NCBI GenBank assembly: GCA_945876945.1
Contig: CAMCQE010000005.1
Coordinates: 922 to 64,921 of the forward strand
Direction: 5' to 3'
From: Klebsiella pneumoniae
Lineage (GTDB): Bacteria; Pseudomonadota; Gammaproteobacteria; Ga0077536
Length of the DNA: 64,000 nt
The position numbers and the translations under genes are program-made. Within the stretch, counting starts at the first letter, position 1; every line of letters starts with the position of its first letter. Below, piece by piece: positions 1-64,000 of this stretch. The notes beneath the pieces were generated by a model. The model was not told where the DNA came from, ran no database searches, and was given only the letters and a program-made list of their open reading frames with translations.

Positions 1-269
1 CGGTGCGCGTGGTGTCGATGCCGAGCACCGACGCCTTCCTCCGCCAGGACGCCGCCTATCGCGAGTCCGTCCTGCCCACCGCCATCCGCCACCGCGTGGC
101 GCTGGAAGCCGGCATCGCCGACTACTGGTATCGCTTCGTGGGGCTCGACGGTCTGGTCATCGGCATGGAGAGTTTTGGCGCCTCGGCCCCGGCGGGTGCG
201 CTGTTCAAGCATTTTGGCTTCGGCAAAGACGCGGTATTGGCGCAAATTGGCGCCTACCTCAAGAATTAG
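1..269 (+). CDS. tkt: transketolase, C-terminal fragment (5' end outside window)
   Basis: The frame is open to the window edge (track ORF 3..269). It has a transketolase C-terminal sequence ...[20 protein letters not shown]... and is followed by gap-pgk. Confidence 0.85.
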
Positions 270-328
270 CGCCTTCGGCACGCGCACTATCGGATAAACG
301 ACACAAGACAACGCAGGAGACAGTCCCC

Positions 329-1345
329 ATGAGCATTCGAGTTGGCATTAACGGTTATGGTCGTATCGGTCGCAACGTACTGCGCGCGCTGTATGAGTCC
401 GGGCGCACCGGCGAAATCCAGATCGTGGCCATTAACGACCTCGGCGACACCCAGACCAATGCCCACCTCACCCGCTACGACACCGCGCACGGCAAATTCC
501 CTGGCAAAGTGGAAGTGGACGGCGAGTACATGGTGGTCAACGGCGACAAGATCCGCGTGCTGGCCGAGCGCGATCCGGCCAAGCTGCCCTGGGGCGAGTT
601 GAAGGTCGACGTGGTGTTTGAATGCACGGGCCTGTTCACCACCCGCGAGAAAGCCAGCCTGCACTTAAAGGGCGGCGCCAAGAAGGTGATTATCTCCGCG
701 CCGGCCAGCGACACCGTCGACGCCACCATCGTGTACGGCGTGAATCACAAGTCGCTGAAGGCCTCCGACGAAATCATCTCCAACGCGTCCTGCACCACCA
801 ACTGCCTCGCGCCGCTGGTCAAGCCGCTGCACGAGAAAATTGGCGTGGAATCGGGCCTCATGACCACCATCCACTCCTACACCAACGATCAGGTGCTGAC
901 GGACGTCTATCACAAGGATCTGCGCCGGGCGCGCTCCGCCACGATGTCGATGATCCCGACCAAGACCGGCGCCGCCGCCGCGGTGGGTCTGGTGTTGCCG
1001 GATTTGAACGGCAAGCTCGACGGCCTCGCGGTGCGCGTGCCCACCATCAACGTCTCGATGGTGGATTTGACCTTCCGCGCCTCGCGCCCCACGGACAAGA
1101 AAGAAATCACCGCGATTCTGAAAGAAGCCGCCGCCGGCGAACTCAAAGGCGTGCTGGAAATTAACGAAGAGCCGCTGGTGTCGATCGACTTCAACCACAA
1201 CCCGGCGTCTTCCATCGTTGAACTCTCCGAAACCAAGGTCATCGACGGCACGCTGGTGAAAGTCATGTCCTGGTACGACAACGAGTGGGGTTTCTCCAAC
1301 CGCATGCTGGACACCTCGCTGGCGCTGATGAAGGCGAGTGCCTGA
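329..1345 (+). CDS. gap: glyceraldehyde-3-phosphate dehydrogenase
   Basis: 338-aa ORF with the NAD-binding motif INGYGRIGR and the catalytic-Cys motif [12 protein letters not shown]. The C-terminus has [11 protein letters not shown]. Confidence 0.95.
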
Positions 1346-1346
1346 C

Positions 1347-2519
1347 ATGCGCGCGATGGGAGAGCTCGACCTCGCCGGCAAGCGGGTGCTGATTCGCGAG
1401 GACTTCAACGTTCCGCTGAAAAACGGTCGCATTACCGATGACACTCGCCTGCGCGCCGGGCTGCCGACGCTGCAAGCGGCGGTCAAGGCCGGTGCCCGCG
1501 TGATCGTGCTCTCGCATCTTGGCCGGCCGAAAGAAGGCGTGTTCGATGAGGCCTCGTCGCTTGCCCCGGTCGCCGAAGCCCTCGGCGCCCTGCTCGGCCA
1601 GCCGGTACGGCTCATCGCCAACTGGCTGGAGGGCGTGGACTGCGCCCCCGGCGAAGTCGTGCTGTGCGAAAACGTGCGCTTTCAGGTAGGGGAAGAAAAA
1701 GACGACGAGGCGCTGGCCCGCAAGATGGCGGCTCTGTGCGATGTGTTTGTGAACGACGCCTTCGCCACCGCGCATCGGGCGCAGGCGTCCACCCACGGCG
1801 TGGCGAAGTTTGCCCCGGTGGCCTGCGCCGGCCCGCTGATGAAGGCCGAAATCGACGCGCTGAAACTCGCGCTCCACGCGCCAAAGCGGCCGCTGGTGGC
1901 GATCGTCGGCGGCTCCAAAGTCTCGACCAAACTCGAGGTGCTGGAGGCCCTGCTCGGCAAGGTCGACCAGCTCATCGTGGGCGGCGGCATTGCCAACACC
2001 TTCCTCCGCGCGACCGGCGCGGAAATCGGCAAGTCGCTGTGCGAGAACGACATGCTCGACACCGCCCGCCGCATCATGGACACGGCCAAGGCGCGCGGCG
2101 CGGAAGTGCCGTTGCTGCTGGACGTGGTGTTCGGCAAGGAGTTTGCGGAGACTGCCGTGGCGACCACCAAAGCGGTCGCCGAGATCGCGGCCGACGACAT
2201 GATTCTCGACATCGGGCCGGCGACCGCCGCGCGCTTCGCGGAGATTCTGAAATCTGCCGGCACCATCGTGTGGAACGGGCCTTTGGGCGTGTTTGAGTTT
2301 GAGCAATTTGCCGGCGGCACCAAGGCGCTGGCCGAGGCGATTGCCGAGTCGACCGCGTTCTCGATCGCCGGCGGCGGCGACACGCTGGCGGCGATCGCCA
2401 AGTTCGGGATTGCGGACGAGGTGTCCTACATTTCCACCGCCGGTGGCGCCTTCCTCGAATACCTCGAAGGCAAAACGCTACCGGCAGTGGCGATTCTGGA
2501 AGCCCGCGCCGCGAGCTAG
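1347..2519 (+). CDS. pgk: phosphoglycerate kinase
   Basis: Contains [13 protein letters not shown] and a C-terminal [20 protein letters not shown]. The track starts at GTG 1338, overlapping the gap stop. I prefer ATG 1347 (MRAMGELDL...), but the start is uncertain by a few codons. Confidence 0.93.
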
Positions 2520-2582
2520 ACCAACGCGCCGCGAGCTAAGACGAGAAGCGCCGCGAGCTAAGACGAGAAGCGCCGCGAGCTA
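2507..2582. repeat. short tandem repeat duplicating the 3' end of pgk (12-mer CGCCGCGAGCTA x4; two full 22-bp units CGCCGCGAGCTAAGACGAGAAG)
   Basis: Read directly from the sequence. Copies start at 2507 (includes the pgk TAG), 2527, 2549 and 2571. The period is 22 bp for the last three copies. Confidence 0.85.
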
Positions 2583-2611
2583 GAACAGCCGCGCGGCGCT
2601 GAGTCGCTCGC

Positions 2612-3511
2612 TCAGGCCTTGAACTTCGAGGCTTCGAAAATGCTCTGGATGGACGCGTTCATGGTCGCGTCGAATTCTCCATCCGACTGCTGGGCCGAGA
2701 GGCCTTCGCTCAACGCGCGCGAGAAACTTGCCACCATCGCGGTCTGGCGGGCCAGACGCGCGTTTGATTCCTCACGCGGATAACCACCCGACAGCGCCAC
2801 CACTTTCAGCACGTTGCGGTGCTTGATGCAGTCGAGATAGAGATTGTCTTCTTCGGGCAGGGTGAGTTTGAGAATCACCAGCTCATTGGCCGGGAGCTTA
2901 TCGAGCCCTGCCAGCAGCGCGGCTTTGAGCAGTTTCTCGGCCGCGGCCTTGTCCGGGCAGTGGATGTCGACTTCGGGCTCGACGATGGGCACCAGGCCCT
3001 TGGCGATAATCTGGCGGGCCACTTCAAACTGCTGGTCCACCACCGCCTGAATGCCGGCGGCGTTGGCCTGCTGAATCACCGAGCGCATCTTGGTGCCGAA
3101 AATGCCTTTGGCCTTGGCTTTGTCGAGCAGGGCGTCGAGGCCGGGATTGGGCTTCATCAGCTGCACGCCGTTGGCCTCGTCCGCCAGACCCTTGTCGATT
3201 TTCAGCATCGGCGCCACGCGCTTCACGTTCCAGAGATAGTCCGCCGTTGAGCGACCTTCAATCTCGCGGTCCATGGTGTTCTCGAACAGGATGGCGGCCA
3301 GAATGCGGTCGCCGTTGAAAGCCGGGGTGGTGATGATGCGGGTGCGCATGGCGTGGACCATGCGGTACATCTCTTCTTCGCCGGAGTAGGCGCTTTCCGG
3401 CACGCCGTACAGACGCAGCGCCTTGGGCGTGCTGCCGCCGCTCTGGTCGAGCGCAGCGATGAAACCATCTTGGGTGCGGAATTTCTGAATCTGTTGCTCG
3501 AATTGGGTCAC
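2612..3511 (-). CDS. fba: fructose-bisphosphate aldolase, class I (bacterial type)
   Basis: Has the motif IAALDQSGGSTPKAL and overall class I FBA-like sequence. I trimmed the track ORF (to 3676) to the GTG at 3511 (VTQFEQQIQKF...), because the upstream 55 codons are Arg/Pro-rich non-coding-like sequence. Confidence 0.8.
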   Translation of the reverse strand: MTQFEQQIQKFRTQDGFIAALDQSGGSTPKALRLYGVPESAYSGEEEMYRMVHAMRTRIITTPAFNGDRILAAILFENTMDREIEGRSTADYLWNVKRVAPMLKIDKGLADEANGVQLMKPNPGLDALLDKAKAKGIFGTKMRSVIQQANAAGIQAVVDQQFEVARQIIAKGLVPIVEPEVDIHCPDKAAAEKLLKAALLAGLDKLPANELVILKLTLPEEDNLYLDCIKHRNVLKVVALSGGYPREESNARLARQTAMVASFSRALSEGLSAQQSDGEFDATMNASIQSIFEASKFKA

Positions 3512-3726
3512 GGCTAGCCTCGATGGAGTGGGAGTTGCCGGGATTTTAAGGGCGCGGGTGCAGGGCCGCCAGCGCGAGAAGCGCGGAAACTGCGTTGACG
3601 CAGCATTGACGGCTTTGGGTTGGCTTGCCACTGCGCGCCGGGGAGACGATCCTGTGGCGTCTCGCGCGGCGCGCAAGCCTTACCGGCCGCCTCACTCATT
3701 CCAACAATCTTGCAGGGAGAATCTTC

Positions 3727-4914
3727 ATGTCTCAGGTCGTCATCGTCGACAACATCCGCACCGGACTCGCCAAGGCGCATCGCGGCACCTTCAACCTCAC
3801 CCGCGCGGACGAAATGGTGGCCCATTGCATCGATGCGCTGCTGGCCCGCAATCCGGCGATTGATCCGGCGGAAGTAGACGACGTGGTGGTGGGCGTGGCG
3901 CGTCAGGTGGGCGAGCAAACCGGCAATATGGCCCGCCACGGCGTGGCGCTCTCGAAGTTGCCGCTGAGCGTTGCGGCCGCGACCATCAGCCGCGCCTGCT
4001 CCTCGGGTCTGAACGCCATTTCCATCGCCGCCACCCAGATTGCCAGCGGCTGCGCCGAGATCGCGATCGCCGGCGGCGTGGAATCCATCACGGGTCTGGA
4101 GCGCGGCACCCCGGCCAAATTCTCCGACCAGCCCTGGCTGATGGAACACCTGCCGTCTATTTACATGCCGATGGGCAACACCGCCGAGGTCGTCGCCCGT
4201 CGCTACAAGGTCACCCGCGAGATGCAGGACGAATACTCCGTCCAGAGCCAGCAGCGCTACGCGGCGGCCGTGCAGGCCGGCTACGTGGCGGATGAAATCG
4301 CGCCGATGGCCGTGAAATGGAAGAAGGTCATCAGCAAAGACACCGGCGAGAGCGTGGTGGTCGACGGCGTCGTCGACCGCGACGAATGCAACCGCCCCGA
4401 CACCGTCATCCAGAGCCTGGCCTCGCTGCCGCCGGCCTTTGAAGAAGGTGGCTCGGTCACGGCGGGGAACTCCTCGCAGCTTTCAGACGGCGCGTCGATG
4501 ACGCTGCTGATGTCGGAAAAACGCGCCCAGCAGCTGGGCCTGACCCCGCTGGCGTATTTCCGGGGCTTCGCCGTCGCCGGCTGCGATCCGGATGAAATGG
4601 GCATCGGCCCGGTGTTCGCGATCCCGAAGCTGCTGAAGTTCAAGGGCCTGTCGCTGTCCGACATCGACCTCATCGAACTCAACGAAGCCTTCGCCTCGCA
4701 GTGTCTGTACTGCCGCGATGCGCTCGGCATCGACAACGAGATCTACAACGTGAACGGCGGCTCGATTGCCATTGGCCACCCCTTCGGCATGACCGGCTCG
4801 CGCCTGACCGGCGTGGTGCTGCGTGAACTGCAGCGCCGTAAGAAGAAGCTCGGCATCGTGTCGATGTGCATCGGCAAAGGCATGGGCGCGGCCGGCTTGT
4901 TCGAAGCCTGCTAA
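3727..4914 (+). CDS. acetyl-CoA C-acyltransferase / thiolase
   Basis: Active-site Cys context ISRACSSGLNAI and C-terminal NVNGGSIAIGHPFGMTG ... MCIGKGMGAA. The ATG at 3727 is preceded by GGGAGA, and the track's N-terminal extension was dropped. Confidence 0.9.
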   Translation: MSQVVIVDNIRTGLAKAHRGTFNLTRADEMVAHCIDALLARNPAIDPAEVDDVVVGVARQVGEQTGNMARHGVALSKLPLSVAAATISRACSSGLNAISIAATQIASGCAEIAIAGGVESITGLERGTPAKFSDQPWLMEHLPSIYMPMGNTAEVVARRYKVTREMQDEYSVQSQQRYAAAVQAGYVADEIAPMAVKWKKVISKDTGESVVVDGVVDRDECNRPDTVIQSLASLPPAFEEGGSVTAGNSSQLSDGASMTLLMSEKRAQQLGLTPLAYFRGFAVAGCDPDEMGIGPVFAIPKLLKFKGLSLSDIDLIELNEAFASQCLYCRDALGIDNEIYNVNGGSIAIGHPFGMTGSRLTGVVLRELQRRKKKLGIVSMCIGKGMGAAGLFEAC

Positions 4915-4920
4915 GTCGCC

Positions 4921-5730
4921 ATGAGCCGCTACGACGCTTACCGCAATGTGCCTACCTTAAGCGTCGATGAGCTGCGACACTTTCGCGCGCGCGGCTACGT
5001 GGTGCCCGCGTGGCGCTTGCCGACCGCGCAGTTGCTCCAGATACAGGACACTCTGGAGCGGCTGCTGTCCTTGCATGCCTATGAGCAGCCGGCGTTTATC
5101 CGGCAGCCCCATGTGCCCGGGCAGATTGACGATCAAATCGATCTGGCCCGGGAATTCTTCGACTATCTGAGTCATCGCAACCTCTGCGAACTCGTCGCCC
5201 CGCTGCTGGGGCCAGACCTCATGCTGGCCGGCGGGACACTGCAATGTGGATGGCCGTCGCAGGAATCGACCACGCCCTGGTATCAGCCCGGCGCCTGCTG
5301 GCCGGTGGACGCCGACCTCCTCACCTGCGGTATCGCGCTGGATGATCTGGAGCCGCCCGTCGCCGGCCTGCGCGTGCGCACGGGGTCTAACGTGCTTGGG
5401 CCCCTCCCGCATCAAGACGAGGCCAGCGATTGGCCGCCGCAGACGCTGAGCAATCCAGCACCCCGGGTTGAGGCCTTTAGTTGCGCAGAACTTGCGCTGG
5501 AAGCGGGTCAGGTCGCGCTGCTGCAGGGCAATCTGGTTCAGCAATCATTCGCCACGGGCGCGGCCGAGCGGAGCGCCCTGCTGTTGGTGCACTACTTCCC
5601 AACCCGGCAACGCTTCGATCGATCGCGGACCCTCGGCGCCGCAGCCTACGCCGACCACCCGCTGTGGCTGGTAGCGGGACACGCCGCCGAGGGGCAACAC
5701 GATTTTGATCTCGGCCATACCCTCTGGTGA
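4921..5730 (+). CDS. PhyH-like (2OG/Fe(II) oxygenase fold) protein lacking the metal-binding triad; hypothetical
   Basis: 269-aa ORF. The segment TTPWYQPGACWPV...CGIALDDLEPPVAGLRVRTGSN...LLQGNLVQQS follows the PhyH pattern pWHQD..yW...iALdd...nG.l.v.pGSH...H.S, but with H->Y, D->P and H->Q. Confidence 0.5.
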   Translation: MSRYDAYRNVPTLSVDELRHFRARGYVVPAWRLPTAQLLQIQDTLERLLSLHAYEQPAFIRQPHVPGQIDDQIDLAREFFDYLSHRNLCELVAPLLGPDLMLAGGTLQCGWPSQESTTPWYQPGACWPVDADLLTCGIALDDLEPPVAGLRVRTGSNVLGPLPHQDEASDWPPQTLSNPAPRVEAFSCAELALEAGQVALLQGNLVQQSFATGAAERSALLLVHYFPTRQRFDRSRTLGAAAYADHPLWLVAGHAAEGQHDFDLGHTLW

Positions 5731-5734
5731 TCCC

Positions 5735-6058
5735 ATGCTTATTCGCTTTCGCAGTCCCGCTTCCCACGACTTACTGATGTTTGGCGCAGTGGCAGAAACA
5801 CTGCTCGGCCTGATGGGCGTCTCGGGCCGGATCCCCAGTGCCCTGCAGGCCGAAGATCTGCCCGCCGCCCGCGACCGTCTGCGCGCCGGACTTGATGCCG
5901 CTGCCGCGCTTGCGCAAGCCCCGCGCAAGGCAGACGATGAAGACGACACCGCGCGCGAACCCGAAGTCTCCCTGCGCCAACGCGCGTTGCCTTTGCTGGA
6001 GATGCTTGAGAAAGCCGCCAGCAAACAGGAATGGGTGATGTGGGAGGCCGCCAACTAG
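5735..6058 (+). CDS. DUF1840 domain-containing protein
   Basis: The N-terminus MLIRFRSPASHDLLMFGAVAETLLGLMG resembles the DUF1840 family N-terminus as I remember it. The start was moved to ATG 5735. Confidence 0.6.
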   Translation: MLIRFRSPASHDLLMFGAVAETLLGLMGVSGRIPSALQAEDLPAARDRLRAGLDAAAALAQAPRKADDEDDTAREPEVSLRQRALPLLEMLEKAASKQEWVMWEAAN

Positions 6059-6071
6059 CAGGAGATCAGGG

Positions 6072-6257
6072 ATGGGTGACGTCGTTGAATTCCGACCGCG
6101 CAAACCGGGCGAACGCGCCAAAGCCAAAACGCTGTGCCGCGAAGGCTTTCACAAATGGGAAATCTGGCAGCGGAAACCTTTCGACGTGAAGTCGGGCAAG
6201 CTGGTGACCGTCCTCAAATGCCAGCGTTGCGGCGAAACCAAAACCGAAACCCGTTAA
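6072..6257 (+). CDS. small hypothetical protein with a possible zinc-ribbon (C-x4-H ... C-x2-C)
   Basis: 61-aa ORF with good codon bias. It contains LCREGFHKW ... KCQRCGE. I do not recognise a family. Confidence 0.45.
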   Translation: MGDVVEFRPRKPGERAKAKTLCREGFHKWEIWQRKPFDVKSGKLVTVLKCQRCGETKTETR

Positions 6258-7450
6258 GCGCGATACCGCGCGATCTCGAAGCTGATAAGCGCCAGCGCCC
6301 CCGCCGCCGCCAGACCCAGCATCGCGTGGGCGTGACTGACGCCAGCGCTGAGGGTCAGCGCGAACAGCAGCGGCGCGATGGCTTTGGCCACGAATGAGGG
6401 CAAGGCCAGCGTCCCCAACAGCGCGCCGTAGTGCTCCCGTCCGAACAATTCCGCCGGCACCGTGCCGCGCACGATGGTCAAAATGCCGTTGCTCGCGCCG
6501 TAGAGCAGCGCAAAGGTGAAGGCCAGCCAGCGTTGGCCGTCGATCAGGGACAGCGTTAGCAAGGCGACCGCCATCAAACCGAAGGCCACGCGACCCACCG
6601 TCACCGCCCGTGAATGTGGCGCGAGCCCAAACTCGACCATTCGCGCCAACACCTGCATGGGGCCAAACGCGGCCCCGACCGCGACCGCATCCGCGACGCT
6701 GAGGTGCGCCTCACCGAGCAACTCAATGAGATGTGCCGAGAGCACCGAAAAGGCAAAGCTGACCAAGGCGAAGGCCGCCGCCAGCGCCACAAAGCGCCGG
6801 GATGAGCGGGGTGTCGGCGGAGGGGCTGCCGTCGCGCTGACCGGCAGGGGAACGACCTTCAAGACGGGCACCGCCCAACGATACAAGGGCAAACAAAAGC
6901 CCCATTGCAGCAAGGCATAAATCCAGCAGGCCGTACGCCAGTCGGCGTAGGTCACCAAGCAGTGCGTGAGCGGCCAGAACACCGTGCTGGCAAAGCCGCC
7001 AAAGAGCGTGAGTCCGGTGACCGCACGACGATAGCCAGCGCCGGGCGCAAGCCGGTTAAGCACCGCCAAAACAGCGTCGTAAAGCCCGCAGCCCATGGCA
7101 AGGCCGGCGAGTAACCAGGCGCAGAAATAGGCGGCAACGCTTTCCGCCGCGCCGAGCACCGCAAACGCGAGACCGCCCAGCAGCGCCGCCAGCATGAGCG
7201 TTGAGCGTCCGCCATCCCGGTCGATGCGTCGCCCGACCCACGGCGAGATAAAGCCCGACGCCAACAGCGCCACCGAAAAGCCGCCGTAGATCACCGTCGG
7301 CGAGAGTTGGAGGGACGCGCCCATCGGCGCGGCCAGCACCGCAATCGCGTAGTACAAAGTCCCCCACGCCGTGATTTGCGCGAGGCCCAGCGCGGCAATG
7401 CGATAACGCAAACCGGGCACGGCAAGCTCGGACACGGCGGTGGGGTTCAT
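6254..7450 (-). CDS. MFS transporter
   Basis: About 400 aa of hydrophobic protein with roughly 12 predicted TM helices and the MFS loop motif [10 protein letters not shown]. The start is either ATG 7450 (MNPTAV...) or 7489. Confidence 0.8.
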
Positions 7451-7555
7451 CGGGCCATTGTAGGGACGCGACCCGGTGGCGCCCAGCAAACAACTTCCCG
7501 CCGCAGGACATTCGCCCTAGGCTCTGCTTTCTCATCCGCCCACAGAGGATCCCGC

Positions 7556-8293
7556 ATGCCGCAAACCCTTCTCGTCACGGGCGCCAGTGCCGGCATCGGC
7601 CGCGCGACCGCCGAACGTTTTCTCCGCGCGGGCTGGAACGTTGCTCTGTTAGCCAGACGCCGGGAGGCGCTGGAAGAAACGCAAGAACAGTGGCCCAACG
7701 CACTGGCGCTGCCGACCGACGTCACCGATGAGCCCGCCGTTGCCCGCGCGTTTGCCGCCACCGCCGAGGCCTTCGGCCGGATCGACGTGTTGTTCAACAA
7801 TGCCGGCCGTTTCGGGCCCTCCGGCTTGATTGACGAGATCACGCTTGAGGCCTGGCAGGAGACGCTGTCGGTGAATCTCACCGGCATGTTTCTCTGCGCC
7901 CGCGCCGCATTTCGCCAAATGCGCACGCAGTCGCCGCAGGGCGGACGGATCATCAATAACGGATCGATTTCGGCCCAGGCGCCGCGCCCCGGCTCGGTGG
8001 CCTATACCAGCACCAAGCACGCCATCACCGGCCTGACCAAAACGCTGGCGCTGGATGGCAGGCCCTTTGAGATTGCCTGCGGTCAGATCGACATCGGCAA
8101 TGCGGTGACCGAAATGACGGCCGCGATGGCCAGCGGGGTGCGTCAGGCCGATGGCAGCCTGCAAGCGGAAGACCGCATGGACGTGAGCCACGTCGCCGAG
8201 GCGGTGTTCCACATGGCCTCGCTGCCGCTCGGCGCCAATGTGCTGTTTACGACGATCATGGCCAGCAAAATGCCGCTGGTGGGCCGCGGCTGA
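7556..8293 (+). CDS. SDR family oxidoreductase
   Basis: Has [10 protein letters not shown] (Rossmann motif), NNAG, and YTSTKHA (YxxxK). The ATG at 7556 is preceded by AGAGGA, and the 83-codon track extension was dropped. Confidence 0.9.
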
Positions 8294-8303
8294 TCGCTTG
8301 GGT

Positions 8304-8867
8304 TCAGGTATTGGCGAAAGACGTGTCGAGGTCGTCGTCAAGCTGCACGCCAAAAGTATTGAGCACCATCGACACCAGATTGTATTGACCGATCGCGAAC
8401 ACCAAATCCATCAGCTGCTGGGTGGTGTAGTGCGCGGCCAAGCCGGCAAAGGTGGGGTCGGTAATGAAGGCGTCCTTGTGTAATTCGTCGACTGCCTTCA
8501 GGAGCAGGACGTCGCGCGCCTCCCAGCCGCGAGCGGTGTGCCCAATCTTGATCCGATGAATTTCATCGTCGGTCAGACCGCACTGTTTGCCGATACGCAC
8601 GTGCTGCGCCCACTCGTACTCCGCCTCACACAGCCAGCCAATGCGCAGAATCACCAGTTCGCGTTCACGCGCCGGGAGCGTGGATTTGAACAACACGTGA
8701 TTGCCGAACACCAGCCAGCGCTTCATCAAATCAGGATGGTGCGCGAGCGTCTTGAAGATATTGGGCATTTCGCCCGTGCCGATTCTGATGTCGCGGAGCG
8801 CGTTGCGCGTGGTGTCGTCCCAGGTGGACTGGTCACGCGGCAGCACGCGCGGCTTGTCGAGTTTCAT
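8304..8867 (-). CDS. carboxymuconolactone decarboxylase (AhpD-like) family protein
   Basis: The CMD-family core is RERELVILRIGWLCEAEYEWAQHVRIG. The ATG at 8867 has GGAGG upstream. Confidence 0.75.
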   Translation of the reverse strand: MKLDKPRVLPRDQSTWDDTTRNALRDIRIGTGEMPNIFKTLAHHPDLMKRWLVFGNHVLFKSTLPARERELVILRIGWLCEAEYEWAQHVRIGKQCGLTDDEIHRIKIGHTARGWEARDVLLLKAVDELHKDAFITDPTFAGLAAHYTTQQLMDLVFAIGQYNLVSMVLNTFGVQLDDDLDTSFANT

Positions 8868-8907
8868 GCGAGAACCTCCGGAGCGAAATGACGAGCGGAA
8901 ATAGCGC

Positions 8908-9405
8908 CTATTGCGCGTGCTCGAACGCCATGCGAATGGCCTCGATGCGCCGACGATTGGTGCCGAAATCTTCAGCGCCAAGGCGCGAGGCCGAGCGCAC
9001 ATGAATGAGCCCTTCGGCCGGACTCACCACGAACTCGACATCGTCCTCGAAGCGCAGCCAGCGGGTGGTGAAGGTGGCGTAAAGATAGTCGGGCGTTGCC
9101 GTGCGCAAGGCGGCGCCGGTCATCCCGCCGACTACGCCGGCGAGGCGGGTGATGGCTGCAGCCGCGTCGCCCGTGTAGCGCAGAGGCGCAATCTCCGCAT
9201 ACGCCCGCTGCCGCGCATCGGGATAACGGCTCGCCTGACTGGTCACGCTGTTGCGGGTTGTGGAAGGCGCTTTCAACAAGCCGTCGCGGGCGCCGAGATC
9301 GGCCGGCGGCGAGCCGCGCAAGAAGCCCAACTGTCCGACCATCACCACGGCGACGACGACGAACACCGGCGCCAGCACACTTGCCCACATGCTCATGCGT
9401 TTCAT
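8908..9405 (-). CDS. DUF1499 domain-containing protein (N-terminal signal/anchor)
   Basis: Hydrophobic N-terminus. The C-terminal half, RWLRFEDDVEFVV...IHVRSASRLGAEDFGTNRRRIE, is typical of DUF1499. Confidence 0.7.
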   Translation of the reverse strand: MKRMSMWASVLAPVFVVVAVVMVGQLGFLRGSPPADLGARDGLLKAPSTTRNSVTSQASRYPDARQRAYAEIAPLRYTGDAAAAITRLAGVVGGMTGAALRTATPDYLYATFTTRWLRFEDDVEFVVSPAEGLIHVRSASRLGAEDFGTNRRRIEAIRMAFEHAQ

Positions 9406-9422
9406 CTCCTTGCAGACATCCT

Positions 9423-9647
9423 CTAACCGAGTTCAGCCGACAGCGCGTTGAGTTCCGCGTCAGTGGGGAAATGCCCGGTCGCGGCTTTTGAATAAATCAC
9501 CCGGCCGGCGCTGCGGATCTCGAAAATGCCGCGCGAACCCTGGATCAATGTGACGGACTGCGCGCCCTGACGCTGCAAGCTATCCCTCGCACGGAGGGCG
9601 TGTGGCTTGTAGCTTCACATCACGCAGTATTCGATTTCGATGCTCAT
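9423..9647 (-). CDS. SelW/Rdx-family selenoprotein candidate (in-frame TGA 9615..9617 read as Sec)
   Basis: Not in the ORF track. ATG is at 9647 (GAGG with a 5-nt spacer) and TAG at 9423..9425. Translation is MSIEIEYCVM-U-SYKPHALRARDSLQRQGAQSVTLIQGSRGIFEIRSAGRVIYSKAATGHFPTDAELNALSAELG, with a CxxU-x-YK motif as in SelW. Confidence 0.75.
9572..9613 (-). promoter_or_regulatory. SECIS-like stem-loop immediately 3' of the in-frame UGA
   Basis: Hand-folded. The lower stem GCUACAAGC/GCUUGCAGC has 8 of 9 pairs. An internal loop leads to the upper stem CCCUC/GAGGG, capped by the apical loop CGUGC 22-26 nt after the UGA. Confidence 0.6.
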
Positions 9648-9723
9648 GGTGGCCTCGCTGCAGAGAGTGGAAAGGGCTAGGTCGGAGCCTACTGCAAGCG
9701 GTGCGGACTTGTCCTGCCTCGAC

Positions 9724-10683
9724 TCATTTGAGCGCGTGGTCCGAACGCTCGGTCAGTAGCCCCATCTCGTCATCACTCAAGGCAAGCGCCATGGCGGATG
9801 CCGCCGCGCTGGCCTGCCAGGGTTTGGTCGCGCCGATCACCGCCAGGCCCAAATCGCCGAGTCGGTGCAGCACCCACGCCAGCGCCACCTCCGCCGCATT
9901 CACGCCATGCGCCTCGGCGATGTGTGAGAGGGCCTCCATCAAGGGCGCTGTGCGCGTGATGTCCTGCGGCATCATCAAGCGGCGCCGTAGGCCTTGCGTC
10001 GCAAGCGCCGTCGGATCGCGATGAAACCGCCCGCTCAGAAAGCCCTTGGCCAGCGGACTATAGGCAATCACGCTGATGCCTAACTCCCGCGCGGTCTCGA
10101 GCACGCCGTTGGTCTCGAGCCCACGGTGCAGCAGATTGAAACGCAGTTCATTGGCCACCAGCGGCAGCCCCAGATTGGCCAGCGTCTGATGCGCCTGACG
10201 CATCGCGCGTGCGCTGAAATTACTCACGCCCACCGCGCTGATTAAGCCTTTTTTTGCGAGCGTCGCCATCGCTTTCATTTCGCTGGCGGCGGAGGAAAAG
10301 CCGTAGGGGTGATGCACCATGTACAGCCCGATCGGATAGCCGTTCAGCGCCGACAAGCGGGCGTCGATCGTGGCCGGGATGCTGCGCGACGTTCTGAATA
10401 GCGGAAACCATTTGTTGGCGATCATCACGCTCGCCGGTGCGATATTGAGGCTGCGCAGGGCCGCCGCAAGCGAACGCTCAGAGACCCCGAAGCCATACAT
10501 TTCCGCCGTATCAAACCAGTTGATGCCGCCGTCCAGCGCGGTTTTGATGACCGCCGTTTTTGCGGCCTGATCGAGCGGCGCGAACAGCGTGCGCGCAATG
10601 CGACCCGGGCCGGCGGCAAAATCAGCGAGCCCCAGTCCGACTGCGCTGACGAAGGGGCCGTTGTGGCCAAGGCGACGTTGCAT
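9724..10683 (-). CDS. aldo/keto reductase
   Basis: AKR-like throughout (GINWFDTAEMYG, ...VGVSNF...). The ATG at 10683 is preceded by GAGGAA. Confidence 0.88.
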   Translation of the reverse strand: MQRRLGHNGPFVSAVGLGLADFAAGPGRIARTLFAPLDQAAKTAVIKTALDGGINWFDTAEMYGFGVSERSLAAALRSLNIAPASVMIANKWFPLFRTSRSIPATIDARLSALNGYPIGLYMVHHPYGFSSAASEMKAMATLAKKGLISAVGVSNFSARAMRQAHQTLANLGLPLVANELRFNLLHRGLETNGVLETARELGISVIAYSPLAKGFLSGRFHRDPTALATQGLRRRLMMPQDITRTAPLMEALSHIAEAHGVNAAEVALAWVLHRLGDLGLAVIGATKPWQASAAASAMALALSDDEMGLLTERSDHALK

Positions 10684-10812
10684 AAGGTTTCCTCGGTGGG
10701 GAGTCTCTGCATTCTCGCGCAAACTTGTTTCACATCGGCGCAGGCACAAGGCCCGAGGCACGGCTAGAATCGCCGCTCTGCAGCCACACTCGAAGAAGAC
10801 AGGAGTTTGTCG

Positions 10813-11592
10813 ATGAAACTACCCTCGCGGATCGTAGATATTTCCCAACCGCTCGATAACGACACCGTGGTTGACCCGCCGTTCATGCGCCCCTCGATTC
10901 GCTACGTCACCGGCAAAGAAAACGCCAAGCTCATGTGCGAGCTGTTTCCGGGGCTGAAGGAAGAAGACCTGCCCGGCGGCGAAGGCTGGGCGATTGAGCA
11001 CATTTCGCTGACCACGCATAACGGCACCCATATGGACGCGCCGTATCACTACAACTCGGTCGACTCCAAGGGCAATCCCATGCCCACCATCGATCAGATG
11101 CCGCTGGACTGGTACTTCCGCCCCGGGGTGAAGCTGGATTTCAGGCACTTCGAGGATGGTTATGTCGCCACCGCGGCGGACGTTCAGGCGGAACTGAAAC
11201 GCATTGGCTACGAACTAGCGCCCATGGACATCGTGCTGGTGAACACCCGCGCCGGTGAGATGTATGGCACCGACCAATACATCCATTCGGGCTGCGGCGT
11301 TGGTCGCGAAGCCACCCACTGGCTCACCGAACAGGGCGTACGCGTGACGGGGATCGACGGCTGGAGCTGGGACGCACCGTTCTCCAAAACGCTGGAGCGC
11401 TGGCTCGCCACCAAGGACCCCCGCATCATCTGGGAAGGGCATTACGCCGGGATCGACACGCCCTACTCGCACATGGAGAAACTGCGGCATCTGGAGCAGC
11501 TGCCCTCGCACGGCTTTGTGGTGTCCTGCCTGCCGATCAAAATCAAAGGCGCCTCCGGCGGCTGGACGCGCGCGGTGGCGATGTTCGACTAA
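10813..11592 (+). CDS. cyclase family protein (kynurenine formamidase-like fold)
   Basis: Has the motif HNGTHMDAPYHY (HxGTHxDxPxH). AGGAG lies 7 nt before ATG 10813. The track uses TTG 10807. Confidence 0.8.
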   Translation: MKLPSRIVDISQPLDNDTVVDPPFMRPSIRYVTGKENAKLMCELFPGLKEEDLPGGEGWAIEHISLTTHNGTHMDAPYHYNSVDSKGNPMPTIDQMPLDWYFRPGVKLDFRHFEDGYVATAADVQAELKRIGYELAPMDIVLVNTRAGEMYGTDQYIHSGCGVGREATHWLTEQGVRVTGIDGWSWDAPFSKTLERWLATKDPRIIWEGHYAGIDTPYSHMEKLRHLEQLPSHGFVVSCLPIKIKGASGGWTRAVAMFD

Positions 11593-11604
11593 GTCCAAGG
11601 CCTT

Positions 11605-11625
11605 GCCCGTCGCTCAGCGGCGGGC
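11605..11625. terminator. GC-rich hairpin between convergent genes (weak bidirectional terminator candidate)
   Basis: GCCCGTCGC-TCA-GCGGCGGGC forms a 9-bp stem including one G-U pair. There is no clear U-tract on either side. Confidence 0.3.
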
Positions 11626-11633
11626 GAGGTTCA

Positions 11634-13004
11634 TCAGTTGGCGGCTGATAACACCCGCACAGGATTGGCGTAAATCCAGTCAAGCCAACCTTCATCGCCG
11701 ACAAGTAGCGCCAACTCCACCCGATAGTTCCCTGCCGCCGGTACCGGCCAGTCCAGCGTGCGGGATTCAACGCGCGCGATCGCTTCACCGTCTTTGACTA
11801 TCGTCCAGCGCGCCGGCAGCGATGCTTCGCCTTTGAGGCGGAGCGCCGGGGTCCAGGCAATGTTCTCGCCCATGGTCGCGCGAAGCGGGCCATCCTCGGC
11901 GAAAAAGACGAAACCACGGGCATCCGCGAGCAGGTTAAACGCCACGTAGCAGCGGGCGCTGCGCAGGGCGTCCATGAGTGCTTCCGCAGTGTTGTCGTGG
12001 GCCAGCAAATGGGTATTCACATAGCGCAGGCTGCGCTCGTAGGGGTCCAGATCCAGATGCACGAGTTCGCGTCCGGGGATCAACGGCCCGAACAGCAGCG
12101 CCAGCATCCAGCGCGTGACGGGGCCGACGGGGCGCTGCGGGTCGGTGAAGGATTTCCGGCTCGACTGACGCAGCCACAAGCCACCCTGCTCGGTGTACTC
12201 AAGGCGTAGCCCCAGGTTCTGATGCGCATCGTTGGCGCCAAAGCCGCTCATGCGCCGGTCGCGATTCTGCCGGTCCCACAGCTTCAGCTGCGCCTCGGGG
12301 CGGTCGTAGATTTCGCGGATCGCGAGCTCAGGCCAGCGCCAGGTATTCATCAGCAGCTGCGGCAGGATGCGGCCAAGCTTGTCGTCCAGAAAGTCGGTGT
12401 GGATGTTGTAGATCTCCATCGCCGATACCGCGGTGACGTCATAAGGCCTCGGCATTTCGGTGTGCCCGAAGCCCGTCAAGCCGCCTGCGCCTTCCACCCG
12501 TGCAGCGGTCTCGGCGAGCGGCACGCCGCAATCAAGGGTCGCCTGACTTGCCAGCCCCCAGATCAGCAGCCCGTTATGCAGTTCCCAACCGCGAATGAAC
12601 CGAACCTCGTGGTGCAGTCCGTCCCACTGCAGGCTGAAGTCGGCTTTTTTATCGATGCAGTGGTCGGTCATGAAGACGACGTCCACGCTTGCCGCCTTCG
12701 CGGCCGCGAGGATGCTGGGGAACGGCACTTCCGAGTCGTGTGAGAGCGCGGAATGCGAATGGATCACGGCCCGATATTCGCCCCAGCCGTCGTCAAGCTG
12801 CACGGGCGCCGCCTGTGCGCGGAGAGCGGTCAACTCGTGCGTGAGGCGCGGGAAGCGAAAGAAATAGTTCGACAGCGGCGCGCGCAGATAAACCGCCGAG
12901 GCCAGCAGGAGCACGCACGTCGCACCGAGCAGGACACGCCAAGTGATGAACCACCAGCGCGTAGCCGCGCGACGTCGTTGCCGCGCCCGTGCGATGGAAG
13001 ACAT
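11634..13004 (-). CDS. membrane-anchored PHP-superfamily metallophosphoesterase-like protein
   Basis: The N-terminus has an Arg-rich stretch plus one TM helix (WWFITWRVLLGATCVLLLASAVYL). PHP-like metal motifs are present: HSHSALSHDS, FMTDH, GANDAHQN. The C-terminal end is ...WIYANPVRV. The start is ATG 13004 or 13046. Confidence 0.55.
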   Translation of the reverse strand: MSSIARARQRRRAATRWWFITWRVLLGATCVLLLASAVYLRAPLSNYFFRFPRLTHELTALRAQAAPVQLDDGWGEYRAVIHSHSALSHDSEVPFPSILAAAKAASVDVVFMTDHCIDKKADFSLQWDGLHHEVRFIRGWELHNGLLIWGLASQATLDCGVPLAETAARVEGAGGLTGFGHTEMPRPYDVTAVSAMEIYNIHTDFLDDKLGRILPQLLMNTWRWPELAIREIYDRPEAQLKLWDRQNRDRRMSGFGANDAHQNLGLRLEYTEQGGLWLRQSSRKSFTDPQRPVGPVTRWMLALLFGPLIPGRELVHLDLDPYERSLRYVNTHLLAHDNTAEALMDALRSARCYVAFNLLADARGFVFFAEDGPLRATMGENIAWTPALRLKGEASLPARWTIVKDGEAIARVESRTLDWPVPAAGNYRVELALLVGDEGWLDWIYANPVRVLSAAN

Positions 13005-13168
13005 TGCGACCCCGGAATTGAAACCTTGTGTTGAGGCACCCTCCAATCAATTGGAGGCTTAAGTCTCAATTCTGGCACAGGCCCCGCATTCATCCCGCGG
13101 CGGGCGCAAAGTTTTTCACCTGCTCGCCGGGATCGGCAAAGCAGGTGGCGTCCGGCCAGACGACCGGC

Positions 13169-13549
13169 TTAGAACGTGGCGGTTTCCAGATGGATGTAAC
13201 CGAAGTCCTCAACCAAATCCTGTCCGAGCTCTTCCATGGTGTCGTCTTCCTCTTCGTGTTCCCACACCACCTGCACTTCGGTGCCGTCCTTGCCCCAGTC
13301 GTTAAACATGGAGAGCAAGGCGCGGAAGCCCTTGGTCGAGCTACTGTTGACGTACTGCAGCCTGAATACAGCCATGAACTCCGATGGCTTGGCGCCCGTG
13401 TACCAAGTGGCGAGCTTGGCGGTGATGCCGTCGAAAAACGGCATTGGATTTTCGGGATAGCATTCGCCTTCCAAAGACATCTGACGCGCGTCGGCTTCAA
13501 AGGTCACTTGTGGGGTAACGGCGGTGGCTTCGATGGTAAAGTCGCTCAT
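13169..13549 (-). CDS. DUF1987 / SiaC-like partner-switching protein
   Basis: 126 aa. Contains ECYPENPMPFF...RLQYVNSSSTKGFRALLSMF...VVWEHEEEDDTMEELG, typical of DUF1987. It lies downstream of a SiaB-like kinase gene. Confidence 0.75.
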   Translation of the reverse strand: MSDFTIEATAVTPQVTFEADARQMSLEGECYPENPMPFFDGITAKLATWYTGAKPSEFMAVFRLQYVNSSSTKGFRALLSMFNDWGKDGTEVQVVWEHEEEDDTMEELGQDLVEDFGYIHLETATF

Positions 13550-13602
13550 GGGTCTCAGTCCTGCTACTGGGTTAGTCCTGTTACGGAGGGTTTCAGGGTG
13601 AT

Positions 13603-14175
13603 TTAGATCACGGCCTTGATGAAGAAATAGGCCGCGTTATCCGTCCGGGTGGGATCGGATAAAAAGTGAAATTCGAGCGGCTCTGAGCTGTCGCGCGCCA
13701 GAGTCAAAAAACCCAGACCAGCGCCTTTGCTTACGGCGTCGTTCTGGGCGTGCTCGTCGTTGCGCAACTGCTCCTTGTACTGCTTCTTGATCTCTTCAAG
13801 GCTCAGGGTCTGCACTTCACGGAGCTTGGCGCTGATGCGCGGAATGCTTTCGTAGGCCACGAGATTCGCGCAGGCAATCCAGAACTGCGTGTCGTTGGCT
13901 TTGCCGACCGCGATGGCGCCCAGTTTGGCATCCACGTCCTGGCCGCTCGCAGTTTGGGCCTGCACCCCGTAATGCATCACGTTTTGCGCCATCTCGATGA
14001 AGGTGGAGAAGAGCTTGCGCGACTTCTGCGCCGCAGTGCCTTCATCCGCCATGCGGGCCTTCAGTGAGTGGGCCGCAGCTTCCACAATCGGGGTGGAGAA
14101 CTCGCCGTGGTAGTAATAAAAAACCTGACTTTTCTGCGCGTATTGCGTGAAAGTTGCAAAAGAACCGATGTCCAT
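13603..14175 (-). CDS. SiaB-like (anti-sigma-factor-type, GHKL-fold) serine/threonine protein kinase
   Basis: 190 aa. Contains FSTFIEMAQNVMHYG ... GAGLGFLTLAR, as in SiaB/RsbW-type kinases. It starts 15 bp after the phosphatase gene stop, with an AAGGAA RBS. Confidence 0.7.
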   Translation of the reverse strand: MDIGSFATFTQYAQKSQVFYYYHGEFSTPIVEAAAHSLKARMADEGTAAQKSRKLFSTFIEMAQNVMHYGVQAQTASGQDVDAKLGAIAVGKANDTQFWIACANLVAYESIPRISAKLREVQTLSLEEIKKQYKEQLRNDEHAQNDAVSKGAGLGFLTLARDSSEPLEFHFLSDPTRTDNAAYFFIKAVI

Positions 14176-14190
14176 CGTTATTCCTTGGGC

Positions 14191-15546
14191 CTAAGGGTTG
14201 AGTCTGAAAATGAAGATACTGACGTCGTCGCGGCGTTTCTGTTCGCCCTGCCAATCGACGTAAACCTGCTGAAAGCCGGTCACCAGTTCCTTCGCGGACT
14301 GGTTGATGTGTTTCTGGACGAAAGTACCGATCCGTTTCTTGCCGAAGGCGATGTTCTTGGGGCCACCGACCTGGTCAATCACGCCGTCGGTCGCAATGGT
14401 CATTACGGACCCTTGGGGGACGGTGATTTCGTAGGTTTTCCACACGGCGTCGGCGGGTGTATCGAAGTAGCCGATGCCGGCTTTGTCCCCGTCCTCGGAG
14501 CTCACCTCACCGTCGGGCGTGACAACAATCAGGTGCAACTTCGCCGCCGCGTACTTGATGGTGGTTGAGCCGTCTTCGAGCGTGAACATAAACGCGTCGA
14601 GGCCGTCGTTCGACGCCTTACGCGTGGCTTCGTCGTTCTGCTGAAGCACGCGACGCACGTACTGATGTAGCTTGGTTAACGCGGTGCCCGGATCGGCGTG
14701 TTCGTCGATCGTGGCTTCTTCAAAGTACTGTTCGAAAAAGGACAGCACGATGAGCGTCATGAAGGCGCCCGGCACACCGTGACCGGTACAGTCGAACGAG
14801 CATCCCAAGACGCCCTTGCTGGTGCGGCGAAAGAAGTAGGCGTCACCGCCCACGACATCTCGTGGGTCCCAAAGAATGCCGTAATCTTTGAAGTAAGCGG
14901 CGAGTGCGCGGTCAGAGTCGGCGAGGTGCGACTGCTGAATAAGACTCGCGTAGTTGATACTGGACATCAGCATCTTGGTTTTTTGGGCCTCGATGTCCGA
15001 CATGGATTTCAGCAGCGAGAAGCCGGTACCCATGCCCACATACTGCCCCTGCCGAGTGACGATAAAGCCGTCCTTCAAGGCCCCGCCACCATCATCCAGT
15101 GCGGCCTTGACCAAGGCCTCGACCGTCACGCTTTCTTCAATGATCAGCGGATACTCGAACATGAAGGTGGTGCAGCCGTCACGACCGAAGAGCTCGCGCC
15201 CGAAGGCACGACCGAAGCCTTCCATAAACGTGTGGCGGTTAATCAACCCGATCGGCACACCGTCGCGAACAACGGCGATGGTCTCCACGCCCGGATTCTT
15301 CACGAGGTATTGGTGCACCAGCGTATTGGTGGTGTCGGGTGTTACGGGGACCAATGGTTCTGACAGGTCTTTGGCAAAGCGCGCAATGGCTTGCTCGGTG
15401 CCTGTATCGGCTTTGGGTATGGATAGTTTTTCAGTCACTCGAGGCCACCTTGATCCAGAGAGAGGTAAACAGGTGTCGAAATCGGCTTTGCGGGAAGCCG
15501 CTGAGTTGAGCACCGGGCGCTGGTCGCTGACTGAAACAGAGGCCAA
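14191..15546 (-). CDS. PP2C/SpoIIE-family phosphatase with N-terminal CBS-pair-like sensor (SiaA-like role)
   Basis: The C-terminal half has VVGGDAYFF...FDCTGHGVPGAFMT...IATDGVIDQ (SpoIIE/PPM). The N-terminal half has two CBS-like units (IAVVRDGVPIGLINRHTF; GFIVTRQGQYVGMGT). No TM segment is present. An alternative GTG start lies at 15438. Confidence 0.75.
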   Translation of the reverse strand: MASVSVSDQRPVLNSAASRKADFDTCLPLSGSRWPRVTEKLSIPKADTGTEQAIARFAKDLSEPLVPVTPDTTNTLVHQYLVKNPGVETIAVVRDGVPIGLINRHTFMEGFGRAFGRELFGRDGCTTFMFEYPLIIEESVTVEALVKAALDDGGGALKDGFIVTRQGQYVGMGTGFSLLKSMSDIEAQKTKMLMSSINYASLIQQSHLADSDRALAAYFKDYGILWDPRDVVGGDAYFFRRTSKGVLGCSFDCTGHGVPGAFMTLIVLSFFEQYFEEATIDEHADPGTALTKLHQYVRRVLQQNDEATRKASNDGLDAFMFTLEDGSTTIKYAAAKLHLIVVTPDGEVSSEDGDKAGIGYFDTPADAVWKTYEITVPQGSVMTIATDGVIDQVGGPKNIAFGKKRIGTFVQKHINQSAKELVTGFQQVYVDWQGEQKRRDDVSIFIFRLNP

Positions 15547-15803
15547 ACGCCCGGGCTCGGGCTCCTATCGGCACCAAGGAAATCATCCTTAAGAGCGTTT
15601 TCAAGTTGTCTGGGAAATTAGGGCGGTTTTTTTGAAGGGAAAGCGAAAATATCGATTCTCAGCGTCCGCGATGGGCAATTCACGGCCCTAAAAAGACAGT
15701 CTCGTGACAACAATCCAGAAGTGAGCAGCGGGCCAGATGGCTCGCAGAACGAAGCAAGGGTCGTTTCAGGCCCGGACTAAAACCGGGCGACAACGGATTC
15801 GGC

Positions 15804-16610
15804 CTATCCTTCCGCGGCGGGGGATACGAGCAATTCGGGCGTGGCAGGGGACGCCACCATCGCCACGTCACTGTCATCCTTCAATTCAACGCCCGTCAGT
15901 TGACGCAGCAAGGCTTCATTGATCAACCAGCCGAGCTTGCGGGCCGCTTCGGGGTAAGGCAGGCCGGCGGGGCGGATGTTCGACACGCAGTTACGTTCGG
16001 CGTCGGAACGCCCCCGGCGGGGATTGAAAGTGAGATAAGCACCCAGGCTATCGGGCGAACTCAGGCCCGGGCGCTCACCGATGAGCATCACCACCAGACG
16101 CGCTCCCAATGCTTCGCCAATGTCGTCGCCCAGCGCGACCCTTGCCTGCGTGGCGATGACCAGCGGCGCCACCCGCCACGCGGGGTGCAGCTGCGGCAAC
16201 AAAGCCTGCAGCAGCGGCGCGCCGTGAGCCTGCACGGCCACCGCAGACAAGCCGTCGGCAAGGACCAGCGCAATATCGAAAGGGCCTCTGTGGTCGCGCA
16301 GCGAGGGCTCGGCATCGGGGGCAATGCTGCGTCCCAGATCGGGTCTTAGCAGGTAGCTCGCCCGGTCCGGCGCGCGACTCCGCACCCACACCGTGGGGAG
16401 TCCGAGCGACGCAAGGCTGGCATCGAGGCTGGTGGGGTCCAGCGCGGCATGCACCGCATCGCGCGCCATCGCATGCGCCAGACCAAACTTCAGCACTTCG
16501 TCGGTGGGCAGGCTGGACCCCACGCGACCCAGCGCGATCCGGGCGTCGGTGAACTGGCGGAGCTCGGTCCAGGGATTGGCTTCGATGACGACCGGTTTCT
16601 GCTCGCTCAT
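15804..16610 (-). CDS. eutC: ethanolamine ammonia-lyase small subunit
   Basis: 268 aa, EutC-like (ARIALGRVGSSLPT...). Its start overlaps the eutB stop by 4 nt. Confidence 0.9.
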   Translation of the reverse strand: MSEQKPVVIEANPWTELRQFTDARIALGRVGSSLPTDEVLKFGLAHAMARDAVHAALDPTSLDASLASLGLPTVWVRSRAPDRASYLLRPDLGRSIAPDAEPSLRDHRGPFDIALVLADGLSAVAVQAHGAPLLQALLPQLHPAWRVAPLVIATQARVALGDDIGEALGARLVVMLIGERPGLSSPDSLGAYLTFNPRRGRSDAERNCVSNIRPAGLPYPEAARKLGWLINEALLRQLTGVELKDDSDVAMVASPATPELLVSPAAEG

Positions 16611-18001
16611 GCGGCGTGAGTCATATCGGTGAGAGCGGTCAGCAAAGGATGGCGCGGCCCGAGCGACTGCAGGCGCCCGGCGGCGTTCAGCAGTTTCATG
16701 CGCTCAAGCCAGGCTTCAAACTCCGGGGCGTGTTTGAGGCCGAAGGCTTCGCGCAGGTAGAGCGCATCGTGAAACGAGGTGCTCTGATAGTTCAGCATGA
16801 TGTCGTCGGCGCCCGGAATCCCCATGATGTAGGTGACGCCGGCCGCCGCGAGCACGGTGAGGAGATTGTCCATATCGTCCTGATCGGCTTCGGCGTGATT
16901 CGTGTAGCACACGTCGCAGCCCAGCGGCACGCCCATCAGCTTGCCGCAGAAATGGTCTTCCAAACCCGCGCGAATAATCTGTTTGCCGTCGTAGAGATAT
17001 TCCGGGCCGATAAACCCGACCACCGTATTGACCAGCAAGGGCCGGAACTCGCGGGCCACGGCGTACGCGCGGGCCTCGCAGGTTTGCTGATCCACGCCGT
17101 GATGCGCGTTGGCCGACAGCGCGCTGCCCTGGCCGGTCTCGAAATACATCACGTTGTCGCCCACCGTGCCGCGCTTGAGACTTAAGGCCGCCTCATGGGC
17201 TTCTTTCAGCATCGCGAGGGTGATCCCAAAACTCTGATTGGCGGCCTCGGTGCCGGCCACCGATTGAAACACCAGATCGATGGGCGCGCCGGCTTCCATC
17301 GCTTTGATCTGGCTGGTGACGTGGGTCAACACGCAGCTCTGGGTCGGCACTTCAAAGCGCTGAATGACCTCATCCACCATCCGCCACAGGCCATTCAATA
17401 CCGGCAGGCTGTCGCTGGCGGGATTGATGCCAATCACCGCGTCGCCCGAACCATAGAGCAGGCCATCAAGGATGGACGCCGCCACGCCTTTCACATCGTC
17501 CGTCGGATGATTCGGTTGCAGCCGGACCGCGAGTCGCCCGGGCAAACCGATGGTATTGCGGAAGCGGGTAATCACCCGGCACTTGCGCGCGACCAGAATC
17601 AAATCCTGATTGCGCATCAGTTTGGAGACGGCAGCGGCACACTCCGGCGTGATCGCCGGCGCGATTCGCGCCAAGGTCGCCTCGTCGGTCGATTCCAGCA
17701 GCAGCCAGTTGCGGAAGTCGCCCACCGTGAAATGGGCAATTTCAGCGAACGCGCTCACCGCGTGCCGGTCGCAAATGAGCCGCGTGACTTCGTCCAATTC
17801 ATAAGGGATCAGCGGCTTGTTCACGATCTCGGCCAGCGTGACCTCGGCCAGACACAGGCGGGCGGCCATGCGCTCCACCGCGCTGGCGGCCCCTATTCCG
17901 GCGAGGTAGTCACCAGATCGGGCCGGCGAGGCTTTCGCCAGCAAAGTTTTGAGGTCAGCGAAGCGATAGCCTGAGCCGTTGATGGTGTGAGCGTAGGACA
18001 C
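16607..18001 (-). CDS. eutB: ethanolamine ammonia-lyase large subunit
   Basis: 464 aa, EutB-like throughout (YRFADLKTLLAKASP..., GIPGADDIMLNYQSTSFHD). Confidence 0.93.
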   Translation of the reverse strand: MSYAHTINGSGYRFADLKTLLAKASPARSGDYLAGIGAASAVERMAARLCLAEVTLAEIVNKPLIPYELDEVTRLICDRHAVSAFAEIAHFTVGDFRNWLLLESTDEATLARIAPAITPECAAAVSKLMRNQDLILVARKCRVITRFRNTIGLPGRLAVRLQPNHPTDDVKGVAASILDGLLYGSGDAVIGINPASDSLPVLNGLWRMVDEVIQRFEVPTQSCVLTHVTSQIKAMEAGAPIDLVFQSVAGTEAANQSFGITLAMLKEAHEAALSLKRGTVGDNVMYFETGQGSALSANAHHGVDQQTCEARAYAVAREFRPLLVNTVVGFIGPEYLYDGKQIIRAGLEDHFCGKLMGVPLGCDVCYTNHAEADQDDMDNLLTVLAAAGVTYIMGIPGADDIMLNYQSTSFHDALYLREAFGLKHAPEFEAWLERMKLLNAAGRLQSLGPRHPLLTALTDMTHAA

Positions 18002-18093
18002 AGTTCACCTCGCAAAGACTGGGCGGAAAGGGCGCGCCGCAGCGGGGAATATGCACCTGCAACATGGCCGCCAGCAACCCATCTTGGGCGAGA

Positions 18094-19146
18094 TCAAGCC
18101 CGTTCGTACCAGCCTTTGGTCTGGTTGACGATACGCACCACCAACAGCATCACCGGCACTTCAATCAGTACGCCCACCACCGTGGCCAAGGCCGCGCCGG
18201 ACTTGAAGCCAAACAGGCTGATCGCCGCCGCCACCGCCAGTTCAAAAAAGTTGCTGGCCCCAATCAGCGCCGACGGGCAGGCCACGTTGTGTGCCTCGCC
18301 CAGCCGCCGGTTCAACCAATAGGCCAGCGCCGAGTTAAAAAACACCTGAATCAGGATGGGCACCGCCAGCATGGCGATTACCAGCGGTTGCTGAAGAATG
18401 GCTTCGCCCTGAAACCCGAACAGCAGCACCAGCGTCGCGAGCAGCGCTGTGATGGACCACGGCCCAATCTTTGCGAGGGTGGCGTCAAACGCGGCTGGGC
18501 CCGCCTTGAGCAGGCGCGCCCGCCACACTTGCGCGAGCAGCACCGGAATCACGATGTAGAGCACCACCGAGGTGAGCAGCGTCGCCCATGGCACGGTGAT
18601 GGAAGACAACCCGAGTAGCAGCGCCACAATGGGCGCAAAAGCGAACACCATGATGGTGTCGTTGAGCGCCACCTGCGACAGCGTAAAAAGCGGGTGCCCG
18701 CCGGTGAGGCGACTCCACACAAACACCATTGCCGTGCACGGCGCGGCTGCCAGCAGGATGAGGCCGGCGATGTAGCTGTCGATTTGGTCGGCGGGCAGCC
18801 AGGGCGCGAAAACCTGCCGTATAAATACATAGCCGAGCAGCGCCATCGAAAACGGTTTCACCGCCCAGTTCACAAACAGCGTGACGCCGATGCCGCGCCA
18901 ATGCGCTTTCACCTGCTCGAGCGCGCCGAAGTCCACCTTCAGCAGCATGGGGATAATCATCACCCAAATCAGCAGCCCGACCGGCAAATTGACCTTGGCG
19001 ACCTCCATGCCGCCGATCGCCTGCACCGGGCCGGGCAGCAGTTGCCCTAAAGCAATGCCGGCCAGAATGCATAAGAAAACCCAGACCGTGAGGTAGCGCT
19101 CAAAAACGCTCATCGGCGCGGGGTCCGGGGTGTTCGCGTTGTTCAT
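18094..19146 (-). CDS. acr3: ACR3-family arsenite efflux transporter
   Basis: 350-aa polytopic membrane protein, ACR3-like (FERYLTVWVFLCI..., AAAPCTAMVFVWS). It is the last gene of the ars operon. Confidence 0.9.
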   Translation of the reverse strand: MNNANTPDPAPMSVFERYLTVWVFLCILAGIALGQLLPGPVQAIGGMEVAKVNLPVGLLIWVMIIPMLLKVDFGALEQVKAHWRGIGVTLFVNWAVKPFSMALLGYVFIRQVFAPWLPADQIDSYIAGLILLAAAPCTAMVFVWSRLTGGHPLFTLSQVALNDTIMVFAFAPIVALLLGLSSITVPWATLLTSVVLYIVIPVLLAQVWRARLLKAGPAAFDATLAKIGPWSITALLATLVLLFGFQGEAILQQPLVIAMLAVPILIQVFFNSALAYWLNRRLGEAHNVACPSALIGASNFFELAVAAAISLFGFKSGAALATVVGVLIEVPVMLLVVRIVNQTKGWYERA

Positions 19147-19160
19147 GGTGAAAACTTCTC

Positions 19161-19667
19161 CTAGCGATTAGCGATGTCGGTCAGGGCCAACTGCAGGGCG
19201 GCGCGGTCCATCTCGGCCAGAGGCAAGGACAACAGTTGCAAACAGCGGTAACCCAGCGCCTGCCGGGTGAGTTCAAACGCCCGCCGTTTGGCGCTGTCAT
19301 CCCCGTCCGCGCGCGAGGGATCCGGATAGGGCCAGTGCACTTTGACGGGCGGCGACCCGGGCCGGCCGGTAAAAAGGGGGCAGACTTCCGCCGCCGCGCT
19401 GTCGCACACGGTGATGACGATGTCCAACGCAGGCGCGGTGCTGCCGGTGAACTCATCCCAGCTCTTGCTGCGGAAGCCGCGCGTATCGATGCCACTTCGG
19501 CTCAACACCGCCAGCGCGTGCGGATTCACCACCCCGCCAGGCGCACTGCCGGCACTGTAGGCGCGCACGTCTTTCCCCAGCCGCTCGGCCCAATGGTTGA
19601 GCATGCCCTCGGCCAACACGCTGCGGGCCGAATTATGGGTACACAGAATGAGGACGTTGGTGGCCAT
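19161..19667 (-). CDS. arsC: arsenate reductase, LMW-PTPase (thioredoxin-coupled) type
   Basis: Has the CX5R(S) P-loop LCTHNSARS and a downstream Cys pair VCDSAAAEVCP. Confidence 0.9.
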   Translation of the reverse strand: MATNVLILCTHNSARSVLAEGMLNHWAERLGKDVRAYSAGSAPGGVVNPHALAVLSRSGIDTRGFRSKSWDEFTGSTAPALDIVITVCDSAAAEVCPLFTGRPGSPPVKVHWPYPDPSRADGDDSAKRRAFELTRQALGYRCLQLLSLPLAEMDRAALQLALTDIANR

Positions 19668-19676
19668 GCAGCGCTC

Positions 19677-20117
19677 TCAACAGCAGGATGACTTGGGCGG
19701 ACTTACCGGCGCGCAGCACCCGCTGGTGGCGACGGACGGCGCCTCACCGAACACCGGAATATCGCCCAGCGTGTGAAAGAACTCCCAGGGCAAACCCGAG
19801 GGGTCCATGATCCAGTGCTTTTCGCTGCGCGCGTAACAGCACGCCGCCTCGCCCTCGTTGACCAGCGCCAGCTCAGCCCGTGCGGACTGGGTCTTAAGCT
19901 CGGCGAGTTCCTCGCCGGTGTCTGTCTGGAACCCAAAGTGATTAACCCCGGCCGCCTCGCCGCGTGTCGAAATGGCGAAATTCACGCGCGGGTCGTCAAG
20001 CATCCACTTGGCGTAGTCGGCTTCCAGGCGGGTGGGAGGCAGCCCGAAAAGCTGGGAATAGAACACCACGCTGCGGTTGAGATCGGCGACATGCAGATGG
20101 ACGTGAAAGCGTTTCAT
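19677..20117 (-). CDS. arsI: ArsI/CadI-family VOC metalloenzyme (putative C-As lyase)
   Basis: VOC fold. The vicinal Cys pair sits in AACCYARSEKHWIMDPSGLPWEFF, as in ArsI, and there is a Cys-rich tail. The ATG at 20117 follows GAAGGAG, and the 15-codon track extension was dropped. Confidence 0.75.
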   Translation of the reverse strand: MKRFHVHLHVADLNRSVVFYSQLFGLPPTRLEADYAKWMLDDPRVNFAISTRGEAAGVNHFGFQTDTGEELAELKTQSARAELALVNEGEAACCYARSEKHWIMDPSGLPWEFFHTLGDIPVFGEAPSVATSGCCAPVSPPKSSCC

Positions 20118-20127
20118 ACAGACTCCT

Positions 20128-20451
20128 TCAGCAGGGGCAGGATGTTGATGCCACCACCGCACAGGGCTCGCCCTCGCAGCAGTTGGCGGTGAGATAGGCC
20201 AGAAGCTCGTTCATGTGGGCGTATTCCGCGCGGTAAATCAGATGGCGACCGCTGCGTTCAAGGCTAACCAGCCCCGCATGGGCGAGCTCCTTCAGATGAA
20301 AGGACAAGGTGGCCGGCGGCACGCCCAAGGTCGCGCCCAAAATGCCCGGCGTCATCCCCGGCGACCCAGCAACCACCAGCGCCCGAAAAATCCGCAGGCG
20401 ACTGGGCTGAGCGAGCGCCGCGAGCGCCTTGATGACCTGAGTCTCTTCCAT
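20128..20451 (-). CDS. arsR: ArsR-family metalloregulator
   Basis: Has the wHTH LAQPSRLRIFRAL...LSFHLKELAHAGLV. It lacks the CVC motif in helix 3 and instead has a C-terminal NCCEGEPC cluster. It is the first gene of the ars operon. Confidence 0.9.
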   Translation of the reverse strand: MEETQVIKALAALAQPSRLRIFRALVVAGSPGMTPGILGATLGVPPATLSFHLKELAHAGLVSLERSGRHLIYRAEYAHMNELLAYLTANCCEGEPCAVVASTSCPC

Positions 20452-20693
20452 AATTCCATGACCGTGGAAATGAAGCCGGAGTGTAAACGCTTACGAGGGC
20501 TTTGCCAGCGCCTCGCGGTGGGCGGGAGACGCATAGTCGGTTCAGCGCGTGTGGCCACGCGGGCTCACGGCAGGATTCGCCGGGCAGGCCAGCGCAATGT
20601 GGGAGCCCTAAAAGCGCAGGCAATAGGCTGAAAAAAGCCTGTTTCAGCCCTATCCCCAAGCTTCAGGTCTCTGAAATACTCGCCACCACACAG

Positions 20694-20708
20694 TGGCAGC
20701 GCGCGTGC
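20694..20708 (+). promoter_or_regulatory. sigma-54 (-24/-12)-like motif upstream of the RTX gene
   Basis: TGGCAG-CGCGC-GTGC compared with the consensus TGGCAC-N5-TTGC. The GG/GC spacing is correct and it lies about 30 nt before ATG 20737. This is a motif match only. Confidence 0.3.
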
Positions 20709-20736
20709 CGATCTCCCCCTTCGAGGACTTGCCCCC

Positions 20737-22968
20737 ATGGCCGTACTGACCGGCACTTCCGCCAAAAACCGGCTGAGCGGCACCAGCAGTCGCGACACCC
20801 TGAACGGCCTGGCCGGTGACGACACCCTGCTCGGCCTCGCCGGCAGCGACCTGCTGCTGGGGGGCGCCGGAAATGACACCCTGGACGGCGGCGCGGGCGC
20901 CGACACGCTGAACGGCGGCGCGGGGGATGATGTTTATCTGGTCGACGCCGCGCTGGACAAAGTGCTGGAATCCGCCAGCTCAGGCACAGATCTGGTCAAG
21001 AGCACCGTCAGCTACACGCTGCCAACCAATATTGAACAACTCACCCTGCTCGGTAGCGCCGCCCTCAACGCCACCGGCAACGCGCTCGCCAATCGCCTGA
21101 CCGGCAACGCCGGCAACAACCGGTTAAACGGCGGTGTTGGCGCGGACAGCCTGATCGGCGGGGCCGGCAACGACACCTATGTCATCGATAACCTGGGTGA
21201 CCGCATCAGCGATTCCGCCGGCGTCGACACGGTGGAAACCTCCCTCTCCTATCAACTGGGCACCGGCCTCGAGCGCTTGGTCCTGACCGGCGCGGCCTCG
21301 ATCAATGGCACGGGCAACACCCACGCCAACCTCATCACGGGCAACAGCGGCGACAACACGCTCGATGGCGGCACGGGCAACGATACGCTGTTCGGCGCGG
21401 CAGGGGTCGACACCCTCTACGGCGGCGACAACGACGACACCCTCGACGGCGGGGCGGGCGCAGACACCCTCATCGGCGGCGAGGGCAACGATCTGTTCGT
21501 GGTCGACGATGCGGGCGACGTGGTGCTCGACGCTGGCGGCCTCGATACGCTCGCCTGCTCCTTCAGCTATGCGTTGGATGCGGCGCTTGAAAACCTGATC
21601 CTGAGCGGTAGCGCGGCGATTAATGGCGCGGGCAATAGCGGCGCGAACAGCATCAGCGGCAACAGCGGCAACAACACGCTGGACGGCGGCGCCGGCAACG
21701 ACACCCTCATCGGCGGTCTGGGCGACGACACCCTCATTGGTGGCGCCGACAGCGATACCGCGAGTTACGACACTGCGCCCGCCGGCGTCAGCGTGGCGCT
21801 TGCCGCCGGCGTGTTGCTGCGCTATCGCTTCAATACCGATGCGCTGGTCTACAACAACCCGGGGCTCGATCCCGCCAGCACGCTACCTAGCGGGCTCTCC
21901 GGCGGTGGCGCGTGGTCGACGCAAGACGGTACGGCGCTCGAAGTCGCGGGCTTGAAAGGCCAGGGCGTCACGGACACAGCGATCGCGGCCACGAGCTGGC
22001 ACGACGGCAACGCCTTTGTGTTCAGCCTGACGGTGGCGGAGGGTTACGTGCTGGACCTCTCGTCGGTTGATTTCTGGGAACAGGGCTCGAGCGGCAATCG
22101 CGGCTTTGGCCCCACCAGCTGGAGCCTGAGTGCGAACAGCGTGAGTCTGGCAGCCGGCGCCGCCCAGCGCGGCAATCCGGGCGCCGTGCATCTGCTTGAT
22201 TTGAGCGCTCAAAGCGCCCTCGCCGGTACGGTCAACTTCATGCTGGCCGCCACGGGCGCCGCGGATTCGGCGCTCGGTGCGAACAACGCCGCCGGCGCGA
22301 CCTGGCGCGTCGACAACTTCACCCTCACCGGCAGCGTTCGTCCGGCGCAGGCGCCGGCGCAAAATACCGGCGGCGCAGGGAACGATGTATTGCTCGACAT
22401 CGAGCACCTTACCGGCAGCGCCTATGCCGATAGGCTGACCGGCGACGCGAGCGACAACACCTTGACTGGCGGCGCCGGCGCCGACGTACTGGCAGGGCTG
22501 GGCGGCGCGGACCAGCTGCTGGGCGGCGCCGACGCCGACACCCTCTACGGCGACGCGGGCGCCGACACCCTGGATGGCGGCGCCGGCAGCGACGTGCTGG
22601 AGGGGAATGCCGGCAACGACACCTTGAGCGGCGGCGCGGGCGAGGACAGCTTTCGCTTCAGCGCCATGCTGGGCGTTGGCAACGTGGACATCGTGAGCGA
22701 CTTTGCGGGCGCGGGCGCGACCGGCGGCGACGTTCTGTTGCTCGACCGCGACTGGTTCTTTGGGATGACAGCCGGCGCGCTGGCCGGCGCCGCCTTCGAG
22801 ACCGGCACCGCAGCGAGCGCATTCACCACCCGCATCCTCTATGACGCCGTGACAGGCAATCTGTTCTTTGATCAGGACGGCAGCCTGAGCACCTTCAGCC
22901 CCGTGCAGTTCGCCACGCTCAGCACCCATCCGGCCGGTCTGGCCGCGGGCGACTTCCTGATCGGCTGA
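20737..22968 (+). CDS. RTX-type calcium-binding repeat protein (probable type I secretion substrate) with central non-repeat domain
   Basis: 743 aa. It has many GGxGxDxL/I nonapeptide repeats arranged in about 75-aa super-repeats (residues ~1-345 and ~545-640). A repeat-free stretch spans about 350-540. There is no N-terminal signal peptide. Confidence 0.85.
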   Translation: MAVLTGTSAKNRLSGTSSRDTLNGLAGDDTLLGLAGSDLLLGGAGNDTLDGGAGADTLNGGAGDDVYLVDAALDKVLESASSGTDLVKSTVSYTLPTNIEQLTLLGSAALNATGNALANRLTGNAGNNRLNGGVGADSLIGGAGNDTYVIDNLGDRISDSAGVDTVETSLSYQLGTGLERLVLTGAASINGTGNTHANLITGNSGDNTLDGGTGNDTLFGAAGVDTLYGGDNDDTLDGGAGADTLIGGEGNDLFVVDDAGDVVLDAGGLDTLACSFSYALDAALENLILSGSAAINGAGNSGANSISGNSGNNTLDGGAGNDTLIGGLGDDTLIGGADSDTASYDTAPAGVSVALAAGVLLRYRFNTDALVYNNPGLDPASTLPSGLSGGGAWSTQDGTALEVAGLKGQGVTDTAIAATSWHDGNAFVFSLTVAEGYVLDLSSVDFWEQGSSGNRGFGPTSWSLSANSVSLAAGAAQRGNPGAVHLLDLSAQSALAGTVNFMLAATGAADSALGANNAAGATWRVDNFTLTGSVRPAQAPAQNTGGAGNDVLLDIEHLTGSAYADRLTGDASDNTLTGGAGADVLAGLGGADQLLGGADADTLYGDAGADTLDGGAGSDVLEGNAGNDTLSGGAGEDSFRFSAMLGVGNVDIVSDFAGAGATGGDVLLLDRDWFFGMTAGALAGAAFETGTAASAFTTRILYDAVTGNLFFDQDGSLSTFSPVQFATLSTHPAGLAAGDFLIG

Positions 22969-23202
22969 TCTCGCGCCCTCGCAGCGAACCTCACTCCGCA
23001 TCGTTGTCGCGCTTCGCCGTTCTCTGCGCAACGGCGGAGATGCATTAGTGGCCAGTTCTGGGGGAAAATGCCGGCCTGGTACTGTTTGGTACTCCAGCGA
23101 CAGATTTCATGGTCGGACGGCCGCCGGCACCGCACACACGAGCGGCCATCGAACAGCTTCTCCTGGCGATAAATCCAGATCTCTCAACAGGAGACCCGCG
23201 CT

Positions 23203-23802
23203 ATGGTCCTCATGATCGACAACTACGACTCCTTCACCTACAACCTCGTGCAGTACTGCGGGGAGTTGGGGGAGACGGTGGCGGTGCACCGGAACGACGC
23301 CATCACGGTCGCGGAGATCCGCGCCCTGCAGCCGGACCACATCATCCTCTCGCCAGGTCCCTGCACGCCGAACGAGGCCGGCGTGTCGCTGGCGGTGGTG
23401 CACGAGTTGGCGGGCGTGTTCCCCATCCTCGGCGTGTGCCTCGGGCATCAAAGCATCGGGCAAGCCTTCGGCGGCAAGATTGTTCACGCGCGCGAAGTCA
23501 TGCATGGCAAGACCTCGCTCATCCATCACCGCAATACGGATGTCTTTGAAGGCTTGGGCAATCCCTACACTGCCACCCGCTATCACTCGTTGGTAATCGA
23601 TAAAGCGAGCTGCCCGGAGTGTCTGGAAGTCACCGCCTGGACCGCGCATGCCGATGGCAGCATCGACGAAATCATGGGCGTGCGGCATCGGGAACTGCCG
23701 GTGTACGGCGTGCAGTTTCACCCTGAATCCATTTTGACCGAGCACGGGCACGCCCTGCTCCAGAATTTTTTCAACCTGAGCCGCGGTCGCCGCGCGGCCT
23801 GA
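23203..23802 (+). CDS. trpG: anthranilate synthase component II (glutamine amidotransferase)
   Basis: Has [22 protein letters not shown] and the catalytic HPES. It is followed by trpD-trpC. Confidence 0.92.
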
Positions 23803-23812
23803 GACCTCCGCA

Positions 23813-24840
<1,028 letters not shown>

Positions 24841-24844
<4 letters not shown>

Positions 24845-25659
24845 GCAACGAAACCACCACCCTTGCCCCCGGCCACGACATCCTGGCCGAAATCATGAGC
24901 TACAAGCTTGGCGAGGTCAGCGCTCGTAGCGGGCACCGATCGCTGGCCGATCTGGAGGCGCTGGCCGCCGCGCAAAGCCCGCCCAGAGGCTTCGAGGCCG
25001 CGCTCCGGCGCAATATCGCGCAAGGCTTGCCGGCGGTGATCGCCGAGTGCAAAAAAGCCTCGCCCTCCAAGGGCGTGATGCGCGAGCACTACGTGCCGGC
25101 CGAGATTGCCAAGTCCTATGCGGCCGGCGGCGCGGCGTGTTTGTCGGTCATCACCGACGAGCATTTTTTTCAGGGTTCGGATGAGCACCTCATCGCGGCC
25201 CGCGCGGCCTGCGCGCTGCCGGTCATCCGCAAGGATTTCATGGTCGACCCCTACCAGATCGTGGAATCGCGCGCGCTGGGCGCGGACTGCGTGCTGCTGA
25301 TTGTGGCCGGCCTCTCTGACCTGCAGCTGCAGGAACTGGCCGACGCCGCCCGGCGGATGGATCTGGATGTGCTGCTGGAAGTGCATAACCGCGAAGAACT
25401 CGAACGCGCGCTGCGCCTGCGGCTGCCGCTCATCGGGATCAATAATCGCGACCTCAAACGTTTCGTCACCGATATTGAAACCACGCTGGGCCTGCTGCGG
25501 GATATTCCGGCAGACCGTCTGGTCATCAGCGAATCCGGCATTAACAGCCGCGAACAGGTGGAGCGTCTGCGCCAACGGGAAGTGAACGCATTTCTGGTGG
25601 GCGAAGCCTTTATGCGCGACCCGGACCCGGGCGAGAAACTGCGCGGCCTATTTTTCTGA
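24841..25659 (+). CDS. trpC: indole-3-glycerol phosphate synthase
   Basis: The ATG at 24841 overlaps the trpD stop (ATGA). Has [23 protein letters not shown] and INNRDL. Confidence 0.93.
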
Positions 25660-26028
25660 GCGGGCCGGCTCGCGGCTGGCGGTGAAACCGAGGCGATTGC
25701 CGCCCGGATCTTCAATCGAGAAATAGGCGCATTCCTCGGGCGTGCCGCGCGCGGTGAAACTGGGCGGCGCGGCATAGCGCACCCCGATGTAGTTCAGATG
25801 GTCGACCGCCCGGTGCCAGTCTTCCCAGCCGGTATCAAGGCCAAATTCCGCAATGCCGGTGTGTATGCCCTGCGCCGCCGGGCCCGCGCCACGCTGCACG
25901 TGCAGCTTGCCGCCGAAAAACTCGAACGTAATCGCCTCTTCGCCCACGCTGGCCAGACGGCAACCCAGCGTGTCCTCGTAGAACAGGCGAGCCGCCGCCA
26001 GATCCGGGCAATACACCACGATCCGCAT
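25648..26028 (-). CDS. VOC (glyoxalase/bleomycin-resistance fold) family protein
   Basis: [22 protein letters not shown]... is a typical VOC beta1-alpha1. The start is uncertain (26028 or 26082). Its 3' end overlaps the trpC 3' end convergently by 12 nt. Confidence 0.6.
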
Positions 26029-26062
26029 CGCCGGACGGCGCGTGAACTCGTCTAACGGACCG

Positions 26063-26737
26063 CTAGGTTTTTTGTTGGCCATAGCTGGAAAACATCGCAA
26101 TTGCCTCGTCGATTTCGGAGGCCGACAGCAGCACCAGATGGCCGGTCTGCTCGGCCAGCAAATACTGCCGCGCGAGTTCTTCGACTTCCACCGCCGTGCG
26201 CCGCGCCCGCTCCAGATCGGCCCCCAGCGCAATCAGCCCGTGATTGGCCAACAGGCAGGCGCGGCGGTCGATGAGCGCGGCCACCGCGTGGTCCGACAGC
26301 GCCTGGGTGCCGAACGTGGCGTAGGGCGCGCAGCGAACGTTCGCCCCACCGGCCGCGGCGATCATGTAATGGAACGGCGGAATGTCGCGCCGGGTGCAGG
26401 CCAGCGCCGTGGCGTACGGGGAATGGACGTGAACGATCGCGTTGATTTCCGGCCGCGAGAGATAGATATCGCGATGGAAGCGCCACTCGCTGGAGGGCTT
26501 CCAGAATTGATCCAGCGTCTCGCCGGCGAGCGACATCTCTACCATCGTGGGTGGCGCCAGCAGGCTCGGCACCACGCCGGTCGGCGTGATGAGCATGCCG
26601 CGCTCCGTGCGCACGCTCGCATTGCCCGCCGCAGCGCGGTTGAGGCCATCGGCCTCCAGACGCTGCATGACCGTGACCAGCGCTTCGCGTAGCGCCGGGC
26701 TCGCCGGTTTAGCGGAGGAAGAGGTCGTAGGCGACAT
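26063..26737 (-). CDS. class II aldolase/adducin family protein (fuculose-phosphate aldolase-like)
   Basis: Has GNASVR, ITPTG, and the HVHSPYATALA zinc motif. The start is uncertain because it overlaps the ilvA 3' end. Confidence 0.8.
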   Translation of the reverse strand: MSPTTSSSAKPASPALREALVTVMQRLEADGLNRAAAGNASVRTERGMLITPTGVVPSLLAPPTMVEMSLAGETLDQFWKPSSEWRFHRDIYLSRPEINAIVHVHSPYATALACTRRDIPPFHYMIAAAGGANVRCAPYATFGTQALSDHAVAALIDRRACLLANHGLIALGADLERARRTAVEVEELARQYLLAEQTGHLVLLSASEIDEAIAMFSSYGQQKT

Positions 26738-28229
26738 TGTTGGCTTCCTCCACGTAGTCCATCTGCAGTTGCGCCAGAAATTCGCGGAACTCGGGGTCAC
26801 GCGCCGCCGGCACCTGCATCCCGATCAGTACTCTGCCGTAAGCCGCGCCGTGGTTGCGGTAGTGGAACAGACTGATATTCCAGCGGTCGCCCACCTGATT
26901 GAGGAAATGCATTAACGCGCCCGGACGCTCGGGAAACTCCACGCGCAGCAGGCGTTCGTCGCCCAGCAGCCCGCCGTGGCCACCGACCATATGCCGGAGA
27001 TGGATCTTGGCGAGTTCATTGTCGGACATATCGAGCGCCGCGAAGCCTTTGTCCTTGAGGCTCGCCAGCAACTCGGCGCGGTCGCGATTGCCGCTGCGCA
27101 ACTGGACGCCTGCAAACACTGTGGCCTGCTCGCGGTCCGCATAGCGGTAATTGAATTCGGTAATCGCGCGCGGCCCCAGCGCATGACAGAACTGCCGGAA
27201 GCTGCCGGGCCGCTCGGGGATGGTGGCGCCGATAAGCATCTCGCGCTGCTCGCCGAGTTCTGCCAGTTCGGCAATATGGCGAAGCCGGTCAAAGTTCACG
27301 TTGGCGCCGGAGAGAATCGCCACCAGCGACTTATCAGTCAGGCCTTCGCGCGCCACGTACTGTTTCATCCCGGCCAGCGCCAGCGCGCCGGCGGGCTCGG
27401 CAATGGAGCGGGTGTCTTCAAAGATGTCTTTCACCGCCGCGCAGATTTCATCGATGCTCACCGTCAACACGGCGTCCACATGTTCGCGGGCGATCCGGAA
27501 CGGCTCGGCGCCCACCTGCTTCACCGCCGCGCCGTCGGCGAAGGTGCCGATGCGCGCCAAGACCACGCGCTCACCGGCTTCCAGCGCGCGGGCCATACAG
27601 GCGGATTCATCGGCCTCAACGCCGATGATGAGCACCTCCGGCGTGAGCGCCTTCACATAGGCCGCGATACCGGCAATCAGGCCACCGCCGCCCACCGGGA
27701 CAAAAATCGCGTGGAGAGGCGCCGTATGCTGACGCATGATTTCCATGCCCACGGTGCCCTGGCCGGCAATCACCAGCGGATGGTCGTAGGGCGAGACGTA
27801 GGTCAGGCCGCGGGTGGCGGCGAGTTCATGGGCATGCTCGGCGGCTTCGTCATAGGTGTTGCCGTGAAGCACGATGTCGGCTTCCAGCCTCCGCACGGCG
27901 GAGATTTTGATTTCCGGCGTGGTTTTAGGCATCACGATCAGCGCTTTCATGCCGAGCTTGCGGGCGGCGAGCGCCACGCCTTGCGCATGATTACCGGCTG
28001 AGGCGGTGATGACCCCACGGGCCCGCTCGTCAGCTGAGAGCGCGGCCATCAGCGTATAGGCGCCCCGCAGCTTGTACGAAAACACGGGCTGCATGTCTTC
28101 GCGTTTCAGCAACACGGTGTTCCCCAGACGCTGACTCATCAGCGGCAAAGGGTCGAGTGGCGTTTCACGCGCCACGTCGTACACGGGCGCGCGGAGAATC
28201 ATCTTCAGGTACTGGTCGAGCATGGCCAT
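26709..28229 (-). CDS. ilvA: threonine ammonia-lyase, biosynthetic
   Basis: 506 aa. Has the PLP motif [10 protein letters not shown] and two C-terminal ACT-like regulatory repeats. Confidence 0.93.
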
Positions 28230-28280
28230 AAGATACCATTGAAGTCAGAAACCGGCGGCGCGCTGGTCCCTGAGAGCGAT

Positions 28281-28934
28281 ATGAATCAAGACGAAAAGAA
28301 ACGTCGCGTGGCGCAGGCCGCGCTCGAATTTGTGCCTGACGATTGCATCGTCGGCGTCGGCACCGGCAGCACGGCCAACTTTTTCATCGACGCGCTGGGG
28401 GAACGTCGTGAGCGACTGCGCGGCGCAGTGGCGAGTTCCGAGGCCAGTGCCGCCCGACTGCGGGCGGTAGGCATTCCTCTCATTGACCTCAACGACGCCG
28501 GCGAACTGCCGGTTTATGTTGATGGCGCCGACGAAACCACCCGTGAACGCTGCCTGATCAAAGGCGGTGGCGGCGCGCTGACCCGCGAGAAAATCGTGGC
28601 CGCGGCCAGCAAAGTCTTTGTCTGCGTCGTCGACGACAGCAAGCTGGTGGCCCAGTTGGGGCGCTTCCCTTTGCCGATTGAGGTAATTCCGCTGGCCCGC
28701 GCCCAAGTGGCCCGTGCGCTTGAAGCCCTGGGCGGCCGCCCGGTGCTCCGCGAAGGTTTCATGACGGACAACGGCAACCAGATTCTGGACGTGCACGACT
28801 TGAAGATTGAGGCACCGGCCGAGCTGGAAAGCGCCCTCAATCAGCTCACCGGCGTAGTGACGAATGGCCTGTTTGCCCGGCGCCCGGCCGACATCGTCCT
28901 GATGGCGAGCGATGCCGGCGTTACGCGCCTGTAG
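28281..28934 (+). CDS. rpiA: ribose-5-phosphate isomerase A
   Basis: Has [22 protein letters not shown] and [13 protein letters not shown] prefer ATG 28281 over the track's TTG 28239. Confidence 0.93.
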
Positions 28935-28938
28935 GCGA

Positions 28939-29778
28939 TTACGCCTTCTCTGCGGAAGATTCTGACGCTGGTAGCGCGGCCAGCGCGGCGGCCTGAATCT
29001 CGTCTTCTTCGTCTTCTTCGTCCTCTTCTTCAATAAACCATTTGCAGAAGAGGAGGCCGATTTCCCACAGCGCGCACATCGGCACCGCCATCAGCGTTTG
29101 GGAGACCGGGTCGGGCGGCGTCAGGATCGCCGCAAGCACAAACACGCCCACCACCACATAGGGCCGCTTCGCCACCAGATCCTGGCGCGTCGCGACCCCT
29201 GTTTTGACCAGCATGAAGGTGGCCACCGGGATCTCAAAAGCCAGACCGAACGCAAAGAACATCACGATGACGAAATCGAGATATTTGGAGATGTCGGTCA
29301 TCACGGTCACCCCCTCAGGGGCGGCGGTGGTCAGAAAGCCGAAGATGACGGGAAACACCGCGAAGTAGGCAAACGCGGCGCCCAGATAAAAGAGCCCGAC
29401 GGTGGACGCCAGCAGCGGCAAGGCCAGATGGCGCTCGTGGCGATAGAGCCCCGGCGAGACGAAGGCCCAGAGCTGATAAAAGAGGTAGGGGACGCTGATC
29501 ATGACCGCCATGAAGCAGGCGAATTTGAACGGCGCGAGGAAAGGTGAGGCGACTTCGGTGGCGATCATCTGGGCACCGACCTCCGACATCTGCGCGATCA
29601 TCGGCGCGGCCACCCACTCGTAGAGCGAATTGGCGATCGGCATTAGCACCAGAATGACGATCAACAGACACAGCACGCAACGAATCAGGCGGTCACGCAG
29701 TTCCTTGAGATGCGAGATGAAACTTTGTTCGCGCTCGTCGAAATCCGGCGGCGGCGCAGGTTCCTGATGGCGGCTCAT
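28939..29778 (-). CDS. tatC: twin-arginine translocase subunit TatC
   Basis: Six-TM protein with SFISHLKELRDRLIR at the N-terminus. It is downstream of tatA-tatB. Confidence 0.93.
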   Translation of the reverse strand: MSRHQEPAPPPDFDEREQSFISHLKELRDRLIRCVLCLLIVILVLMPIANSLYEWVAAPMIAQMSEVGAQMIATEVASPFLAPFKFACFMAVMISVPYLFYQLWAFVSPGLYRHERHLALPLLASTVGLFYLGAAFAYFAVFPVIFGFLTTAAPEGVTVMTDISKYLDFVIVMFFAFGLAFEIPVATFMLVKTGVATRQDLVAKRPYVVVGVFVLAAILTPPDPVSQTLMAVPMCALWEIGLLFCKWFIEEEDEEDEEDEIQAAALAALPASESSAEKA

Positions 29779-29787
29779 TCAGGGCAG

Positions 29788-30072
29788 TCAGGCGGCGCCC
29801 GGCCCTTTGGGTTCTATCGGTGGGGCGCTGATGGTAGAGGTATCCACCACGATGCGTTCGGAAGTGGTATTGCGCACTTCCTGCTGGAACCGGTTGAGTT
29901 CTTCGCGGCCGATGTCGCGGTCAAGCTCGGCGCGGAGTTCACGCGTGATGCGCTGGGCCCGGCCAATCCAGCGCCCCGTGGTGCGCACGAGTTCAGGCAG
30001 ACGTTCCGGCCCAACGACGAGCAAGGCCACGAGGCCTATCATCAGAATCTCGGTGAAACCGACTTCAAACAC
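29788..30072 (-). CDS. tatB: twin-arginine translocase subunit TatB
   Basis: N-terminus MFEVGFTEILMIGLVALLVVGPERLP. Confidence 0.88.
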   Translation of the reverse strand: MFEVGFTEILMIGLVALLVVGPERLPELVRTTGRWIGRAQRITRELRAELDRDIGREELNRFQQEVRNTTSERIVVDTSTISAPPIEPKGPGAA

Positions 30073-30084
30073 GGAAGCGGCCTA

Positions 30085-30309
30085 TCAGGAATGTTTCTGA
30101 TCGCCCGGCGCGACCGTTTCACCCTCAATCACAGGTTTATTGGCGACGGTATTGTTGGCTACCGTTTCGCTGTCGCCATCTTTGATGGCTTTCTTGAAGT
30201 CCCGGATCCAGCCGCCGACGTCAGATCCAAAGCCTTTAATTTTCTTCGTGCCGAACACCAACATCACAATGACGAGGATGACGATGAGTTCCTTGATACC
30301 GATGCCCAT
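30085..30309 (-). CDS. tatA: twin-arginine translocase subunit TatA
   Basis: N-terminus MGIGIKELIVILVIVMLVFGTKKI. Confidence 0.9.
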   Translation of the reverse strand: MGIGIKELIVILVIVMLVFGTKKIKGFGSDVGGWIRDFKKAIKDGDSETVANNTVANKPVIEGETVAPGDQKHS

Positions 30310-30363
30310 GGTGCTTCTCCTGAGCAGCGCCCGCGCGGCGCCGTCAATTGGATGGTTGAGAGC

Positions 30364-30687
30364 TTATTGTCCCCGACGGGAGGCTTTCTCCTCAATGCCC
30401 GAGACTCCGAAACGACGCCCCAGTTCCGCCAACACCGCCTCATGCCCCAGATTGCGGGCCGACAGCGCCACCAACGAATGGAACCAGAGGTCGGCAACTT
30501 CGTGGATGAGTGCTGCATCATCCTCGTTACCGGCGGCGATTACGACCTCGGTCGCCTCTTCGCCAATTTTCTTGCGAATCAGGTCCATCCCGCCGGCGTA
30601 AAGCTTGGCCACATACGAGGATCCCGGGTCGGCGCTCTTGCGTTGTTCCAGAATGGCGGCCAGCTGATGGAGAACGTCTACTTCCAT
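30364..30687 (-). CDS. hisE: phosphoribosyl-ATP pyrophosphatase
   Basis: Has SYVAKLYAGG...KIGEEATEV...EVADLWFH. Confidence 0.9.
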   Translation of the reverse strand: MEVDVLHQLAAILEQRKSADPGSSYVAKLYAGGMDLIRKKIGEEATEVVIAAGNEDDAALIHEVADLWFHSLVALSARNLGHEAVLAELGRRFGVSGIEEKASRRGQ

Positions 30688-30706
30688 GGGATTGCCTCGG
30701 GCAGCC

Positions 30707-31090
30707 TCAGCTGCGGTAAATCTCTTCTGGCGCTTTTAACACCGGGTCTACAGTCTCCCACTGCTCGCCCGTATGCCGGCGATAAAAACAGCTGGCGCGA
30801 CCGGTATGGCAGGCAATGCCGCCAATCTGCTCCACGAGCATGACGATGGCGTCGCCGTCGCAGTCCAGCCGGAGCTCATGCAAGCGCTGCACGTGGCCAG
30901 ACTCCTCGCCCTTGCGCCACAGCTTCTGCCGCGAGCGTGACCAGTACACCGCCCGGTTCTCAGTGACCGTGACGGCGAGCGCTTCGCGATTCATCCAGGC
31001 CACCGTGAGCACCCGGCCGGTGCTCGCGTCCTGCGCCACCGCGGCGATGAGGCCCTGCGCGTCCCACTTCACTTCGTCCAGCCAGCTCAT
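30707..31090 (-). CDS. hisI: phosphoribosyl-AMP cyclohydrolase
   Basis: Has AWMNREAL...[18 protein letters not shown]...DCDGD. Confidence 0.92.
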
Positions 31091-31848
31091 TGCCGAATCT
31101 CGATCCCGGCGGCGGCCAGATGGCGCTTGGCCTCACCCACGGTATGTTCGCCGAAATGGAAGATGCTCGCGGCCAGCACCGCGTCGGCGTGGCCTTCGGT
31201 GACGCCGGCCGCCAGATGGTCGAGCGTGCCGACCCCACCCGACGCAATCACCGGAATGGGGACCGCGTCGGCCACGGCACGGGTGAGCGCCAGATCAAAG
31301 CCGTCGCGAGTGCCGTCTCGATCCATGCTGGTCAGCAGGATCTCGCCCGCGCCGTACGCCGCCATTTTCGCGGCCCAGGCCACGGCATCAATGCCGGTCG
31401 TTTTGCGTCCGCCGTGGGTAAAGACTTCCCACTGATGCTCGCCGACCCGGCGGGCGTCGATGGCAACCACGATGCACTGCGAACCGTATTTGTTGGCGGC
31501 TTCGCGGACGAAGTCCGGGTTGAACACCGCCGCCGTGTTGATACCGACCTTGTCGGCCCCCGCCAGCAACATGCGCTGGACATCCGCGAGCGTGCGGATC
31601 CCGCCGCCCACCGTCAGCGGAATGAAGACCTGCGAGGCCACCTGCTCGACGACATCGACCATGGTCTGGCGCTCGTCGCTGCTGGCGGTGATATCGAGGA
31701 AAGTGATTTCGTCGGCGCCCTGCTCGTCGTAGCGGCGGGCAATTTCGACCGGATCGCCAGCGTCGCGAATGTTCAGGAAGCGCACGCCCTTGACCACGCG
31801 ACCCGCGTCAACGTCAAGGCAGGGGATGATTCGTCTGGCAAGACCCAT
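31087..31848 (-). CDS. hisF: imidazole glycerol phosphate synthase cyclase subunit
   Basis: Has [14 protein letters not shown] and LTVGGGIR. Its stop overlaps the hisI start. Confidence 0.95.
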
Positions 31849-31891
31849 AACGGCAAATCGGGGGGGCGGGAGCGGGAGAAACGGGCGCGGC

Positions 31892-32632
31892 TTAGCGGGC
31901 GCTCAGTTGATCCGCCAGCGCCTGCGCGGCGCGGAGATCGAGCGAACCCTCATAGATTGCGCGGCCGGTGACGGTGCCGCAGATGCCTTCTGATTCCACC
32001 GCGCACAGCGCGCGGATGTCATCGAGATTGGTCACGCCGCCGGAGGCAATGACCGGAATGGTGAGCTCGCGCGCGAAGGCCACAGTCGCATCCAGATTGA
32101 GCCCGTTCATCATGCCGTCGCGATGGATGTCGGTGAAGATGATGGCGTCGACGCCGTTGTCTTCGAACTGTTTGGCCAAGTCGAGCGCGTCGTGACGCGC
32201 GAGCTTGGACCAGCCTTCAATGGCCACTTTGCCGTCTCGCACGTCGAGGCCCACCATGATGTGGCCCGGAAACTCGAGGCACACGTCCTGCACGAAATGC
32301 GGCGTGGTCACCGCCTTGGTGCCGATGATGACGTAGCGCACGCCGGCATCGAGATAGCGCTGGATGGTGTCCTCATCGCGGATCCCGCCGCCCACTTCGA
32401 TGGGCACCTGCGGAAAGGCCTGCGCGATTTCGCGAATCACCGCGAAATTGATCGGCGAACCCACCGTAGCGCCATTCAAGTCGACCAGATGGAGACGTCG
32501 CGCGCCGTCGGCAACCCAGCGCGCCGCCATGGCGACCGGATCGTCGGAGTAGACGGTGTCGTCGGACATCACGCCCTGACGGAGACGGACGCACTTGCCG
32601 TCCTTGATATCGATGGCGGGGATGATCAGCAT
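31892..32632 (-). CDS. hisA: 1-(5-phosphoribosyl)-5-[(5-phosphoribosylamino)methylideneamino]imidazole-4-carboxamide isomerase
   Basis: Has [17 protein letters not shown] and EVGGGIR. Confidence 0.94.
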
Positions 32633-32730
32633 GCGGAAAACTCAGCCTGCAGCGATCTGTGGAGCGCTGCTATTGGGGTGGTGGACGGTTCGATTTTCAA
32701 TTTAATGCGACAAGCCACTGGCCGCAAGGC

Positions 32731-35448
32731 TCAGTGGGCTTCATCCCAGTTCATGCCGTCGCGGACATCCACTTCCAGCCGCACCTCGAGTGCGGCCGCA
32801 GCGCTCATGCGCTCGCGCAAGCCCGCCTTCACGTGTTCGACGGCGGCGTCTTCCACTTCCAGCACCAGTTCGTCGTGGACCTGCATGATGATCTCCGCCG
32901 GCACCTTGTCCGTCAGCAACCAGTCGTCGACGGCGATCATGGCGAGCTTGATGATATCGGCCGCCGTCCCCTGCATCGGCGCGTTGATCGCCGTGCGTTC
33001 GGCATATTGCCGACGCTGCACGTTGCGGGAATTGATCTCGGGAAGGTAGAGACGTCGACCGAAGACGGTTTCCACATAGCCCTGCTCATGGGCCTGTGCG
33101 CGAATATCATCCATGTAGCGCTTAACGCCCGGATAACGCTCAAAGTAGAGATTGACGTAGCGCTGCGCCGCGCCGCGTTCGATGCCGAGCTGGCGAGCGA
33201 GACCAAACGCCGACATCCCGTAAATAAGCCCAAAGTTAATCGCCTTGGCGGAACGCCGCTGGTCGGCGGTCACGGCGGCGGGTTCCACGCCAAAGACTTC
33301 GGCGGCGGTGGCGCGATGCACGTCCTGCCCGAGCCCGAACGCGTCCAGCAGGCGTTCGTCGCGGGAAAGATGCGCCATGATTCGCAACTCGATCTGCGAA
33401 TAGTCCGCCGCCACCAGGCGCTTGCCCGGCGGGGCAATGAAAGCCTGACGAATACGGCGGCCCTCGGCCGTGCGCACGGGAATGTTCTGCAGGTTGGGAT
33501 CTGAAGACGACAGTCGCCCGGTGGCGGCGACCGCCTGATGGTAGCTGGTGTGCACGCGGCCGCTGTCGGGGTCGATGTCCTGCGGCAACCGGTCGGTATA
33601 GGTGGATTTCAGCTTAGAGAGCCCGCGGTGTTCGAGAATCAGCCGCGGCAGCGGGAATTGCTCCGCCAACTCCTGCAGCGCCGATTCTGCCGTTGAGGGC
33701 TGCCCGGTGGGCGTTTTCTCGGTGACGGGCAGGCCCAGACGGTCAAACAGAATGTGCTGGATTTGCTTGGGCGAGCCCATGTTGAAAGGCTCGCCGGCCT
33801 CCTTGATCGCTTCCTGCTCCACCTCGTGCATGCGCGCCAGCAGCGCCGTGCCCTGCTCGCGCAGCATCGCGGCATCCACCAGCACGCCTTTGCGCTCGAT
33901 TCGCGAGAGCACCGGTACCAGTCGCATTTCAACGTCTTCCAGCAGGGATTTGAGCGCGGGCTCGGGCGCAATCGCCGCCCATAATTTTTGATGCAGTCGC
34001 AGGCAGACGTCGGCGTCTTCCGCCGCATAGGGGCCGGCTTGCTCGAGCGGCACCTGATTGAACGTGAGTTGTTTCGCGCCCTTGCCGGCGACGTCCTCGA
34101 AATGAATCGTGCTACGGCCCAGCTGCTGCATGGCAACCGAGTCCAGATCGTGGCGACTCGCCGTGCTGTTCAGCACGTAGGACTCCAGCATGGTGTCGTA
34201 GCGAATGCCCCGAAGTTCAATGTCGTGATTGACCAGGACGTTGCGGTCGTATTTGGCGTGATGCCCGACTTTGCCGAGCAAAGGATTTTCCAGCAGCGGC
34301 TTCAGCGCACCGAGCACTTGCGCTTCGGTCAGTTGCGTTGGGGCGCCAATGTAGTCGTGACCGAAGGGCACGTAGGCGGCCTTGCCCGGCTCCACGCAGA
34401 ACGACACCCCCACCACGCGCGCCTGCATGTAGTTCAGGCTGGTGGTTTCGGTATCGAAGGCAAAGAGCTCGGCTTGCGCCAGAATCTCCAGCCACTCCGC
34501 GAAACGCGCTTCATCCAGCACGGTTTCGTAATGTTCGCGAGCGCTGGCCATGTCCGGCGGCGGTGGGGCGTCGGCCTGCAGCTCAACGGCCTGTTGTTCC
34601 AGCAAGCGCAGCGAGGTTTTCAGGCCCAGATTGCGATAGAGCTCGGCGAGCTGTTCGCGTTCTGGCGGGCGCACGACCAGTGCGTCGAGGGTCCACGGCA
34701 GGTCCAGCGCATCCATGATGGTCACCAGTTTGCGCGACAGCGGCAGGCGCGGCAGCGCCTCACGCAAATTCTGCCCCACCACGCCGGCGATGCTTTCGGC
34801 GCGCCGTTCGATTTCATCCAGCGAACCGTATTCGGCCAACCATTTGACGGCGGTTTTGGGACCCACTTTGGGCACGCCCGGGATGTTGTCGGAGGTGTCG
34901 CCGATGAGCGTGAGGTAATCGATGATTTGCGCCGGCTCGACCCCAAACTTGGCCTTTACCCCGGCGATATCCATGACGCTGTTTTCCTTGTCCATGGTGT
35001 TCACGAGGATGATGTTCTCGTTCACCAGCTGGGCGAGGTCCTTGTCGCTGGTGCAGATAATGACGTCACATCCCGCGCTCGCTCCGCGCCGGGCAAGGGT
35101 GCCGATGACATCGTCTGCTTCCACGCCATCAAGCACCAAGCGAGGCAAACCCTGCGCATCGATGATTTGGTTGATCAAGGGCACCTGGGAGGCGAGCTCC
35201 TCGGGCATCGAGGGGCGCGTGGCCTTGTAGTCAGCGAACCATTCATCGCGCTGGGTTTTGCCGCGCGGATCAAACACCACCGCGAAATACTCGGAGGGGT
35301 AATCCACTCGCAGGCGCGCGAGCATCGAGAGAATGCCGTGAATGGCGCCAGTGGCCTGACCGCTTGCATTGGTAAGCCCCGGCATGGCGTGAAAAGCCCG
35401 GTAGAGAAAGGACGATCCGTCTACCAGCACCAGTCTTGATTTAGTCAT
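32731..35448 (-). CDS. polA: DNA polymerase I
   Basis: 905 aa with a 5'-nuclease N-terminus, a 3'-5' exonuclease (FAFDTETTSL), and polymerase motifs (DYSQIELR, QVHDELV). Confidence 0.97.
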   Translation of the reverse strand: MTKSRLVLVDGSSFLYRAFHAMPGLTNASGQATGAIHGILSMLARLRVDYPSEYFAVVFDPRGKTQRDEWFADYKATRPSMPEELASQVPLINQIIDAQGLPRLVLDGVEADDVIGTLARRGASAGCDVIICTSDKDLAQLVNENIILVNTMDKENSVMDIAGVKAKFGVEPAQIIDYLTLIGDTSDNIPGVPKVGPKTAVKWLAEYGSLDEIERRAESIAGVVGQNLREALPRLPLSRKLVTIMDALDLPWTLDALVVRPPEREQLAELYRNLGLKTSLRLLEQQAVELQADAPPPPDMASAREHYETVLDEARFAEWLEILAQAELFAFDTETTSLNYMQARVVGVSFCVEPGKAAYVPFGHDYIGAPTQLTEAQVLGALKPLLENPLLGKVGHHAKYDRNVLVNHDIELRGIRYDTMLESYVLNSTASRHDLDSVAMQQLGRSTIHFEDVAGKGAKQLTFNQVPLEQAGPYAAEDADVCLRLHQKLWAAIAPEPALKSLLEDVEMRLVPVLSRIERKGVLVDAAMLREQGTALLARMHEVEQEAIKEAGEPFNMGSPKQIQHILFDRLGLPVTEKTPTGQPSTAESALQELAEQFPLPRLILEHRGLSKLKSTYTDRLPQDIDPDSGRVHTSYHQAVAATGRLSSSDPNLQNIPVRTAEGRRIRQAFIAPPGKRLVAADYSQIELRIMAHLSRDERLLDAFGLGQDVHRATAAEVFGVEPAAVTADQRRSAKAINFGLIYGMSAFGLARQLGIERGAAQRYVNLYFERYPGVKRYMDDIRAQAHEQGYVETVFGRRLYLPEINSRNVQRRQYAERTAINAPMQGTAADIIKLAMIAVDDWLLTDKVPAEIIMQVHDELVLEVEDAAVEHVKAGLRERMSAAAALEVRLEVDVRDGMNWDEAH

Positions 35449-35586
35449 ATCGCCAAGGCTTCCCGTCGTTTACCAAGCTCATGATCATTGCCCGTTTCGC
35501 TGACGAAAACGCAGCCCATCACACCGCGAGCTGATGCTATGCTACGGGCATCTAATCCACCATCGCACGCGATCGGGAAAGCTCAA

Positions 35587-35934
35587 ATGCGAACGACAAA
35601 ACCGCTACTTCTGATTGCAGGGCTTCTGGTTGGCGGTCTCGCACAGGCGGCCCAACCCGACAACCTCGAACAAATTCCGGAAGCGGCCCCGGCCCCGCTA
35701 GGCCCGATGGAAGACGGCAAGGCCATCGAGCCAGAAATCACCATCGTCCAACGCAAGGATGCCACGGTGCAGGAATACCGCGCTGGCGGTCGCGTCTACA
35801 TGGTGAAGGTCAAGCCCTTCATCGGACCCGCCTACTATCTGGTCGACAACGACGGCGACGGCAGGCTGGAAACGCGAGTGGGCAATTTGAACGAGAGCCC
35901 GGTCGTTCCGCAGTGGGTGATCTTCAGCTGGTAA
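35587..35934 (+). CDS. DUF2782 domain-containing secreted protein
   Basis: Signal peptide MRTTKPLLLIAGLLVGGLAQA. Core sequence is EITIVQRKDATVQEYRAGGRVYMVKV. It has the conserved position between polA and thrB, as in pseudomonads. Confidence 0.7.
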   Translation: MRTTKPLLLIAGLLVGGLAQAAQPDNLEQIPEAAPAPLGPMEDGKAIEPEITIVQRKDATVQEYRAGGRVYMVKVKPFIGPAYYLVDNDGDGRLETRVGNLNESPVVPQWVIFSW

Positions 35935-35963
35935 TTTGAGCTTGCCCGCCTCGCCGCTGACCC

Positions 35964-36932
35964 ATGGCGGTCTACACCAATCCCACCGCGGATGAGCTAG
36001 CGGGCTTCCTCAAACCCTACGCGCTCGGCGAGGTGATGCACTTCGCCGGCATCCGCGACGGCATCGAAAACTCCAACTTCTATCTCACGACCACGCAAAG
36101 AGGCGTGGTCGTAGAGCACGTGCTTACCGTTTTTGAAACCATGCCGACGGCAGCGCTGGGCTGGTATCTCGCCCTGATGGCGTTTCTCTCTGCACAAGGT
36201 ATCCCGTGCCCAGCCCCGCGCCTGACCCGCCACGGCGAGGCGCTGGGTGAATTGCGCGGTAAGCCCGCCGCCGTCTTTCAACGGCTGGCCGGTCAGAGCC
36301 TCACGCACCCTAATCCAGAGGCCTGCGCGGCGGTTGGCACCCTGCTGGCGCGCATGCATGTCGCTGGCGCTCGCTTTGAAGGACATCAAGCCGATCCGCG
36401 CGGCGCGCGCTGGCGCGACGAGACCGCGCGCTGCCTGCTCCCGACCCTCGACGAGCCGGGCGCTACGCTACTCGTTGAAGAACTTGCCCTGCAGAACACC
36501 GCTCCGTTGGGCGCGCTCCCTCATGGCGTCATTCACGCTGACTTGTTTCGCGACAACGTGCTGTTTGATGGGAATCGGCTGTGCGGCGCGATCGATTTTT
36601 ACTACGCCTGCCACGGCGCCCTGCTGTACGACCTCGCCATCACCGTGATCGATTGGTGCTTCATGGACAGGCCCGAACTGGATGTCCCGGCGGCCCGTGC
36701 GCTGGTCATGGCTTACGAGCAAGTCAGGCCGCTTACAGCGGCCGAGCGTCTGGCATGGCCTGGCGCCTGGCGCGCCGCCGGGCTGCGCTTCTGGCTGTCG
36801 CGCTTGAAAGACGCCCAACAACCCCGGGCAGGCGTCCTGACCTGGCAAAAAAATCCGGAAGCCTTCCGGCAGGTGATCTGCTTCGCGCGCTCAGCGCCAT
36901 CGCAGTTACTGAGCTTGCTCACCGAAAAATAA
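35964..36932 (+). CDS. thrB: homoserine kinase (APH/ChoK-fold, Pseudomonas type)
   Basis: Has GIENSNFYL and HADLFRDNVLF, with a thrB-type N-terminus MAVYTNPTADELAGFL. Confidence 0.88.
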   Translation: MAVYTNPTADELAGFLKPYALGEVMHFAGIRDGIENSNFYLTTTQRGVVVEHVLTVFETMPTAALGWYLALMAFLSAQGIPCPAPRLTRHGEALGELRGKPAAVFQRLAGQSLTHPNPEACAAVGTLLARMHVAGARFEGHQADPRGARWRDETARCLLPTLDEPGATLLVEELALQNTAPLGALPHGVIHADLFRDNVLFDGNRLCGAIDFYYACHGALLYDLAITVIDWCFMDRPELDVPAARALVMAYEQVRPLTAAERLAWPGAWRAAGLRFWLSRLKDAQQPRAGVLTWQKNPEAFRQVICFARSAPSQLLSLLTEK

Positions 36933-36945
36933 GCGCCAGAAAAAG

Positions 36946-36971
36946 AAAAAGCCCTCCGAAGAGGGCTTTTC
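36946..36971. terminator. bidirectional rho-independent terminator
   Basis: AAAAA-GCCCTC-CGAA-GAGGGC-TTTT lies between the convergent thrB and ompA-like genes. It is a perfect 6-bp GC stem with a tetraloop, flanked by A and T tracts. Confidence 0.85.
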
Positions 36972-36995
36972 CAGATGGCCGTGAGGCGCTCGAAC

Positions 36996-37661
36996 TTAGT
37001 TCGCGCTCACCATCAGATCAACGCGACGGTTTTGAGCGCGGCCTTCGGCCGTGTCATTGGTCGCAATCGGCTTGGTCTTACCGAAGCCAACTGGCGTCAG
37101 GCGCGCACCATCAACCCCTTTGCTGACCAGATAGGCCACCACGGCGTTCGCGCGGCGCTCGGACAGGGCCTGGTTGTAAGAGGCGGAGCCCACGGCGTCG
37201 GTGTGACCTTCAACGCTCAGCTTCACGGTGGGTTCGGCACCCAGCGTCGTGGCGGCGGCGTCAAGCTTGGCCTGGCCTTCGGCGGTGATATCAGCCTTGT
37301 TGAAGGCAAAGTGGGTGCCTTCGAGGCTGACGAGCTTGGTGCCAACGGCGGGCGGGGCCGGCGGCGGCGGCGGTGGGGTCACTTTGGCAACCGGGGCCGG
37401 CGGCGGGGTCGGCGCCGGAGCCGGGGCAACCGGTTTTTCATTTTCGTGGCAGATCAGGTAGCCGACAGCGGCGCCGAGCACCGCACCACCGGCCAGCGCG
37501 CCGGTTTCGTCGGTATCAGCACCGGCAGCCACAACACCAGCGCCAGCAGCGGCGCCAACGAGCGGGCACAGCACGTCGCCCGGCTTGATTTTTTGACCAC
37601 CGCAGCCCGCCATCGCGAGGCCGAGGCACAGTAAGAGTCCAGACTTGATATGGCGGTTCAT
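36996..37661 (-). CDS. OmpA-family lipoprotein (glycine-zipper + Pro-rich linker + OmpA_C domain)
   Basis: Lipobox LAMAGC and Pro-rich stretch PAPAPTPPPAP...PPPPPPAPP. The C-terminus has GHTDAVGSASYNQALSERRA. The ATG at 37661 follows GAGGAA. Confidence 0.88.
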   Translation of the reverse strand: MNRHIKSGLLLCLGLAMAGCGGQKIKPGDVLCPLVGAAAGAGVVAAGADTDETGALAGGAVLGAAVGYLICHENEKPVAPAPAPTPPPAPVAKVTPPPPPPAPPAVGTKLVSLEGTHFAFNKADITAEGQAKLDAAATTLGAEPTVKLSVEGHTDAVGSASYNQALSERRANAVVAYLVSKGVDGARLTPVGFGKTKPIATNDTAEGRAQNRRVDLMVSAN

Positions 37662-37852
37662 TGGTGAACGTTCCTCAGGGTTGTTTCGAAAGGCCAAACC
37701 TATTTGTCGCGCGGACGCAACGCATTTAGGCTTTGTCGCGGCGAGCATACGGCTTTTGACTGACAAGGCCAACACTTTCACGCCAAGAAACTTGAGTTAA
37801 ACCCGAAAAACAGCGGTTCCAGCCAAACATCGCGTTTGATTAGCACCACAAC

Positions 37853-39586
37853 TCAAACGAGTGAGGCCAGCAAGTCACGGTAGCGGGTGATATCAGTGCT
37901 ACGAAGTGCCTTGCCGACCAGACGCTTTACGGGCGCGATTTCGGTCTCGGCAATGACCTGCTTCACCTCCAGCAGCAGCGAGGGATGAACGCTGAACGCG
38001 CGCAACCCGAGCCCCAGCAGTAAACGGGTGTATCTCACGTCACCGGCCATTTCCCCGCACATCGCAATGGGACAGGCCGCGCCGTCGGCATACCTGATCG
38101 CCATTTCAATCAGCCGTAGCACGCCGGGATTGAGCGGGTCGTAGAGATAACTCACCTCCTCGTTCACCCGGTCGATGGCCACCGCGTACTGAATGAGGTC
38201 GTTAGTGCCGATGGACAGAAAATCGAGCGTGCGGGCGAAACCATCGGCAAAGGCGACGGCCGCCGGCACTTCCAACATGCCCCCTATCGGCATGGCCGGA
38301 TCGTAGGGGATGTTCTGGCGGTCGAAATCCCGCTGAATCTCGCGGATCAGCAGCATCACCTGCGCCACTTCGTCCACATGCGACAGCATCGGGATCATCA
38401 GCCGCACCTGTCCCAGCGCGGAGGCCCGGATAATCGCGCGCATTTGCGGCACGAGCAGGTCGGGCTCCTTCAAGCCCAGACGCACCGCGCGCATCCCCAG
38501 GGCAGGATTCACCGCATTCAGTCTGGACGACACACTGGCGCTGACATGTTTGTCGGCGCCGATATCCATCGTCCGAATGGTGACCGGTTGCTGTCGGAAT
38601 GCTTCCGTCAGGCGCTTGTAGACCGCGAAGTGCTCGTCTTCGCTCGGCGCATCGATACGGTTCATGTACAGGAATTCGGTGCGGTAAAGGCCCACGCCCC
38701 GCGCCCCGGAGCTTTTCGCGAGCTCGAAGTCGCTTTCCAGATCGACATTCGCCAGCAACTCGACCGGCACTCCGTCGGCAGTAACGGTCAGCGCGCGCTT
38801 GAGGCGGGCTAGCCGGCTGATTCGCTTTTGCCGCTCATCACGACGCGCCAGGTAGTGCTCGATGATGCGCTGATCGGCTTCGCCAAGGACCAGCCCTTCG
38901 TCGCCATCAACAATCAGCGGTTCGCCCTCGCGCAGATAGCGACGGGCATGAGGTACGCCAACCACCCCTGGCAAGCCCAGGCTGCGGGCAATGATTGCGG
39001 TATGCGAAGTGGGGCCGCCGTACTCCGTAATAAAGCCGACGATCCCGTGCTGCTGCATCAGCAGCGCATCCGCCGGAGAGAGGTCGTCCGCAATCAGAAT
39101 GAGGCCTTCGAGATTGCTGTCCGCCGCCTCATGGCGGGCCGGCGCCTGATTCAACAAGATCCGCAAAACGCGGTTAATGACGTGATCGACGTCGTCGCGG
39201 CGCGCGCGCAGATAGGCGTCGTCCATGCCGTCGAACACCTGCACGATGGAGTCGCGCTGAAGTTTGAGCGCCCACTCCGCGTTACAGCCGCGCTGGCGCA
39301 TCAGCCGCTTGGGCTCTTCGGTCAACGACGGGTCATCGAGCATCAGCAGATGCGTATCAATGAATGAGGCGATATCGGCGGGCGTGTGGGCCGGAATGCG
39401 CTCGCGCATGGCGCGCAGACTTTGTTTCGCCTCCTCGACTGCGGCACTCAGTCGCTCAAGTTCTGCCGGCAAGTCGCCTTCGGCAATCGGGTATTCCAGC
39501 ACTTCCAGAGAATCGCGCTGGATGATGTGGGCCGTGCCAAGCGCAATTCCGCGCGAAATGCCTTTGCCATGCAGTGCGATCGTCAT
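37853..39586 (-). CDS. ptsI: phosphoenolpyruvate-protein phosphotransferase (enzyme I, no GAF domain)
   Basis: 577 aa from ATG 39586, which overlaps the HPr stop (ATGA). Has GGPTSHTAIIARS (active-site His) and a PEP-utilising C-terminus. The track's 93-codon extension was dropped. Confidence 0.9.
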   Translation of the reverse strand: MTIALHGKGISRGIALGTAHIIQRDSLEVLEYPIAEGDLPAELERLSAAVEEAKQSLRAMRERIPAHTPADIASFIDTHLLMLDDPSLTEEPKRLMRQRGCNAEWALKLQRDSIVQVFDGMDDAYLRARRDDVDHVINRVLRILLNQAPARHEAADSNLEGLILIADDLSPADALLMQQHGIVGFITEYGGPTSHTAIIARSLGLPGVVGVPHARRYLREGEPLIVDGDEGLVLGEADQRIIEHYLARRDERQKRISRLARLKRALTVTADGVPVELLANVDLESDFELAKSSGARGVGLYRTEFLYMNRIDAPSEDEHFAVYKRLTEAFRQQPVTIRTMDIGADKHVSASVSSRLNAVNPALGMRAVRLGLKEPDLLVPQMRAIIRASALGQVRLMIPMLSHVDEVAQVMLLIREIQRDFDRQNIPYDPAMPIGGMLEVPAAVAFADGFARTLDFLSIGTNDLIQYAVAIDRVNEEVSYLYDPLNPGVLRLIEMAIRYADGAACPIAMCGEMAGDVRYTRLLLGLGLRAFSVHPSLLLEVKQVIAETEIAPVKRLVGKALRSTDITRYRDLLASLV

Positions 39587-39852
39587 TCGGGCTCGCCGAA
39601 GCGTCCTTCTATGAGTTCTACCAGCGCGTTCATTGCTGGCGTTTCGTCTTCTCCGCTGGTGCTCAACTCCAGCTCCGCGCCCTGGGCGGCGGCGAGCATC
39701 ATCAGGCCCATAATGCTTTTGCCGTTGACCCGGTTGGACGCTTTCTGCAGCGTGATGTCGCAGGCGAACTTGCCGGCGGTCTGCACGAACTTGGCGGCGG
39801 CCCGAGCGTGCAGGCCCAGCCGATTGACGATGAGGACATTGCGCACAGGCAT
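39583..39852 (-). CDS. ptsO: HPr-family phosphocarrier protein (NPr-like)
   Basis: 89 aa with NRLGLHARAA (His15 context) and NGKSIMGLM (Ser46 context). It is downstream of rapZ, as npr is in E. coli. Confidence 0.85.
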   Translation of the reverse strand: MPVRNVLIVNRLGLHARAAAKFVQTAGKFACDITLQKASNRVNGKSIMGLMMLAAAQGAELELSTSGEDETPAMNALVELIEGRFGEPE

Positions 39853-39861
39853 AGGGGGCTC

Positions 39862-40722
39862 TCAACTATCGCGATGCGTGGCGACGACGTGTCGCAGCGC
39901 ACGAAAATGCGTGGCCAGTTTCTCGGCCACATAAACAGAACGGTGGCGACCGCCGGTACAACCGATCGCAATGGTGAGATAGCTCCGGTTATCCGCCTCG
40001 AAGCGCGGGATCCATTTCTCCAGAAAGGCGGTCAGGTAGGCCACCATTTCGCGGGCGTAGTCGCTGGTTTCCAGAAATTGGCAAACGGCATCATCGCGAC
40101 CGGTCAGGTGGCGCAGCTCGGGATCCCAATGCGGGTTCGGCAAGCAGCGCACGTCGAACACAAAATCGGCGTCGGGCGGCACGCCGTTCTTGTAGCCAAA
40201 GGAACAGAACTGAAGCGCCAGCACATTGGTTTCGCGCCGCGTGATCCGTTCAATTAACTGGGTGCGGAAGCGGTGAATATGCGAGTGGGTGGTATCGATC
40301 CGCAGATCGGCTCGAGAGCTGATGGGCTCCAGCAACGCGCGCTCCTGCGCGATGGCTTCGCGCAGGGGCAGACGGGTACCCGACAAGGGGTGACGCCGAC
40401 GGGTTTCACTAAACCGTTTGAGGAGCGACTCGTCAGAGGCCTCAATGAATACCAATTCCACCGCGAGGGCCGCGCTACGGAGCTGGTCGAGGATATCGGG
40501 CAGCTGGATCAAATCTGCTTCGCGGTTACGGGCATCAATACCCACCGCCACTTGCCGGTAGTGAGGTAAATCGCCCTCGCCAATAAACTGCGCGAACTCG
40601 GCCAGAAAACCGGCGGGGAGATTGTCGACACAATAAAAACCCGCGTCTTCGAGCGCGTGGAGCGCGGTCGTTTTGCCCGCGCCCGACATGCCTGAAATCA
40701 GCACAAAGCGGCGCGCGTTCAC
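39862..40722 (-). CDS. rapZ: RNase adapter protein RapZ
   Basis: Has the Walker A GMSGAGKT and a C-terminal IGCTGGRHRSV. Confidence 0.92.
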   Translation of the reverse strand: MNARRFVLISGMSGAGKTTALHALEDAGFYCVDNLPAGFLAEFAQFIGEGDLPHYRQVAVGIDARNREADLIQLPDILDQLRSAALAVELVFIEASDESLLKRFSETRRRHPLSGTRLPLREAIAQERALLEPISSRADLRIDTTHSHIHRFRTQLIERITRRETNVLALQFCSFGYKNGVPPDADFVFDVRCLPNPHWDPELRHLTGRDDAVCQFLETSDYAREMVAYLTAFLEKWIPRFEADNRSYLTIAIGCTGGRHRSVYVAEKLATHFRALRHVVATHRDS

Positions 40723-40803
40723 GGTGTGGCTCCAGTGAATCGCGCCGCCGGCAGACTCGACACCTTCATCGGCTGAGCATCCGCTAGCGTCAGACGCGCT
40801 GGC

Positions 40804-41127
40804 TCAGGACTGGCTGCGTACCGCAGCGGCTTCGCGCACGTGGGGATCGGTCAGTTTTTCCTTGTGCTTGCGCACCTGACGATCGAGTTTATCGACCAGC
40901 AAATCGATGGCGGCATACATGTCGTCGTGCTCGCTCTCCGCATGCAGATTGGCACCGGCCACATGCAGGTTCGCTTCCGCCTTCTGGAGTTGGCGCTCGG
41001 TGCCGAGCACCACATGGATATCCATCACCTGATCGAAGTGGCGCACGATTCGCTGCATCTTGTTTTTGATGTAGTCCTGAAGCGCCGCAGAGAGTTCAAC
41101 GTGGTGGCCGGAAATAGTGATTTGCAT
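40804..41127 (-). CDS. hpf: ribosome hibernation promoting factor (short form)
   Basis: N-terminus MQITISGHHVELSAALQDYI. It is downstream of rpoN. Confidence 0.92.
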   Translation of the reverse strand: MQITISGHHVELSAALQDYIKNKMQRIVRHFDQVMDIHVVLGTERQLQKAEANLHVAGANLHAESEHDDMYAAIDLLVDKLDRQVRKHKEKLTDPHVREAAAVRSQS

Positions 41128-41205
41128 GACTAGGCTTCCTTCAGGGATGGGTAGAACAAAAGCACCGGCGTAATTCCCGGCGATTTCAGTATGGGCCTGC
41201 GCTCC

Positions 41206-42711
41206 TCATCCAAGTCGCTTGCGCTCGTTAGACGGCGGGATGTGCATAGCTTCACGGTACTTGGCAACGGTTCTGCGCGCCACATTAATTCCCTGCTCAC
41301 CCAGGATTTCAGCCAGTCGGCTGTCGCTTAAGGGTTTGTCGGGCGCCTCGGCTGCAATCAGCTTCTTGATGACCGCGCGAATCGCCGTTGACGACGCCTC
41401 GCCGCCGAGGTTGGTGCTGACGTGGCTGGAGAAGAAATACTTGAGCTCATAGACCCCGCGCGGGGTATGCATGTATTTGCGGCTGGTCACGCGGGAAATG
41501 GTGGACTCGTGCAATTCGAGTACTTCGGCAATGTCGTGCAACACCAAGGGCTTCATCGCTTCATCGCCCAAATCGAGAAAGGCCTTCTGCCGTTCGACGA
41601 TCGCGGCCGCCACCCGCAGCAAGGTTTCGCTGCGACTCTGCAGGCTCTTGATGAACCATTTGGCTTCCTGCAGATGCGTTTTGAGAGAGTTGTTGGTGGC
41701 GCTGTTATCCGCCCGCCGAATCATGCTGGCGTAATACGGATTCACCCGGATGTGAGGCACCGAGTCGGGGTTGAGTTCAACCTTCCAGCGGCCGCGCAGC
41801 TTGCGCACATAGACGTCCGGAATGAGGTATTCAGGGGGTTGCTCGCTGAAGCGCGAGCCGGGGCGTGGGTTGAGCGATTGAATCAGCGCCATCACTTCGC
41901 GCAGCTCGTCCTGCGTCAGCTTCATGCGCCGCATGACCTGGTTGAACTCGCGATTCCCCATCGCATCGAGATGGTGTTCGCAGACCCGCTGGGCTTCTTC
42001 GAGCCAATGGGTATCCGGCGCGAGTTCCCGGAGCTGGAGCAGCAGGCACTCGCTTAACGAGCGCGCCGCGACGCCCGGCGGGTCGAAGGCCTGCACCTGT
42101 TTGAGCATGGCTTCGATTTCATCTTCGTCGGCGTCAGCGCCACCGGCCTTGATGACTTCCAGAATGTCTTCAACGCTGACCTCGAGATAACCCGTATCGC
42201 CCAAGGCGTCGATGATGGCGGTCGCAATGAGCGTATCGAGGGGCGACAGCGGCAGGAGATTGAGCTGCCACAGCAGGTGGTCGCGCAGCGAGCCCGAGAC
42301 GCCCCGGATGTTTTCGAATTCGCCGGGGCCATCTTCGCCGGAAGACCCCGGGCCCGTGGCCGACAGCGTGTTATCGAAAATCTCGTCCCACTCGGTATCC
42401 ACCGGCAGGTCTTGCGGGATGTCGTCGGTGGTGGAGGGTGCGGCGTAGTCTTCCGCGCCGCTATCGCCCTCATCGCCGCCGAAGTCTCCGCCCTCGTCGC
42501 CGCCGACGGTCACAGTGCTGGCGGCTTCGCCCATAAAGTCCGGCACGTCGGTATCTTCTTCGTCGACCTCCAACATCATGTTGGAATCGAGCACCTGCTG
42601 GATCTCGAGCTCAAGCTCCATCGACGACAGTTGCAGAAGCCGGATGGCCTGCTGCAACTGGGGCGTCATGGTCAGTTGCTGACCAAGCTTGAGCTGCAGG
42701 GATTGCTTCAT
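41206..42711 (-). CDS. rpoN: RNA polymerase factor sigma-54
   Basis: Gln-rich N-terminus LKLGQQLTMTPQLQQAIRLLQ, an acidic region, and the RpoN box ARRTVAKYRE. Confidence 0.97.
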   Translation of the reverse strand: MKQSLQLKLGQQLTMTPQLQQAIRLLQLSSMELELEIQQVLDSNMMLEVDEEDTDVPDFMGEAASTVTVGGDEGGDFGGDEGDSGAEDYAAPSTTDDIPQDLPVDTEWDEIFDNTLSATGPGSSGEDGPGEFENIRGVSGSLRDHLLWQLNLLPLSPLDTLIATAIIDALGDTGYLEVSVEDILEVIKAGGADADEDEIEAMLKQVQAFDPPGVAARSLSECLLLQLRELAPDTHWLEEAQRVCEHHLDAMGNREFNQVMRRMKLTQDELREVMALIQSLNPRPGSRFSEQPPEYLIPDVYVRKLRGRWKVELNPDSVPHIRVNPYYASMIRRADNSATNNSLKTHLQEAKWFIKSLQSRSETLLRVAAAIVERQKAFLDLGDEAMKPLVLHDIAEVLELHESTISRVTSRKYMHTPRGVYELKYFFSSHVSTNLGGEASSTAIRAVIKKLIAAEAPDKPLSDSRLAEILGEQGINVARRTVAKYREAMHIPPSNERKRLG

Positions 42712-42810
42712 GGACAGGGGCTTTGACCTTTACAGCGTAGATTCGAGGTTCGTGAAATTCAGTCTAACGGATTATCCGCAAAGTCCCTCGTGCAGGTGCA
42801 GCAACTGCCA

Positions 42811-43536
42811 CTACATCGTGAAATCTTCACCCAGATACACGGCACGCACGTGTTCATCATCGAGGATACGCTCCGGCTCGCCTTCCGCGATGATCCGACC
42901 ATCGTTCACGATGTAGGCGCGGTCGCAAATGCCCAGCGTTTCGCGCACGTTGTGGTCGGTAATGAGCACGCCAATCCCGAGCTTGCTCAGATGCTTGATG
43001 ATGCGCCGGATGTCGCCAACCGAAATGGGGTCGACGCCGGCGAAGGGTTCATCCAGCAACACAAAGCGGGGCTCGGACGCCAGCGCACGGGCAATCTCGG
43101 TTCGGCGCCGCTCGCCGCCCGAGAGTGACATCCCGAGATTCTTGCGGATATGCGCGAGGTGAAATTCCTTCAGCAATTCTTCGAGCCGGCGTTGACGTTG
43201 CTCAGTGTTCATCTCGGCCATCGTCTCGAGCACGGCCGCAATGTTTTCTTCGACGGTCAATTTGCGGAAGACAGACGCTTCCTGCGGCAAATAACCCAGG
43301 CCCCGCCGCGCGCGTTGGTCCATGGGGAGATTGGAGAGGTCTTCCTTGTCCAGATGCACGCTGCCGCCTTCTTGCGGCACGAGTCCGATGATCATGTAGA
43401 AACTGGTCGTCTTGCCGGCGCCATTCGGCCCCAGCAGGCCCACCACCTCGCCCCCCGACACCGTCAGGCTGACGTCCTTCACGACCTGTCGGGACTTATA
43501 GGCCTTGAAGAGATGGCGAACGGCGAGCGTACTCAT
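42811..43536 (-). CDS. lptB: LPS export ABC transporter ATP-binding protein
   Basis: Has the Walker [10 protein letters not shown], the signature LSGGERRR, and lptCAB context. Confidence 0.95.
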
Positions 43537-44078
43537 GGGGCAGGTTTGCTCTTGGGCGGAATGATGACCTTCACCCGCCCTTTTGGCTTGCCATCCGAGG
43601 GCTTGCCCTGATTCGTGAGCGGGTCGCCGCGTCCGGTGATCACGCTACGCGCCGTGTCGTAGTTAATGCGATACCCCTCAAACAAGCGATCGCCCTGATT
43701 GAGATGCGCTTCCTTGATCAGCACGAGCTGGTTTTTCTTGGCGTAATACTCAACGCGCAGCGCCTGCCCCTCGATGTCTTCCTTGTTACCGTCGGGCGTC
43801 TGCCGGAAGTAGGCCGGTCGCCCATCCACCACCGCGACTTCCAGATTGCGGCTGTCGTCGAACGTGGCGCGCAGTTTGTCACCCGTCATGCGGATAGAGC
43901 CCTGCGTGACTATCACATTGCCGATGTAGTCGGTGGTGCCAGAGATATCGTCCATCTCGGCGAAATCTGCCTGAATCTCGACCGGCTGGTCCTTGTCTGA
44001 GGACAGCGCCGAGACGTGGGGGGCCAGCGCCATCAGCATGAGGAACAGGCCGATGCTTAGGGAATTAATGGCGTTCAA
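43533..44078 (-). CDS. lptA: lipopolysaccharide transport periplasmic protein LptA
   Basis: Has a signal peptide and an OstA-like sequence. It overlaps the lptB start. Confidence 0.88.
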
Positions 44079-44646
44079 TGTGGCTTCTTACCCGTTCGCG
44101 TAGTTCAAGGCGATGGTGCCCGAAATTGGCGCGGAACCCTTTGGTTTTGGTCACGCTGTTAAAACTCCGGATGGTGGCTGCGTTGTCAGTCTCAGCGTAC
44201 TCCACGTTGGGGAAGACGCGCAGTTCCGAAGTAATGATTTCAAATTCTCGTTGGCCCGCGTCATCCAGCCGCCAAATTTCCACCCGCCCGTGCAACACCA
44301 CCAAATCGGTATTGGCCTTGAGAGTGCCGCGTTCCGCGACCACTTCCCACGGGTTCTGCTCCTCATTATAAATTTCCATCCGGGGCCGCGTTAGCTCGGT
44401 GGAGTTGTCATCGGGGTAGTGATAGACCTCGTCGGCCATCAGCACGTTCTGCAGGTCGCCGTTGCGGTCCATGGTGTGGCGAACCATATCGATGATGTAG
44501 TAGTCCGGCGTATGCCGACGCGCGCTGGGGAGATTGGGCGCTTCGCGGGTAAAGACGTGCCAGAGCCAGAAGGTCGCCGCGCTCAGCAACAGCGCCAGCA
44601 GCATGATGCCGCCGGCCCGCCCCATATCGAGGCTGATCCGGTTCAT
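44065..44646 (-). CDS. lptC: LPS export system protein LptC
   Basis: The ATG at 44646 overlaps the kdsC stop (ATGA). Has a single N-terminal TM helix and sits in lpt context. The track extension was dropped. Confidence 0.82.
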   Translation of the reverse strand: MNRISLDMGRAGGIMLLALLLSAATFWLWHVFTREAPNLPSARRHTPDYYIIDMVRHTMDRNGDLQNVLMADEVYHYPDDNSTELTRPRMEIYNEEQNPWEVVAERGTLKANTDLVVLHGRVEIWRLDDAGQREFEIITSELRVFPNVEYAETDNAATIRSFNSVTKTKGFRANFGHHRLELRERVRSHIERH

Positions 44647-45173
44647 TCGAGACGGCCGCCGTAGCGGGCGTATTCGGCGGCCAGCAATCCTTGTGATTTC
44701 AGAATGAACTCGCAGAGTTCGCGCACAGCGCCCGCGCCACCGGGCGCCCGGCTGCACCACCGGGCGGCGGCAAGACACAGCGGGTGCGCATCCGCGACCG
44801 TTGCGGGCAGGCCGACCCGTTGGAGTACCGGCAGGTCGGGCAAGTCGTCACCGACATAGCAAATCTCATCCGGCGTAACGCCCAGTTTCTGGCAGAGGTC
44901 GTCGAGCGCAACGAGTTTGTCGCGTTGGCCCTGATACACAAACTCAATCCCGAGTTCTGCCATCCGCGCCGCCACTACCGCCGATTGGCGCCCGGTGATG
45001 ACCGCGACCGCCAGACCGCTCTGGCGCAGCATCACCAAACCGTGGCCATCCCGCACATGAAAAACCTTCAGCTCTTCGCCGGCGGGACCCAGAATCAACT
45101 GTCCGTTGGTCATCACGCCATCAACGTCAAACACGACCAAGCGCACTTTTGCGGCCAAGGCTTCGAGGCTCAC
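44643..45173 (-). CDS. kdsC: 3-deoxy-D-manno-octulosonate 8-phosphate phosphatase
   Basis: HAD motif VVFDVDGVMTNG plus YVGDDLPDL. Confidence 0.92.
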   Translation of the reverse strand: MSLEALAAKVRLVVFDVDGVMTNGQLILGPAGEELKVFHVRDGHGLVMLRQSGLAVAVITGRQSAVVAARMAELGIEFVYQGQRDKLVALDDLCQKLGVTPDEICYVGDDLPDLPVLQRVGLPATVADAHPLCLAAARWCSRAPGGAGAVRELCEFILKSQGLLAAEYARYGGRLE

Positions 45174-46153
45174 ATGACCCTCGCTTTCAGCAGATCGTGC
45201 ATATTCAGCACGCCTTCAAGCGCCCCGTCTTCATTGGTCACCAGCAAGGCGTTGATTTTGTTTTCCTGCATCACTCGCAGCGCCTCGGCGGCCAGCGTGT
45301 CGGCCGGGATGGTCTTGCTGTGCCGGGTCATGAACGCGCCGACGGGCTCGCGCAGCGCGTCCGCTCCGCCCTGATCCAGCACCCGTCGCAAATCGCCGTC
45401 CGTGAATATGCCCAGCACGCGGTCGTGCTCATCGACAATCGCGGTCAAACCCAGGCCCTTGCGGGTCATTTCAAGCAGGGCGTCGCGCAGCGGTGTATCA
45501 GTGCCCACGCGCGGACGCCGCTCGCCCTGATGCATGAGGTCTGAAATTTTGAGCAACAGGCGGCGGCCTAGCGCGCCCCCCGGATGAGAACGGGCAAAGT
45601 CTTCCTGGGTAAAGCCGCGCGCTTCTAACAGCGCCACCGCCAACGCGTCGCCCATGGCCAAGGCTGCGGTGGTACTGGAGGTCGGCGCAAGTCCAAGCGG
45701 GCACGCCTCCTGCGCCACGCCAACGTTAATGTGCACGGTGGCAGCTTCGGCGAGCGTGGAGGTCGGATTGCCCGTGAAGGCGATCAGCGGCACCCCAAGC
45801 CGACGTAGCAGCGGCACCAGCACAATCAGTTCGTCCGTCTCGCCTGAATTCGACAGCGCCAGCACCACGTCTTCGGGTTTCACCATGCCCATGTCGCCGT
45901 GACTGGCTTCACCCGGGTGAACAAAAAACGCCGGCGTGCCGGTGCTGGCAAGGGTGGCGGCGATCTTGCCGCCGATATGCCCGGATTTTCCCATCCCCAA
46001 CACGACCACCCGCCCACGGCAACGCAGGATGTGGTCGGCGGCGGTGACGAATGAGGCGTCAATTCTGGGGATGAGATCGGTCACGGCCTTCGCCTCGATT
46101 TCGAGCACGGCCTGAGCGAGCTTCCGGAGCTTTTCGATGTCTGTGGGATCCAC
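45170..46153 (-). CDS. kdsD: arabinose-5-phosphate isomerase (SIS + CBS pair)
   Basis: Has GMGKSGHIG and SNSGET, with a C-terminal CBS pair. Confidence 0.93.
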   Translation of the reverse strand: MDPTDIEKLRKLAQAVLEIEAKAVTDLIPRIDASFVTAADHILRCRGRVVVLGMGKSGHIGGKIAATLASTGTPAFFVHPGEASHGDMGMVKPEDVVLALSNSGETDELIVLVPLLRRLGVPLIAFTGNPTSTLAEAATVHINVGVAQEACPLGLAPTSSTTAALAMGDALAVALLEARGFTQEDFARSHPGGALGRRLLLKISDLMHQGERRPRVGTDTPLRDALLEMTRKGLGLTAIVDEHDRVLGIFTDGDLRRVLDQGGADALREPVGAFMTRHSKTIPADTLAAEALRVMQENKINALLVTNEDGALEGVLNMHDLLKARVM

Positions 46154-46361
46154 GTCTGTTGGAACCTGTTAGCGCGAGTGGCGAGGGCTGGGATTACGCA
46201 ACCTGCGCGTGGATACCAAGTCGTCGGCGCGGGTAACACCCTTACGGGCGATTACTACGCGTCGGTATTGGAAGGGATTAGATTATCTTCTGCAAGTCAC
46301 GGGCCACCGCCCGTTAAAAACAAAACGCGCCCCAGCCCTTGAGGTGCAGTGGAACCCACGC

Positions 46362-47048
46362 ATGAAAGCAATGCTACTGGCGGCGGGTCGCGGCGAGCGA
46401 CTGCGGCCATTGACCGACCACACCCCCAAACCGCTTCTGAAAGTCGGCGGTCAGGCGCTGATTGTCTGGCAGCTCGAAAAGCTGAAACGCGCCGGCATTA
46501 GCGAGGTGGTGATTAATCTTGCTTATCTCGGCGAGCAGATAGAGACCTATCTGGGGAATGGCAGCGCCTGGGGGCTGACCATTGAATATTCCCACGAGCC
46601 ACCCGGTGCGCTGGAAACGGCGGGAGGCATCCGGCAGGCCCTTGATGCGCTTGGCAACGCGCCCTTTGTGCTGGCGAACGCCGATGTCTGGACCGATTTC
46701 GACTTTGCGCTGCTGCCCCCGCACTGCCAATCGCTTGCGCACCTTGTGCTGGTGGAAAACCGGCCGCATCACCCGCAGGGGGATTTTGGCTTGCTTGACG
46801 GGCAAGTCACGCCGTCGGGCGAGCCAAACCGGACCTATGCCGGCATCGGCATTTACGCACCGGGCCTCTTTCAATCACTTGCCCGTGGCGTCCGTGCGCC
46901 ATTGGCGCCGCTGCTACGTGCTGCGATCGCCGACGGTGCCGTGACGGGCCAACTGTGGACAGGGCAATGGATCGATGTGGGGACTGTGGAACGGCTGGAA
47001 GAGGCCGATCTCGCGCTAAGGCTGGCGGCTAGAGACCAGAGGCTTTAG
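46362..47048 (+). CDS. sugar-1-phosphate nucleotidyltransferase (MurU-like)
   Basis: N-terminus MKAMLLAAGRGERLRPLTDHTPKPLL. The ATG is at 46362, and the track extension was dropped. Confidence 0.75.
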   Translation: MKAMLLAAGRGERLRPLTDHTPKPLLKVGGQALIVWQLEKLKRAGISEVVINLAYLGEQIETYLGNGSAWGLTIEYSHEPPGALETAGGIRQALDALGNAPFVLANADVWTDFDFALLPPHCQSLAHLVLVENRPHHPQGDFGLLDGQVTPSGEPNRTYAGIGIYAPGLFQSLARGVRAPLAPLLRAAIADGAVTGQLWTGQWIDVGTVERLEEADLALRLAARDQRL

Positions 47049-47166
47049 GGCTGATTTCCTTATAAACAATGACTTGAGTGTCAAAAGCCAAATTTTTGTT
47101 TATGAATCCGGCCTAAGGCATTAATCTTCCGCCCCATGACGGACTTTTTTCACATTTCGCTGCGCC

Positions 47167-47180
47167 TGCGCAATTGCGCA
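47167..47180. promoter_or_regulatory. perfect 14-bp palindrome TGCGCAATTGCGCA upstream of mltF (candidate operator)
   Basis: Read directly from the sequence. It lies 63 bp upstream of the mltF start, next to an unusually AT-rich stretch (47050..47110). Confidence 0.25.
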
Positions 47181-47242
47181 TGAGGCTCTTCCGGCGGTAA
47201 ATAGCCGCTCCCGACGATCAGGAACGACGCTCTCAGGCTCTT

Positions 47243-49279
47243 ATGTTTCGCGGAAATCCCCCTCACCTGGGCTATGCCCAGTGCGCGTTTGCGCTCCTCC
47301 TGACGCTCGGTCTCGGGCTCGGTCAGGACGTCATGGCGCTGGAATCGCGGCCGCCGCCGCTGCGGGTCGTGGTCTTGCCGAATGCCCCTTCATCGCTCCA
47401 AACCTCACAAGCGGCCCGCATGATCACCGACTTCGCCAGCAGTGAAGGGCGCAAAGTGGAATGGTCGATCGCCACCCACCCTGCCGAATTGTTTGCGCGC
47501 CTCACCACTAATCGCTCGGATCTTGTGGTGGGGTCTTTGCCCGCTGACCTTGCGTCTAACCCAAGCCTGATCGCCACCAGCGTGGTCGCTACCGAGCGCT
47601 ACGTTGCCGTCGGCCGCCGCTATAACCCGGCGACCAGCCCACTGGACCTGCGGGATACCCGCATCGCGATGTCGCGCAACGCGCCGCTCTGGGACTACTT
47701 CAAGGCGCTCAAGGAAATCGTGCCCGGACTTCGATTCGAAATGCCTCGCTCTTCCCTGACCCGCAAAGCTTCCCTGCAACTCGTATCGGAGGGCGTTGCC
47801 GACGTGGCGGTGGTGGCGATCGGCAGCGATGCGGACTGGCTACAGACCCATCCCGACCTGCGGGTGCTCTTTGATCTCACCGGCGACGAACCGGTCAACT
47901 GGTATCTACGCCGGGAAGACAACCCGCTGTGCCAGCGCCTGAACGCCTTCATCGAGCGTTTCCATACCGCCTATCTCGAACCTACTGCCGCGCCACGCGA
48001 CTTCGCCACCATCCTGCGGAGCGGGGTATTGCGGGTGATCACGCGAGTTGAGCAGCCCAATTACTACATCGCCAACGGCAAACCTTCCGGCTTCGAGTTC
48101 GAGATGGCGCGAGCCTTTGCCGACCTGCACGGCCTACGGCTGGAAGTGCTCGTTGCGCGGGATGAAGACCAGATGCGGGACTGGCTACGCGAAGGCATGG
48201 GCGACCTCATCACCGCGCGGATGATTGGAGGTAAAGCGGAAGACGAGTCGCTCTTCAGCGCATCGCGCCAGTATCACTACACCGCGTACGCCGCCGTCAG
48301 CCGGGTGGCTTTGCCTACGGCGCAGAGCCTCGCCGGACATCAGATCGTGACCGTACAAGGCTCGCCAGAATGGCGGGCCGCGCGCTCGGTAGACGAGTCG
48401 CAACCGCATCCCAATCTGGTCGGGGTCGATGCGGCAGTGCCCAGCGAAACCGTGCTCGAGCAGGTTGCGGCGGGCTTGTTGGACTCAACCCTGATCGCCG
48501 GCGATGACGCGATCAGAGTGCTCTCCCGCTACCCGCAGCTGAAAGTTGGCGCCTCCATCCCGCATCAGTACCACCATCGGTGGCTGACCCGGCGCAACGA
48601 TCCCTTGCTGCTCGACGCCAGCAACCGGTTTCTCGACGCCGCTCAAAGCAATGGGCTCGAGACCATGCTCTCAGCCCGCTACTTCGACAATCCGGTACCT
48701 GGTCGTCGCGGGCGCGGTCAGGACGATCGGCTTTCGCCTTTCGACCCGCTCCTGCAGCGCTATGCGGAGCGCTACGGCTTTGATTGGCGACTGATTGCCG
48801 CGCAGATGTATCAGGAGAGCCAGTTTGATCCCGCGGCGATGTCACGGAGCGGCGCGGTAGGACTCATGCAACTCCTGCCGAGCACCGCCGAAGCGATCGG
48901 GCTCGGCAATGTCGCCAGACCCGAGATCGCCATCCACGCCGGCATCAAGTACCTCTACACCTTGCGCAATGAGTTCGATGAGCAGGTGCCGGTGGGCGAA
49001 CGGACCTGGTTTGCGCTCGCGGCGTATAACCTTGGCGCCCAGCGGGTTGCAAAGGCACGGGAAATGGCCAGCCAACTGGGACTAGACCCTAACCGCTGGT
49101 CGGGCAATGTCGAAAAGGCGATGACCGAGCTTGCCCGCAGCGCGGCCAACGGCGGCGATTCTCGCTACGGGCAGGCGCTGATTTACGTGCGATCGATTCA
49201 GTTGCTCTATGGCAGCTACCGCAATCTGCTGGCGTTCTCCGGCCTCATCCCCAAGCGGGTCGGCGCGCCTTCGGCCTGA
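47243..49279 (+). CDS. mltF: membrane-bound lytic murein transglycosylase F-like protein with two tandem solute-binding-protein-like domains
   Basis: The C-terminal SLT domain has AAQMYQESQFDPAAMSRSGAVGLMQLLP...AYNLG. Two PBP type-3-like segments (residues ~45-245 and ~255-470) precede it. A signal peptide is present. Confidence 0.85.
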   Translation: MFRGNPPHLGYAQCAFALLLTLGLGLGQDVMALESRPPPLRVVVLPNAPSSLQTSQAARMITDFASSEGRKVEWSIATHPAELFARLTTNRSDLVVGSLPADLASNPSLIATSVVATERYVAVGRRYNPATSPLDLRDTRIAMSRNAPLWDYFKALKEIVPGLRFEMPRSSLTRKASLQLVSEGVADVAVVAIGSDADWLQTHPDLRVLFDLTGDEPVNWYLRREDNPLCQRLNAFIERFHTAYLEPTAAPRDFATILRSGVLRVITRVEQPNYYIANGKPSGFEFEMARAFADLHGLRLEVLVARDEDQMRDWLREGMGDLITARMIGGKAEDESLFSASRQYHYTAYAAVSRVALPTAQSLAGHQIVTVQGSPEWRAARSVDESQPHPNLVGVDAAVPSETVLEQVAAGLLDSTLIAGDDAIRVLSRYPQLKVGASIPHQYHHRWLTRRNDPLLLDASNRFLDAAQSNGLETMLSARYFDNPVPGRRGRGQDDRLSPFDPLLQRYAERYGFDWRLIAAQMYQESQFDPAAMSRSGAVGLMQLLPSTAEAIGLGNVARPEIAIHAGIKYLYTLRNEFDEQVPVGERTWFALAAYNLGAQRVAKAREMASQLGLDPNRWSGNVEKAMTELARSAANGGDSRYGQALIYVRSIQLLYGSYRNLLAFSGLIPKRVGAPSA

Positions 49280-49283
49280 GGGC

Positions 49284-49973
49284 TTAAGCCCCGTAGCGGG
49301 TGGGATCGGGTACGCCCGCCTGTCTGAAGCCCGCCTCGCGCAAGCGGCAAGAATCGCAGCGCCCGCAGGCGGCGCCGTCCTCGGTGGCCTGATAGCAAGA
49401 CACCGTCATCGCGTAATCAACGCCCAAGCGGTGACCGAGCTGGATGATTTCCGCTTTCGAACTGTGCATCAGCGGCGTGATCAGGCGTATCGGCTGGCCG
49501 CCGACCGCCCGCTTGGTGGCCAGATTCGCCATCGCCTCAAAGGCTGCGATAAACGCCGGGCGGCAGTCCGGATAACCCGAATAATCCACTGCGTTAACGC
49601 CCAGATGGATTTCGTCTGCATCAAGCACTTCGGCCCAGGCCAGCGCGAGCGACAACATCACCGTATTGCGCGCCGGGACATAGGTGATCGGGATCTCGGT
49701 AGTGGGCGATTCGGGAACAGCAATGGAGAGATCGGTCAGCGCGGACCCGCCAAACTGGCCCAAATCGACGCTGGCACAGCGGTGTTCCCGCACCCCTAAG
49801 GCGCGAGCAATGCGGGCGGCAGCGGCAATTTCGGCGCTGTGGCGCTGGCCGTATTGCACGGTGAGCGCGAAACATTCGCGCCCCTCGGCCAAGGCCGCGG
49901 CCAGCACGGTGCTGGAATCAAGCCCGCCCGACAGCAACACCACCGCACGCGGCGCACTCACGGCGGCGCTCAC
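49284..49973 (-). CDS. queC: 7-cyano-7-deazaguanine synthase
   Basis: Has the PP-loop LLSGGLDSS and a C-terminal zinc cluster C..C..C..C. Confidence 0.93.
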
Positions 49974-49982
49974 CGAAGCGGC

Positions 49983-50924
49983 CTAACGGGGCTTCCCGCT
50001 TTTGATTTGCGCCAGCCGCTCCTGGCCCAAGCGGGCGGCGGCGGAGCCGGGATACTGCTGCACCAGCGCTTTCAGGGTCGCGTTGGCCTCGGCGGTCTTG
50101 CCGAGCTTGTCATAGCTATAGCCGGTCTTCAGCAGGGCATGCGAGAGCTTTTTGCTGGCCGGATATTGGCTCTGCATTTTCTGATATTCAGCGATGGCCT
50201 GCGCGTACTGCGCCTTGGCGTAGTAGGCCTCGGCCAGCCAGTACTGCGCATTGTCACCGTACTGGCTCTGCGGAAATTGCGCCTGAAACGCGGTAAAGGA
50301 GGCGATGGCCCGGTCGTAATCCCCCGCTCGCAACAAGGCGAAGGCGTCGCGGTAAGCCGCTTCGGAGGTGGCGTCGTCGCCCGCCACAGGCGGTGGTGAG
50401 ACAGGGTTGGTCGCTAGGGGATCCGCCGGGGCGGCGCTGTTGGCGTCATCGGCCGGCGCCGTGGCGCCGTCATCACTTGATTGAGCGTCCGCCTCTATCG
50501 GCGGCGAGCCGGCCGTTTCGACCTGCAGCGAGGATTCCGGCGCGGGCGTGCCAGCCACGCCTTCTACCGCCGGCGGGCTCAGCGTTGGCAGCGCTGGGGC
50601 CGCGCCGTTCGCGGATTGGCTGTCATGCAGACGTCGATCCAGATCGGCGTAGCGGTCGTTCTGCTGCTTCTGTAACTGCTCCAGCGCATAGCCCTGGTCT
50701 TCAAGCTGCCCGCGCAAGCTCTGCACCTCACGCTTGAGGGCATCGACTTCACGGGAAAGTTGGAGCACGCCGGCGCTGGCCTGAGTGGCAGCCGCTGCCG
50801 CCGGCGCCGTCGCAGTCGCCTTCAAGCCCGTGCGTCCGGCGCTGGTATCGACGGCTTGCGCCGCGGCGAGGCTCGAAATCCCGAGGGCGCCGCTCACAGC
50901 GGCGGCGATAAGCAAACTTTTCAT
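49983..50924 (-). CDS. cpoB: cell division coordinator CpoB (YbgF)
   Basis: Has a signal peptide, a coiled coil, a long Ala/Pro-rich linker, and C-terminal TPR repeats. It is downstream of pal. Confidence 0.88.
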   Translation of the reverse strand: MKSLLIAAAVSGALGISSLAAAQAVDTSAGRTGLKATATAPAAAAATQASAGVLQLSREVDALKREVQSLRGQLEDQGYALEQLQKQQNDRYADLDRRLHDSQSANGAAPALPTLSPPAVEGVAGTPAPESSLQVETAGSPPIEADAQSSDDGATAPADDANSAAPADPLATNPVSPPPVAGDDATSEAAYRDAFALLRAGDYDRAIASFTAFQAQFPQSQYGDNAQYWLAEAYYAKAQYAQAIAEYQKMQSQYPASKKLSHALLKTGYSYDKLGKTAEANATLKALVQQYPGSAAARLGQERLAQIKSGKPR

Positions 50925-50960
50925 GGGTGCTTGGTCTCCGCCGCAAGTGGGCTGCTGGAC

Positions 50961-51509
50961 TTACTGCTGATAGATGATTTCAGCGCGCCGGTTCTGACTG
51001 TAGGACTGCTCGTCGTGACCTTCGGCCACCGGGCGCTCCTCACCGTAGCTCACGGTCTTGATCTGACCGGCGGTGGCACCCAGCAGCACCAGCTGGCGGC
51101 GCACCGTCAACGCACGTCGCTCACCGAGCGCCAGGTTGTACTCGCGGGAGCCGCTTTCGTCGGTGTGACCTTCCAGCGTGATGGTGGTCTGCGGGTGGCC
51201 GCTCAGATATTTCGCGTGGGCCTGCACGATGCTCTGGAAATCCGCCCGAATGTCGCTGCTGTCGTAATCGAAGTAGATCACGCGCACCGACAGCGGGCTA
51301 CTGGGGTCGTTCAGCTCAGCGGCGCCGGCGCCGGAACCATCGCCCATACCCTTGCTACGCGCGGCATCGATGTCGCTCATTTCGCCATTGGAGAGCCCAC
51401 GATTTTCGATCGAGGCGCCACCGGCCGGCTTCTTGTTCAGGCTGGAGCACCCCGTCGAAATGAGCACCGCCGCCAGCAGCAGGGTGGTTTTCAGGATGGC
51501 TCTTGTCAT
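50961..51509 (-). CDS. pal: peptidoglycan-associated lipoprotein
   Basis: Lipobox ISTGCSS and the OmpA_C motif GHTDESGSREYNLALGERRA. Confidence 0.95.
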   Translation of the reverse strand: MTRAILKTTLLLAAVLISTGCSSLNKKPAGGASIENRGLSNGEMSDIDAARSKGMGDGSGAGAAELNDPSSPLSVRVIYFDYDSSDIRADFQSIVQAHAKYLSGHPQTTITLEGHTDESGSREYNLALGERRALTVRRQLVLLGATAGQIKTVSYGEERPVAEGHDEQSYSQNRRAEIIYQQ

Positions 51510-51577
51510 GTCTGTCTCCTATTTCTTCTGATTGCCGAATGAAATGCGAGCGGCGATGGGCCGCAAATGTCAGTGCG

Positions 51578-52879
51578 TTATTGACGGATCGGGCCCCACG
51601 CGGGTTCCCGTACTTCGCCCTGTTGGAGCGCGAGGCGCTGCTTGATCGATCCATCTATCGAGACGGCGGCAAGCTCGGTGCCGCGCCCGGCCATTGTGGC
51701 ATAGATGATCATGCTGCCGTTCGGCGCGAAGCTGGGAGATTCATCCAGATTTGAACCCGTGAGCATGCGACTGCTGCCCGATTTCAAATCGAGCAGCGCG
51801 ATGCGGTAGCCCGAGCCGCCGTTCACCATCACCAGCGATCTCCCGTCCGGTGAGTAACTGGCGCGTGCGTTGTAGTTCCCCATGTTGAACGTGACGCGAC
51901 GCGCTTCGCCGCCGCCCGGCGCCACTTTATAAATTTGCGGGCCGCCGCTGCGGTCGGAGGTGAACACGATCGCGCTGCCGTCCGGTGCCCAGGAGGCTTC
52001 CGTGTCGATCGCCTCATGCGTGGTAATGCGGGTTTGCTGGCCAGACGCGATATCCACCACGTAGATGTCTGGGTTGCCCTCCACCGAGCGCGTTACCGCC
52101 AGGCGCCGGCCATCGGGTGCAAACGCCGGCGCGCTGTTGATCCCGGCGCCGGACACCACCTTCTGGCGCTGCCCGCTACGCACGTCCTGCACGTAGATCG
52201 CTGAGTTTTTGTTTTCAAACGACACATAGGCCAGGCGATTGCCGTCCGGCGACCAGGCCGGCGACATCAGCGGCTGCGGGGACTCGAGAATGGTCTTCGC
52301 GTCGTAGCCGTCGGCATCCGCAATCTGCAGGCGATAGGTGCTGTTCTTGGCGTCGCGGCGGGCCACCGTCACGTAGGCCACGCGGGTGGCGAACGCGCCC
52401 GGCACGTTGAGCAGGGTCTTGTAGATGATGTCGCTGATCTGGTGCGCGGTCAGGCGGAGCGCGCCGGCTTGCGTCGGAATCTGGAAGCCTGCCAACTGCT
52501 TGCCGGTAAACACATCCAGCAAGCGGAATTCCACCAGATACCCACCGTCGCCGCTGGCCGTAATCCGGCCAATGACGAGGTTATCCATCCCTACCGCGCG
52601 CCATTCTTTAAAGTTGACCTGCGTGGGATCGGAAGGCTGCGAGGGCAGATCGGCGCGCGGCATCGGCTTGAAGCGGCCGCTGCGCGTGAGGTCGTTGGAA
52701 ATCACCTGCGCAATGTCGTGCGGCATTGGCGAGCCCGCCCATTCGAACGGCGCGATGGCGATGGGCAGCGCGCCCTCTACGCCCTGGGTGATGCGAATGA
52801 CCAGCGGACCGCCGCCCACGCCTTGAGCGTTCGCGGTGAGGCAGGTCAAACAGAGGAAAGCCGTTGCAAACCACTTCAT
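51578..52879 (-). CDS. tolB: Tol-Pal system beta-propeller protein TolB
   Basis: 433 aa with repeated P.WSPDG/PDG propeller motifs and a signal peptide. Confidence 0.96.
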   Translation of the reverse strand: MKWFATAFLCLTCLTANAQGVGGGPLVIRITQGVEGALPIAIAPFEWAGSPMPHDIAQVISNDLTRSGRFKPMPRADLPSQPSDPTQVNFKEWRAVGMDNLVIGRITASGDGGYLVEFRLLDVFTGKQLAGFQIPTQAGALRLTAHQISDIIYKTLLNVPGAFATRVAYVTVARRDAKNSTYRLQIADADGYDAKTILESPQPLMSPAWSPDGNRLAYVSFENKNSAIYVQDVRSGQRQKVVSGAGINSAPAFAPDGRRLAVTRSVEGNPDIYVVDIASGQQTRITTHEAIDTEASWAPDGSAIVFTSDRSGGPQIYKVAPGGGEARRVTFNMGNYNARASYSPDGRSLVMVNGGSGYRIALLDLKSGSSRMLTGSNLDESPSFAPNGSMIIYATMAGRGTELAAVSIDGSIKQRLALQQGEVREPAWGPIRQ

Positions 52880-53952
52880 TAGTTAACTTCCGAGGGGTCG
52901 AATTCGAACTGGATATCTTTCATCTGCTGGAACAGACGGGCCTCGTCGGGCACCGGCAATGGTGAGGCCTTACGCACGGCAAGTTCAGCCTGCCGATCGA
53001 ACGTGGCGTTGCCGCTCGATTTGATCACGCGCGCGTCCACGACTTCGCCGCCGGGGATCATGCGGATGAGCAGCGTGCACTTCAATCCGCTCTTGATGTC
53101 GGGCGCGACAAAATTGCTTGAGACCTGCCGCAGAATCGCCGCCGTGTAGCGCGCGAGTTCTGATTGGTCCGCCTTGGACTGATTGGCCGAGGCCATTTCG
53201 GCTTCTTCGGCCGCGAGCTCGTCGGCCAGCGCCTTCGCCTCGGCGGCCTTGCGCTTGGCGTCGGCCTGCTTCTTCGCGTCGTCGGCTTTTTTCTTGTCTT
53301 CCGCGGCTTTCTTTTTCTCGTCGGCTTTTTTCTGGGCTTCGTCAGCGGCCTTCTTTTTGGCCTCTTCCTCAGCTTTCTTCTTCGCCTCTTCCTCAGCCTT
53401 CTTTTTGGCCTCTTCGTCGGCCTTTTTCTTCTGCTGCGCGACCTTCTTTTGCTCTTCGACTTTCTTTTGTTCGTCGAGCTTTTTCTTCTCGGCCAGCGCC
53501 TGCTGCTTTTCCTGCTCGGCCTGCTGCTTTTCCTTGACGACCTGTTCTTTCTCTTGCTGGAGGCGCTGCTTCTCTTCTTCCAGCTTGCGACTCTCGACCT
53601 CTTTTTCGCGCTTGAGGTTTTCCTTCTCCGCCTTCAGTTTCTCCAGCGCCAGTTCTTCCTTTTCACGGCGCTGCTCGGCTTCCTTCACCTTGCGGTCGGC
53701 TTCGCGCTGCTTGGCCTGTTCGGCGGTTTTCAGTTTCTGGACTTCGCGCGCCACCGCGTTGGGGTCGACGGCGGTCACGTTCATCACCTTGCCTTCGCCC
53801 GGCGGGGTCGGCGCCGGTGTGCTGGTGCTGAGGTCGATGCCCACCACAAATACCAGCACCAGCGCCGTGTGCAGCAGCAATGAGTAATAGAACCCACGCC
53901 CCCGGCCGCTGCGGGTTTTTTGGTGGCGTTTCTCGCGCGGGACGTTTTTCAC
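52879..53952 (-). CDS. tolA: Tol-Pal system protein TolA
   Basis: Has an N-terminal TM helix, a long Lys/Glu/Ala helical domain, and a TolA C-terminal domain. It sits in tol cluster context. Confidence 0.9.
   Translation of the reverse strand: MKNVPREKRHQKTRSGRGRGFYYSLLLHTALVLVFVVGIDLSTSTPAPTPPGEGKVMNVTAVDPNAVAREVQKLKTAEQAKQREADRKVKEAEQRREKEELALEKLKAEKENLKREKEVESRKLEEEKQRLQQEKEQVVKEKQQAEQEKQQALAEKKKLDEQKKVEEQKKVAQQKKKADEEAKKKAEEEAKKKAEEEAKKKAADEAQKKADEKKKAAEDKKKADDAKKQADAKRKAAEAKALADELAAEEAEMASANQSKADQSELARYTAAILRQVSSNFVAPDIKSGLKCTLLIRMIPGGEVVDARVIKSSGNATFDRQAELAVRKASPLPVPDEARLFQQMKDIQFEFDPSEVN
53336..53431. repeat. in-frame 24-bp tandem repeats inside tolA (encode (AEEEAKKK)n)
   Basis: There are two near-identical units at 53360..53383 and 53384..53407, with degenerate flanking copies. 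Confidence 0.7.
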
Positions 53953-53970
53953 AGTGCTGCTTAAGCGCGC

Positions 53971-54414
53971 CTATTTTTTCGCCGGCGGGTCGGTCATCAG
54001 ACCTACGTTCGATAAGCCGGCGGCCTGCATCATCGCAAAGACCTCGACCACCCGGCCGTAGTTCACGCCGGCATCACCTCGCACCAGAAACTGGTTACCC
54101 GGTTTGTATTTGTTAACGCTGATTAGCTTGGTTTTCAGCGCGCTTTCCTCGATCGGCTCCCCGGGGTCGTCGTTCAGGTCGCAGAAAATTTGACCCTTGG
54201 CGTCGATGGTGACGATCACCGGCTCCTTGTCGCTGGTATCCACCACCTTCGACGCTGCCTGCGGCAGCTCCACGTTCACGCTCTGCGTCACCAGCGGCGC
54301 GGTAACCATGAAAATGATGAGCAGGACGAGCGTGACGTCGATGTAAGGCACCACGTTCATCTCGGCCATCAGACGTTTACCGCGGCGGCCGCCGCGTGGC
54401 GTGACGCTCGCCAT
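53971..54414 (-). CDS. tolR: Tol-Pal system protein TolR
   Basis: ExbD/TolR family (MAEMNVVPYIDVTLVLLIIFMV), located between tolQ and tolA. Confidence 0.92.
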   Translation of the reverse strand: MASVTPRGGRRGKRLMAEMNVVPYIDVTLVLLIIFMVTAPLVTQSVNVELPQAASKVVDTSDKEPVIVTIDAKGQIFCDLNDDPGEPIEESALKTKLISVNKYKPGNQFLVRGDAGVNYGRVVEVFAMMQAAGLSNVGLMTDPPAKK

Positions 54415-54417
54415 GGC

Positions 54418-55092
54418 TTACACGTGCACCTGACGTTGCAGAATCGCCGAGAACTCTTCGAGGAAGATTTCGTAGCGACTGGACAGGCGGTCAATCTCGC
54501 TGGAAAAGCGGTTGTAGAAAATTACCGCCGGAATCGCGGCAAAGAGGCCCATCGCGGTGGCGACCAAGGCTTCCGAGATACCCGGCGCGACCATCGCCAG
54601 CGTGGCTTGATGGGCGCTGGAAAGACCACGGAACGAATTCATGATGCCCCACACGGTGCCGAACAGGCCGATGTAGGGACTGACCGAGCCGACGGTGGCG
54701 AGCATCGGCAGATTGCCTTCCAGCGCTTCGAGTTCGCGGCTCAGCGCGATGCGCATGGCGCGCTGCGAACCTTCCAGCACCATCTCCGGCGGCAGGCCTT
54801 CTTTCTTGCGCAGACGGGCAAATTCCTTGAAGCCGGCCTCGAACATGCGCTGCGTGCCGTCGGCCGGCGCGCGCTGGTTGGAGACGCGGTTAAACAGCGC
54901 GGTGAGGTCTTCTGAAGACCAGAACTGGTCTTCAAACTGCTGCGCGGCGCGCTTGGCCTGCATTAAGTCGCGGCGCTTGCCAAAGACCAGCGCCCACGAG
55001 GCCATCGAAGCCCCCAGCAACACCAACATCACGAGTTTCACCAGCAGGCTTGCGCCCAGGATGAGACTCGCAATCGACATATCACCTTCCAT
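54418..55092 (-). CDS. tolQ: Tol-Pal system protein TolQ
   Basis: MotA/TolQ/ExbB family (GLFGTVWGIMNSF). Confidence 0.93.
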   Translation of the reverse strand: MEGDMSIASLILGASLLVKLVMLVLLGASMASWALVFGKRRDLMQAKRAAQQFEDQFWSSEDLTALFNRVSNQRAPADGTQRMFEAGFKEFARLRKKEGLPPEMVLEGSQRAMRIALSRELEALEGNLPMLATVGSVSPYIGLFGTVWGIMNSFRGLSSAHQATLAMVAPGISEALVATAMGLFAAIPAVIFYNRFSSEIDRLSSRYEIFLEEFSAILQRQVHV

Positions 55093-55495
55093 TACTGATC
55101 CCCTGATAAATCGCTTCGGGCATGCGCTGTGGCTGCATGCGATGAAAATTCACGCTGCCCACCCGGATGTCTCCGGTGGAGAGCAGCGTGCCGTGTTCGT
55201 CGATCACCGTCTGTCGAAACTCGACGCTGGCCCAACCGAGGCGTTGGAGCGCGCAGGTGGCAAAAAGTTGATCGTTAAACCGCGCCGGCCGCAGAAATTC
55301 CACGTTGGCACTGCGCACCACAAAGGCGATGCCGTGTTCGCGGGCAATGGCGCGCTGGTCAAAGCCGAGCGCGCGCAGCCACTCGGTGCGGGCGCGCTCC
55401 ATAAACTTGATGTAGTTCGCGTGATAGACGATGCCGGCGGCGTCGGTGTCTTCGTAATACACGCGGATGGGAAAGCGAAACTCAGGCGGACTCAT
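55082..55495 (-). CDS. ybgC: tol-pal-associated acyl-CoA thioesterase
   Basis: 4HBT hotdog motif [18 protein letters not shown]. It is upstream of tolQ. Confidence 0.9.
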
Positions 55496-56538
55496 CGCAG
55501 CGTGCCCTCATCGAACAAATCCTGCGGCTGCATGGCGGTCTGCGGTGGCGTGAGGCCAAAGTGAATCCAGGCCGAGCGCGTCGCCATGCGGCCGCGCGCG
55601 GTACGCAGCATGTAGCCCTGCTGAATCAGAAACGGCTCGACCACGTCTTCAATCGTGCCGCGCTCTTCACCAATCGCAGCGGCGAGGCTGTCGACACCCA
55701 CCGGCCCGCCGTCGAACTTCTGCATGATGGTGAGCAGCAGGCGCCGGTCCATGGTGTCGAAACCGTTGGCGTCGACCGCGAGTAAATCGAGCGCGCGGGC
55801 CGCGACCTCACCGGTGAGGCGACCGTCGGCCTTCACTTCGGCGAAATCTCGCGCCCGGCGCAACAGGCGATTGGCAATACGCGGCGTGCCGCGAGCGCGG
55901 GTCGCGATTTCGCGCGCGCCTTCCGGGTCGATGGCGACGCCCAGAATGCCGGCGGCGCGGCCCACGATATGGGCGAGGTCTTCCACCGAATAAAACTCAA
56001 GCCGCTGCACGATGCCGAATCGATCGCGCAGCGGCGAGGTCAGGAGTCCGGCGCGAGTGGTCGCGCCCACCAGCGTAAACGGCGGCAAATCGAGCTTGAT
56101 CGCCCGCGCCGCCGGACCTTCGCCAATCATGATGTCGAGCTGAAAGTCTTCCATCGCCGGATAGAGAATTTCTTCCACCACCGGACTCAGGCGATGGATT
56201 TCATCGATGAAGAGCACGTCGCGCGGCTCGAGGTTGGTGAGCAGCGCGGCCAGATCGCCGGGACGCTCGAGCACCGGACCGGAGGTTTGGCGCAGGTTCA
56301 CCTGCATTTCATTGGCGAGGATGTTGGCGAGGGTGGTTTTGCCCAAGCCCGGCGGCCCGAAGATCAGCACGTGGTCCAGGGCTTCGGCGCGTTTGCGGGC
56401 GGCGCCGATGAAAATCTCCATCTGCTCGCGCACCACCGGCTGACCGACGTAATCCGCCAGCCGGCGCGGACGGATCTGACCGTCGAGCGCAACTTCATCA
56501 GCGCTGGGCGTGGCGGAAATCAGGCGAGTGTTGCTCAT
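55492..56538 (-). CDS. ruvB: Holliday junction branch migration DNA helicase RuvB
   Basis: Has the Walker [10 protein letters not shown] and DEIHRL. Confidence 0.97.
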
Positions 56539-56595
56539 ATCAGCTAGAGGCCGCCATTGTGCAACAGCAGCATGAATCTGTAATGAACCGCGACA

Positions 56596-57201
56596 TCAAG
56601 ATCGCGCCAAGCCGCGCAAGACTTCGCGAATGATGGCGTCGGTGGTTTTGTTCTCGGTGTCGATGGCGTGCACCAGACGGCTCGCTTCCTGCGGCTTGTA
56701 GCCGAGCGCGATAAGGCCGCTGACCGCGTCCGCCACGGCATCGGTCGGCGGCGGCGCGCCGGGCAAAGTGCTGATGCTCACGCCACCCACCGGCGCCCAG
56801 TCGCTCACGCGGTCGCGCATTTCCACAATCAGGCGCTCGGCGGTTTTTTTGCCGATGCCAGGCAAGGCGGTGAGGCGGGTGGCGTCGCCGCGCTGCACGC
56901 TGCTCACAAATTCGTCCACCTGCATGCCGGACAGTACCGCCAGCGCCATCTTGGCGCCCACGCCGCTCACCTTCAGCAGGCTTTGAAACAGTTCGCGCTC
57001 GGCCAGCGTGGCGAAGCCGTAAAGGCTCTGCGCGTCTTCGCGCACCACCAGATGCGTATGCAGGATGACCTCGGTGTTGAGGTCGGGCAGCGCCCACACG
57101 GTGGTCATGGGCGCGTCCACTTCGTAGCCCACACCGTGGCATTCCACCAACAGTCGCGGCGGGCGCTTCTCGATCAAAAGACCGCGTAGGCGGCCGATCA
57201 C
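56596..57201 (-). CDS. ruvA: Holliday junction branch migration protein RuvA
   Basis: Has the N-terminus MIGRLRGLLIEK and the HhH motif LPGIGKKTAERL. Confidence 0.95.
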   Translation of the reverse strand: MIGRLRGLLIEKRPPRLLVECHGVGYEVDAPMTTVWALPDLNTEVILHTHLVVREDAQSLYGFATLAERELFQSLLKVSGVGAKMALAVLSGMQVDEFVSSVQRGDATRLTALPGIGKKTAERLIVEMRDRVSDWAPVGGVSISTLPGAPPPTDAVADAVSGLIALGYKPQEASRLVHAIDTENKTTDAIIREVLRGLARS

Positions 57202-57722
57202 AGCCAGCGCCCCGCCCGAGCGCCGCGCGCGCCGCTGGCGGCGATAGCGGTGAGGCTTTGACGCGTATGACCGTGGCAGAGCGCCACCCCGAGCGCATCC
57301 GCGGCGTCGGCGCGCAAGGTCCCCTGCATCGACAACAAGACTTTCACCATGTGCTGCACCTGATCCTTGGTGGCGTGGCCGCGGCCGACCACCGCCTGTT
57401 TGATTTCATTCGGCGAGTATTCGTGCACCGGCAGCTCGCACATCGCCGCCGCCACAATCGCCGCGCCGCGCGCCTGACCGAGCTTGATGGCGGAATCGGC
57501 GTTGCGGTTCATGAAGATTTTCTCGATCGCTACTTCATCTGGCCGATGTTCGCGAATCACCGCGGTCAGCCCGATAAAAATCTCGCGCAGCCGCTCCGCC
57601 AGCGGCAGATCCGCCATGTCCACGCAGCCGCTCGCCACGTGCACGCTTTTGTTTTTCTCCATCGCCACCACGCCGTAACCCGTCACGCGCGAGCCGGGGT
57701 CGATGCCGAGGATCAGCGTCAT
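57198..57722 (-). CDS. ruvC: crossover junction endodeoxyribonuclease RuvC
   Basis: N-terminus ILGIDPGSRVTGYGVV. Confidence 0.95.
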   Translation of the reverse strand: MTLILGIDPGSRVTGYGVVAMEKNKSVHVASGCVDMADLPLAERLREIFIGLTAVIREHRPDEVAIEKIFMNRNADSAIKLGQARGAAIVAAAMCELPVHEYSPNEIKQAVVGRGHATKDQVQHMVKVLLSMQGTLRADAADALGVALCHGHTRQSLTAIAASGARGARAGRWL

Positions 57723-57749
57723 CGGGCGGCGACGCTGCGCGCGAGCGGC

Positions 57750-58829
57750 TCAAGCATCGTTATTCCCGAAAACCTGTTGCTTCTGGGCGGCGGAAAAATC
57801 GAGCAGGCGCTTGATGGGCAACACCGCGCGGGCCGCGAGCTCGGCCGAGACCTGAGTCTCGTTGCCACCGGTGCGCAGCGTCTGCGCCAGTTTGCGCAGG
57901 CCGTTCATCGCCATCCACGGGCAGTGGGCGCAGCTGCGACAGGTGGCGCTATAGCCGGCGGTCGGCGCTTCGAGCAGGGTTTTGCCCGGTGCGGCCTGCT
58001 GCATCTTGTAGAAAATGCCGCGATCGGTGGCGACGATGAAGGTCTGCGCGGGCAAGGTTTTCACCGCCGTAATGAGCTGCGAGGTGGAGCCCACCACGTC
58101 GGCCAGCGCAATCACCGACGGCGGAGATTCCGGATGCACCAGCACTTTGGCTTGCGGGTGAGTGGCGATTAGGTCTGCCAGCTCCTGGCCTTTGAACTCC
58201 TCGTGGACGATGCAGGCGCCGTTCCACAGCAACATGTCGGCGCCGGTATTCACGCGGATGTAGTCGCCCAGATAGCGATCGGGCGCCCACAAAATCTTTT
58301 TGCCTTCCGCGTGCAAATGACGCACCACGTCGAGCGCGCTGCCGGAAGTCACCATCCAGTCGGCGCGCGCCTTCACCGCCGCGCTGGTGTTGGCGTAGAC
58401 CACCACGGTGCGGTCTGGATGCTGGTCGCAGAAGGCCGCGAACTGATCTGCCGGGCAGCCCAGATCGAGCGAGCACTCGGCGCCCAGATCCGGCATCAGC
58501 ACGCGTTTTTCGGGATTGAGAATCTTGGCCGTCTCGCCCATGAAGCGCACGCCCGCCACCACCAGGGTTTGCGCCGGGTGTTCGTGGCCGAAGCGCGCCA
58601 TATCAAGAGAGTCGGAAACGTAACCGCCGGTGGCTTCGGCCAGTGCCTGCAGATCGGGATTGGTGTAGTAGTGCGCCACCAGCACCGCGTTCTCACGTGC
58701 CAGCAGCGTGCGAATTTCGGCGGTGAGCGCTTCGCGCTCGGCGTCATCAAGGCGCTCGTTCAGGGTGGGCGGCACATGGAACGCCGGCAGGGGCAGGTTG
58801 ACGGTGTGGGCGATAGTGTCGGGATTCAT
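57750..58829 (-). CDS. nadA: quinolinate synthase
   Basis: 359 aa from ATG 58829 (GAGG upstream). Has VAHYY, ILWAPD, and C..C..CPWM. The 82-codon track extension was dropped. Confidence 0.92.
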
Positions 58830-59001
58830 TTGGCGGACCTCGGCGGGTGGGCGCTCACAGCGCGCGAATCGTTCGCGGCCTTCAGGCCGCTCCCACAAAA
58901 GCGCGGAACACGCGTTCCGCTCCCCCGCCACGTTGTGGCGCGCGGCCCACCGGCGGCGGGGCGCGCGTGCCCGAAGGGGCTCCGCAAGGTGGCGGCAGTG
59001 C

Positions 59002-60789
59002 TCAACTCTGCGCGGGCGGCGCTCCCTCGGCGCGCCGCAAGCGGATCCCCAGCTCGCGCATCTGCAACTCCCCAACCGGCGTGGGTGCGGCGGTAAGCGG
59101 GCAGCTGGCGGTTTGGGTTTTCGGGAAAGCGATGACTTCGCGAATCGAGCGCTCGCCGGACATCAACATCACCAGGCGGTCGAGGCCGAAGGCAATGCCG
59201 CCGTGGGGCGGCGCGCCGAACTGCAGCGCGTCCAGCAAAAAGCCAAACTTCTCGCGGGCTTCTTCTTCGCCAATCCCCAGCAGGCCAAACACCTTGGACT
59301 GCATGTGCTGGTGATGAATACGAATCGAGCCGCCGCCAATTTCGCTGCCGTTCAGCACCATGTCGTAGGCGCGGGACAAGGCCGCGCCAGGATTGGCCAC
59401 CACGGCATCGGCATCTTCGTGTGGCGCGGTAAAGGGATGATGGAGCGCGACCCAGCGCTTGCTGTCGGCGTCCCAGTCGAACATCGGGAAATCCACCACC
59501 CAGATCGGACGCCAGGCGTTCGCCACGAGGCCCAAATCCGCCGCCACCTTGTCGCGCAGCGCGCCCAGCGCGGCATTCACCACGCGAGTGTCGTCGGCGC
59601 CAAAGAAAATGAGGTCGCCGGTGACCGCGCCGGTGCGGGTCATGATGGCTTCCACCACGTTATCCGGCAGGAATTTGAGGATGGGCGACTGCAGCCCGTC
59701 GCGGCCGGCAGCGGCGTCGTTCACCTTGATGTAGGCCAGACCCTTGGCGCCATAAATGCCAACGAACTCGGTATAGGCGTCGATCTGGCTGCGCGAGAGT
59801 GCGTTACCCCCCGGCGCCTTGAGGGCGGCGATGCGGCAGTTGGGATTGTTGGCGGCGGCGGCGAAGACCTTGAACTCGATGTCGCGCATGACATCCGCCA
59901 GTTCCACCAGCTCCAGCGGGTTGCGCATATCCGGGCGGTCGCTGCCAAAACGATGCATGGCTTCGGCGTAGGTGATGCGCGGGAAAGGATTCGGCAGGTC
60001 CACGCCCTGCGCTTCTTTAAACAGTTCGCGAATCATGCGCTCCATCAGCGCGGTGACCGCCTGTTCGTCCACGAAGGACATTTCGATATCGAGCTGGGTG
60101 AATTCGGGCTGGCGATCGGCGCGCAGGTCTTCGTCGCGGAAGCAGCGAACAATCTGATAGTAGCGATCGAAACCCGCCACCATCAGCAGCTGCTTGAAGA
60201 GCTGCGGCGACTGCGGCAGGGCGAAGAACTTGCCGTTGTGCACGCGGCTCGGCACCAGATAGTCGCGCGCGCCTTCGGGCGTGGCCTTGGTCAGCACCGG
60301 GGTTTCGATGTCGAGAAAGCCGGCGTCGTCGAGAAAGCGCCGGAAGTAGCGCGCCACCTTCGCCCGCAACAGCATGTTGTCGCGCATGCGGGTGGTGCGG
60401 AGATCCATGTAGCGATAGCGCAGGCGGGTTTCTTCCTGCACGTTCGGGTCGTCGAGCTGGAAGGGCGGCGTGTTGGCCGTGTTGAGAATTTCCAGCTCAC
60501 GCACCAGCGCTTCCACCTTGCCGGTGCCGAGATTGGGATTGATGGTGCCCGCCGGACGGTGGCGCACCTTGGCGCGCGCCAGCAGCACATATTCGCTGCG
60601 CGCCCGCTCCGCCAGCGCGAAAGCTGCCGGGGTATCGGGGTCGATCACAATTTGCAGCACGCCCGCGCGATCGCGGAGGTCGATAAAAATCACGCCGCCA
60701 TGGTCGCGGCGGTGATGCACCCAGCCGCAAACGGTGACTTCCTGATCGATAAGGTCTTCGGTGACGTCACCGCAATAATGACTACGCAT
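59002..60789 (-). CDS. aspS: aspartate--tRNA ligase
   Basis: 595 aa, class II aaRS. Has N-terminal MRSHYCG, then [18 protein letters not shown] and GGGSIRIH. Confidence 0.97.
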
Positions 60790-60927
60790 GGGCTTTACGG
60801 CTTTTGGCTACTGGGGAATTGGGGAAGGGCGGGCGCGAGCGTTCGGGAGTGCCGCCCCGGATCGTCCCGCATGATACGGGCCCGCTCCTAGGTGCTGCAA
60901 CGCGAGAGGTTGGCGTGGGCCGCGCGC

Positions 60928-61239
60928 TCAGCTCGCGTCACCGCCGCTGCTGGCGGGTTTGGTTTCCGCCGGGGCCGGCGCGGGCGTGGCGGCGGTTTCG
61001 GTCTTGGTGGTGCTGCTGGTGGTATCGCTGGACTCGGCCTTCGGGGCCGTCTTGCCCTTGTCCCGGAAGTCCGTCACGTACCAGCCCGAACCCTTCAGGG
61101 CGAAACCGACGGCGGAGATCTGTCGGGCCAGATCGGGCTTGCCGCAGTTCGGGCAGTCCTTCAGCGCGTCTTCGGACATCTTCTGCACGGCATCTAGCCG
61201 GTGCCCGCAGGCACCACAAAGATAGGAATACGTAGGCAT
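60928..61239 (-). CDS. FmdB-family zinc-ribbon protein
   Basis: N-terminus MPTYSYLCGACGHRLD...CPNCG, with a low-complexity C-terminal tail. Confidence 0.85.
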   Translation of the reverse strand: MPTYSYLCGACGHRLDAVQKMSEDALKDCPNCGKPDLARQISAVGFALKGSGWYVTDFRDKGKTAPKAESSDTTSSTTKTETAATPAPAPAETKPASSGGDAS

Positions 61240-61442
61240 GTGGCTCTCTTTGGCAAATCTGAATCAGGAAACTGCGACCGAAGATAAGGTCGCGACCGGG
61301 ATTTTCAAGGCAGAACAGGATTAGCGCCAGCGTTGCCGCTCGCCACGATGCAGCGCTGCCGCATTCTTGCTTGGTCTACCGGGGATGATTCGCTATCATC
61401 CGCCCTCCCAGCGCCGGCCCTCGTTGGCTGGCCACTCCGCAC

Positions 61443-61518
61443 GCGCCGTTAGCTCAGCTGGTAGAGCACCGGACTTTTAATCCGAGGGTCGTAGGTTCGA
61501 ATCCTACACGGCGCACCA
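61443..61518 (+). tRNA. tRNA-Lys (anticodon UUU)
   Basis: The cloverleaf was read by eye. The acceptor is GCGCCGT/ACGGCGC, the D arm GCTC-AGCTGGT-AGAGC, the anticodon arm CCGGA-CTTTTAA-TCCGA (one terminal C-A mismatch), and the T arm GTAGG-TTCGAAT-CCTAC. The 3' CCA is encoded. Confidence 0.95.
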
Positions 61519-61780
61519 TTTGAAGCTGGAAGAGCACGCTTCCGCTCGGTTACTCGCCATTGACGCATTCGGGTCTTCGGCCGGGGAGTCCCCGGATTGT
61601 CGAATCAGCGCTCAGTCCCTCTCACATCAGTCCCTGCCAAACCCCAAGCGATTGACGCAAACCCAACCCAACGCACGCCATGTGCCGGCGCGACAGATTA
61701 AAACTGGGCGCTCAGGAGTCTAGTGCCGTGGTGGTCTGGCTCCAGCAACATCCGACTATCGGATACGGAGCAAGGCCAGC

Positions 61781-62191
61781 ATGCCAGAGACTCTTTTCGA
61801 TCGGCTCGGCCAATGGTCGCAGGCCAGTCTGCAGATCAGCGGCGACGACGCGCTCAACGCCGTCGTTGACGCCTTCTACAGCAAAGTGCTCGAAGACCCC
61901 CGTCTGGCGCCGTTTTTTGAAGGCGCGGACATCGCGGCGCTCAAGCGGCATCAGTTTAATTTCATGCGCTTTGCGTTCAGCGAGGGCAGGGTCGGCAGCT
62001 ATTCGGGACGGAATATGCGTCAGGCGCACGAGCGCCTGATGCGCGAGAAAGGGCTCACCGGCACGCATTTCGACTACGTCGCAGAGGATCTGGTGGGCAC
62101 GCTGCAGCAGTTCAAGGTCCCGCAGGACATCATCGATGGCGTGGTGGCGGCGGTTAGCCCGCTCCGCGTGCACTTCGAACCTGCCGACTAA
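61781..62191 (+). CDS. glbN: group 1 truncated hemoglobin (trHbN)
   Basis: 136 aa. Has LFDRLG...VVDAFYSKVLEDPRLAPFF...LKRHQFNFM..., typical of 2-on-2 globins. Confidence 0.85.
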   Translation: MPETLFDRLGQWSQASLQISGDDALNAVVDAFYSKVLEDPRLAPFFEGADIAALKRHQFNFMRFAFSEGRVGSYSGRNMRQAHERLMREKGLTGTHFDYVAEDLVGTLQQFKVPQDIIDGVVAAVSPLRVHFEPAD

Positions 62192-62215
62192 AGCGCAACG
62201 CCTGCCCGGCGCACC

Positions 62216-62950
62216 TCACACCACCTTCACCGGCACACACAGCTGATACCCCGTGGTGCGGAGCGCGCGGAGGATTACCCCCTCAAAGCCCACCGCCTTG
62301 AAGCTCTGGCGTAGCCGCACCATGCGCACTTCGAGCGCGGCCTTGGTGTAGGTGTCGGGGTCTTCACGCATGGCTTCGATGAGCTGCCAATTCTCCAGCC
62401 GATTGCCCGGCGCCAGCGCCAAAGCGCTCAGCATGAGCGCGGGCCGCTCGCCAATGGCGACCTCGCCGGCGGGTCCGTGGAGGGTCAGGGTGCGCTGATT
62501 GAGCGTGGCAAGGGTGCTGCTGGAGGCGCTGGACGAGGACGGCGATGGCGGCACCCGGCGCCGAATCACGGCATTAATGACGGCGAGCAGTTCGTCGGGA
62601 TGCGTAGGCTTGGAGACAAAGGCGTCGGCGCCGGCGCGATAGCAGGCCAGGCGGTCGGCCACCTGATCGCGCGAGCTCACCACCACGATGGTGAGATGCG
62701 GACAGGCTTCCCGATATCGCCCCAGCAGGCTCACGCCGTCTTCGCCGGGCAGATTGAGGTCAACCATCAGCACATCGATGAGCGGGTCCAGAGCCTCGTC
62801 GCTGAGCGCTTCGGCAGAGGAAACACCCACCGCGTGATGCCCATGCTGCTGCAACAACTCCACCGTGACGGCGCACAGGCTTTCGTTGTCTTCCACAACG
62901 GTAATGCGCAGGCTTTGCGGCATGTCGGCGATCTGATTCATTGGATTCAA
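62216..62950 (-). CDS. OmpR/PhoB-type response regulator
   Basis: Receiver domain (VVEDN, MVDLNLPGEDG, ...SKP), a Ser/Pro linker, and a winged-helix output (...RMVRLRQSF...TTGYQL). Confidence 0.88.
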   Translation of the reverse strand: MNPMNQIADMPQSLRITVVEDNESLCAVTVELLQQHGHHAVGVSSAEALSDEALDPLIDVLMVDLNLPGEDGVSLLGRYREACPHLTIVVVSSRDQVADRLACYRAGADAFVSKPTHPDELLAVINAVIRRRVPPSPSSSSASSSTLATLNQRTLTLHGPAGEVAIGERPALMLSALALAPGNRLENWQLIEAMREDPDTYTKAALEVRMVRLRQSFKAVGFEGVILRALRTTGYQLCVPVKVV

Positions 62951-63012
62951 AGCCTAGCGATGCGGAGACTCTTTTCCCTACCCAAGCCTACGAACCGGTC
63001 GGTGAAAGGACT

Positions 63013-64000
63013 TCACTCTGGCAGGCGGAGTACAAACACCGCGTGCTCCGGGCCAGCTTCGTAGCTCAACTCCCCCCCTAGCCGGCGCGCCAGCAGGCGG
63101 GACAAATGCAAGCCCAGCCCCGTACCGCTCACCCGCCGCGCGGTCTCCGAGCGGTAGTACTTCTGGAACAGGAGCTGGGGGTCGGGCGCGTCGTTGTTGA
63201 ACAGTTCGTTGCGCACCCGCACCCGCTGGCAGACCCCTGCTTCGCGAGAGAGTTCCAGCACCACCCGCGAGCCGGCCGGCGAATAGCGCAGGGCGTTCTC
63301 AAGCAGATTGTTCACAATCACCGCGAGCATTCGCGGGTCCACCAGAATGCTCGGCAAATCCGCGCCGCCCACAATCTCAATCCGGGCCGGCTCGGTAGCG
63401 CCGTCCTGTAGCTGGCGCACTTCGGCCAGCAAGGCGCAGGCGCGCGGCACGAGGGGCACGTCCGGATCGTCCATGCGAACGGCCTGCGCGCAGTGATCGA
63501 TTACCCGCCCCATCGCCTCCAGGGCATTGCGCGCATGCCCCTGCATTTGCGGACTGGCGTTGGGGCTGCCAAACACCAGCCCCAGCGTAGACAGGGGCGC
63601 TTTGAGCTCGTGGGTGAGCATCATCATGAATTCCTGTTGGCGCTCGCGCTCGCCGCGCTCCATGGTCAGAGCCTGCGCGGTGAGTTCGGCCTGCCGGCGA
63701 TCGGCCTGCCGCTACGCGCGGACTTCGCCCAGCCGTTGCCAGGTGGCCACCAGGAGCACGCCGCTGGCAATCGCCGCGATCGCCAGCAGCAAACTGAGCG
63801 AGAAAGGCTCGTGCCGAAAGACATTGCCACCGGGGAAGGCCGCGAACCAGGCAAAGGGCAGCATTAACGCCAGGCCCAACCACCTCGCCACCGCTTGCAG
63901 CCGGGCAGCACGCGACTGGGAGACAGGCCGGGGGATCGGTAGCAACAGCGCCGCGACCGGCATCAGCACAAAGCCGACAAACACGAGCAGGACGAACAGA
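63013..64000 (-). pseudogene. sensor histidine kinase interrupted by an in-frame TAG (63712..63714); 5' end outside window
   Basis: The TM-rich frame 63715..64000 and the HisKA/HATPase frame 63013..63663 are the same reading frame. A single amber codon separates them, and linker-like sequence (RQADRRQAELTAQALT) continues after it. H-box is LTHELKAPL, with N and G boxes present. Confidence 0.65.

What the first reader, a model, noticed from the sequence alone, without database searches (positions are those of the whole stretch)
9423..9647. SelW/Rdx-type selenoprotein gene hidden from the ORF track by an in-frame TGA, with a SECIS-like hairpin
The ORF track shows only shadow ORFs here, because the true frame contains TGA. 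Reading the minus strand from ATG 9647 (GAGG 5 nt upstream) to TAG 9425..9423 gives 74 codons: MSIEIEYCVM-[TGA 9617..9615]-SYKPHALRARDSLQRQGAQSVTLIQGSRGIFEIRSAGRVIYSKAATGHFPTDAELNALSAELG. Read as Sec, the N-terminus is IEYC-x-x-U-x-YK. That is the CxxU redox motif and context of the SelW/SelT/Rdx thioredoxin-fold family (mammalian SelW has YCGAUGYK, quoted from memory). The downstream pattern G.FE...G..I.SK..G.FP also fits that family. Coding-like sequence continues for 63 codons after the TGA. Two nt after the TGA, a 42-nt stem-loop begins (9613..9572). It has a lower stem GCUACAAGC/GCUUGCAGC (8 of 9 pairs), an internal loop, an upper stem CCCUC/GAGGG, and an apical loop CGUGC 22-26 nt after the UGA. 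That position and shape are what a bacterial SECIS should have. SelW-like bacterial selenoproteins are known, so the family is not new. However, standard gene callers would miss this gene, and it would make the organism a Sec user.
Basis: partly seen in the sequence, partly recalled or inferred. Interest (0 to 1): 0.75.

Follow-up and report, generated by a model that had tools for sequence, protein, structure and literature searches.

The report
Hidden SelW-like selenoprotein gene with SECIS
This is a real 74-codon gene for a small SelW/Rdx-type redox protein whose 11th codon is a UGA read as selenocysteine with the help of a conserved RNA hairpin; it belongs to the commonest known bacterial selenoprotein family, so it is a correct but ordinary find.

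Summary
The minus-strand ORF 9647..9423 has 74 codons, with TGA at 9617..9615 in a C-x-x-U motif. With U read as C, the peptide passes the curated cut-offs of Pfam Rdx (57.6 bits against 22.6) and TIGR02174 CXXU_selWTH. The same column is TGA in 89 of 89 homologous loci. Eighty of these came from a metagenome scan whose search patterns did not constrain that codon. This rules out a sequencing error or a pseudogene.

A 5-bp stem with a 5-nt loop (CCCUC-CGUGC-GAGGG, 9598..9584) lies 16 nt after the UGA and is conserved. Across 53 distinct sequences 97.7% of cells pair and 4 of 5 pairs change on both sides. None of 500 shuffles reached the observed covariation score. The covarying changes include purely synonymous ones (Ala GCC with Arg AGG, GCU with AGA). 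The hairpin meets all four criteria of the published bacterial SECIS model.

Public databases hold this gene only as a 51-aa truncated ORF. selA, selB, selC and selD are absent from the window, and the rest of the genome could not be searched.

SelW-like CxxU proteins are already the most abundant known prokaryotic selenoprotein family. This is therefore a new member of a known kind, and of low interest.

The parts
9423..9647 (-). Complete coding sequence of a SelW-like/Rdx-family selenoprotein: 74 codons including Sec at codon 11, with stop TAG at 9425..9423.
   Evidence: Translation. Pfam PF10262 scores 57.6 bits against a cut-off of 22.6. TIGR02174 scores 46.2 bits against 34.2. dN/dS is about 0.28-0.35 for codons 23-69 against relatives.
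9653..9656 (-). Shine-Dalgarno-like GAGG, 5 nt upstream of ATG 9647..9645.
   Evidence: Read directly from the sequence. Its function is inferred.
9624..9626 (-). Cys codon (TGC), the first residue of the C-x-x-U redox motif.
   Evidence: Cys is at this column in 88 of 89 loci. The separate homologue L099 has TGA at this position.
9615..9617 (-). In-frame TGA, inferred to be a selenocysteine codon (codon 11).
   Evidence: TGA is at this column in 89 of 89 homologous loci. It aligns with the second Cys of the CxxC motif in PDB 2LJK and 2FA8. TGA is a normal stop in this genome, ending 10 of 15 genes.
9584..9598 (-). Conserved SECIS core. The 5-bp stem is CCCUC (9598..9594) paired with GAGGG (9588..9584). 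The apical loop is CGUGC (9593..9589).
   Evidence: 97.7% of cells pair. Four of 5 pairs change on both sides. The covariation score is 0.268 against 0.087 in shuffles, with 0 of 500 shuffles reaching it. Synonymous covariation is seen. The core alone folds at -7.8 kcal/mol. It meets the bSECIS criteria.
9572..9613 (-). This is a clade-specific extension.
   Evidence: It folds at -15.9 kcal/mol with z = -2.37. The lower stem is kept in L003 and L018 but not across the family. On average 5.2 bp enclose the core, against 6.3 bp with shuffled flanks, and 20 of 70 sequences have none.
8908..9396 (-). Downstream DUF1499 gene, 26 nt after the Rdx stop codon and probably co-transcribed. The 162-aa start at 9396 follows a GGAG; the longest ORF starts at 9405.
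   Evidence: Pfam PF07386 at 109.7 bits. The adjacency to the Rdx gene is conserved in L002, L003, L014-L022, L095 and L097.
9724..10761 (-). Upstream aldo/keto reductase gene on the same strand. It ends in TGA 76 nt before the Rdx ATG.
   Evidence: Pfam PF00248 at 172.9 bits. An AKR also lies next to the Rdx gene in a distant clade, in divergent orientation.

Best explanation
The minus-strand ORF 9647..9423 encodes a 74-residue SelW-like (Rdx-family) thiol/selenol oxidoreductase with an N-terminal C-x-x-U motif. During translation, the UGA at codon 11 is not read as stop. A stem-loop inside the coding sequence has a 5-bp stem that starts 16 nt after the UGA and a loop CGUGC at +22 to +26. It acts as a bacterial SECIS: it is bound by SelB-GTP carrying Sec-tRNA(Sec), which is delivered to the UGA. 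The product presumably cycles between a selenenylsulfide (Cys8-Sec11) and the reduced form. It is probably expressed together with the DUF1499 gene just downstream. Four things were shown here: family membership, conservation of the TGA, protein-level selection on both sides of it, and covariation in the hairpin. Three things are inferred from established knowledge of bacterial Sec decoding and the Rdx family: SelB binding, actual Sec insertion, and the redox chemistry.
For: The sequence and frame are as described. Pfam Rdx scores 57.6 bits against 22.6, and TIGR02174 CXXU_selWTH scores 46.2 against 34.2. The peptide aligns over the CxxC column with the solved Rdx-fold proteins 2LJK, 2FA8, 2OJL and 2NPB (SelW). 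TGA is at the same codon in L001, L002 and L003, in six divergent homologues, and in all 80 metagenome loci found with patterns blind to that codon, giving 89 of 89. The family-wide hits in public protein sets are mostly 41-60 aa ORFs truncated just after this column, or carry W there. Purifying selection acts downstream of the TGA (dN/dS about 0.3). The TTG start of the 51-aa ORF is not conserved; it is CUC in the L029 clade, for example. The upper stem pairs in 97.7-98.4% of cells, against 38-61% for slid partners. No shuffle reached the observed value (0 of 500 and 0 of 2000). Four of 5 pairs change on both sides. The covariation includes synonymous changes: GCC/AGG in 61 sequences, GCU/AGA in 7, and GCC/AGA in none. 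The stem uses AGG, which makes up only 8 of 504 Arg codons in the window's genes. Loop G+25 is invariant and G+23 is present in 73 of 77 sequences. All four published bSECIS criteria are met. TGA is an ordinary stop in this genome. The one Cys-form homologue examined lacks the hairpin.
Against: No selA, selB or selD homologue and no tRNA-Sec were found in the 64-kb window or in 31 kb of two related genomes. The Sec-decoding machinery of this organism is therefore unverified, and the rest of the genome could not be searched. The hairpin's thermodynamic z-score is modest (-1.0 to -2.4), and one 61-nt context folds differently. The stem overlaps a conserved peptide (ALRxR), so part of the nucleotide conservation could reflect the protein. 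The 89 loci are not phylogenetically independent. No Rfam SECIS family matches. Only one Cys-form control was available.
Confidence: 0.9

Rival explanations
1. The gene is a Cys-type Rdx gene, and the TGA is a sequencing or assembly error or a recent inactivating mutation (a pseudogene).
For: TGC or TGT becomes TGA by a single substitution. Cys-form homologues do exist, such as P0008 with CEPC.
Against: TGA is at this codon in 89 of 89 independent assemblies, spanning 44-99% protein identity. The frame is intact, and purifying selection acts downstream.
Confidence: 0.01
2. Translation stops at the UGA, and the functional product is the 51-aa ORF initiated at TTG 9578, as public databases annotate it. 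Alternatively, the UGA is read through by a near-cognate tRNA without Sec.
For: Gene callers report the 51-aa ORF. Selection on codons 23-69 is by itself compatible with this product.
Against: The 51-aa product would lack strand beta-1 and the whole redox motif of the Rdx fold. The TTG is not conserved as a start codon in other clades. Codons 1-22, including IEYCxxU-xYKP, are conserved as protein. A covarying hairpin at SECIS distance would have no role in this scenario.
Confidence: 0.04
3. The gene is a relic. This lineage has lost the Sec machinery, and the gene is no longer expressed as a selenoprotein.
For: No sel genes were found in the sequence available. Loss of selenoproteins is common in bacteria (PMC1794560).
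Against: The ORF, the TGA and the SECIS core are intact and identical across close relatives (window, L001, L002, L014-L017). They are also kept in relatives at 64-74% identity with dN/dS of about 0.3. That pattern is not expected for a dead gene.
Confidence: 0.04
4. The hairpin is only a by-product of the conserved peptide ALRxR, not a selected RNA structure.
For: The stem lies exactly over codons for Ala-Leu-Arg-Ala/Val-Arg. Column shuffles still give 88-91% pairing because the columns are so conserved.
Against: Third-position synonymous changes covary (GCC/AGG against GCU/AGA, with no mixed GCC/AGA). The rare Arg codon AGG is used (1.6% of Arg codons in this genome). Sequences with different peptides (ARAARD, ADRVSA, ATRVAA) keep the pairing through double changes. 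The Cys form lacks both the peptide and the stem.
Confidence: 0.03

Closest known systems
Prokaryotic SelW-like selenoproteins (CxxU; Pfam Rdx PF10262, formerly pfam05169; TIGR02174 CXXU_selWTH), described by Zhang, Gladyshev and colleagues
   Same: Small size of about 70-80 aa. An N-terminal C-x-x-U motif directly after strand beta-1. A Sec-UGA followed by an in-ORF bacterial SECIS. Sec forms greatly outnumber Cys forms: 427 against 56 in GOS (PMC2398784) and few or no Cys homologues (PMC1794560), while here 89 of 89 are TGA.
   Different: No difference in kind. This copy comes from an uncultured freshwater or engineered-system gammaproteobacterial lineage, and public databases hold it only as a 51-aa truncated ORF. 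It scores below the cut-off of the Campylobacter-type equivalog NF041051 (73.4 bits against 88).
Mammalian selenoprotein W (PDB 2NPB) and the Rdx-fold proteins MIEN1/C17orf37 (2LJK) and Atu0228 (2FA8)
   Same: Sequence similarity across the whole domain, with the CxxU/CxxC column aligned (E from 2e-4 to 2e-3). The motif context is YC-x-x-U-x-YKP; mouse SelW has VVYCGAUGYKP (from my own knowledge).
   Different: Eukaryotic SelW uses a SECIS in the 3' UTR together with SBP2 and eEFSec. Here the SECIS lies inside the ORF, 16 nt after the UGA. MIEN1 and Atu0228 are Cys forms.
E. coli fdhF/fdnG SECIS and the consensus bSECIS model (bSECISearch)
   Same: A stem-loop immediately downstream of the UGA, with a small apical loop that has G followed by U in its first positions. 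The UGA-to-loop spacing is within 16-37 nt, and the energy is below -7.5 kcal/mol (criteria from PMC13188914; values).
   Different: The sequence is unrelated to the E. coli elements. There is no bulged U. The loop GU lies one codon further from the UGA than in fdhF (from my own knowledge of fdhF numbering). No Rfam SECIS family matches.

Membership tests
Rdx / SelW-SelT-SelH family (Pfam PF10262; TIGR02174) | Profile-HMM score above the curated cut-off | tested here: met
   PF10262 scores 57.6 bits (cut-off 22.6, E = 1.5e-15), covering residues 3-67 of 74. TIGR02174 scores 46.2 bits (cut-off 34.2). Even the truncated 51-aa ORF carries a PF10262 assignment.
Rdx / SelW-SelT-SelH family (Pfam PF10262; TIGR02174) | CxxC or CxxU redox motif near the N-terminus, directly after the first beta-strand | tested here: met
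   The motif is C8-V-M-U11. These columns align with the CxxC motifs of 2LJK (CEPC) and 2FA8 (CTQC). The motif is conserved across 89 loci.
Rdx / SelW-SelT-SelH family (Pfam PF10262; TIGR02174) | Thioredoxin-like fold | not tested
   No structure was predicted, because the U-to-C full-length peptide is not accepted by the structure tool. The only support is sequence similarity to solved Rdx-fold chains.
NCBIfam NF041051 SelTWH_Campy (equivalog) | Score above the equivalog cut-off of 88 bits | tested here: not met
   The score is 73.4 bits. The protein is related to this equivalog group but is not a member of it.
Bacterial SECIS (consensus bSECIS model) | Apical loop of 3-9 nt on an upper stem of 4-16 bp | tested here: met
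   The loop is 5 nt (CGUGC) and the stem 5 bp (CCCUC/GAGGG). Pairing holds in 97.7% of cells, with covariation. The criteria are from PMC13188914.
Bacterial SECIS (consensus bSECIS model) | At least one G in the first two loop positions, usually followed by G or U | tested here: met
   Loop position 2 is G, followed by U. G+23 is present in 73 of 77 sequences, and G+25 in 77 of 77.
Bacterial SECIS (consensus bSECIS model) | [quoted passage not shown] | tested here: met
   The loop occupies +22 to +26 after the UGA, a spacing of 21 nt. The alignment has no indels across 54 sequences.
Bacterial SECIS (consensus bSECIS model) | Minimum free energy of -7.5 kcal/mol or lower | tested here: met
   The 42-nt hairpin folds at -15.9 kcal/mol. 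The core alone folds at -7.8 kcal/mol.
Bacterial SECIS (consensus bSECIS model) | Binding by SelB and selenium-dependent UGA recoding | not testable with these tools
   This needs a reporter assay, 75Se labelling or mass spectrometry.
Rfam curated SECIS families | Covariance-model match | tested here: not met
   No SECIS family matched at the gathering threshold over the whole window, or at E <= 10 over 9500..9700.
Sec-decoding trait of the host genome | selA, selB, selD and tRNA-Sec (selC) present in the genome | tested here: inconclusive
   tblastn with E. coli SelA, SelB and SelD found nothing in the window (best E = 0.13) or in L002 and L003. ARAGORN and Rfam found only a tRNA-Lys. Only about 64 kb of this genome and 31 kb of relatives were available, so absence here says little.

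The most novel reading that the evidence does not exclude
The Sec-type SelW-like gene may form a conserved functional module with the DUF1499 gene immediately downstream, and more loosely with an adjacent aldo/keto reductase. The DUF1499 adjacency is kept down to about 64% Rdx identity. The reductase is found next to Rdx genes in two different arrangements in two distant clades. If this is real, it would give the first genomic handle on the unknown physiological role of bacterial SelW-like proteins and of DUF1499.
Probability: 0.15. Interest if true: 0.4.

Novelty: new member of a known kind. Interest (0 to 1): 0.2.

Why it matters
The practical value is in annotation. Every public copy of this protein cluster (19 of 19 members, including NCBI MDH4383149.1) is a 51-aa fragment that lacks the redox motif. 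The lineage's use of selenocysteine is therefore invisible in current records. The tightly conserved, covarying 15-nt SECIS core (GCCCUC-CGUGY-GAGGG, at a fixed 16-nt spacing) is not covered by any Rfam family. It could serve as a simple, specific marker for repairing SelW-like gene calls in metagenomes. Biologically it adds nothing new in kind, because SelW-like CxxU proteins have been known since 2005 as the most abundant prokaryotic selenoprotein family.

Tried and rejected
1. The word-indexed protein search with the U-to-C peptide returned only one hit.

2. The exact-product look-up of the 165-aa DUF1499 ORF failed. Public gene calls start 3 codons later, giving 162 aa.

A 4-sequence alignment worked.

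4. It encloses the core no more often than shuffled flanks do.

5. A loose scan of the window for other UGA-plus-hairpin sites gave 54 hits against about 39 in shuffles. It is non-specific and yielded no credible second selenoprotein candidate.

6. An alternative genetic code with TGA as a sense codon was rejected, because TGA terminates 10 of 15 confident genes in the window.

7. The giant proteins that matched (P0004, P0007) are not Rdx proteins. Pfam assigns them G2F and DA_N, so those matches are spurious.

8. No sigma-70-like promoter or terminator was found around the gene, which is uninformative.

9. I could not identify or search the rest of the source genome.

Full report
**Observation.** On the minus strand the sequence reads GAGG-ccacc-ATG(9647) AGC ATC GAA ATC GAA TAC TGC GTG ATG TGA(9617..9615) AGC TAC AAG ... 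GGT TAG(9425..9423). The mechanical ORF list does contain an in-frame 51-aa ORF from TTG 9578 to 9423. The region is therefore not covered by shadow ORFs only. The upstream aldo/keto reductase gene ends in TGA at 9726..9724, and 10 of 15 confident genes in the window end in TGA. TGA is thus an ordinary stop codon in this 63% G+C genome.

**Family membership.** With U replaced by C, the 74-aa peptide matches Pfam Rdx (PF10262) at 57.6 bits (cut-off 22.6, E = 1.5e-15) over residues 3-67. It matches TIGR02174 CXXU_selWTH at 46.2 bits (cut-off 34.2). It scores 73.4 bits against the Campylobacter-type equivalog NF041051, which is below that model's cut-off of 88. Against solved structures, it aligns over its whole length with MIEN1/C17orf37 (2LJK), Atu0228 (2FA8), 2OJL and selenoprotein W (2NPB), at E from 2e-4 to 2e-3. 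In those alignments C8 and U11 sit on the CxxC columns.

**Is the TGA real and conserved?** A 935-bp JGI contig (L001, about 95% nucleotide identity) and two Gammaproteobacteria MAG contigs all carry TGA at the same codon, with the same frame open on both sides. The MAG contigs are L002 (96% protein identity) and L003 (68%). An exhaustive HMMER search with the 63 codons after the TGA found 33 representatives. Most are ORFs of 41-60 aa that begin just after the Sec column. Some are full length with W at that column, meaning a TGA that was called under genetic code 4. One is a true Cys form (P0008, CEPC). I read the DNA of six of these, and each has IEYC-x-x-TGA followed by conserved coding sequence. 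A metagenome scan then used two peptide patterns that do not include the Sec codon. It found 290 relatives, of which the best 80 were kept. Together with the earlier loci, 89 of 89 have TGA at codon 11 and none has a Cys codon. This excludes a sequencing error or a pseudogene. It also agrees with the literature: SelW-like proteins are overwhelmingly Sec forms (427 Sec against 56 Cys in GOS, PMC2398784; few or no Cys homologues, PMC1794560).

**Is the whole ORF translated?** Against seven relatives at 64-74% identity, codons 23-69 show pS of 0.53-0.78 and pN of 0.23-0.30, giving dN/dS of about 0.28-0.35. Codons 1-10 and 12-22 are also conserved at the protein level. The TTG that starts the 51-aa ORF is not conserved as a start codon; in the L029 clade it is CUC. 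A product that begins there would lack strand beta-1 and the redox motif.

**The hairpin.**
It persists in longer contexts, although one 61-nt window gives a different minimum-energy fold.
- Comparative data separate the hairpin into two parts. The upper stem (+17..+21 paired with +27..+31 after the UGA; window 9598..9594 with 9588..9584) and its 5-nt loop are conserved without indels.
- In 77 distinct sequences the five pairs are standard in 75-77 cases each. The pair types are CG 66, UA 8, AU 1 (pair 18-30); CG 72, GC 2, UG 1 (19-29); UA 71, GC 3, AU 2, CG 1 (20-28); and CG 73, UA 2, UG 1 (21-27). Loop G+25 is invariant, and G+23 is present in 73 of 77.
- Overall pairing is 98.4%, against 38-61% with slid partners and 91.3 +/- 0.4% in column shuffles. 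None of 2000 shuffles reached the observed value.
- The session's pair-counting tool was run on 54 sequences (53 distinct rows). It gives 97.7% paired, 4 of 5 pairs with changes on both sides, 19 such cells against 2.2 expected, and a covariation score of 0.268 against 0.087 +/- 0.013. None of 500 shuffles reached that score, and slid partners gave at most 0.088.

**Is the stem only a side-effect of the peptide?** The stem overlies the conserved peptide A-L-R-A/V-R, so I checked this possibility. The third positions of the Ala and Arg codons covary synonymously: GCC with AGG in 61 sequences, GCU with AGA in 7, and GCC with AGA in none. The Arg codon in the stem is AGG, which accounts for only 8 of 504 Arg codons in the window's genes. 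Homologues with different peptides at that position (ARAARD, ADRVSA, ATRVAA) keep the pairing through double substitutions. The one Cys-form homologue examined (L094) has neither the peptide nor the stem.

**The lower stem.** On average 5.2 bp enclose the core, against 6.3 bp with shuffled flanks, and 20 of 70 sequences have none.

**Comparison with the published bSECIS model.** The criteria (PMC13188914) are a 3-9 nt loop on a 4-16 bp stem, a G in the first two loop positions, 16-37 nt between the UGA and the loop, and an MFE of -7.5 kcal/mol or lower. This element has a 5-nt loop CGUGC on a 5-bp stem, G then U at loop positions 2 and 3, and 21 nt of spacing. It folds at -15.9 kcal/mol in full and at -7.8 kcal/mol for the core alone. 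All four criteria are met. No Rfam SECIS family matches it.

**Sec machinery.** ARAGORN and Rfam find only a tRNA-Lys in the window and no tRNA in L002 or L003. tblastn with E. coli SelA, SelB and SelD finds nothing in the window (best E = 0.13) or in L002 and L003. The window is ordinary core chromosome: gap, pgk, fba, thiolase, eutBC, trpDC, ilvA, tatC, hisAF, polA, ptsP, rapZ, rpoN and lptBC. The rest of the genome could not be searched, so this refutation test remains open. The intact, selected state of the ORF, the UGA and the SECIS across the clade is strong indirect evidence that the machinery exists.

**Context and existing annotation.** The gene sits between an aldo/keto reductase (10761..9724) and a DUF1499 gene (9396..8908), followed by a CMD/AhpD-like gene, all on the minus strand. 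The Rdx-DUF1499 adjacency is conserved in L002, L003, L014-L022, L095 and L097. All 19 members of the public 90%-identity cluster are 51-aa truncated calls. They are named 'Rdx family protein' (NCBI MDH4383149.1) or 'predicted Rdx family selenoprotein' (JGI). One member (P0044) is identical to the window's 51-aa ORF.

**Verdict.** This is a Sec-type SelW-like/Rdx gene with an in-ORF bacterial SECIS. Two refinements apply: only the 15-nt upper stem-loop is the conserved element, and gene callers truncate the gene rather than miss it. The family has been known since 2005 as the most abundant prokaryotic selenoprotein family (48 sequences in the Sargasso Sea data, PMC1088965; 427 in GOS, PMC2398784). 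The finding is therefore a new member of a known kind and of low interest, apart from its value for correcting annotation.

Noticed in passing
L099:79-90 (ENA ERZ2774818, TARA_SAMEA2621021_METAG-scaffold_244800; protein P0026): A marine, AT-rich SelW-like homologue has in-frame TGA at both redox columns (tat TGA gga atg TGA aac tac aaa), which suggests a possible U-x-x-U motif. The hairpin at the same offsets is retained (CCGUC/GGCGG, loop AGUUU), with z = -3.18 in a 57-nt context. My literature searches found UxxU described only for a prokaryotic Prx-like family and for eukaryotic SelL, not for SelW-like proteins. The alternative is a host in which TGA is a sense codon. The contig was seen in 2 samples.
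   Followed up: partly
window 8908-9396 (-); L003:10398-10823; L014-L022; L095; L097: A DUF1499 gene directly follows the Rdx selenoprotein gene, with a 26-nt gap in the window. The adjacency is conserved in relatives down to about 64% Rdx identity, which suggests a two-gene unit of unknown function.
   Followed up: partly
window 9724-10761 (-); L029, L030, L034, L035, L037 and about 18 further loci (upstream, opposite strand): An aldo/keto reductase lies next to the SelW-like gene in two different arrangements. It is co-directional in the window's clade and divergent in a distant clade whose Rdx proteins begin MKVLIEYCGA-U. This may indicate a functional link, or it may be coincidence given how common these reductases are.
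   Followed up: partly
window 9423-9578 (-); proteins P0001, P0034-P0047: All 19 public members of this protein cluster are 51-aa ORFs truncated at the Sec codon, including NCBI MDH4383149.1 ('Rdx family protein'). Several more distant homologues are stored with W at the Sec column (P0009, P0010, P0019) because the TGA was translated under genetic code 4.
   Followed up: yes
window 9584-9598 (-) and the same offsets in L003-L093: The peptide A-L-R-A/V-R that follows the Sec residue appears to be imposed largely by the SECIS RNA. It is near-invariant in Sec forms, it uses the rare Arg codon AGG, and it is replaced by AQAAGA in the one Cys form examined (L094).
   Followed up: partly
window 11634-13046 (-): A 470-aa ORF just beyond the cyclase gene has no Pfam match at E <= 0.001.
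   Followed up: no
window 20737-22968 (+): A 743-aa protein carries 10 RTX/hemolysin-type calcium-binding repeat matches. It is probably a secreted RTX protein, sitting in an otherwise housekeeping region.
   Followed up: no

Follow-up and report, generated by a model that had tools for sequence, protein, structure and literature searches.

A probable SiaABC-type partner-switching operon with a predicted CBS-pair input and no adjacent SiaD gene

Three closely spaced genes on the minus strand of the window (the whole 64-kb stretch of DNA analyzed here) supply a complete partner-switching set, namely a PP2C phosphatase, a GHKL kinase and a small phosphoprotein, within one operon having intergenic gaps of 15 and 53 bp. 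On balance, we believe that the locus is a whole SiaABC-type partner-switching module, belonging to a subclass that takes its input from a pair of CBS domains; judged by its sequence, it is a functional variant of a known switch. An earlier reading of this DNA (hereafter, the sequence-only reading) had proposed the linkage, spacing and domain identities of the three genes. The ORF positions agree with it, every peptide motif that it quoted occurs in the ORF translations, and matches to Pfam, NCBIfam and solved structures uphold the assignments as PP2C phosphatase, SiaB-type kinase and DUF1987 protein.

We found no description or experimental study of a CBS-input Sia system in the literature searched, in keeping with the proposal that this variant is uncharacterized. 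The experimental Sia work found there concerns P. aeruginosa only, whose system responds to membrane perturbation and acts through SiaD. The locus itself is an ordinary member of its branch, and its worth lies in the family-level picture: the SiaB/SiaC core recurs in many Betaproteobacteria, methanotrophs and Holophaga, where its input is a soluble CBS pair, it is combined elsewhere with outputs beyond a plain diguanylate cyclase (adenylate/guanylate cyclases and GGDEF-HD-GYP proteins, both bearing the SiaD-like stalk), and one branch, this locus included, has split the switch from its effector. The features of the locus are as follows.

13169–13549, minus strand: SiaC-family (DUF1987) phosphoprotein, 126 aa, from Pfam, NCBIfam and structure matches
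13343–13345, minus strand: codon of Ser69, the predicted phospho-acceptor, from alignment with P. aeruginosa SiaC Thr68
13603–14175, minus strand: SiaB-family GHKL-type protein kinase, 190 aa
14191–15438, minus strand: soluble phosphatase with predicted CBS pair and PP2C (SiaA-type) domain, 415 aa from GTG 15438
14191–15546, minus strand: phosphatase ORF as listed, extending to TTG 15546, 451 aa counted from this first TTG
14893–15024, minus strand: predicted long helix joining the CBS pair to the PP2C domain, residues 139–182
15025–15381, minus strand: predicted CBS pair (Bateman module), residues about 20–138 of the 415-aa protein
15439–15803, minus strand: intergenic stretch of 365 bp separating eutC from the phosphatase gene, presumed to contain the triad's promoter
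15693–15710, minus strand: direct repeat resembling a Pho box, TTGTCAC-GAGA-CTGTCTT, whose start lies 272 bp before the GTG

The three proteins and a proposed mechanism

The phosphatase had been described as a PP2C/SpoIIE protein of 451 aa; the family assignment stands, and the length does not. Translation probably starts at GTG 15438, yielding 415 aa, because this codon is preceded by the Shine-Dalgarno sequence AAGGTGG, an identical 415-aa product is present in a public protein collection, and the gene calls of related contigs use the same start. The protein matches Pfam SpoIIE (E 8.9e-19), and its best solved-structure match is the PP2C domain of P. aeruginosa SiaA (6k4e, E 7.7e-36), to which its predicted model also aligns in Foldseek (E 4e-24, TM 0.89 on the target). 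The invariant PP2C motifs GGD, DCTGHGVPGAF, TDG and RRDD are present, and the metal-binding motifs are conserved.

The membrane-anchored sensor part of P. aeruginosa SiaA, comprising two TM segments plus a HAMP domain (PMC7647112), is absent from this protein, whose N-terminus is instead a predicted CBS pair. As had been claimed, there is no TM segment in the phosphatase: its highest 19-residue Kyte-Doolittle mean is 1.42, and this maximum lies within a conserved core helix of the PP2C domain. The NCBIfam SiaA equivalog aligns solely over model positions 405–657, scoring 168 bits against a cutoff of 700.

That the N-terminal half is CBS-like, another element of the sequence-only reading, is borne out by its predicted fold and by its homologs. 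The protein itself falls just short of the gathering score for Pfam CBS (20–22 bits vs. 24); of 19 homologous N-termini, however, 15 match that family (best E 4.3e-8). Foldseek searches with the full-length model were dominated by PP2C matches and were uninformative for the N-terminus; residues 1–150 were therefore modeled separately (AF2, pLDDT 87). All of the top 50 PDB matches of this model are CBS pairs (E about 1e-8, TM 0.6–0.7), and we conclude that the N-terminus is a CBS pair by predicted fold. It belongs to a subfamily that comprises 958 clusters at E <= 1e-10 and conserves a signature of P62, G64, R68, C89, P97, G124, F125, G131, Y133 and G135, of which C89 is nearly invariant. Elsewhere, domains sharing these signature residues are fused to EAL-GGDEF, histidine-kinase and PAS-GGDEF-EAL outputs, and the commonest of the other carriers are EAL-CBS-GGDEF proteins of about 610 aa.

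The 190-aa protein had been called a SiaB-type GHKL kinase, and this identification is secure at the family level: it matches Pfam DUF6272 (E 1.7e-36), the NCBIfam family SiaB_fam_kinase (NF038262; 156 bits, cutoff 85) and the SiaB chain 6kko_A (E 1.7e-17), while scoring 90 bits against the SiaB equivalog, under its cutoff of 225. A GAGLG motif is present. Further, the Glu of its FIEMAQN motif aligns with Glu61 of P. aeruginosa SiaB, in a numbering that takes the PDB chain to be shifted by one residue; Glu61 is the predicted catalytic residue of that kinase (PMC7647112).

The 126-aa protein is related to SiaC by Pfam (E 1.7e-30, 105.6 bits vs. 24.5) and by the structures 6kko/6k4f (E 1.1e-10); its score of 59.9 bits against the NCBIfam SiaC equivalog is under the cutoff of 150. 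The Ser/Thr cluster YVNSSSTK, which had been singled out as the acceptor region, is intact, and Ser69 within it occupies the position of Thr68, the acceptor residue of P. aeruginosa SiaC (PMC8457831). Ser69 is thus predicted to accept the phosphate; Ser rather than Thr at this position is the rule among the SiaC homologs that we compared.

The locus therefore resembles P. aeruginosa SiaABCD in its SiaA-type PP2C domain, its SiaB-family kinase and SiaC-family protein, the gene order A-B-C and the acceptor loop Y-x-N-[ST]-S-S. It differs in having a soluble phosphatase with a predicted CBS pair, a Ser in place of the acceptor Thr, and other residues at SiaD-contact positions 75, 107 and 110 of SiaC. 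SiaD is encoded neither in the operon nor anywhere else in the 64 kb, and none of the three proteins reaches its NCBIfam equivalog cutoff (SiaA, SiaB or SiaC). The RsbU/RsbV/RsbW, HsbR/HsbA and BgrSTUWV systems follow the same scheme, in which a small STAS-like phosphoprotein is the substrate of both a GHKL kinase and a PP2C phosphatase, and SiaC is described as structurally related to STAS domains (PMC8457831). Unlike those systems, the locus described here uses a kinase of the SiaB/DUF6272 family and a phosphoprotein of the DUF1987 family, and involves no sigma factor.

We propose that the SiaB-like kinase would phosphorylate Ser69 of the SiaC-like protein and that the soluble phosphatase would remove the phosphate, a scheme drawn from sequence and predicted structure. 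The N-terminal CBS pair may sense a cytoplasmic ligand or state and thereby set the activity of the phosphatase, with the helix of some 44 residues relaying the signal to the PP2C domain; an input of this kind would take the place of the membrane/HAMP input of P. aeruginosa SiaA. The adenosyl-ligand or energy-status signal suggested in the sequence-only reading is a conjectural candidate for what is sensed, as the fold points to a CBS pair and not to any particular ligand. Unphosphorylated SiaC would then bind and activate an effector encoded elsewhere in the genome, most probably a c-di-GMP-metabolizing enzyme.

Two branches of CBS-input triads and the likely site of the output

Triads of CBS-input SiaA, SiaB and SiaC form a large family that is common in public genomes. 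Loci of a distant branch (L003–L019; Burkholderiales and other proteobacteria) came from a search of genome contigs, in which the matches listed were at most about 41% identical and did not include the window's own lineage; among these matches, the phosphatases are 35–42% identical to that of the window. Loci of the closer branch, to which the window belongs, were retrieved one by one via contigs encoding homologous proteins. The order A-B-C is kept in at least 19 distant-branch loci and in eight of the ten distinct locus types of the window's branch, the two exceptions being a Logan contig that stops inside siaB (L089) and a type without siaB and siaC (L083/L084).

The CBS-PP2C architecture and the order of the triad are common to both branches, but what follows siaC is not. 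A canonical SiaD (stalk plus GGDEF) lies directly after siaC in 14 of the 18 distant-branch loci among the matches listed, which argues that the CBS input alone is a mere modular variant of Sia. An adjacent SiaD occurs in none of the ten distinct loci of the window's branch. The sequence-only reading had raised the prospect that such triads always stand beside a GGDEF gene, and this fits most of the distant branch and not the window's own; its CBS pair survives as a soluble input, but not as the mark of a cyclase-free switch.

In the window itself, HMM searches of the six-frame translation of the whole 64 kb revealed no GGDEF domain, and an HMM built here for the SiaD-like stalk found none (best E 0.73). 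Nor is there a GGDEF gene among the Pfam-annotated genes of the 10-kb flank beyond the window's left edge. The statement that no GGDEF gene follows the triad thus holds for the adjacent gene and for the entire window. The close relatives L081–L087 yielded no GGDEF or SiaD-like stalk, and Comamonadaceae-type, Trinickia and other genomes share this arrangement lacking SiaD; members of the branch include Ramlibacter sp. H39-3-26 (GCA_029211125.1) and Trinickia terrae (GCA_005144415.1). Four of the ten distinct loci do have other c-di-GMP genes within three genes of the triad. In L088 and L094 its neighbor is an EAL-CBS-GGDEF gene whose CBS pair is of the same subfamily, in L091 a PilZ/GGDEF/HD-GYP set, and in L093 a PAS-GGDEF-EAL gene. 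The remaining six have no c-di-GMP gene nearby. Given these neighbors and the lack of an adjacent SiaD throughout the branch, the missing local cyclase more likely reflects an output gene lying elsewhere than a switch devoid of c-di-GMP output. Thus, the target is probably encoded elsewhere in the genome, with c-di-GMP as the likeliest output.

In alignment, SiaC proteins of the window's branch have R75/L107/D110, whereas SiaD-linked SiaC proteins of the distant branch have F75/F107/E110; all three are among the positions that the crystal-structure paper names as contacting SiaD. A different partner surface is therefore predicted for SiaC of the window's branch, and a SiaD-type stalk may not be its partner. 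This branch-specific signature, together with the want of an adjacent SiaD, raises the possibility that the same switch has acquired a new output, in which SiaC controls another effector, such as a RapA-type EAL-CBS-GGDEF phosphodiesterase or one unconnected with c-di-GMP signaling. The EAL-CBS-GGDEF neighbors in L088 and L094 fit this idea, as does the pairing of Sia-type modules elsewhere with class III adenylate/guanylate cyclases and GGDEF-HD-GYP proteins. Those alternative outputs share the SiaD-like stalk, however, and no adjacent protein in the window's branch has one. Further, no single fourth gene was found to co-vary with the triad in this branch, and the acceptor loop keeps the motif Y-x-N-S-[SA]-S-T-K. 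We therefore consider a new output to be a tentative and rather improbable alternative to the module proposed above.

A Pho-box-like repeat upstream of the operon

The presumed promoter region of the triad contains a Pho-box-like direct repeat. Relative to the PhoB-type consensus used (CTGTCAT-N4-CTGTCAT), the window's copy has 3 mismatches, and an equally good site arises in about 1.2% of shuffles of the same intergenic region (P about 0.012). It starts 272 bp upstream of the GTG, as compared with about 60 bp for the cleaner sites at other loci; in a 98%-identical relative, the site (CTGTCAC-GAAG-CTGTCTT) is nearer to the consensus. Over the family as a whole, such repeats are strongly enriched upstream of triad operons: there are 9 in 28 upstream regions as opposed to 0.5 in shuffles, the true Pho half-site ranks first of 420 permutations, and an exact GTCAY-N6-GTCAY occurs in seven of the 28 regions (0.024 expected), on the coding strand every time. 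Genes for pstS-like proteins, PhoD and alkaline phosphatase neighbor the triads in L088, L093 and L094. Transcription of the triad may thus be under a PhoB-type response regulator, i.e., phosphate limitation. A generic scan of positions 11400–16000 returned no sigma-70 promoter-like sites, and terminator-like sites at the level of chance.

The RapA/PA3258-type phosphodiesterases have the same architecture as the EAL-CBS-GGDEF proteins that carry the CBS subfamily of the present phosphatase, and may also share a link to phosphate limitation: RapA of P. fluorescens lowers c-di-GMP upon phosphate starvation, as cited in PMC12900916. They differ in that the sensor is fused straight to the c-di-GMP enzyme with no intervening partner switch. 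The conserved Pho-box-like element and the CBS subfamily shared with enzymes of RapA-type architecture provide two testable hypotheses regarding what these switches sense. A bolder proposal, which we consider unlikely, is that the window's branch constitutes a distinct device that is induced by a PhoB-type regulator, gated after translation by a ligand of the dedicated CBS-pair subfamily, freed from the SiaD stalk by its R75/L107/D110 SiaC and directed at an effector elsewhere, for example a RapA-type EAL-CBS-GGDEF protein with the same CBS sensor. If true, the target of a partner switch would here be a phosphodiesterase or would have no part in c-di-GMP signaling, and phosphate status would be tied to c-di-GMP in Betaproteobacteria.

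Selection on the triad and its flanking genes

The triad is under purifying selection. Relative to the 98%-identical relative, dN/dS is 0.058 for siaA, 0.051 for siaB and 0.118 for siaC, similar to the values for eutB and eutC. These figures bear on the notion that the triad is an orphan remnant that lost SiaD and is heading for decay. Consistent with decay, siaB and siaC are not found in the close relative L083/L084, whose PP2C ORF shows changes in its catalytic motifs, and the GC content of the triad (55–57%) is below that of its flanks (61–67%). Yet selection is strong on all three genes, their products keep every conserved catalytic and acceptor motif, and the SiaD-less arrangement has been kept in diverse genomes. 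We consider decay very unlikely and reject it on the dN/dS values.

The functional module that we favor appears to sit in a variable islet. In L083, identity to the window is 85–99% for the flanking genes and just 45–73% for the PP2C ORF, and there is no siaB or siaC; the lower GC content of the triad also fits an islet. The neighbors on both sides of the triad, eutBC and a PHP-like gene, look incidental because L083 retains both without siaB and siaC; their position relative to the islet would be of no consequence for the switch.

The upstream neighbors were correctly named as eutBC (Pfam; E 1e-220 for eutB and 5.8e-92 for eutC). Their position directly upstream on the same strand could indicate that the module regulates or responds to ethanolamine catabolism, and the unrelated triad of Methylomonas koyamae (L007) has eutBC 2 kb downstream. 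Against this, eut genes occur in one of the 18 distant loci listed and in no locus of the branch outside the window's lineage, the 365-bp gap to eutC carries its own candidate regulatory site, and eutBC stays put in L083. We judge the association to be coincidental, a functional link being highly improbable.

The gene downstream of the triad had been described as encoding a membrane-anchored PHP phosphoesterase-like protein. Its one N-terminal hydrophobic segment agrees with the first part of this description; its identity as a PHP protein is weak, with scores below cutoff for both Pfam PHP (E 0.0077) and NCBIfam CehA/McbA (36 bits). Although this gene comes right after the triad in the same orientation, at a distance of 206 bp by a 442-aa gene call, we reject as extremely unlikely the idea that its product is the effector held or released by SiaC: no homolog occurs in the flanks of the other 92 loci retrieved, the ortholog is kept at 91% identity beside eutBC in L083/L084, the family is found mainly in Hydrogenedentes-type genomes independently of Sia genes, and the protein, judging by its arginine-rich N-terminus and the lone hydrophobic segment after it, seems to be mostly extracytoplasmic.

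Farther away, the 10 kb beyond the left edge of the window carry MSHA-type pilus/T2SS genes, including one for an MshEN-domain ATPase.

The triad and its CBS-pair input

As judged from sequence comparison and structural modelling, the triad comprises a full set of kinase, phosphatase and phosphoprotein, homologous to SiaB, SiaA and SiaC, with a CBS pair as its predicted input. Its three ORFs are separated by gaps of 15 and 53 bp:

14191-15546, minus strand: siaA-like CBS-PP2C phosphatase ORF (451 aa from the first TTG)
13603-14175, minus strand: siaB-like kinase ORF (ORF call)
13169-13549, minus strand: siaC-like phosphoprotein ORF (ORF call)

In the phosphatase ORF, a GTG at 15438 is preceded by an AAGGTGG Shine-Dalgarno sequence, and the 415-aa product from this codon is present identically in a public collection. 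Further, the gene is called from the equivalent start on related contigs, and homologues of ~428 aa align from this GTG onward. We therefore take the phosphatase to be 415 aa long.

The phosphatase matches Pfam SpoIIE (E 8.9e-19), and among solved structures it comes closest to the P. aeruginosa SiaA PP2C domain (6k4e, E 7.7e-36; Foldseek E 4e-24, TM 0.89 on the target). The motifs GGD, DCTGHGVPGAF, TDG and RRDD, invariant in 30 homologues, are all found in it. Only the C-terminal 250 positions of the NCBIfam SiaA equivalog match the protein, with a score far below the cutoff, and no TM segment is found in it. The N-terminal half alone scores 20-22 bits against Pfam CBS, for which the threshold is 24; the same family is matched by 15 of 19 homologous N-termini (best E 4.3e-8), and a PDB search with the N-terminal domain profile returned CBS proteins. 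When residues 1-150 are modelled by themselves with AlphaFold2 (pLDDT 87), the top 50 PDB matches are exclusively CBS pairs (E ~1e-8, TM 0.6-0.7). The full-length model (pLDDT 88.7) places a 44-residue helix between the CBS pair and the PP2C domain.

The kinase is recognized by DUF6272 (E 1.7e-36), by NCBIfam SiaB_fam_kinase (156 bits; cutoff 85) and by the SiaB structure 6kko_A (E 1.7e-17), and it contains the GAGLG motif. If the PDB chain is taken to be offset by one residue, the Glu of its FIEMAQN motif aligns with SiaB E61, the predicted catalytic Glu (PMC7647112). The phosphoprotein matches Pfam SiaC (E 1.7e-30) and SiaC structures (E 1.1e-10). Its YVNSSSTK aligns with YLNTSSIK of P. aeruginosa SiaC; thus, Ser69 is the counterpart of the phospho-acceptor Thr68. 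Ser occupies this position in 42 of 43 SiaC homologues, the P. aeruginosa Thr being the exception. These Pfam and structure matches bear out the sequence-only reading, which had proposed a Sia-like phosphatase/kinase/DUF1987 triad with a soluble phosphatase, a CBS-like N-terminal half and a Ser/Thr cluster in the acceptor region. All three genes are under purifying selection (dN/dS of 0.058 for siaA, 0.051 for siaB and 0.118 for siaC, against one metagenomic relative of 98% identity).

Genes adjoining siaC and the output of the switch

Phosphatase homologues number in the thousands. The closest 120 are CBS-PP2C proteins of ~428 aa, many with a precomputed CBS match; their few named sources are Burkholderiaceae, Ramlibacter, Rhodoferax, Noviherbaspirillum, Trinickia and Holophaga. 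A genome scan added at least 19 full-length CBS-PP2C loci at 35-42% identity to the window phosphatase, from Neisseriaceae, Paraburkholderia, Acidovorax, Janthinobacterium, methanotrophs, Phytobacter and Ectothiorhodospira. Among the 19 distant loci listed, all have siaB and, except for one contig that ends early, siaC, arranged as in the window. An HMM of the genes downstream of siaC identified, in 14 of the 18 scorable distant loci listed, a stalk + GGDEF protein of ~240-290 aa whose gene starts right after siaC; by its sequence, this is canonical SiaD. The CBS input is thus a common modular variant of a Sia operon that is otherwise standard.

Matters differ in the branch to which the window belongs (43-57% identity). 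Ten distinct locus types were inspected (L-numbers denote fetched loci with relatives):

c-di-GMP genes near the triad in the window's branch
Window, L081, L082: none
L083/L084: none nearby
L085/L086: none
L087 (Ramlibacter): none
L090: none
L092 (Trinickia): none
L088/L089 (Holophaga): EAL-CBS-GGDEF immediately downstream of siaC in L088; L089 sequence breaks off within siaB
L094: EAL-CBS-GGDEF immediately preceding the triad
L091: siaC followed by PilZ, a binding protein, GGDEF and REC-HD-GYP
L093: PAS-GGDEF-EAL three genes downstream

None of the ten has a SiaD-type gene, and no protein adjoining these triads carries a SiaD-like stalk. Across all reading frames of the 64-kb window, there is neither a GGDEF gene nor a stalk motif (best stalk match at E 0.73), in agreement with the earlier observation that no GGDEF gene follows the triad. 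For 10 kb beyond its left edge, GGDEF is also absent from the genes' precomputed Pfam families. About 4-9 kb beyond that edge lies an MSHA-type pilus/T2SS set (L095:1226-6675, on the same contig) including an ATPase with an MshEN domain (PF05157). This domain is a known c-di-GMP receptor; thus, the organism probably uses c-di-GMP signalling.

SiaC itself differs between the branches. In an alignment from 43 loci, position 75 is R in the window's branch (Q in L091), mostly F in SiaD-linked CBS-type triads and M in P. aeruginosa, whereas positions 107 and 110 are L and D in the window's branch but F and E in most SiaD-linked CBS-type SiaC proteins. All three positions are named as SiaD contacts in the SiaC crystal-structure paper (PMC8457831).

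The window locus lacks two features of P. aeruginosa SiaABCD, the membrane/HAMP sensor and the in-operon SiaD, and all three of its proteins fall below the NCBIfam equivalog cutoffs for Sia proteins. Its sequence predicts that it works like SiaABC. The most fitting description places it in a subclass of Sia-type partner switches with CBS input, within a branch with an unlinked effector. The earlier proposal of a distinct variant was therefore right about the CBS input and the lack of an adjoining SiaD at this locus, but overstated the distinctness, given SiaD at most of the distant loci listed. The energy-status input that it also suggested is hypothetical. Conversely, an ordinary Sia system whose triads adjoin a GGDEF gene describes those distant loci, but not the ten branch locus types. 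The literature searched yielded no experimental or comparative description of the CBS-input variant.

In six other loci, the first gene past siaC specifies a protein with an N-terminus matching the SiaD stalk HMM:

Stalk-bearing genes after siaC
L020:3020-4066
L023:9828-10871
L027:11307-12353
L029:7272-8525, minus strand
L030:4344-5402, minus strand
L032:586-1608

The core of this HMM reads ...LL+.T+RL.R.SDR.E..L. Five (L020, L023, L027, L029, L032) are class III adenylate/guanylate cyclases by Pfam (PF00211); that of L030 is cyclase-like by length alone. The same stalk is joined to GGDEF and HD-GYP in L028:8758-10431, which the L035:8792-10429 protein resembles by length alone; each of these two genes immediately follows the PP2C gene, with a siaB-siaC pair further upstream. 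Sia-type switches thus appear to drive cNMP cyclases too, via the same stalk.

In three Bacteroidota loci (L057, L064, L067), between three and six SiaA-type PP2C genes stand in tandem on a single strand (six matches between 1490 and 13277 in L057), some of these loci having one siaB/siaC pair nearby.

The CBS subfamily, Pho-box-like repeats and a proposed scheme

The CBS-pair profile retrieved 958 clusters (50% identity) at E <= 1e-10. Beyond CBS-PP2C proteins, the subfamily (members among protein handles P0185-P0300) occurs in EAL-CBS-GGDEF proteins of ~610 aa (L088:10079-12112; L094:3910-5856), CBS-HisKA-HATPase-REC hybrids and CBS-PAS-GGDEF-EAL proteins. A signature of P62, G64, R68, P97, G124, F125, G131, Y133, G135 and, largely, C89 is kept across these architectures, which argues for one specific ligand or state being sensed. 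R68 is present in 100% of members, and P62, G64, P97, G124, G131 and G135 are near-invariant; for C89, the frequency is 76-98% within the PP2C and EAL-CBS-GGDEF groups and 38% within the N-terminal histidine-kinase and GGDEF-EAL group. PA3258 and RapA have this same domain order, EAL-CBS-GGDEF, the likeness to our proteins being one of architecture; P. fluorescens RapA lowers c-di-GMP upon phosphate starvation, as cited in PMC12900916.

Phosphate also emerges from the upstream regions. The 365-bp gap between eutC and the phosphatase gene contains one element:

15693-15710, minus strand: Pho-box-like repeat TTGTCAC-GAGA-CTGTCTT, intergenic, upstream of the phosphatase gene

It is one of two matches in 64 kb to the consensus CTGTCAT-N4-CTGTCAT at <=3 mismatches, and ~1.2% of shuffles of the intergenic region reach so good a site. 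At the same threshold, 28 non-redundant CBS-SiaA upstream regions contain nine sites, against 0.5 +/- 0.75 expected from dinucleotide shuffles and 0.9 from random 400-bp windows of the same loci; the true half-site ranks first among 420 permutations. Exact GTCAY-N6-GTCAY occurs in 7 of the 28 (0.024 expected), always on the coding strand, and lies 57-65 bp ahead of the start codon in L085, L087, L090, L001 and L019 and 31 bp in L015 and L017, distant-locus starts being crude first-start-codon assignments. The enrichment extends to both branches, and L091 and L093 (L093:5770-6000) show, by eye, additional imperfect 11-bp-periodic repeats. Further, in L088 and L093 the triad has pstS-like genes running divergently beside it, accompanied in L093 by permease genes read as pstCA-like, and PhoD, alkaline phosphatase and 5'-nucleotidase genes surround the L094 triad. 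Together, the repeats and these neighbours point to possible control of CBS-SiaA operons by a PhoB-type regulator. The case is weaker for the window itself, whose site departs from the consensus and lies far from the gene.

By homology with P. aeruginosa (PMC7647112, PMC8457831), the kinase would phosphorylate Ser69 and so block partner binding, the phosphatase would reverse this, and free SiaC would activate the effector. Context suggests that the effector gene lies elsewhere and most likely encodes a c-di-GMP enzyme, that the CBS pair gates the phosphatase, and that transcription may respond to phosphate.

Genomic surroundings of the triad

The window is ordinary chromosomal DNA (63% GC) from a 105.8-kb metagenomic contig, with gap/pgk, an ars operon, polA, rpoN/lpt, tol-pal and ruvABC as read from the ORF list and two Pfam-annotated genes. 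The triad (13169-15438) has 55-57% GC (GC3 0.73-0.74) versus 61-67% (GC3 0.75-0.82) in flanking genes, consistent with an evolutionary history of its own.

On the same strand, eutB and eutC precede the triad (Pfam E 1e-220 and 5.8e-92). Downstream is a protein of 442-470 aa with a single N-terminal hydrophobic segment, weakly PHP-like (Pfam PHP E 0.0077 and NCBIfam CehA/McbA at 36 bits, neither reaching its cutoff); the members of its family are hypothetical proteins ~450 aa long, with named sources mostly in Hydrogenedentes-type genomes. Its suggested role as partner of the switch was rejected: the flanks of all other 92 fetched loci lack a homologue, and L083/L084 keep the gene without siaB and siaC. 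On these comparative grounds, we regard both the PHP-like gene and eutBC as incidental neighbours. In L007 (Methylomonas koyamae), a CBS-SiaA triad is followed 2 kb downstream by eutBC (L007:10394-12537), with a GNAT + carbon-nitrogen hydrolase gene in between; this second, independent case is probably chance.

The flanks of L083/L084 share ~90% nucleotide identity with the window's, and flanking genes are 85-99% identical (EutB 99%, ACR3 96%, PHP-like protein 91%). Between eutC and the PHP-like gene, siaB and siaC are missing, and one ORF remains:

L083:6008-7243 and L084:1470-2705: divergent CBS-PP2C ORF, the sole gene in this interval

It is 73% identical to the window phosphatase in the CBS pair and 45% in PP2C, where DGAGQGV replaces DCTGHGV and four residues are deleted before GGD; it is possibly a stand-alone CBS pseudo-phosphatase. 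Because its divergence far exceeds that of the flanks, it is not a gene decaying in situ but a different allele, brought in by replacement within a variable islet.

As read from ORF translations, a four-gene arsenic-resistance-like operon (18094-20451, minus strand; ArsR-like, glyoxalase-like, ArsC-type and ACR3-type products) lies directly upstream of eutB. Its L083 orthologues match Pfam HTH_20, Glyoxalase, LMWPc and SBF, consistent with this reading. A 743-aa protein (20737-22968, plus strand), likewise read from its translation, consists mostly of RTX-like GGxGxD calcium-binding repeats.
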